Source: Octopus vulgaris (taxonomy: Eukaryota). Taken from it: 64,000 nucleotides of DNA. Numbering within the stretch: position 1 is the first letter of the stretch; every line of letters begins with the position of its first letter. The position numbers and the translations under genes are program-made. Under the pieces are notes generated by a model. The model was given only the letters and a program-made list of their open reading frames with translations. It searched no databases and was not told the DNA's origin. Positions 1 to 64,000 of this stretch are shown piece after piece. Location: positions 4,960,001-5,024,000 of the forward strand of contig OX597815.1 in the NCBI GenBank assembly GCA_951406725.2. Reading direction: 5' to 3'.

Positions 1-563
1 TATCTCTATATATATCTATATATCTATATGTGTGTGTGCATACATGGTTGTAAATGGTTCTTACTCTCATACATTTTTTCCAATATTCTATAAGAGCTTG
101 TCTGGCCTTAATGAAATATTAGTTGCTTGGCAACAGGAAGGACATCTGGCTGTAGAATATCTGCCTCAGTGAATTCCATCTTGCCCATGCAAACATGGAA
201 CAGTGGATGTTAAATGATGATGACAACAGGCTTCTTTTAGTTTCCATTGATCAAATCCAAGACTTTGCTCGACCAGGGGCTATAGTAAAAAAACACATTT
301 GCCCAAAGTATCGTGCAGTGGGACTGAACCCAAAACCACATCATTTGAAAACAAACTTCTTCATCACGTAACTAGGCTGCATCTATAACTTTTGTCAGAA
401 AACATTTGTGTGGCTGTGTGGTAAGCAGCTTGCTTCCCAAACACATGTTTCTGGGTTCAATCCCACTGTCTAGCACCTTGGGCAAATGCCTCCTATGAGA
501 GATTCGGGCCGACCAAAGCCTTGTGAGTGGCATTTTGTGGATGGAAACTGAAAGAAGCCCATC

Positions 564-608
<45 letters not shown>

Positions 609-817
609 AGCACAGGACGTCATGTACAACAAAAAAATATGAAGTACAAATACATGGAATATGAACTATTTTTTATGAACAACGAAAGACACAAATGGGA
701 AACAAGACAAACAATCATCATCATCATCATTGTTGTTTAACGTCTGCTTTCCATGCTGGCATGGGTTGGACATTTTGACTGAGAACTGGCAAGCTGGGAG
801 GCTGCACCAAGTTCCAA

Positions 818-1312
818 TGTATGTGTGTGTGTGTATGTATGTGTGTGTATGTATGTGTGTGTGTATGTATGCGTGTGTATGTGTTTATGTATGTATGTAT
901 GTGTGTGTGTATGTGTGTGTGTATGTATGCGTGTGTACGTATGTATGCGTGTGTACGTATGTATGCGTGTGTACGTATGTATGCGTGTGTACGTATGTAT
1001 GCGTGTGTATGTATGTATGCGTGTGTATGTATGTATGCGTGTGTGTGTATGTATGTGTGTGTGTATGTATGTGTGTGTGTATGTGTGTGTGTGTATGTAT
1101 GTATGCGTGTGTATGTATGTATGCGTGTGTATGTATGTATGCGTGTGTATGTATGTATGCGTGTGTATGTGTATGCGTGTATGTGTATGTGTATGTATGT
1201 ATGTATGTGTATGTATGTATGTGTATGTATGTATGTGTATATATATATATGTATGTGTATATATATATATGTATGTGTATGTATATATGTATGTATACAC
1301 ACATACACACAC
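818..1312. repeat. Compound (GT)n/(GTAT)n microsatellite with 18-bp subunits
   Basis: Iterated gtatgtatgcgtgtgtac-type units and GT/TA dinucleotides. Confidence 0.95.
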
Positions 1313-1837
1313 GAAGTATGTGCTGTCAGTAATTACTCAGGGTCGGCAGTTGGTGACTTTCGTGTTGTAAACTATCATCAAAAGATTTGTCAGTGGATAA
1401 AAGGGTAAAAATATATAAAGATAGTCACTGTCCATTTAGCTTCCATTGATTAAATCCACTCACATGACTTTGGTTGACCAGGGGCTATAGTAAAAGACAC
1501 ATTTGGCCAAAGTACCATGGAAATGAGCTAAAAATGATGGAAAAAACCACAAAACAAAAATAAACGAAACACAAACATGAAACTGAGTTGAAGGCAGATT
1601 TATTTCTGCCTTTATAGTATGTAAAGAAAACAGTGTTGCAGGAGTGTACGCAGCATGTGTGCTACAGCAGTTCTATGCGTAGCTTAAATACTGAGATTGA
1701 AAAGCAGGGGTGAATTATGCCTACCTAATCTACAAAAAAATAAAGTATTTTGCATTTTATACATAATAATCAGAGTAACCTTCATAGTTTTATTGAATTA
1801 GGTGCATATTTTGCTATAAAAGGAAAATGTTGCTATT

Positions 1838-2070
1838 GTCATCGTTTGATGTCTGCTTTCCATGCTGGCATGGGTTGGACGGTTTGATTGAGGGCTGGCA
1901 AGCCAGAAGGCTGCACCAGGCTCTAATCTGATCTGGCAAAGTTTCTACTGTTAGATGCTCTTCTTAACGCCAACCACTCTGAGAATGTAGTGGGTGATTT
2001 TTATGTGCCACCGGCACGAGGGCCAGTCAGGCAGTAACTGGCACTGACCACACTTGAATGGTGCTGGCAC
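1838..2070 (-). mobile_element. RTE-tail-type SINE/LINE 3' fragment (family D)
   Basis: catcgtttgatgtctgctttccatgctggcatgggttggac...tagatgctcttcttaacgccaaccactc. Recurs at ~125-222, 720-817, 7285-7608, 7860-8072, 9640-9812 and 16480-16637, with (ATG)n tails. Confidence 0.7.
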
Positions 2071-2119
2071 TGCCTGCCATGCCCACCTAGGCAGCACATC
2101 CTGGATATACTCTCCTTTT

Positions 2120-2344
2120 TTTACTCTCTTTTACTTGTTTCAGTCATTTGACTGTGGCCATGCTGGAGCACTGCCTTTAATCGAGCAAATTGACCCTAGG
2201 ACTTATTCTTTATAAGCCTAGTACTTATTCTATTGGCCTCTTTTGCTGAACCAGTAAGTTACGGGGATGTGAACACACCAGCATTGGTTGTCAAGCGATG
2301 TTGGGGGGGACAAACTCAGGCACACAAACATACACACACATACA

Positions 2345-2409
<65 letters not shown>

Positions 2410-2575
2410 GATAGACTTCTTTAAGTTTCTCTCTACCAAATCCACTCACAAGGCTTTGGTCGGCTCGAGGCTATAGTAGAAGACACTTGCCCAAGGTGCT
2501 ATGCAGTGGGATTGAACCCCGGAACCATGTGGTTGGTAAACAAGCTACTTACCACACAGCCACTCCTACGCCTAC
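2120..2575 (-). mobile_element. tRNA-derived SINE, family A (full length, internal microsatellite)
   Basis: Reverse complement of head ggcgtaggagtggctgtgtggtaag...B-box gggttcaatccc, internal (CA)n, tail gcatggccacagtcaaatgactgaaacaagtaaaagag. Confidence 0.9.
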
Positions 2576-3549
2576 GATATACACAGGTAGAAGAGATATC
2601 AGGCTTAAAAAACCAAAAATAATGGGTTCCAATTCATTCATTTAACATTTTTCAAGGTGGTGTTCCCTCGCGACCACAGTCTGATGAGTGAAACAAATAA
2701 AAAAGAAATGTGCCTTTGCCTTTGCCTGGGACTGAACATGAAACCATGTGGTTGCGAGGCGAACTACTTAACCAACACAGCCACGTTTACTGCTGCAAGC
2801 TTGGTAAAGTGCATTGCTGTCTCTGACATAAGAAAGCTGTTGTGATGACAGTCCACCCCAATGATATTTAATACAGTAGAATAGATCAATCCGATGTACA
2901 AATAATGTATGTTGAACATCTTAAATACCAGCCTTTAATTGAGCAGTCAAGATTGACCTTCTAACGAGAAGCCGTCACCATGTCTTCATCATTTTATGTT
3001 TACAGTTGACGCGTTGTCACACGTTAATCATTTGCTGCTGCTGCCTCTCATTGCTAACCTTTTAATGGCAAACAAAGAATACTTTGGGCATACTCTCGCA
3101 CAACAGTGCTCCCCCCCTGCCAATTTTGTTTCCTCATGACTCTCCGAAAAGTGAATATTATTTTTTAATGAAATTTTCTATGAATATGCTTCAGAGAGTG
3201 TAGATTATGATTATGTTGGAATTTGTTGTGAAAATATTTTTCCGGGGGTTGGGGAGAGAAGGGTTACAGGAAATTCATATGAGTTGGCTTTGTTTCCTCA
3301 TAACTTTCCAAACAATAGATATAGCGGACGTTAAACGACGATGATAATAACGATGATATATGTATATATGACAGGCTTCTTTCAGTTTCCGTCTACCGAA
3401 TCCACTTGAGCCTATAGCAGAAAGGATTATTATTGTTATTATTCCAGGGAATTATTTTGACAAACTTCGGACATTGAAGTTCCATCCATTTCTTTATTTT
3501 GAAATTCTTTAATTTCACAGTTAAATCAATCTTTAGTCAACAATATCAT

Positions 3550-3965
3550 CGGGCGCAGGCGTGGCTGTGTGGTAAGTAGCTTGCTAACCAACCACATGGT
3601 TCCGGATTCAGTCCCACTGCGTGGCATCTTGGGCAAGTGTCTTCTGCTATAGCCTCGGGCCGACCAAAGCCTTGTGAGTGGATTTGGTAGACGGAAACTG
3701 AAAGAAACCCGTCGTATATATGTATATATATATATGCGTATGTATGTGTTTGTGTGTGTCTGTGTTTGTCCCCCTAGCATTGCTTGACAACTGATGCTGG
3801 TGTGTTTATGTCCCCATTACTTAGCGGTTCGGCAAAAAGAGACCGATAGAATAAGTAATGGGCTTACAAAAAAGAATAAGTGCCGGGGTCGAGTTGCTCG
3901 ACTAAAAGGCGATGCTCCAGCATGGCCGCAGTCAAATGACTGAAACGAGTAAAAGAGTAAAAGAG
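3550..3965 (+). mobile_element. tRNA-derived SINE, family A (full length)
   Basis: ggcgcaggcgtggctgtgtggtaagtagc (A box), ggattcagtccc (B box), body and tail ...tccagcatggccgcagtcaaatgactgaaacgagtaaaagag. Further partial copies at ~406-565, 4728-4890, 19160-19320, 22330-22495, 25850-26060, 31610-31795, 40225-40420, 41759-41905 and 44237-44348. Confidence 0.9.
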
Positions 3966-5059
3966 AGAGAGAGAGAGAGAGATATGACAGGCTTCTTTCA
4001 GTTTCCGTCTACTGAGTCCACTTGAGCCTATAGCAGAAAGGATTATTATTGTTATTATTCCAGGGAATTATTTTGACAAACGTCAGACATTGAAGTTCCA
4101 TCCATTTCTTTCTTTTGAAATTCTTTAATTTCACAGTTAAATCAATCTTTAGTCCACAATACCATCAAGTAAATGATGATCAATAATAATGATAATGTCT
4201 GCAGAAACATCTGGTCTCATAAAATTCTACATAATCTCCTCATTGCTGCACAAATTGTTTCTCTGGATTCATTTTGTCAATCGCTTTGTGCCGTGTTTCG
4301 TACAAAATTAGAGACTTTGCTTCAAAACCAAATCCCGCATGAAATATATAAAAACATGGTCAGACGGCAGAGAGCTGAATATTTAGTAATGCAATCTTTT
4401 AAGTCTGAGTGGAAATAATATTCAGAATAATGATAAGTGATGAGAAATTCGAGAAATAAGGAGAATAACTGCCGTCTCATGGATGAGTGGGTCTGCCGTA
4501 TTTACTAAGTGGTGTGTGAGTAAATAGGGGCCAAAACCTCCCTTGGGTTTAATTTGATGGAGTGTGAAGTGAGGTGTGTCGCACTTCATATTTTGCTAAT
4601 TAATATACAAGCAGGGGAAGGAAAGTCTCTGCTTGGAAATTACTTCCACTTCTAATTTATCAATATATTTTTTTTGTCTTTGGTTTGGTTGTAGCCATGA
4701 TTGGTCAGTTTCTCTGTATGTTATATAGGCAGAGATGTGACTGGTAAGAAGCTTGCTTATCAATCAACCACATGGTTCCGGGTTCAGTCCCACTGCGTGG
4801 CACCTTGGGCAAGTGCCTTCTACTATTAGCCTCGGGCCGACCAAAGCCTTGGGTTTGGATTTGGTTTAATGGAAACTGAAAGAAGCTCATTTGTGTGTAT
4901 ATATGATATACATATGTATGTTTGTGTCTTTGTATAGATGTATTTGGGTGTGTTTGTGTGTGTATATATGTGTGTGTGTATGTGCATGTCTGTGTGTGTG
5001 TGTGGATGTGTCCTTGTGTGAGTATATGTGTGTTTGTGTATGTATGTATATATATATGT

Positions 5060-5442
5060 GTGGAGGTGCAATGGCCCAGTGATTAGGGCAGCAGACTCGA
5101 GGTTGTGAGATCATGGTTTCGATTCCCAGCCTGGGCATTGGTGAGTGTTTATAGAACGAAAACACCTAAAGCTCCACGAGGCTCTGACAGGGGTTGGTGG
5201 TGAACCCTAATGTATTCTTCCACCACAACTTTCTCTCACTCTTTCTGCCTGTTTCTGCTGTACCTGTATTTCAAAGGGGCCAGCCTTGTCACACTCTGTG
5301 CCACGCTGAATCTCCTTGAGAACTACATTAAGGGTACACATGTCTGTGGAGTGCTCAGCCACTTGCACGTTAATTTCATGAACAGGTTGTTCCGTTGATC
5401 GGATCAACTGGAACCCTCATTGTCATAACCAACGGAGTGCCA
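5060..5442 (+). mobile_element. tRNA-derived SINE, family C head with body type 1
   Basis: gtggaggtgcaatggcccagtgattagggcagcagactcg...ggtttcgattccc head; body ends ccaacggagtgcc. Confidence 0.8.
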
Positions 5443-6224
5443 CGATATTTGTGTTTGTATATCTGTGTGTATCTGTTTGTGTGTGTGTTTATTTGTTCCC
5501 CACAAGTTTTTATGCCCCCTTGACTTAGCTGTTCAGCAACCAATATTTTATGACCCCTTGACTTAGCTGTTCAGCAAAGGAACTGACAGAATAAGTACCA
5601 GTCTTGAAAAAAAAAAAAAAAAAAAAGTACCAGGGTTGATTCGTTTAACTAAAATTCTTCAAGGCAGAGCCCCAGCATGGCCACATTCTAATACACCCTG
5701 ACACCTCATTGTCATTGTTTGCTTTTCAACTACTCCTACCACCCTTATATGATGTGGGGTAGTCATTCACCTCCCCTATAGCATGACACTTGTGCCTGCC
5801 TCTCTCTCTCTCAATGCCTGGCATAAAAACCATCTCCATCTCTCTCCTACAACTCCAATCAGTTGAGGAGTCTTTTCGTTTGACTTGCCAGTCACTTGGT
5901 CACCTCACTTGTGTTGGTGCCATGAAAAAGAAGCTTCTAGTTTGTACAGTGAAGTGCTTGGTGTTAGGAAGAACATTAAACCGTGGAAGAAACATGGTGC
6001 AGACTCACATTGGAGCTTGATGAGGGTCTTTTAGCTCTTGGATCCTTTCAGCCCATCCTTCCTACACCAACATGGAAGACAAATGATGATGATGATGGTT
6101 AAATTTGTTTCCCAGCCATGTGGTTTTGAGTTCAGCCCCACTGCATGGCACTTTCGTAAGTGTTTCTTTGCTATAGTCCCAGGACTACCAAAGCATCGTG
6201 AGTGGATTTGGTCCATGTTGTTTG

Positions 6225-6528
6225 TTGTTTGTTTGTTCCTTCTCGAGCCATGCCAAGCTCATAAGGGCCGGTTTCCCAGTTTCCTTGGCGTATAGGTTCC
6301 TCACCTGGACGGGACACCGGTCCATCACAGGTGAGCTGCAAGATGCAGGAGGAAAGAGTGAGAGAAAGTTGTGGCGAAAGAGTCAGCAGAAGTTCGCCAT
6401 TACCTTCTGCCGGAGCCGCATGGAGCTTAGGTGTTTTGCTCATAAACACACATATCGCCCGGTCTGAGATTCAAACCCACAGTCCCTCAACCACGAGTCT
6501 GCTGCTCTAACCACTAGGCCATGTGCCT
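6225..6528 (-). mobile_element. tRNA-derived SINE, family C head with V-domain-like body
   Basis: Reverse complement of the family C head; body contains gatggaccggtgtcccgtccagg. A near-identical copy lies at 51145-51450. Confidence 0.8.
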
Positions 6529-8134
6529 GTCCATGGAAACTGAAAGAAGTCGATTATCATCATCGTTTAAACAGACACAGGAGTGAAACCTCTTTGTTAG
6601 TCAAGCAAACTGAGGTGGATACAGTTATAGGTTTTAACCCAATGGTACCTCAGTGATTTGAACCGATGACCATGTGATCAGTAGTCCAATTTTGTGTGTG
6701 TGCATCTATATGTGTTTGTCTACTATTGAAGATAAAATGATTTAAAAGTTTTCCAGAATTCCAAACAAATAAGTTAAACTGTTTAATGACATAATTGTAT
6801 TCTTCGTTTGTTTTGCGTCTTGATAGAATTTCACTTTGCCTGAAGGTCAACCCAGTGTTGCGTTGAGATAACGTGGGTGAGAAAAAAGTTCAAGCCTGAG
6901 ATTTTGTTGTGTAATTACAGCGTCTCGTTTTAGTTTGAAAAAAAAAAAAGAAAAAAAAGAAAGAAAAAACAACGAAATGAAATGCAATTAAATTTGCAAT
7001 TATTGAAACAAATCCGTAAAACTTGGAGACAATTTTATGATAACGAGCAGAGAAATATCTTCTCGTTGTATTGTTTATTAATCTGAGTCACTTTAATAAA
7101 GCGGCAAGCTGGCAGAATCATTAGCACGCTGGACAAAATGCTTCGGGGCAATTTCTTGTCTTAACATTCTGGGTTCAAATTCTACCAACGTTCACTTCAC
7201 CTTTCATCTACACATTTACAATTACATATCTGTCGGTCTGTCTGTGTGTCTGTCTCTGTGTAGGTGTTTATATAGCGGCTATCTGGCCTCCATGCCAGTG
7301 GCACATAAGACACCATTTGAGCGTGATCGTTACCAGCATCGCCTTATTGGCACCTGTGCCAGTGGCATGTGTAAAAAGATTTGAGCGAGGTTGTTGCCAG
7401 TACCGCCTAACTGGCCCTCGTGCAGGTAGCACGTAAAAGCATCCACTACACTCTTGGAGTGGTTGGCATTAGGAAGGGCATCCAGCTGTAGAAACTCTGC
7501 CAGATCAGACTGGAGCCAGGTGCAGCCATCTGGTTTGCCAGCCCTCAGTCAATCGTCCAACCCATGCTAGCATGGAAAGCAGACATTAAACAATGATGAT
7601 GATGATGACTTGTGTTTAAACTTTTTACTTATTTCTGGCAGTAGATTGTGGCCATGCTGGGGCAGTCCCTTAAAGAATTTTAGTTGAATGAATCACCCTC
7701 CCCCCATACTTTTTCTTTTTTTTTTTTAAGCCTTTTACTTATTCTATCGGTCTCTTTTACCAAACTGCTAAGTTAGGGGATGTAAACACGCCAACACTTG
7801 TCAAATGATATTAGGACACACACACACACACACACACATACACACACGTGGACATGCACGTAAAAAGCCACCTGTGCCAGTGTCACTAAAAAGCATCTGT
7901 GCTGGTGCCCTGTGAAAAGCACCCAGGACTCTCTGTAAAGTGGTTGGCATTAGAAAGGGCGTCCACCCAGGGAGACCAAGCCAAAATATATGACTGGAAC
8001 CTGGTGCAGCTTGCCAGCTCTTGTCAAACTGACCAAGCCATTCCAGCATGGAAAACAGGCATTAAATGATGATCTCACACACACACACACACACATGCAT
8101 ACATTATTGATGGGCTTCTTTCAGTTTCTCTTTA

Positions 8135-8348
8135 CACTTTACTTGCTTTTACTCTTTTCAGTCATTTTGACTGTTGCCATGCTGGAGCACCATCTTTAGT
8201 CGAACAAATCGACTCCAGGACTTGTTCTTTGTAAGCCTGGTACTTATACTATCGGCCTCTTTTGCTGAACTGCTAAGTTATGGGGACATAAACACACCAG
8301 CATCAGTTGTCAAGCGATATTGGGGGGACAAACACAGACACCCAAACG

Positions 8349-8412
<64 letters not shown>

Positions 8413-8585
8413 TGTGTATATATACATATATACGACAGGCTTCTTTCAGTTTCCGTCTACCAAATCCACTCACAAGGCTTTAGTTGGCTCAAGGCTGTAG
8501 TAGAAGACACTTGCCCAAGGTGCCACGCAGTGGGACTGAACCTGGAACCATGTGGTTCTTAAGCAAGCTACTTACCACACAGCCC
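8135..8585 (-). mobile_element. tRNA-derived SINE, family A
   Basis: Same body and tail as 2120-2575, internal (CA)n/(TA)n. Confidence 0.85.
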
Positions 8586-9203
8586 CACTCACAAGGCTTT
8601 GTCTTTGGGCTGTAGTAGAAGACCATGGTGTCACACAATGGGACTGAACCCAGAACCACGTGATTGGGTAGATCAACAGATCGATCGTTAGATAGGTAAA
8701 TTTATAGATGTGGTTAATAATCTAGAAAACCCAGATTTTGAATTACCATTTTGGTTTCAGACATTTTGTGGTTTCTTTTTACATTTTTAAAGAATTCATT
8801 TGCATTCTTTGGCTCCATTTATCTTGTGGAATAATGATGACTAGATGACACTCATAACACTCACACAGGGTGGTGGTGGTGGAGGTGGTGATGCAGTCTT
8901 TCATCTTCATCGTTAAGATTCTTAATTGCTAATGAGCTTCATCGTTTCACGCTTCATTTTATGCCAGTCTTAGAGCCAGCCATTGTTCCAAGAACTGTAA
9001 GGAATTTTGCTTTTGAAATTCTTGTCATTTCCTGGCAGTCCATTAATCACTGGTGCTAGAATTGGAAGGTTACTGGTCAGGAATATTAAAAGATTCTGTG
9101 AATGTGTGTTTGGGTGTGTCTATAAAATTTCTCTAAAATTACTGGATTTTGGTTGGTTATGAATCTGTTTACATCAACTAGCAATGGATTTTTGATGACT
9201 TTG

Positions 9204-9250
<47 letters not shown>

Positions 9251-9421
9251 TGAAGGTAATTTTATTTTTTTTACATAAATAAGTGTATGTGTGTGTGTGT
9301 GTGTGTATATAATCATCATTATTTAACATCTGTTTTCCATGCTGGCATGGATTGGATGGTTTAACAGTCTTGGTCCTCTGTCATCCTCTGTGTAAGGCCC
9401 AATATCTGAAGATCCAGGTGT

Positions 9422-9458
<37 letters not shown>

Positions 9459-9812
9459 ATGTACCTGTCATGACCCATTGGATCACAACCACTCCAAGTT
9501 GAAAATGTCGATGTGCAGCAGGAAAGTATCTCTCAACCAGCAAAAAGTCACACCTCCCTCAATACTATTCCATCATCTCCCAATTGAGGATTTTTTTGTC
9601 TTGCAAGGTACTTGGTGACCCTGTTGATGTTGGTGCCATCTAAAAAGCACCCAGTACACTCTGTAAAATGGTTGGCATTAGGAAGGGCACCCAGCTGTAG
9701 AAACCATTCTAAAACAGACAATGGAACCTGGTACTGTGGCTCCTGACCATGCCAGCTCTTGTCAGACTGTCCAACCCATGCCAGCATGGAAAACGGATTT
9801 ACATGCTGGTGA

Positions 9813-9847
<35 letters not shown>

Positions 9848-10014
9848 ACGGATACACAGACATATATGCATGTGACTCTGGTTCTTTTGCTCTTTCTTTT
9901 CCACCTTGTCTTTCTGATTCTTTCTCTCACTGTTCTTCTTTCTCTCTCTCCTTTTCTCTGATTCTCTCTCTTTGTCTGTTTCTCTGACTTTCTTTTCTCC
10001 CCTTCTCCCCCCAG

Positions 10015-10147
10015 ATCAACGATTTGTCGAGATCACTGTTGTCTTCCAAGGATTCCATGGATTCTACGAAGCCAAACAGAAAGATCCCCGAGAATATTAT
10101 GAATTTGTCCGGGCAAACACCGAACTTCTTTATGTCTGCAATTATCG
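10015..10147 (+). CDS. MAIP1: Internal coding exon of a MAIP1 (m-AAA protease-interacting protein 1, C2orf47)-like gene
   Basis: Long polypyrimidine tract ending ccccag at 10014; donor g|gtaagt at 10148. Phase-1 translation (D)QRFVEITVVFQGFHGFYEAKQKDPREYYEFVRANTELLYVCNYR resembles, from memory, human MAIP1 GRKFVNILMCF...QLLSASYE. Confidence 0.8.
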
Positions 10148-10627
10148 GTAAGTTAGTGTTGTCTTCTCTGACCCCTGATCCCTGTCGACCTAATCCTTGT
10201 CCCACTGAATGTTTTGACCCCCACACAAGACAAGCCCCTGCACATTTTATGTATACCAAACCCCACTCAACAGATATTAGACAATCCAAAGCTAAAGCGG
10301 AAAACACTTGTCTAAGGAGTCCTACTTTGGGATTGAACCTGCAGTCACACGGTTGCAAAATGAATGCCTTAATAACAGAGCAATCCTCATCCTTTAATGT
10401 CTGCTTTCTATTGACATTTTGTCCATTTTTAGATTCTGAGTTTAAATGCTACCAGAGTCGACTTTGCCTTTCATCCTTTCAGAGTTGATAAAATAAGTAC
10501 CAGTTGCGTATTGGGGTTAATGTAATTGACTTATCCCCTCCTTTGAAATTGCTATAGTCTTGTGCCACAATTTGAAACCAAAAGCCTGCTCTCTATGCAG
10601 CTGTGCATTGGGTGGTTTGGCTACCTG

Positions 10628-10858
10628 ACGGCGAGTTGGCAGAATCGTTAGCACATCGGGCGAAATGCATAGCCGTATTTCGTCTGCCGCTCTGTTCTGA
10701 GTTCAAATTCCGCTGAGGTCGACTTTGCCTTTCATCCTTTCGGGGTCGATTAAATAAGTACCAGTTGCGCACTGGGGTTGATGTAATCGACTTAATCCGT
10801 TTGTCTGTCCTTGTTTGTCCACTCTGTTTAGCCCCTTGTGGGTAGTAAAGAAATAGGT
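10628..10858 (+). mobile_element. tRNA-derived SINE, family B (Deu/Nin-like core)
   Basis: ggcgagttggcagaatcgttagc head, B box gagttcaaattc, core gactttgcctttcatcctttcggggtcgattaaataagtaccag, tail tagccccttgtgggtagtaaagaaata. Confidence 0.85.
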
Positions 10859-11469
10859 ACGAAGACTGAATCCTTCCCCAGCCTTTCCTTTGGCATGGTT
10901 TCTAAGGCTGGATGCTCTTCCTAATGCTAGCAACTCTGCAGTTTCTTCTAGGTGCTTTCCGCTTGGCACCAGCACCAGTGAGGTCACCATGCAGCAGTGT
11001 GCAAGACTATGAACCCCAAGGCAGGTGGGCAGCTTTATGCCAGGAGATGTGGAGGGAGCTAAAATATGACAGATTGGTTCAGAGCAGAACTGGTTTCTTG
11101 CCTTAGAGAAGTTATGTAGCTAGTCAGAATTTCAAAGAGGAGTGTAGGAGGTGATTGGAATAGAGTGGGGGGAAGAGAGAAAAATTGCTGGGATGAGGGG
11201 TGGGTAGAGGTCGCAACTGATGAGTGAGGTGCGTGGGTGGGTAGAGGTTGCAAGAGTGTAGGGGAGAGTGGGGAATGAGTAAGGGAGGCGGACAAATGAA
11301 GAACAAGTGTGAAGTGGATGATATGTAGGGAAGAGTAGGTGACGACTGTAGAGATTGGGTAGGGTTTGGTGTGGCCCCTGGCTTTGCCAGTTCCTGTCAA
11401 GCCATAACAATAGCATGGGAACTGGATGTTAAACGAGGAGGATATGTGTGTGTGTGTGTGTGTGTGTGT

Positions 11470-11694
11470 CTTTTATCTTTTACTTGATTCGGTCATTAGA
11501 CTGTGGCCATACTGGAACACCACCTTGAATGTTTTCTTTTATTATTGAATGCATCAACACCACTACTTATTTTATTGGTCTCTTTTACTGAACTGTTAAG
11601 TTATAGTGAGGTAACACACACCAGTACCAATTGTCAAATGGTGGTGGGGGACAAACACGCAAAAGTGCATGTGCACACACACACACACGCACAT

Positions 11695-11737
<43 letters not shown>

Positions 11738-11898
11738 GTGCATGCATGACAAGCTTCTTACAGTTTCCATCCAATTCCACTCACAAGGCTTTGGTTAGCC
11801 GAAGGTTATAGCAGAAGACACTTGCCCCAGGTACCAGACATTGGGACTGAACCTGGATCCATGTGGTTAGGTAGCAAATGTCTTACCACAGAGCCGTG
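11470..11898 (-). mobile_element. tRNA-derived SINE, family A (diverged)
   Basis: Diverged reverse-complement copy with internal (CA)n. Confidence 0.75.
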
Positions 11899-12184
11899 TG
11901 TGAAGTGGATGACAAATGGGGGAGATAGGGAAGAGTAGGTGACAACTGTAAAGATTGGGTAGGGTATGTGGGTGGTTGTAGTGAATGTGATAAGGGGTGG
12001 GGGTGACCAGTGATGATGGTGGAGGGAGGGAATGAAGAGTAGCAGAATAGTAATGCTGAGTGAGTAGACAGTAGAGAGACTTTAGTTTTTTTTTTCAACT
12101 CTGTGTGTTTGTACACTTGCGCATATATTTCTTAATTATAAGAAAAGATGAAATGAATTCAGTTTGTGTTTTGCCATTTTCTAG

Positions 12185-12278
12185 ATTCATCCGAGATTTT
12201 ACCAAAGGAGTTTCCAGTAGTGATTGGATAATTAATAAGCTGAATCATTTCATACCAAACGAACTCACCTTGAAATAA
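12185..12278 (+). CDS. MAIP1: Terminal coding exon of the MAIP1-like gene
   Basis: Acceptor ttttgccattttctag at 12184, phase-compatible with the previous exon. Gives (R)FIRDFTKGVSSSDWIINKLNHFIPNELTLK* (TAA 12276-12278), resembling the MAIP1 C-terminus FQREFTQGVKPDWTIARIEH. Confidence 0.8.
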
Positions 12279-12744
12279 TTACAGGTAATTATGACAATTA
12301 ATAATTGTTTACAAACGTACACGCCAGACAAGTTTTGGCTGCACTACAAGAAAGACGATGAGGTATCTTTTTTTTTTGTTTTGTTATTGTGGTTGTTGTT
12401 GTTGATGGTGATGTTTAACCCCGGGCAAACCTGAACTGAGCAGACCAGAGATCAAAGAGGTTGTTATTTAAAGGAGTTGTTTTTGTTATATTGAGTTTTT
12501 TAAAATTTTATTTTCTTGTTTTACATTTATTTCTTTGTTAGATTCAATTATAAAGAAATTTTAGATTCTCCTCAGTTTTTGAAACATCTGTTTTGTGTGT
12601 ATGCGCATGCGTGAAGGTGCATGAATGTGTGTGTGTGTGTGTCTGCATGTGTGCACATGTGCATGTAGATGTGTAGGGCTTGTGTGTGTATACATGCAAT
12701 TGTATATGGTTTTGTGTGTGTGTGTACATAAATGGGATTGTGTG

Positions 12745-13283
12745 TGCATGAATGCAGTTGTGTGCACTTGCAGTGCACGAATGCAGTTGTGCGCACTTGC
12801 ATGTGCATGAATGCAGTTGTGTGCACTTGCATGTGCATGAATGCAGTTGTGTGCACGAATGCAGTTGTGTGCACTTGCACGTGCACGAATGCAGTTGCGT
12901 GCACTTGCATGTGCATGAATGCAGTTGTGTGCACTTGCATGTGCATGAATGCAGTTGTGTGCACGAATGCAGTTGTGTGCACTTGCACGTGCACGAATGC
13001 AGTTGCGTGCACTTGCATGTGCATGAATGCAGTTGTGTGCACTTGCATGTGCATGAATGCAGTTGTGTGCATGAATGCAGTTGTGTGCACTTGCACGTGC
13101 ACGAATGCAGTTGCGTGCACTTGCATGTGCATGAATGCAGTTGTGTGCACTTGCATGTGCATGAATGCAGTTGTGTGCACGAATGCAGTTGTGTGCACTT
13201 GCACGTGCACGAATGCAGTTGCGTGCACTTGCATGTGCATGAATGCAGTTGTGTGCACTTGCATGTGCATGAATGCAGTTGTG
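12745..13283. repeat. Minisatellite of 30-bp and 18-bp units in a 108-bp higher-order repeat
   Basis: Units gcatgaatgcagttgtgtgcacttgcatgt (30) x3 plus gcacgaatgcagttgtgt (18), repeated. Confidence 0.95.
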
Positions 13284-13584
13284 TATACATAGATGCAGTT
13301 ATGTGTGCATATGTTATGTATGCATGTTGTGTATGAATTTGTGCATGTTGTGTGCACATTTGTGCATATGTGTAGTTGCGTGTGCACATATATGCTCTTG
13401 TTTGTGTGCATTTATGCGGTTGTGTATAGGCTTGTGTGTGCGTGTGCTCATGCAAGTAATTGTGTGTGCAAGTGTATTTGCATGTATGCTCATTTCTCTC
13501 TCCATGCACGCATCGCCATGAATGTGCATGTGTGTATGGAGCATTTGCATATATCTCTGTGTGCATACCTTTGTGTGCATGTGC

Positions 13585-13790
13585 CCTATGTGATCAAAAG
13601 TATCCGGACATGCAGCAAAATGTGTGTTCATCATAGAAGGTGACACAATAGATCAGAGGGCACCTCAGTACTACCATTTACCATGTGGAACACTTCTTCA
13701 GTGATCTCAGTAGCCATCAGACAGCGCTAGGCAGCAGAGTGGGATGCTCTGCAAAACTAATGGACTTTCAAGGTGGTCAGGTGTCACTGG
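13585..13790 (+). mobile_element. Tc1-like transposon 5' remnant
   Basis: ctatgtgatcaaaagtatccggaca resembles Tc1 TIRs; downstream atggactttcaaggtggtcag (MDFQGGQ) resembles the Tc1 N-terminal LSDFQRGQ. Confidence 0.45.
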
Positions 13791-13932
13791 TCCAAACCTG
13801 TGCACTCGTGACTTCCATCCAGCCCCCAAATCCATGCCAAACAGACATTGGAACCTGATAACATCCTTGCACTCATCGGATCCTTATCAAACTGTCCAAC
13901 TCATTCCAGGTGGAACATGGTTGTTAAATAAT

Positions 13933-14390
13933 CCTTTCTATTATAAGTCACAAGGACTGAAATTTTGGGGGAGGGGGCTGGTTGATTAGATCGATTCCAG
14001 CATGCAACTGGTACTTAATTTATCAAGGCGTCGAGCTGGCAGAAACGTTAGCATGTCGGGCGAAATGCTTAGCGGTATTTCGTCTGCGTTACGTTGTGAG
14101 TTCAAATTCCGCCGAGGTCGACTTTGCCTTTCATCCTTTCGGGGTCGATAAATTAAGTACCAGTTACACACTGGGGTCGATGTAATCGACTTAATACCTA
14201 TGTCTGTCCTTGTTTGTCTCCTCTGTGTTTAGCCCCTTGTCGGTAGTAAAGAAATAGGTACTTAATTTATCGATCCCGAAAGCATGAAAGGCAAAGTCGA
14301 TGTCAGCAGAATTTGAACTCAGAATGTAGCGGCAGACAAAATACCTCTAAGTGTTCCGCCTGGTGTGCTAACGATTCTGCCAGCTCACTG
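13933..14390. mobile_element. Family B SINE (+, 14025-14256) nested inside a family B SINE (-)
   Basis: Inner copy flanked by the 15-bp direct repeat ggtacttaatttatc (14010-14024 and 14257-14271). Confidence 0.85.
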
Positions 14391-15173
14391 CTTTGTTGTT
14401 AAATAACGTTGAGGTGGGTATGTTGCCCCCATTATCCCCTCTTTGCCCTCCTCCACATTGTTCTTGATAGCATGGGTTGTCTGTATAGCATATTGTCAAT
14501 TTCCCCATCCTTGGCCCTTCATCATGATTTAGTGAGTTTCCCCATGTCTTCCATAGCCTTTCCTCTCTTATTGGCCCCTGTCCCAGACAGCACACATCCA
14601 CCCCTTGTACATATACAGACTGATCGTGATCTTTTAGTGTCCTACAACTGTCCCTTAAATCAATTGTATTCCACGTTCTTATGTTTTCTCCCTCCTTTAT
14701 TTCCATTCAGTGTACCCGTATGATTTTTACCAACATCCCAGGTGGAACTAGAAATGAATGCATCTTCAGACATTATTGCTCCTGGATAGCAGAGGGACAC
14801 CAATTCTTCTAAAGCTTTATCTTTTATTTTATTTTCTTCTGTTGAAACTAAATAAACTACAATATTGAATTTGTTACCCTTTTTTAATTTGTTGTAATTA
14901 GGGGATCTGTATTTAGTGTTTCTTTGGGTTGGTTGTGGATTGAGCTTCCAAGAGATCAAAAAATGGCCAATTGAAGGGCCTCCATGTTGGACACTCTTGG
15001 ATATGCAGAAAACCAAATGTCAACGAATTTTCCTTCATTGATGACTGCTTTGCTAATGGAATGGTTTGCTTTTCTGTTGATTTGTGACTTAGTTTGTAGC
15101 CATTTTGTGTGGTGTGCTTCACGTTTGATATGCCTTGATCTTAGACGTCTTGAAATAGGTCTGTCTGTCTGTC

Positions 15174-15220
<47 letters not shown>

Positions 15221-15238
15221 TTCATTATGATAAACAAA

Positions 15239-15460
15239 TGTCTTGAATGGCACAACAATGCAGGGTGGTCTAGAATAACTGCTATAATTTAATTATCCAT
15301 AGTCTGGTATAATAATATTTTGGAATATAAAAATTCCTTCTTCAGGTATCGCTAGGAATTGATCGATTCACTGCTGTAAACCGATTATAGCAGTGACTAT
15401 GAATAATTAAATTACAGCAGTTATTATGGTCCACTCTGCATTGGTGTGCCATTCAAGACA
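15239..15460. mobile_element. MITE/foldback element with ~65-bp terminal inverted repeats
   Basis: tgtcttgaatggcacaacaatgcagggtgg...ccatagtc pairs with gactatg...ccactctgcattggtgtgccattcaagaca. No TSD recognised. Confidence 0.75.
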
Positions 15461-15949
15461 CACATTCCACGAACAACACACAATGCTTCCAGCGAACTAT
15501 AATACTCTCCTACGACAAACTTAAGTTTGTCATTTGTTCCCTACACACGTTTCACTCTTGTGGTTGTTAGTAATCTCTGCATTGGAGATTTCAAATGTAA
15601 TTAGATGCTGAACAAACAGGTCACCAGGGGAACACTTTGTGGTGTTATATTACACGAATCAAATATTTGAAGTTGGATGGTGGACATGGCTTTTCCTAAG
15701 TGTATTGAGAAGGAAAAAAATAGAGAGCAAGGGGGAGAGAGAGAGATAAAGAAAAAAAGGGGTGTGAAAAAGAGAGAGAGAACGAAGAGGGTGGAAGTGA
15801 GTGAGTTGACAAAGAAAAGAAAGCAGCATTGGACACGGTTATAGTTAGATGTACTTAAGTTGACTCAGACCACATAGGTTCTTTGGGTGCATGGGAAATG
15901 TCAGAAGTTTGGAGATAGAGAAGAGACTGAAAGAAATTCAAAGTGGCTC

Positions 15950-16340
15950 TAAAGATTGAACGTTATGTAAACCTCCTTGAGGAATGTGAAGACGCAGGCT
16001 GGAAAGTGGAGCATTTTCCTATCGAAGTCGGATGTAGAGGGTTTGTTGGACAGTGCGAGGCCTAACCCATCGTAAAGTAAATAGTGGAAAATTCTAGCCA
16101 CTGGATTTGGTTAAAAAAAAGACGATGAGCAATGGCTAGAAGAATATTAAACTTTATTTGATTACCAGTTGATTTAGCAAGCGGAGTCTCATCAGTGCGG
16201 GTGCAGGGACGGTGCGCAATGATGCCGTCGAAAGGTAGGCCCCGAAACGGTGCGCATTCTCCCCTGATGACCCCCATACACTTGCTGGCTTCCGGTATGC
16301 GGAGCTTTTGACTGGTAGTTCTTGCATTTGCAAGTTGTTT
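15950..16340 (+). mobile_element. 3' fragment of a HERO-like RLE non-LTR retrotransposon
   Basis: KIERYVNLLEECEDAGWKVEHFPIEVGCRGFVG, the C-terminus of the restriction-like endonuclease. Its 3' UTR has a reverse copy at ~21247-21540. Confidence 0.7.
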
Positions 16341-17121
16341 GCAAAACGCCTCTTTTGGTCAGCTCCGATCCTGTGGTTGCAATGCAACTTTAGTTATTTT
16401 CTTTATTTTTTAAAAAGTTTTATGCTGGTGCTATGTGTAAATCTCTGCGGATGGTGCCATGTAAATAAAAAAAATAAAACAAGCAGCCCTCTCTGTAAAG
16501 TGGTTGGCTTTAGGAAGGGTGTCTAGCCGTAGAAAGTTTCCCAAAACACAATTGCAGCTCTCTCGCATGCCAGCTCCTGTCAAACCGCCCAACTTACGCC
16601 AGTGTGGAAAACAGACGTTCAATAATGATGATGATGTCCACACACACAAAATATATAATCCCAGCAGTCTGTCTAGCTTAGTCTACCCGCATTGGTCATG
16701 TGCTCTCAGCTGTAACCCAATACCAAACAAATGGTCACTCTCACATAATGACAGCTGTGCCTATCTCATCATTCTTAGTATCAAATGCAAGAATGTGATG
16801 TCGCTGGATATATCAAGCTGCAGACTACCGTCAAGGTGGCGCCAGTCCTCTACCAACATCTTGTTCGTAACATGGAAGGTTGTGGACTCTTACTATGGGT
16901 GTCTTGCCCTAACTTTTTATAACCCCCAACATTGTCTAGAATATTCGAGCAGGCTGTTTGGTGGAAAGATTCCTGCCTCGTTGGTTACACCCCGGCCGAT
17001 TTGATTGGCCAAGCCATGTTCGCGTTGGTGTTAATCTCTCTAATGGTGACAAAATTTTATAACTGGCCTTTCCTTTTATGGTAGGTGCCATAGTCCTGAG
17101 TTGGGAAACCTAAAGGCAATG

Positions 17122-17569
17122 TTACTATTTTTAAATTTCACAATGAGAGATATCCAGTAACAATACTTTGGAGTAAAGATTGTTTGCCAACATAACACGG
17201 CAGTCCTGGTTTAGGACGAATGTTGCTGTAATTTAGCCCCAGTAATAGTAATTTTCTAATTTATAGATCAGGGACCAGTTGTCACTTTGAAAACTATATA
17301 TTTCGAATGGGAATTTGGCAGCGCCACCTCTAGCCGAACAATTATTCTGTGCTGAGGAAGGGAAATAACCCGGAAATCGCAATCGGAATAACAATATTAA
17401 CAGATATTGTTTTGAGCTGAGTGGGGGGGTGCTAGATTCCCTTGTTCAAAAATATAAGGACACAGATCATGTCGTAAAGCAGCTGGAGACGATGTCTCCT
17501 GGGGATAAATCACAGCAATACTCGTCCTAAAATAGGACTGCCATGTTATGTTGACAAACAATCTTTACT
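17122..17569 (+). mobile_element. Non-coding Penelope-pLTR-like mini-element with inverted arm and hammerhead motif
   Basis: Left arm is the reverse complement of the right end; HHR core ctgagga..ggg/ccc..gaaa at 17352-17376; 12-bp TSD ctaaaggcaatg / ctaaatgcaatg (17110-17121, 17570-17581). Confidence 0.75.
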
Positions 17570-17719
17570 CTAAATGCAATGGTTCGGAACCCAGCAGAAT
17601 CCTAGCTATTTTTTGATACGTCTTTGATCGTGGGTTCACTGGATTAAGGTTAAGCTGGGGCTAAACAACAGCTGTATTATTGATTTGGTGGTCAATGATG
17701 CATAAATTCTTTTAAAGAG

Positions 17720-18092
17720 ACGCGGCAAAATGCTAAGCGGTATTTCGTCTGCCGTTACGTTCTCAGTTCAAATTCCGCCGAGGTCGACTTTGCCTTTCAT
17801 CCTTTCGGGGTCGATTAAATAACTACCAGTTACGCACTGGCGTCGATATATTCGACTTAATCCGTTTGTCTGTCCTTGTTTGCCCTCTCTGTGTTTAGCC
17901 CCTTGTGGGTAGTAAAGAAATAGGTATTTTGTCTGTCTTTACGTTCTGAGTTCAAATTCTGCCGAGGTCGACTTTGCCTTTCATCCTTTCGGGGTCGATT
18001 AAATAAGTACCAGTTACGCACTGGGGTCGATGCAATCGACTTAATCCCTTTGTCTGTCCTTGTTTGCCCCCTGTGGGCTATAAAGAAAGAAA
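17720..18092 (+). mobile_element. Family B SINE dimer
   Basis: Two tandem bodies joined at aaagaaata|ggtattt. Confidence 0.85.
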
Positions 18093-18834
18093 TAAGTACT
18101 GTGGTATTTATGCTTTTCCCAAAACATTGAAACAACTGCAGCTGAGCTAGAATCGAAACCAAAAGCACTGTATTGCCGAGTTCCCTTAGAGATTAGATAT
18201 TCTATGCAAAAGTAGTTCTAGGATGACTCTTACGTTCTTCTCCTCCTCCTCACCCATTCCGTTGAGTGGAAATCATGGTATTGATGGACGAGAGATGATG
18301 TTGGTAGCGGTGGTCATGGTGGCCGTTATTAGTGGTAGCAGTGATGTTGGTAGTGGTTAGAAGAATTATATCTCGTTCTCTGTATTCTACTCGTTCTCAA
18401 GAATTTGGTTGCCTAGGCTTTTGAAAACTGTTAGCTTTAGTGATTAACGTAATAAAAGGAATATTAACAGGGCAATGTTACCACACACACACGCGTATGT
18501 ACGAACACAAAGTGTATTCTTTGACAATAGATATCACTTGAAATGCATTCGAAACTTCATCAATAACAACTCGTGTTGACGAACTCAGTCAGTCGCTAAC
18601 AGATCGTCGGCCATTAACTTCCATTGTACTTACAAGTAGGGAAAAGCATCTCCTTAAAAAAATGGGAAAAAGAGAAAGTAAAACGCGGTGAAAAGGAGGA
18701 CAAAGAAGCACAAAGAGAAAACCATTTAAGTTTTTGAGAGAGATACAAAGAAAGCATTAGCTAAATGCATTATACGTTCGTACGTACATACATACATACA
18801 TGCATGCATATATGTATGTATGTATGTGTGTGTG

Positions 18835-19122
18835 TGGAGGCGCAATGGTCCAGTAGTTAGGGCAGCGGACTCGCGGTCGTTGGATCGCGGTTTCGATTCC
18901 CAGACCGAGCGTTGTGAGTGTTTATTGAGCGAAAGCACCTATAGCTCCACGAAGTTCCGACAGGGGGTGGTGGTGATCCCTGCTGTACTCTTTCACCACT
19001 CTTTCTTCTGTTGGCCTGCTTGCTTAGCCAGCGGGGTGGCGTCATTGAAGGCTAAAAACCAATGCGAACGCATTGTGACCAGCGATGTGTAGCAACATTT
19101 GATAGCCTGATCGGTCACGGTG
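18835..19122 (+). mobile_element. tRNA-derived SINE, family C head with body type 3
   Basis: Family C head, then a body ...gtgaccagcgatgtgtagcaacatttgatagcctgatcggtcacggtga. A related body lies at 39950-40215. Confidence 0.75.
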
Positions 19123-19320
19123 ATATATATATATATATATGTGTGTGTATATATAATGCGCCTGCGTGGTTGTGGTAAGAAGCTTGCTTCTAAATCACAT
19201 GGTTCCGGGTTCAGTCCTCGGTGCGTGACATCTTTGTTAAGCGTCTTCTACAATAGTAGCCTCGACCTGACCAAAGCCTTCTGAGTGGATTTGGTAGACG
19301 GAAACTGAAAGAAGCCCGTA

Positions 19321-19510
19321 TGTGACCTCGTGTGTACCGTTGGCGATTTTTTTCCCTCTGTCTTCCCTTCTCTGGATCTTTCCTTCTATGTTTCCGACGA
19401 AGAGCTCCGCTCGAAATGTTAAACCTTCCTTCTTTCCTGAGCATCCAATAATACTATATTTGTTCCACGTCCTCGCGTTGTTGTGTTCTTTTGTGCTTTC
19501 TTGTTTGGAT

Positions 19511-19515
<5 letters not shown>
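19321..19515 (+). mobile_element. ~200-bp hammerhead-bearing element (family H1) ending in (TA)n
   Basis: HHR-like gttt-ccgacga-a-gagc tcc gctc-gaaa-tgt-ta-aac at 19390-19424. Homologues with the same ends at 53452-53648 and 60437-60645. Confidence 0.75.
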
Positions 19516-19550
<35 letters not shown>

Positions 19551-19553
<3 letters not shown>

Positions 19554-19777
19554 TAATAGTTATCGCCAAGCTAATATGACAGTCCAGAAATACAGGACGA
19601 ATGCTACCGTTGATTAGCTCCAAGAGACCATCGCCTCTAGCTAGCTATGTGACACACGAACTTATGTGCATTATAAACTTCGAACAGGGGAGGTCAGCCA
19701 CTTCCCCTTGCTGGTCAGGCATCTGCAGACTAGTTTCAGGGTATTTGCCCCTTATCAATGCATAGCCGAACCCAGCA

Positions 19778-19780
<3 letters not shown>
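19551..19780 (-). mobile_element. ~230-bp hammerhead-bearing element flanked by (TA)n
   Basis: Minus strand: tgca-ttgataa-gggg caaata ccct-gaaa-ctag-tc-tgca (19724-19762; degenerate core, palindromic stem III actagt). Homologous to the 17.1/25.1 kb elements. Confidence 0.7.
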
Positions 19781-19827
<47 letters not shown>

Positions 19828-19936
19828 TAAATAAATGGTACAACGAGGTACCGATATTTACTGGAAAATAGCGATCGTAATAAATACAACGTTATCGTAT
19901 AGCTTCACTGAAAAATGAAAAACCTAGAAACGGATA

Positions 19937-20007
19937 ATGCAGGACCGGTTTCAGACTCTTCAAATACGTTTGACAACGTAGATTTGATTTGTCTTCATCA
20001 GCTGCAT
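19937..20007 (-). ncRNA. Type I hammerhead ribozyme with an intact core (in a ~270-bp element next to (TA)n, 19825-20095)
   Basis: AUGCAG-CUGAUGA-AGAC..extended hairpin..GUCU-GAAA-CCGG-UC-CUGCAU: 6-bp stem I, palindromic stem III ACCGGU. Confidence 0.85.
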
Positions 20008-20149
20008 ATACCTAGACAAAATTTCAAATGTTTCCACATCTATGCCAGTACACTCGTCTTAACGCCAAAATGTTAACAGAACGAGAACAGTGAAGAAGTT
20101 TCAATAAAAATAATATGTGTGTGCGTGTGTATTTTCCCCATTTATTTCA

Positions 20150-22300
20150 ATCCTTATATTTCATCAACAATTTTGACAATGGTAATATATTTTCGTTCAT
20201 CGTTCACGACATTTTGCCAAAGTTCCACAAACGTGTCATTGCGTCGACGGTAGAAAGCACCGGTTCTTTCGTAAGAATTCATCGGGTCACGTTTTCAAAT
20301 CCACATCGTTGTTGAACGAAACACCCGCCACCCGTCGAAGAGCGGCCGAAAAAAGGTGATAAGATGAAGGTGCTGTATCAGGAGAACTTACCAACCGAGC
20401 TCTTGAATAGCATTTTTGGTCAAATTAATCGATGTGAGGGGAGCGGTGTCGTGTTGAAGAAGCGCGCCACGTCACCGTTCAAATTGTTTGGAGTGGAGTG
20501 CCTCGTTAAGCCGGTGCATTAATCTTGAGGTTGTTTTCAGGCGTTTCGTACTGGATTAACCTTTCTCATTTCCACTTGTCGCATTTTATTGTTTTGTGTG
20601 GATGGAATTCTGGCTTGGTTCGAGGTGTTGCCTACTCGGCTATCCTTTCCTCTGATTTATATCCTTTTCTATTCTAGGCACCACTTGACAACCGGTATTG
20701 GTGTGATAACGTCCCCCGTAACGTAGCAGTTCGGCAAGGGACTGATAGAATGAGTACCAGGGTTAAGAAAAATAAGTACAGGAGTCGATTCACTCGATTA
20801 GAAGTCCTTCAAAGTGGTGCTCGTGCTAATGTTTCTGGCAGCTCGCCGCCTTCTGGTAAATGAGAATTATTTTCTACTCTAGGCACAAGGCTCAAAATTT
20901 GGGGGAAGGGGTCCACTTGATTAGATCTACCCCAGTACGTAACTGTTACTTAATTTATTGACCCCGAAAGGATGAAAGGCAAAGCTGATCTCGGCGGAAT
21001 TTGAACTCAGAACGTAGCGGCAGACGAAATGCCGCTAAGCATTTCGCCCGACCCGCTAACGTTTCTTATTGTTTATTGCCCACAAGGGACTAAACATAGA
21101 GGGGACAAACAAGGACAGACAGACAGATTAAGTCGATTACATCGATTCCAGTGCTTAACTGGTATTTAATTTATCGACCTCGAAAGAATGAAAGGCAAAG
21201 TCGACCTCGGCGGAATTTGAACTCAGAACGTAAAGACAGACGATGTCTTGCAAATAACTTGCAAGTGCTACCAGTCAAAAACTCCGCATACCGGAAGCTA
21301 ACAAGTGTATGAGTTAACCAGGAGAGAATGCGCGCCTTTTCGGGATCAACCTCTCGACGGTATCAATGTGCCTCGCTTATATGAGGCCTCGCTTATATGA
21401 GGCCTCGCTGATATGAGGTCTCGCTTGCTAGATCAACTGGTTATCAAATGAAGTTCAATATTCTTCTAACCATCGCTCATCGTCTCTTTTTAACGAAATC
21501 CATTGGCTAGCCTTCTTCACTGTAGTTTGGATATCGGTCATGGTGCGAACGTTCCTGGCAGCTCGCCGCCTTCAGGTCAATGAGAATTCTTTTCTACTCT
21601 AGGCACAAGGCCCGAAATTTTAGGGGAGAGGGGCCAGTCGGTTAGATCGACCCCAGTGCGTAACTAGTACTTAACTTATCGATCCCGAAAGGATGAAAGG
21701 TAAAGCCGACCTTGGTGGAATTTGAGCTCAGAACGTAGCGGCAGACGAAATACCTCCAAGTATTTTGTCCGGCGTGCTAACGTTTCTGCCAGCTCACCGC
21801 CCTTCCTCTGATTTATATCGACGAAAAAGACATTATTTATCATCACTGGTGACGATGTTGTAAAGAAATCTTTGCGGCCATCTGGTGCTGAGTGACCAAA
21901 CTTGGCGGCGATAAAGGATCGTTGGAGTTTTTCTTTCCTTCAGAGCCTGTGGTATCCATGCTCCGAGGTTTTGGAACTTATCCATCGAATGAAGATGACG
22001 GGTGGCAGTATCAAGAGCGGTTCCTATCTACTGAGTCAATTCCTTAATGGTTCAGTGCGGATCCTCGCAGACGTGCTCGTTCAATTGATCCGCGTTGAAT
22101 TGAACAGGTCGGGTCAGAATGCGGAGAGTCCGTGAGGTCGAAGTCCCTATCTTTGAAACGCGAAAACCATTTCTGTGCAGAACTTTCAGTAATAGCGTCG
22201 TTTCTGTACACGGCGCAAATGTCTCGATGGCTTTGGCAACTTTGGAACCTCTTTTTTTCCTATTCAGTACTCCATATCTGGAAAGAGATTAAATTTATTC
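20150..22300 (-). pseudogene. Decayed mariner (DD34D-type) transposase split by a nested SINE/LINE stack
   Basis: Minus-strand remnants FDLTDSPHS, IVTSDDK, LQHD, PDTAPSSYHLF, FYRR..WQNVVND..KYI. The inserted block 20664-21802 is bounded by the 17-bp TSD ttcctctgatttatatc (20647-20663, 21803-21819). Confidence 0.75.
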
Positions 22301-22529
22301 AAATTTCACAAATGACAAACAAACAAGCGCTGACTTGGCTGTGCGGTAAGACATTTGTTTCCCAACCATATGGCTCAGGTTCAGTCCCACTGCATGGCAC
22401 TTTGGGCCGCGCAGTGGGACTTGTACTATAGTTTCTGGCCGATCAAAGCATTGTCAGTGGATTTGGTAGACGGAAATTGAAAGAAGCCCATTGTATACAT
22501 GCATACATACATTTTCTTTTCGATTTTTT

Positions 22530-22748
22530 TTATTTGTTACAGCCGTCTGACTGCGGCCATGCTGGAGCACCACCTTGAGTCGAACAAATCGACCCTAGGA
22601 CATAATCTTTGTAAGTCTAGTACTTTATCAGACTCTTTTACCGAACCGTTAAGTTACGGGGACGTAAACACACCAAAACCGGTTGTCAAGCGATGGTGGG
22701 GACAAACACAGACACAAAAACATATACATATATATACACATATGTATG

Positions 22749-22825
<77 letters not shown>

Positions 22826-22992
22826 GACGGGCTTCTTTCAGTTTCCGTCTACCAAATCCACTCACAAGGCTTTGGTAGGCCCGAGGCTATCAGAAAAGAC
22901 ACTTGCCCCAGGTGCCATGTAGTGGGACTGAACAAACGCAGAACCATGTGGTTCGTAAGCAAGCTGTTTGCCACACAGCCACTCCTGCGCCA
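22530..22992 (-). mobile_element. tRNA-derived SINE, family A
   Basis: Full reverse-complement copy with internal (TA)n. Confidence 0.85.
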
Positions 22993-22997
22993 TATAT

Positions 22998-23951
22998 AAG
23001 AAAGAAAAAGCAAAGGACCACTGATGAGGTCACAGAAGTGTGATGAAAGAACTCTGGCCGAAATGCAATTAATATGAAATAAAGCTGAAGCAAATGAACA
23101 GCAACTATATAGTGCGTGTGTTTTCATTGGCTAAACCTGAATGGCTACCCACCATCTTTAGCTAAACAACGGCACCTGAAGAACATCAAGGTCAATAAAC
23201 CCCGGAAGAACCAGCATACTCCCAAGTCCGGCACGTGCTTCCTGAAGCTACCACACTTTGAGGACAGAACAACTGTAGCAATACAACACGCAGTCCGCAG
23301 GGAAGGACTCGACATACAGGTAGTGCACACCGGCCCTTCTTTAAGAAAAGCTCTGTCCAAGAACAACAGTTCTGACTACTCTGAGGAGTGCACATTGTCG
23401 AACTGCCCCATCAATGACCCTGAATTGTGCCAGAGGACCTATGTCGTATATGAGATCATCTGAGGCAAATGTGGCACATCCTACATCGGAAGCACGACAA
23501 GAAAACTGCATGGACGCATTAAGGGACAGATGCAGGCAGACACTTCCGAAGAAGAAACATCTACGGAAATGCCAGACCCGGGAATTCACAGTGCACATCA
23601 GGGCAACACAGCGGAACAGGGGCAACCTTAGAATCTCTCAGGCCATCCTCATGCATCAAAAGAAACCCAAGATCAGCAACAGAAGGGAGTTACAGGAAGC
23701 TAGCTGGTTGCTATAGCAACACCCTTCTGCGCATGTCCACTCCACACTCGCTCACACATATGCACATCGGCAACATTCGTCAATTTCTTGAAAATGGTGT
23801 CATAACCCCGAAATATTGAATACAAGGTAAGTCTACATTAATTCACATATTTGCTTTCTTGTGATTTACCTTGCATTTACTTCGCATTGTTTTGGCCTTA
23901 CCCACGATCTTTTATACAATATATTCTACACAATGCTTCACAGTAATTATT

Positions 23952-23958
<7 letters not shown>
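22998..23958 (+). mobile_element. 5'-truncated Penelope-like element: GIY-YIG endonuclease remnant plus pLTR
   Basis: FLKLPH..CTLSNCPINDPELCQRTYVVYEII*GKCGTSYIGSTTRKLHGRIK (GIY-YIG: VVY..YIG..R). 3' HHR-like cttgaaaa..cccc-gaaa at ~23780-23820; ctgatga..gaaa at 23021-23063; ends in (TA)n. Confidence 0.85.
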
Positions 23959-24013
<55 letters not shown>

Positions 24014-24014
24014 T

Positions 24015-24234
24015 AGATAAGAAAGTTGGTTTGTGAAAGCACGTGGGTGAATATATAAAAAATAGTAAAGAGTGAAAAAACGACAGAAGGCTTAAATGTT
24101 AAAAAATATATATATTTGCGTCAATATGTCTGAAGAATATTAGAAACTTTTTTAAACAAATTTTTTTTCCTTTATAATGACAATTTTTAAAGAAAGACCG
24201 GTTTCGCATTTAGCTTTTCAAATTTCTTGTGACG

Positions 24235-24236
<2 letters not shown>
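24015..24236 (-). mobile_element. (TA)n-flanked element with a variant hammerhead
   Basis: Minus strand aagaaa-tttgaaaa-gc taaat gc-gaaa-ccgg-tc-tttctt (24190-24228). Confidence 0.55.
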
Positions 24237-24305
<69 letters not shown>

Positions 24306-24331
24306 CATATACACATATGTATATATCAATA

Positions 24332-24446
24332 TTTGAAGTGCGAGACGAGAAATTTCTTCATATCTCTTAACAATTCTAAATCCCTTGTATGACAGTTTCA
24401 AAATATATGAAGCAATAACTGGCCTCGATAAGCTTTATTTCAATTC
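24332..24446 (+). repeat. 115-bp direct duplicate of 26687-26801
   Basis: tttgaagtgcgagacgagaaatttc...gctttatttcaattc is nearly identical at both sites. Confidence 0.9.
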
Positions 24447-24462
24447 ACCCCACCCCGACATA

Positions 24463-37894: not shown

Positions 37895-38550
37895 GTGTCT
37901 ATATGTGTGTCAATGCGTGCCTCCATATGTGTGTGTGCGTATGTGTGCATTGTGTGTGGTGTGATGTGTGTGTGTGTGTGTGTCAATGCGTGCCTTCATA
38001 TGTGTGTGCGTATGTGTGCATTGTGTGTGGTGTGATGTGTGTGTGTGTGTGTGTCAATGCGTGCCTCCATATGTGTGTGCGTATGTGTGCATTGTGTGTG
38101 GTGTGATGTGTGTCTATATGTGTGTCAATGCGTGCCTTCATATGTGTGTGCGTATGTGTGCATTGTGTGTGGTGTGATGTGATGTGTGTGTGTGTGTCAA
38201 TGCGTGCCTCCATATGTGTGTGCGTATGTGTGCCTTGTGTGTGGTGTGATGTGTGTGTGTGTGTCAATGCGTGCCTCCATATGTGTGTGCGTGTGCGTGT
38301 GTGTGTGTGTGTGTCTATATGTGTGTCTATATGTGTGTCTATGCGTGCCTCCATATGTGTGTGTGCGTATGTGTGCATTGTGTGTGGTGTGATGTGTGTG
38401 TGTGTGTGTCAATGCGTGCCTCCATATGTGTGTGCGTATGTGTGCATTGTGTGTGGTGTGATGTGTGTGTGTGTCTATATGTGTGTCAATGCGTGCCTCC
38501 ATATGTGTGTGTGCGTATGTGTGCATTGTGTGTGGTGTGATGTGATGTGT
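37895..38550. repeat. GT-derived minisatellite, ~65-75-bp variable unit
   Basis: Unit gtcaatgcgtgcctccatatgtgtgtgcgtatgtgtgcattgtgtgtggtgtgat(gt)n, about 9 copies. Confidence 0.9.
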
Positions 38551-38634
38551 GTGATGTGTGTGTGTGTGTTGGGTTTAGTCTTGGCAACGTGTTATCTTTC
38601 GTTTTCGACACTTCACCACTTCGCCTTCTTTCCT

Positions 38635-38729
<95 letters not shown>

Positions 38730-38790
38730 CGTCCACGTACAAGTTTGTACGCGCACGTAACGTGATCATGTATGTGTGTATATCCACGTG

Positions 38791-38862
<72 letters not shown>

Positions 38863-38970
38863 TGTAAGTGTATCTACATGTATATGCGTATGTGTGTAGT
38901 ACGGCGTGTGTGAGAGGGCCTTACCGTTCCTTGTGTGTGTTTGTGTGTGTGTCTGTGTGTGTGTGTTTGT

Positions 38971-39016
<46 letters not shown>

Positions 39017-39339
39017 ATTATCATTCCTTGGTTCCAGCAACGTGGTGTGAAATTTCATTTAATTACCTTCGGGGAAAAAGAATTCATTAGAAATAAAGAA
39101 ATATGACTTTGGCGGATCATTTCCTCCTCCTCCTTCTCCTCTTCCTCCTCCTGATTCCATACTTCCCCCTTTTCCTGCTCTTCCCTATCCTCCTTCTCCG
39201 CCTCCCTTTCCCCCCTCCTCAGCTGACTCTACAAGAAAAACAAAACCTATATTAGTAACACAACACATCTCTACCAATGTCACCTTTTCGACTTTACATA
39301 TTGATTGATTTTTTCCATTTGGTTTTATAATTATTCATT

Positions 39340-39912
39340 TCGACTCTAGGCACAAGGCCCGAAATTTTGGAGGAGGGAGCGCCAGTCGATTAGATCGACC
39401 CAAGAACGCATCTGGTACTTAATTTATCGACCCCGAAAGGATGAAAGGCAATGTCGACTTCGGCGGAATTTGAACTCAGAATGTAGAGACAGACGAAATA
39501 CCTTTTTCTTTAATACCCTCAAGGGGCTAAACGCAGAGAGGACAAACAAGGACAGACAAATGGATTAAGTCGATTACATCGACCCCAGTGAGTAACTGGT
39601 ACTTATTTAATCGACCCCAAAAGGATGAAAGGCAATGTCGACCTCGGCGGAATTTGAACTCAAAATGTAGAGACAGACGAAATACCTATTTCTTTACTAC
39701 CCACAAGGGGCTAAACATAAAGAGGACAAACAAGGACAGACAAACGGATTAAGTCGATTACATCGACCCTAGTGCGTAACTGGTACTTAATTTATCGACC
39801 CAAAAGGATGAAAGGCAAAGTTGACGTCGGAGGAATTTGAACTCAGAACGTAGGGGCAGACGAAATACCGCTAAGCATTTCGCCCGGCGTGCTAACGTTT
39901 CTGCCAGCTCGT
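39340..39912 (-). mobile_element. Family B SINE trimer (184-bp period)
   Basis: gaaatacc junctions at ~39501, 39685 and 39868; a single head at ~39870-39912. Confidence 0.85.
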
Positions 39913-40436
39913 CATCTTAGTAATACAATTATTAAAATTACTATGCGAAGGGCGCGTGGCATAATGGTTACGGTGGTGTACTCGCTATCAATAGATTGAG
40001 AGTTCGTTTCCCGAACCGAGTGGCGCGTTGTGTTCTTGAGCAAAACACTTTATTTCATGTTGTTACAGTCTAGACGGATGTAACCGGCGACGGGGTGGCA
40101 TGTCGACCTGTTCGCTGAGCCATCGGGGTGGTTTCAGTCGAAAGCTAAAACGAGGTAAAGCGCTATGTGACCAACGAGGAATAAAAACATATGATAGACT
40201 CGTCGAGCATCGATCACAGTTTTCTCTACCTCTTTTACTTGTTTCAGTCATATGACTGCGGCCATGCTGGAGCACCGCCTTTAGTCGAAGAAATCGACCC
40301 TAGGACTTATTCTTTGTTAGACTAGTACTTATTCTATTGGGTTTCTTTTGCCGAATTGCTAAGTTACGGGGACGTAAACACACCAGCAACGGTTGTCAAG
40401 CGATTTGGAGGGGGGGGGGCAAAGACACACACACAC

Positions 40437-40478
<42 letters not shown>

Positions 40479-40480
<2 letters not shown>

Positions 40481-40687
40481 CGGGAAGCTTTATGAAAATA
40501 AACAAAAGACGAAGGCAGGTGGAATACAAACAAACAATTGTATTAGTATGGCGCTGAGGAATATAAATAAAACAAGTCTTTTACGTTTCGAGCCTACGCT
40601 CTTCGACAGAAAGATACACAGAAAAGAAACACGGAGAGAAACAAGGAGAGAAAAAAAATGCGTGCAGAAGCTAGCGATTCAACATGG

Positions 40688-40690
<3 letters not shown>
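40479..40690 (-). mobile_element. (TA)n-flanked ~210-bp element with a variant hammerhead
   Basis: Minus strand tcttt-ctgtcga-a-gagc gtag gctc-gaaa-cg-ta-aaaga (40577-40614). Its end aacgggaagctttatgaaaataaacaaaagacgaa also occurs at 29690-29724. Confidence 0.65.
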
Positions 40691-40738
<48 letters not shown>

Positions 40739-40832
40739 AAAAAAGGTTTGAAAATGCAATTTAAACGATGTTTATTTACTTAACCGGTTTCACTCTTTGG
40801 TAAAAGATTGTCAAAAGTTACATTTAAGGAAA

Positions 40833-40970
40833 CATTGAATAATATGGGTTCAAAAAAGTTTTTTACATAATTGTCACATTGAATATTATGCATTCAAAAA
40901 AGTTTTTTACATAATTGTCACATTGGATATTATGAATTCAAAAATGTTTTTTTATACATAATTGTCACAT
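40833..40970. repeat. Tandem 44-bp repeat x3
   Basis: cattgaatattatgcattcaaaaaagttttttacataattgtca at 40833, 40877 and 40921. Confidence 0.9.
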
Positions 40971-41709
40971 TACATGTATAAATATAGTGTTTGGTAACAG
41001 AGAAGTTCAATAGTGTGATGAGAATATTTGGGAAAATTTGGCAGAAAAGGATATGTGGGTGCGTTGTGTGTGGGTGTGTGTGTTCTGTGTGTGTGTGTGT
41101 TGTTTGTATGTGGTGTGTGTTTGTATACTATGTGTGTGTGTGTGTGTGTTCTGTGTGTGTGTGTGTTGTTTGTATGTGGTGTGTGTTTGTATACTATGTG
41201 TGTGTGTGTGTGTGTTGTTGTGTGTGTGTGTGTTTGTGTGTATATATATGTGTGTGACAAACAGACGCTATCTGACCAGCAGGCACGGACACATCTATTC
41301 ACACCCGCATACTAACCTCCTGATAACCCCAAAATCATTCATGCATAAAGGGGAAGTATACACCACATTGGCTACTTCTTCTGTTCTCTCAGTTCAGCCT
41401 TTCTGCTAATACTGACGGGTCAGTAAAAACATACTTAAAATATTCTGAGATGTACAAAAAATCCATTTTAATTTTTGCTGTCAAAACGCTGTATATATAT
41501 ACCAAAGATTGTATATATATACATGTAATATGACAATTTGCGACAACCAATAATTAACGCAACCAATTCCCAATAATATATTTGTTTTATCCCTCGTGCG
41601 ATACCCCACAACTCAACTTTTTTATATATATATATATATATATATAAATATGTATACGACATGTATGTATGTTTGTATATATGTATGTTTGTATGCATGT
41701 ATGTATATT

Positions 41710-41741
<32 letters not shown>

Positions 41742-41901
41742 TGTATATATGTATGTATAGGCGCAGACGTAGCTGTGTGGAAGAAGCCTGCTTACCAACT
41801 ACATGGTTCCGGGTTCAGTCCCACTGCGTGGTACCTTCGGCAAGTGTCTTCTACTATAGCCCCGGGCCGATCAGGTTAACGGAAACTGAAAGAAGCCCGT
41901 C

Positions 41902-41936
<35 letters not shown>

Positions 41937-41939
<3 letters not shown>

Positions 41940-43181
41940 TAAGTTATATTAATGTAGGTTCATGCCATCCCCCTATAGTATTCAAAAATTTAGTTAAAAA
42001 TATTAGTAAGAGGATTTCTAGCCTCTCATCTAATGAGGACATCTTCAATAGCGTTGCCCCAGTTTATAATAAAGCTTTAAAAGATAGTGGTTTTAGCGAA
42101 AAAATAAAATATACACCTATCACCAGCCCAACAGTAAGGAAAAGGAATAATAGAAATAGGAAGGTCATCTGGTTTACGCCCCTTACTCACCCGAGGTGGC
42201 CTTCAATATAGGTAAATATTTCCTAGCACTGATAGATAGACATTTTCCAGTTAACCATGCTTATAGGAAACTCTTCAATAGACACAATTTAAAAATTAGT
42301 TTTAGTTCAACTACCAATTTTAAAAACATAATCAATCATAACATACAAAAAACACAAGAAGAAAACAGCTGTTCATGCAGGAATAAAGAAGTGTGCCCGC
42401 TAAATGGAGCTTGCATGTCCAAGACCATCATATATGAAGCTACCGTAAACTCTATAACCACTAAAGACACCGTTTCGACGAAGAAATACGTGGGCCTGAC
42501 AGAGGGTAATTTCAAGGCCAGGTTCAATAACCACACTTTGAGCTTTAGGCACTGGAACAAAAGAAAAGCGACACAATTATCCAATCATATTTGGTCTTTA
42601 AGAGATAAAGGTGTCGATTATAACATACAATGGAAAATTTTGGCCAGATGTAAGCCCTACACTAACGGCAGCGGAAGGTGCGGTTTATGCGACATGGAGA
42701 AATGGCTTATCTGGAAAAGCAGCTTAGACCCTACCACATGTCTAAATACAAGGACAGAGCTTTTCGGATCATGCCCACATGTGACTAAATTTCTGTTACG
42801 TTTTTGGTCCCCTAAAGAAAACGGATAGAACATGCTTTCTGTGTTATGTCCCAAGAAGATTTTATATATTTTTATATATTTTTATATATTTTTATGTATT
42901 TTTATATAATTTTTATGACGAAAAATGCGAGCGATGTATAAGTACGCAGGCAAAGCAGAGTTATAACAGAGTAATTTCCCTTCATTTTTAACGGTATTTT
43001 TTCATAACGTTTTCAAATAGCCAGATAACCGAAGAGATGGTGTTGTGGATTTCCACTTCGGCATCTGAAACTCAGAGTTTTATCTTGACTACAGAGTAAT
43101 GTAACATATTGTATAGATAAATTTCCTCTATTTACATAATATTGAGGTCTCTTTCTTTCTTTTGTTATCTTACCGTTTTAT

Positions 43182-43185
<4 letters not shown>
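41937..43185 (+). mobile_element. 5'-truncated Penelope-like element (RT thumb, GIY-YIG and pLTR) inserted in (TA)n
   Basis: YINVGSCHPPIVFKNL..ISKRISSLSSNEDIF, a frameshift near 42190, then CSCRNKEVCPLNGAC..IIYEATV..KKYVGLTEGNFKARFNNH..CGLCDMEK..LNTRTELFGSCPH. (TA)n on both sides. Confidence 0.9.
43023..43085 (+). ncRNA. Hammerhead ribozyme in the Penelope pLTR
   Basis: AGAUAA-CCGAAGA-GAUG..CAUC-U-GAAA-CUC A GAG-UU-UUAUCU; the core has a U4C variant. Confidence 0.7.
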
Positions 43186-43242
<57 letters not shown>

Positions 43243-43680
43243 ACGTGTGTGCGCGTATAGATTTGTGTGTTTGTGTCTGTGTTTTTCCCCTCGCTTAGCA
43301 ACCGATTGTCTTCCCGTCCTGACAGCATTCTGCAAGCTACGTTGCCAAGTCAGCTTATTAGAAGCATAGTAATGCTATACCAAAATCTCATTAATCTACG
43401 ACAATCATAACTTCCTCTCCTGAAAAAGTCTCAAATGTTCTGGAATGCACTTCGTACAACACCGAAATAGACGGAATTAAATTGAACAAATTACCGAAAT
43501 GGAATATTTTACTTATTTATAACTTGACGATAAGCAATATTGTTTTGTGTGGAAGTCCTCCCTTAGCTCCCCCCCCACCGCCACATCCCTTACAACCAAT
43601 CGCTTTCTCTGTGTGCGTGTGAGTGCACCATTAGCGTGTGTTTGTGTGTGTATGTATGCATGTGCGAGTAGCATTCATGT

Positions 43681-43714
<34 letters not shown>

Positions 43715-44369
43715 CCCACGCACACACTTTCACCCTCCCCTTTCCACAGCGCCATATTGTTTATACCACAGGAATTTATCGTCTGCGCTTTATAATGTCC
43801 CAGAGTTTTCTTTTTGTTCGTCATTCCATTTCTTTTTTAAAAATTCCATAACAGATAATGGAAAATGTCACCGATCGAAAGAAATTATCACAGTTTTCCT
43901 GCCGTCGCCGGTTGAGAAGTAGACCTGCATAAGAACAAGACGATTGTCGATTCAAAATTTTGTACCCCGAAATGCTTTAAGTGCAGCGCAGCAAGCTAAC
44001 AAAACCAGATGTTCTCTAATTAGGCGATGTCGCATGCTGAGATAAAATGGAGAGTTGTACCATACAGGACATTCATTAATAATTTAGTCAACTGAGATTT
44101 TATGGCTGCGTAAAGCGAAACGCCAACTCTTAAAAATGAAAGACCAATACATCAGCAATGGCTGCGTAAACTGGTTGTAAAATTTACATGTGGGAAATGT
44201 CAATTTTTATGCATCGTTTTGTATACACTCGCACGTAGGTGCAGGTGTGGCTGCGTGATAAGACGTTTGCTTCCCGACCACATGGTTTCAGATTCAGTCC
44301 CACTGCGGCACAACGTGGGCAAGTGTCTCCTACTAGAGCTTCGGGCCCCTTTGTTGCCGTACACACTCG

Positions 44370-44795
44370 CTAGCTGGATCTTTTCACTTTGACCGGCAGA
44401 TTTAAAAAATAATTTCTTTGTAACTAAACACTTTTAAACTTCGTATACTGGTAGAATGTGTTACATAAAGCATCGTTTTCTCTTGGCTTTCTTGAGAAAA
44501 TTCTGTAGTTTGTAAGCTATTTGTTGTTAAAGTTCTTGCATTTCGGCAATTTCAACCAATCAATGACGTCTATTGAAGTGAATACAATTTCTGCTGTTGT
44601 TTGTCAACAACTTCCTGCGGTCTCTATTTAGTTTGTCACTGTTATTTATGACATATTTCATATCAGTCACGTTCGTATGAATAAAAGATTGTGGGGTTAG
44701 GGTTAGGGTTAGGGCTAGGTGTGGGGGGAAGGGTTTCTTTTTTCTTCAGAAATGTAAATAAACCCACGTGGGTTTCTAAGTGACAGCGCCGGAAG
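44370..44795. mobile_element. Probable non-autonomous DNA element containing (TTAGGG)3
   Basis: ggggttagggttagggttagggctagg at ~44694-44719; hairpin aaacccacgtgggttt near the end. Class not determinable. Confidence 0.4.
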
Positions 44796-45431
44796 CATAC
44801 TGCAAAGGAATATTCCAGGTGAAAATCCATGATTTCACGAAATTTATGGAAGTATTAAGGGTGTGATTTTAGGCAGATTTAGCTGTTATTCCTAGCAAGT
44901 GGAACGGCCAGACAGAAGCATTTAACAACCAAGAACCCGCATTAATATTGTCTGAAAATTTATCACAAGGCCAGAAATTCTAAGAAGAGGGACAAGTCAA
45001 TTACATCAACCCCGATGCTCAGCTGGTACTTTATTTTATAGGCCCCAAAAGGATGAAAAGTAAACTTGACTAGGGTGGAATTTGAACTCAGAACGTATAG
45101 TGCCAGAAGAAATGCCACTGAGCATTTTGTCCCACGCGCCCACAATTCTACCAGTTTATTGCCTCGAGATTTTAAGTCAGTATGTAAGCCTATATAATAA
45201 GGCGGTGAGGTGGCGGTATCGTAAACATGTCGGGCAAAATGCTTAGCGCCACTCGGTCCGCCTTTATGTTCTGAGTTCAAATTTCGCCGAGGTCGACTTT
45301 GCCTTTCATCATTTAGGGCCCGATGAAATAAGTACCAGGTGATCACTGGAGCCGATGTAATCAGCTTACTCTCTCCTCGAAATTCGTGGCCTTGTGCTAA
45401 AATCTGAAACCAATACTAAATTAAACCTGTA

Positions 45432-46538
45432 CAGTAATCCATCGACTATCGCGGCTATTACGTTCTAAAACCTCCCACAGAAATAATTAAGATCTAAAAA
45501 ACTATAAATACCTATCGGCCGCAGAAACCCGCGATATACTGAGGAGACCGTGATATAAATTTACATATATTTGACAGAAAAATCCGTGATGTACTATGTG
45601 CACGATCGGGGAACTGCAATGTACGTAGTGCGCGCTATGTGAACCGTGATGTACTGAGTGCGCGATGGGTGATCCGCGATGAACTGAATTACGCGGTAGG
45701 TGAACCTCGATGTACTCAATGCGTGATAGGTGAACCACAATGTACTGAGTGCGCGATAGGTGAACAACGATGTACTGAGTGCGCGATAGGTGAACCACGA
45801 TGTACTCAATGCGTGATAGGTGAACCACAATGTACTGAGTGCGTGATATGCGAACTGCGATGTACTGAGTGCGCGATAGGTGAACCACGATGTACTCAAT
45901 GCGTGACAGGGGAACCACAATGTACTGAGTGCGTGATATGCGAACTGCGATGTACTGAGTGCGCGATAGGTGAACCACGATGTACTCAATGCGTGACAGG
46001 GGAACCACAATGTACTGAGTGCGTGATATGCGAACTGCGATGTACTGAGTGCGCGATAGGTGAACCACGATGTACTCAATGCGTGATAGGTGAACCACAA
46101 TGTACTGAGTGCGTGATATGCGAACTGCGATGTACTGAGTGCGCGATAGGTGAACCACGATGTACTCAATGCGTGATAGGTGAACCACAATGTACTGAGT
46201 GCGTGATATGCGAACTGCGATGTACTGAGTGCGCGATTGGTGAACCGCGATGTACTCAATGCGTGATAGGTGAACCACAATGTACTGAGTGCGTGATATG
46301 CGAACTGCGATGTACTGAGTGCGCGATAGGTGAACCACGATGTACTCAATGTGTGATAGGTGAACCACAATGTACTGAGTACGTGATAGGTGAACAGCGA
46401 TGTACTGAGTGCGCGATAGGTGAACAGCGGTGTACTCAATGTGTGAATGGTGAACCACAATGTACTGAGTGCGCGATAGGTGAACAGCGATGTACTGAGT
46501 GCGCGATAGATGAACCGCGGTATAGCGAGGGATTAATG
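45432..46538. mobile_element. Pogo/Tigger-like MITE with TA TSD, expanded by an internal 30-bp satellite
   Basis: ta|cagtaatccatcgactatcgcgg ... ccgcggtatagcgagggattaatg|ta form imperfect TIRs. Confidence 0.75.
45585..46520. repeat. 30-bp minisatellite with a 90-bp higher-order repeat
   Basis: Three alternating variants: tgaaccacgatgtactcaatgcgtgatagg / tgaaccacaatgtactgagtgcgtgatatg / cgaactgcgatgtactgagtgcgcgatagg. Confidence 0.95.
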
Positions 46539-46824
46539 TATATTTAAATCTATCGTTTAAGAAATTATTTACGAAAGAAGTGCTTTTGAACTGTTGTTCT
46601 CTATAGCAGTTAGTTTCTGTGGACGGCTAAGTCTACCGAAGAATTGTTCTAATGCTGCTGTTATTTTACTAACAAAGTGCCACAGTGTAGCTACGGTGAC
46701 ACAGGGCGCACGAAATGACACCGTTTCACTGTGCCAAGTGCGATTCCCAATCAATTTTCTCCATCATGAATATTAATCTCTTATTCCGCACCACCTTCAC
46801 AATGGCTCTTTTGAATTCCCTGCA

Positions 46825-47177
<353 letters not shown>

Positions 47178-47802
47178 AAAGACCATTCAGCCTTTAACCA
47201 TGTAATTGTATTAACCACACTGCTTAGTGTATTTCGTTAAATTATTTCTCATTAAAAACCCCAGAACTAATACGATGAAAAAGTTGAAATAAGGATTCGC
47301 ATTCATTAAGCTAAAAATGCTAATTAAAATAACAATCAACAAGCAACAACATAAACACTAAAGCAATAAAGCCTATCCGTTAGTTTTTTTCTTCTATTTT
47401 TTTTTTGTGTTTCCAATGTGAAGGATTTTAAAATGATTGCGTTTTGACCAGGTGTAGTAAGTTTTTAAATTAAATTTCCATAAAATTTAATCATCTGTTT
47501 ATTTTAATCAATTTTGCTTTAAACAATTTTCTTTTTTGTGAAATGTTTTAAATGGTTTTTATTTGTAGAAGTGAGGTGGCGAAAAATGTGAGATACGTCG
47601 TTAGAAGCTGAAAATATCTTGAATATTGCGTGTCAGGTGAATTCTTTCCTTCTTTTTTTTATTTACCGTTTATTTTAATCAACAGTTTTAAGAAATCTGT
47701 TGATGAAAGAGTACCGAGAACTCTTGAAATATGAACAAACAACCATTACCTATCTTTTCTGTCTCTGATCTCATTGTTTCCATAAACGTGTTCGTTTACG
47801 AA

Positions 47803-48596
47803 AGGCGGCGGCGAGCTGGCAGAAACGTTAGCAAGCCGAGCGAAATGCTTAGCGGTATTTCGTCTGCCGTTACGTTCTGAGTTCAAATTCCGCCGAGGTC
47901 GACTTTGCCTTTCATCCTTTCGGGGTCGATTAAATAAGTACCAGTTACGCCCTGTGGTCGATATAATCGACTTGATCCGTTTGTCTGTCCTTGTTTGTCC
48001 CCTCTGTGTTTAGACCCCTGTGGGTAGTAAAGAAATAGGTATTTCGTCTGCCGCTACGTTCTGAGTTGAAATTCCGTCGAGGTCGACTTTGCCTTTCATC
48101 CTTTCGGGGTCGATTAAATAAGTACCAGTAACACACTGGGGTCGATACAATCGACTTAATCCGTGTGTCTGTCCTTGTTTGTCCTCTCTGTGTTTAGCCC
48201 CCTGTGGGTAGTAAAGAAATAGGTATTTCGTCTGCCGTTACGTTCTGAGTTGAAATTCCGTCGAGGTCGACTTTGCCTTTCATCCTTTCGGGGTCGATTA
48301 AATAAGTACCAGTAACACACTGGGGTCGATACAATCGACTTAATCCGTGTGTCTGTCCTTGTTTGTCCCCTCCGTGTTTAGCCCCTTGTGGGTAGTAAAG
48401 AAATAGGTATTTCGTCTGCTGCTACGTTCTGAGTTGAAATTCCGCCGAGGTCGACTTTGCCTTTCATCCTTTCGAGGTCGATTAAATAAGTACCAGTTAC
48501 ACGCTGGGGTCGATACAACCGACTTAATCCGTGTGTCTGTCCTTGTTTGTCCCCTCTGTGTTTAGGCCCTTGTGGGTAGTAAAGAAATCGGTATTT
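47803..48596 (+). mobile_element. Family B SINE tetramer: one head plus four 184-bp units
   Basis: ggtattt unit starts at 47854, 48038, 48222, 48406 and 48590; flanking direct repeat gtttacgaa (47794-47802, 48597-48605). Confidence 0.92.
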
Positions 48597-48689
48597 GTTT
48601 ACGAACCGTTTTAACTTGCAATGCCGACACTAAATTTTATAGATAATCTATAGAGATGAACTTAAAAAATATTTCCACTCATAAAATCA

Positions 48690-49030
48690 ACAAAAAGAGC
48701 GGACTTAATCTTATGGAACACAGAACGGAAAATTGGAATTTTTCTAGAGCTGACAGTCCCAGGGGAAGAGAACAGCGCTAACGCAGAGCAACGGAAGGAG
48801 AGGAGGTACGAGAGATTAATCGAAAAGTGCAGAGAATAGGGATGAACTGTCGAGTATTACCAACCTGGCAGTAGGGGTTAGGGGTTTTACTGAAAGGAAA
48901 ATGGCTACGTTATTTAAAAGTAGGTTTGCATTTTCGAGCTCAGAGCTGAGAAAAGTAATAAAGTAATGAAGAGGATACAGGAGGTAGTCATCTATATATG
49001 GCTGAAGCGAGAAGACCCAAAATTGCTTGA
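48690..49030 (+). mobile_element. HERO-like RLE non-LTR fragment
   Basis: RADLILWNTERKIGIFLELTVPGEENSANAEQRKERRYERLIEKCRE..AVGVRGF..IWLKRED, with stops and frameshifts. Confidence 0.75.
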
Positions 49031-49578
49031 AAGCCATAACATGCCGACTGGGAAATAGCGTCGCTAGGTGAGGCTGGCTGGTTGGCTGACACTTAAGCAG
49101 CATCGCTGATTAACAGGTAGGCTAAAGAATCGGTCTTGTTTATAGCGCACATACCTCCTGGTTCAGAGGCTTGTACCACCAAACAGCTGGTCGGCTCTGG
49201 CTGCTGGAACTGAAACTAACACGACACTGTTGGTTGGTTGAAGCCTAGACAGTGTCACGTGACAGCTGGTGCTGTCTGATGGAGCCTACCAATGAGTATT
49301 TAAAGGGAAATGTGTAGGATGGTCAGTCGCCCGCTGACATTCGTTGACGCTGCATTGAAGAAACCAAATAAAAAAAAAAAAAATTGAGAAAGAAGACACG
49401 CACTCAACACCAGAGCTGAAGACATCTCCGAAAGGAGGGACCCCGCTATGTTGAAAACGGTAGAGGAATAGGGGCTAAAACTGGACGTGGTTCCTCTTGC
49501 TGATATCTAAAGCCACTGGATCCTATAAAGGAGCTGTTGAGGTCGCGAACCACGAAGTGTGGTTGGAATTCCTCCTAT

Positions 49579-49742
49579 AGGCGTAGGAGTGGCTGTGTGG
49601 TAAATAGCTTGCTTATCAACCGCATGGTTCCCGGTTCAGTCCCACTGCGTGGTACCTTGGGCAAGTGTCTACTACTATAGCCTCGGGCTGACCAAAGCCT
49701 TGTGAGTGGATTTGGTAGACGGAAACTGAAAGAAATCTGTCG

Positions 49743-49776
<34 letters not shown>

Positions 49777-49814
49777 TGTATGTATGTATGTATGTATGTA
49801 TGTATGTATGTATG

Positions 49815-49907
<93 letters not shown>

Positions 49908-50112
49908 GTGTGAATATGTTTGTGTGTCTGTCCCCCCCCCAACATCGCTTGACAACCGATGCTGGTGTGTTTACGTACCCGTAACTTAGCGGTTCGGCAA
50001 AAGGGCCCGATAGAATAAGTACTAGGATTACAAAGAATAAGTCCTGGAGTAGATTTGCTCGACTAGATGCGGTGCTCCAGCATGGCCGCAGTCAAATGAC
50101 TGAAACAGGTAA
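49579..50112 (+). mobile_element. tRNA-derived SINE, family A (full length)
   Basis: Head, internal (GTAT)/(TCTA)/(GT) microsatellite and tail are all present. Confidence 0.9.
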
Positions 50113-50119
50113 AGCGATA

Positions 50120-50345
50120 AACTTTAAACATTCTATTTCATAGTTGACGACTTCTTTTCAACGATTTGGTAGCTTGTCAATTCCTTGACTAAAGAAATCA
50201 GCGGGTCTTGTGTTGAAGAATTCATCGAGCCAGGTTTTAGCACAAGTGTCTTGAGTGGCTTTTGACAGCTTAGCAATCTTCAGTGAAAGCGAAGTGAAAG
50301 AGGTGTCAAAGAAGCTCATTGTTTTCTACCCGGCATCGTCTTAAA
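50120..50345 (-). pseudogene. Internally deleted mariner remnant
   Basis: Minus strand AKTWLDEFFNTRPADFFSQGIDKLPNR*KEVVN (mariner C-terminus) joined to an N-terminal HLFHFAF-like piece. Confidence 0.7.
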
Positions 50346-50381
50346 CATACCGACACCAGCTGCCAAGCGGTGGTAGGGGAC

Positions 50382-50598
50382 AGAAACGTTAGCAGGCCGG
50401 GCGAAATGCTGAGCGGTATTTCGTCCGCCGCTGCGTTCTGAGTTCAAATTCCGCCGAGGTCGAATTTACCTTTCATCCTTTCGGGGTCGGTAAATTAAGT
50501 ACCAGTTACGCACTGGGGTCAATGTAATCGACTTGATCCATGTGTCTGTCCTTGTTTGTCCCCTCTATGTTTAGCCCCTTGTGGGTAATAAAGACATA
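50382..50598 (+). mobile_element. Family B SINE with TSD
   Basis: Flanked by the direct repeat ggtggtaggggaca. Confidence 0.85.
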
Positions 50599-50700
50599 GG
50601 TGGTAGGGGACAAAAACAGACAGACACACGCACATGCATGCAAACGCACGCACACACACACATACACACACGCGCACACACATGCACATACACATGCACA

Positions 50701-50744
<44 letters not shown>

Positions 50745-51144
50745 TCTATTATATTAGTAGTCGCTCGGTGAAAGGAGAGAGTTTTTAAAGTTTCGAGTAA
50801 TGGCTCTTCGTCGGAAGGGAGAAAGGAAAAAGCCCAAAGAAGAAGGAAAATCTCCAACGGTCCACGTATGGTTACATGCCTGGAATGACCGGAAGTGGAA
50901 GGAGATAGAGAAAGTGGGCTTTTGAGATAGATGAGTGTGAAGATGGTCAGTATGTGTGTGTGCGCGGGTATGGTAGTGTGTGTATGGTAGTGACTGTGAC
51001 TGTATATGGTTGCGTGTGTGTGTGTAGAGGTATCTGTGTGCGTGAGGGTTAGTGTGTTTATGTGGCTCGAGAAAGATGTGTGAATGTGTGTGCGTGTGTG
51101 TTTGCGTGTGTGCGTAGACGAAATGGAAAAGGTGTGTGTGTGTA

Positions 51145-51450
51145 TGTTGTTTGTTCCTTCTCGAGCCATGCTTGGCTCATTAGGGCCGGTTTCCCTGTTT
51201 CCTTGGCGTATAGGTTCCCCACCTGGACGGGACGCCGGTCCGTCGCAGGTGAGCTGCAAGATGCAGGAGGAAAAAGTGAGAGAAAGTTATGGCGAAAGAG
51301 TCAGCAGAAATTCGCCTTTAGCTTCTGCCGGAGCCGCGTGGAGCTTAGGTGCTTTGCTCATAAACACACACATTGCCCGGCCTGAGATTCGAACCCGTGA
51401 TCTCTCGACCGCGAGTCCGCTGCTCTAGTCACTAGGCCATGTGCCTCCAC
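51145..51450 (-). mobile_element. Family C SINE with V-domain-like body
   Basis: Near-identical to 6225-6528. Confidence 0.85.
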
Positions 51451-51510
51451 TGTGTGTATGTGTGTGTACGTGCGTATGATTGCGTGTGTGTCCCTCTGTG
51501 TATCATTCTC

Positions 51511-51542
<32 letters not shown>

Positions 51543-51558
51543 TGTATGTATGTATGTA

Positions 51559-51615
<57 letters not shown>

Positions 51616-64000: not shown

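What the first reader, a model, noticed from the sequence alone, without database searches (positions are those of the whole stretch)
19563..19710. Covarying stem-loop conserved downstream of the hammerhead in three different element families
On the HHR strand the three versions read UAGCU AGCU AGAGGC GAUG GUCUCU UGG AGCUA (reverse complement of 19615-19647), UAGCC AGCU GGAGAC GAU GUCUCC UGG GGCUA (25505-25536; also ~17480) and UAGCC AGCU GGAGAA GAUG UUCUCC UGG GGCUA (reverse complement of 60129-60161). Stems show compensatory changes (C-G to U-A, G-C to A-U, C-G to A-U) plus a G-U wobble that only works on this strand. The AGCU/UGG internal loop and the GAU(G) loop are invariant. It is flanked by a GACAC hairpin and, in two families, a GUCC/GGAC hairpin. 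I do not recognise it as a known Rfam motif. Inference: an uncharacterised structured RNA element (RT-recognition or priming signal, or ribozyme accessory domain).
Basis: partly seen in the sequence, partly recalled or inferred. Interest (0 to 1): 0.75.

Follow-up and report, generated by a model that had tools for sequence, protein, structure and literature searches.

The report
Conserved retrozyme hairpin beside copying starts
This RNA hairpin is real and is the best-conserved stretch of a small, protein-free jumping repeat of a known kind (a retrozyme) with thousands of copies in this animal genome; it sits just upstream of the two fixed points where copies end, so it is likely the handle by which a Penelope-type copying enzyme grips the RNA, which is untested.

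Summary
The hairpin is real: 6,806 pattern hits against 1 for the control. The three 'families' are lineages of one 350-365-nt hammerhead retrozyme, 42-59% identical and homologous end to end. The hairpin is the unit's best-conserved 32-nt window (71% against a 47% mean). Five of its 11 pairs change on both sides, and the AGCU/UGG internal loop is fixed in 9 of 10 subfamilies. Corrections: the loop varies (GAU, GAUG, GGUG); the cited G-U is private to this copy (1 of 40); the motif belongs to a larger covarying domain. Of 141 terminated arms, 125 stop at two sites 3' of the hairpin, and 21 of 28 inverted pairs use one of each: a Penelope footprint. Best reading: a recognition signal for a Penelope-like reverse transcriptase (inferred, about 0.55). 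No autonomous partner carrying it was found, other hammerhead families here lack it, and expression was not shown. The scan earlier reported similar-sized retrozymes with these insertion marks on other pieces of this genome.

The parts
19551..19780 (-). 5'-truncated retrozyme arm, lineage A, between TA tracts; ends at end site 1
   Evidence: 92% to monomer L057 over 233 nt; end position
19728..19758 (-). Predicted type I hammerhead core of the A arm: UUGAUAA (U3-A8 variant) ... GAAA ... GUC, palindromic loop 3
   Evidence: sequence; same core in 4 of 5 A monomers apart from single changes
19651..19669 (-). GACAC/GUGUC hairpin 5' of the motif
   Evidence: helix 1, 91% of cells paired; coordinates
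19615..19647 (-). The hairpin: 5-bp stem, AGCU/UGG internal loop, 6-bp stem, GAUG loop
19602..19608 (-). 5' strand of the long-range helix that encloses end site 1; its partner lies in the tail, absent from this copy
   Evidence: helix 4: 5 of 9 pairs change on both sides
19564..19598 (-). Two small hairpins (GUCC/GGAC, variable; GCCA/UGGC, conserved) just 5' of end site 1
25140..25600 (.). Two-armed insertion, lineage B: + arm about 25437-25600 ends at site 1, - arm 25425-25140 ends at site 2; about 13-nt target duplication
25505..25536 (+). Hairpin, lineage B (GAU loop)
25366..25398 (-). Predicted hammerhead core on the - arm of the B insertion
17122..17574 (.). Second two-armed B insertion: + arm with hammerhead core at 17352-17358 and degraded hairpin at 17476-17507; short - arm 17245-17122
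60013..60364 (-). Near-full monomer, lineage C, with damaged hammerhead (stem II lost); ends at site 2 in a TA tract
   Evidence: 78% to monomer L092 over 368 columns
60129..60161 (-). Hairpin, lineage C (GAUG loop)

Best explanation
The hairpin is the best-conserved stretch of a 350-365-nt non-coding hammerhead retrozyme whose copies end at two fixed sites 3' of it, and it is likely the binding site through which a Penelope-like reverse transcriptase/endonuclease protein selects this RNA for copying. Shown: homology of the whole unit across lineages, covariation of the stems, two fixed 3' ends about 62-65 and 105-125 nt past the hairpin, inverted arms that use one end each, target duplications of roughly 10-13 nt, and no ORF. 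Inferred: tandem transcripts are cut by the hammerhead and may circularise. A Penelope-like protein would bind the hairpin and the adjoining multi-helix junction, cut both strands of AT-rich DNA and start reverse transcription at the two sites, giving the two arms. Selection would act only on source copies at this step, which is why subfamily founders covary while inserted copies decay evenly.
For: Best 32-nt window of the unit, 0.71 against a 0.47 mean. Unpaired AGCU/UGG fixed in 9 of 10 subfamily consensuses while 5 of 11 pairs swap, the pattern expected of a protein-read stem-loop. 14 of 30 pairs of the wider domain change on both sides; 2 of 500 shuffles reach this, and slid controls score 0.05-0.12 against 0.26. 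125 of 141 terminated arms end at two sites in all three lineages. In a sample chosen without the hairpin, 22 of 30 loci end there and 26 of 30 run through the hairpin. 21 of 28 inverted pairs use one site each. Target duplications in 10 of 18 non-simple pairs against 22 of 243 shuffled pairs. In the anole Penelope-like element PAc the RNA needed for insertion lies within +20 to +172 of the ORF, which begins inside the hammerhead; copying starts at two internal sites, both DNA strands are cut and extended, and hammerhead cleavage is dispensable (PMC11167929). Zebrafish L2 proteins read a 3' stem-loop by stem shape plus loop sequence (PMC4176376). Inserted copies decay equally inside and outside the hairpin.
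Against: No autonomous element with the hairpin was found: not in two young Penelope-like families, older fragments, 50 loci of a third group, the published octopus Naiad sequences I read, or 30 of 140 hits with a changed flank. 30 other hammerhead loci in this genome lack it apart from one adjacent retrozyme copy, so it is not a general Penelope signal. Lineages B-E were found through the hairpin, which inflates its conservation rank; the control sample (22 of 30 with the hairpin, 8 truncated) was almost all lineage B. The 13 hammerhead core positions are as conserved (0.83). Position next to the copy ends does not prove binding. A shuffle test ignores relatedness. No expression, cleavage or binding was shown.
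Confidence: 0.55

Rival explanations
1. The hairpin binds a host protein that stabilises, exports or localises the retrozyme RNA, or keeps the hammerhead off in the circle, and has no direct role in reverse transcription.
For: Also predicts fixed unpaired letters and selection only on source copies. Explains its absence from all autonomous elements checked. Cervera and de la Pena argue that the hammerhead in animal circles is probably blocked in vivo by something other than self-pairing (PMC7229834 section 17).
Against: Does not explain why the best-conserved domain lies beside the two copy ends, with a covarying helix enclosing site 1. No host motif matched in Rfam.
Confidence: 0.27
2. It is an accessory domain of the hammerhead, or an RNA-RNA dimerisation site through the self-complementary AGCU, that helps the dimer-type ribozyme cut.
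For: The hammerheads have short stem III and palindromic loop 3, the form said to work as dimers (PMC4209133). AGCU is a palindrome, extended to 6-10 nt in several lineages.
Against: The longer palindrome is not kept in all subfamilies. No covarying partner for the loops was found elsewhere in the unit. The hairpin lies 76-82 nt from the cleavage site, outside the long stem that carries the ribozyme. Predicted dimers are generic hairpin-to-duplex swaps.
Confidence: 0.1
3. It is a DNA-level signal, such as a polymerase III internal promoter or a SINE core, and the stems are incidental.
For: Its 5' strand resembles a tRNA A box one base short (consensus recalled, not from a call).
Against: No A or B box match in 14 monomers on either strand. 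No tRNA in 8 loci. No Rfam hit on it. Double-sided stem changes require pairing. No match in 4 searchable supplements of a mollusc SINE paper.
Confidence: 0.04
4. It is conserved by shared ancestry and ascertainment alone and has no function.
For: The lineages are homologous and most were found with the hairpin pattern; single copies fold weakly (z -0.1 to -2.2 for the four ribozyme-strand stretches).
Against: Five pairs swap, some more than once and through intermediates such as A-U, U.U, U-A, in a unit otherwise 42-59% identical. In four other organisms' runs only 2 of 14 listed differences fall in the hairpin and both keep the structure.
Confidence: 0.04

Closest known systems
Metazoan non-LTR retrozymes (PMC7229834; bioRxiv 10.64898/2026.07.22.740005)
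   Same: Non-coding tandem units of 350-365 nt with one type I hammerhead each; mussel units are about 350-390 bp; Penelope-like elements proposed as mobiliser and source.
   Different: In the parts I read, neither paper describes a conserved structure outside the ribozyme, fixed 3' ends or a cephalopod family. Here no pLTR of origin was found, and RNA, cleavage and circles are unshown.
Poseidon element PAc of the green anole (PMC11167929)
   Same: Two internal start sites with a tail between them, both strands cut and extended, AT-rich targets, required RNA running 3' from the hammerhead region.
   Different: PAc is autonomous and its signal lies in the ORF start, with an AC-rich stem-loop. 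The tail here is about 46-56 nt against 30-40 nt in PLEs generally. I did not compare sequences.
3'-tail stem-loops of stringent L2 LINEs and their SINEs (ZfL2-1/ZfL2-2, PMC4176376; UnaL2, PMC1636434, listing only)
   Same: Short stem-loop near the point where copying starts, stem exchangeable and unpaired letters specific, used by a non-autonomous passenger.
   Different: Different retroelement class; there the tail is shared with the autonomous partner and copying starts at the RNA's 3' end. An analogy of function only.
Penelope pLTR hammerheads, including the U3-A8 core variant of Schistosoma Cercyon (PMC4209133)
   Same: Type I ribozyme with weak stem III; the same core covariation occurs in lineage A and subfamily D.
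   Different: These units are not attached to an ORF.

Membership tests
Non-LTR retrozyme | Tandem repeats of about 170-400 nt | tested here: met
   14 head-to-tail monomers of 350-365 nt; an array of six at about 361-bp spacing
Non-LTR retrozyme | One type I hammerhead per unit | tested here: met
   Core and stems align in all 14 monomers, some with damaged cores; found by inspection, Rfam did not report them
Non-LTR retrozyme | No protein coding | tested here: met
   Longest ATG frame 28-73 codons in tripled units, not conserved
Non-LTR retrozyme | Self-cleavage and circular RNA in cells | not testable with these tools
   Only contigs of runs not on record as RNA were available
Penelope-mobilised insertion | Inverted 5'-truncated arm plus a tail at one end only | tested here: met
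   21 of 28 pairs use site 1 plus site 2; feature described in PMC8557442
Penelope-mobilised insertion | AT-rich or microsatellite targets | tested here: met
   51 of 141 ends run directly into TA repeats, most others AT-rich by inspection
pLTR of an autonomous Penelope-like element | Attached to an RT plus GIY-YIG ORF | tested here: not met
   1 of 276 distinct arms has a Penelope-like ORF at its 5' junction, and that ORF copy is broken on both sides
RT-recognition stem-loop (L2 type) | Shared with the autonomous partner | tested here: inconclusive
   Absent from every family reached; 30 recently active Penelope families are reported for O. vulgaris and I saw only a few
RT-recognition stem-loop (L2 type) | Required for protein binding and retrotransposition | not testable with these tools
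   Needs binding and insertion assays
tRNA-derived SINE or SINE core | tRNA-like head with A and B boxes | tested here: not met
Described Rfam family | Covariance-model match | tested here: not met
   No match on the hairpin among 148 hits to E 10 in four loci; in the window scan 150 of 230 hits were shown, none on it

The most novel reading that the evidence does not exclude
The hairpin and the adjoining multi-helix junction are a dedicated loading and start-site module for a Penelope-type, telomerase-related reverse transcriptase. It is kept by a parasite RNA that shares no sequence with its host element's own repeat, so it works by structural mimicry, and it fixes both start sites of the two-armed insertion. 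It would be the first defined RNA signal for retrozyme mobilisation in animals.
Probability: 0.3. Interest if true: 0.7.

Novelty: new member of a known kind. Interest (0 to 1): 0.4.

Why it matters
How retrozyme RNAs are picked up by Penelope-like proteins is stated as open in the papers read, and the RNA signal of the one Penelope-like element studied in vitro is mapped only to about 150 nt. This family offers a 33-nt candidate with natural compensatory variants and two precisely mapped copy ends, so the question becomes testable with a few mutants once the partner is found. The element class itself is known, and the scan has already reported its insertion marks.

Tried and rejected
Partner search, all negative. 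Covariance model on two young Penelope-like families (the weak hit in L145 is a retrozyme piece inside another element). 3' regions of older fragments, by eye. 50 loci of a third group. 30 Rfam hammerhead loci. A loose pattern excluding the known stem gave noise, 10,293 hits against 7,040 for the control. A changed-flank pattern gave 140 hits; the 30 examined were all retrozymes. Naiad supplement: string search, open to misses at line breaks, one apparent chance hit, and part 24 of 59 by eye. One possible chimera with a Penelope-like ORF (L230/L378) was set aside because that ORF copy is broken on both arms. The metagenome pattern scan gave 2 hits in the same apparent protein-coding gene, with no hairpin. 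Sequencing runs: no RNA holder listed; contigs cannot show strand or expression. No pseudoknot partner for the loops. A 119-bp array lacking the hairpin in its repeats includes target TA and occurs at one locus, so it is not a hairpin-free family. Default RNAalifold missed the inner stem because the 7 lineage-B rows are gapped one column off; the hand-parsed count is. The first alignment had one mis-referenced row and was replaced. SECIS, HDV-like ribozyme, 5S rRNA and telomerase RNA resemblances were recalled leads only; Rfam gave no support. The supplement of PMC7229834, which holds the mussel sequences, could not be read, nor file 1 of PMC4758252; the supplements of the bioRxiv paper and of PMC13282606 were not read. 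Any of these could hold this family or motif.

Full report
Observation. The window lies in a 2.8-Gb animal genome, probably an octopus; that label is inferred from earlier scan notes, not from a call of mine. A pattern fixing only the outer stem and internal loop hits 6,806 places against 1 for the control. A pattern on the neighbouring small hairpin, with no letter of the motif, hits 14,081 against 15.

What it belongs to. Extending the copies gave head-to-tail monomers of 350-365 nt. Fourteen of them align end to end in three lineages that are 42-59% identical to each other. Each carries one predicted type I hammerhead with a short stem III and palindromic loop 3 at the tip of a long stem; lineage A and subfamily D use a U3-A8 core, a variant described for Schistosoma Penelope-like elements (PMC4209133, part 1 of 4 read). 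There is no conserved ORF, no A or B box and no tRNA. This is the description of a metazoan non-LTR retrozyme (PMC7229834: abstract, passages, sections 14 and 17 read). The consensus fold favours the ribozyme strand, -98.8 against -72.5; single monomers give z of -1.5 to -7.6, and one of eight folds better on the other strand.

The hairpin. Clustering 243 copies without using the hairpin gave 10 subfamilies of three or more copies; 47 copies fell in smaller clusters and were left out. Nine consensuses parse as a 5-bp stem, AGCU/UGG, a 6-bp stem and a GAU, GAUG or GGUG loop; the tenth (4 copies) reads AACU. 96 of 99 pair cells are standard and 5 of 11 pairs change on both sides. On 17 real copies, one per subfamily or divergent copy, the wider domain has 14 of 30 pairs with double changes (2 of 500 shuffles; relatedness not controlled) and a score of 0.26 against 0.05-0.12 when partners are slid. 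Between lineages the hairpin is the best 32-nt window, 0.71 against a mean of 0.47 and 0.62 for the best listed ribozyme window; the 13 ribozyme core positions alone score 0.83. This rank is inflated because most lineages were found through the hairpin. In a sample anchored elsewhere, 22 of 30 loci had it and 8 were cut short by 5' truncation, none with a substitute, but nearly all were lineage B. Inside subfamilies, copies diverge as much in the hairpin as beside it, so the constraint acts on source copies, not on the host's inserted DNA. Contigs from runs of four coded organisms hold lineage A; 2 of 14 listed differences fall in the hairpin, one in the loop and one G-C to G-U.

Insertion marks. 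Of 155 arms, 14 run on into the next unit; of the other 141, 69 end at site 1 (about 62-65 nt past the hairpin), 56 at site 2 (about 46-56 nt further) and 16 elsewhere. A sample chosen with DNA from the far side of the unit gave 22 of 30 at these sites; two of those loci are one insertion. Contigs of other runs break off into TA at the same places. Of 30 divergent arm pairs, 2 joined different lineages and were dropped; 21 of the 28 left use one site each, 1 uses site 2 twice and 6 have an unclassed end. Target duplications of 9 or more letters flank 10 of 18 non-simple pairs, against 22 of 243 shuffled pairs. Inverted truncated arms with a tail at one end are the Penelope signature (PMC8557442, passages). 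In the anole element PAc the tail was traced to two internal start sites of reverse transcription, with both DNA strands cut and extended and ribozyme cleavage dispensable (PMC11167929, parts 1-2 of 4). The two-start-site reading was also in earlier scan notes; I tested the ends myself.

Mechanism. Shown: structure by covariation, fixed ends, the two-arm rule and target duplications. Inferred: transcription, self-cleavage, circles, and mobilisation by a Penelope-like protein, as proposed for retrozymes (PMC7229834; bioRxiv 10.64898/2026.07.22.740005, parts 1-3 of 5). A non-coding passenger must be selected by the borrowed enzyme, and the best-conserved structure, with fixed unpaired letters, lies just 5' of the start sites. 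I therefore take it as the likely recognition element (0.55), working like the L2 tail stem-loops (PMC4176376, passages). A host-protein site (0.27), a ribozyme helper or dimer site (0.10), a promoter or SINE core (0.04) and no function (0.04) are the rivals.

Against. I found no autonomous element with the hairpin. Checked: two young families with long RT and GIY-YIG-type ORFs, older fragments, 50 loci of a third group and published octopus Naiads. The clade names Neptune-like, Nematis-like and Hydra-like that I use for these are recalled labels. Thirty loci matching Rfam's Hammerhead_1 belong to other families and lack the hairpin, apart from one neighbouring copy of this retrozyme. All 30 examined of 140 hits with a changed flank were retrozymes. 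One of 276 arms abuts a Penelope-like ORF, in a copy broken on both sides. Expression could not be tested.

Novelty. Seven literature searches and Rfam gave no description of this hairpin or of a cephalopod retrozyme. A repeat annotation of O. vulgaris has no occurrence of 'ribozyme' or 'retrozyme' in its main text (PMC13282606, passages). Supplements I could not or did not read may hold the family. Verdict: a real, apparently undescribed RNA motif inside a new member of a known class; interest 0.40.

Noticed in passing
L141 (G000:C1:27840000-27849999); L108, L111-L140: Very young Penelope-like family (150 listed hits identical over 200 aa) in 4,271-bp tandems, with a 454-codon upstream frame overlapping a 775-codon RT/GIY-YIG frame in another phase, suggesting a frameshift.
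   Followed up: partly
window 41940-43190 (+): Truncated copy of a young, abundant Penelope-like element with its own pLTR; 150 listed hits at 97-100%.
   Followed up: partly
window 23113-23960 (+): Decayed Penelope-like ORF end and pLTR of a third group; at least three related subgroups in the genome.
   Followed up: partly
L230 / L378 (G000:C10:73237000-73244000): A lineage-A arm joined at its 5' end, through a short duplicated linker, to a same-strand Penelope-like ORF piece; a possible template switch or a nested insertion with deletion.
   Followed up: partly
L292 (G000:C1:11168374-11169265): Seven 119-bp repeats of the retrozyme 3' part plus target TA, behind a two-armed insertion.
   Followed up: partly
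L145:6850-7040: An inverted retrozyme fragment inside a different repeat whose start also follows a copy in L193; Helitron-like by recalled resemblance only.
   Followed up: no
L306-L313, L315-L319, L321-L328: A second abundant hammerhead family with ends about 45 and 160 nt past the ribozyme; it has a short CUC/GAGA hairpin resembling the tail hairpin of this retrozyme, but 5' of the ribozyme. L325 has a Penelope-like ORF piece about 1 kb upstream.
   Followed up: no
window 19830-20010 (-); 19320-19550, 53414-53647, 60436-60667: Other hammerhead-bearing repeats: an intact type I core at 19991-20001, and a three-copy family with a minimal core at about 60512.
   Followed up: no
   Followed up: partly
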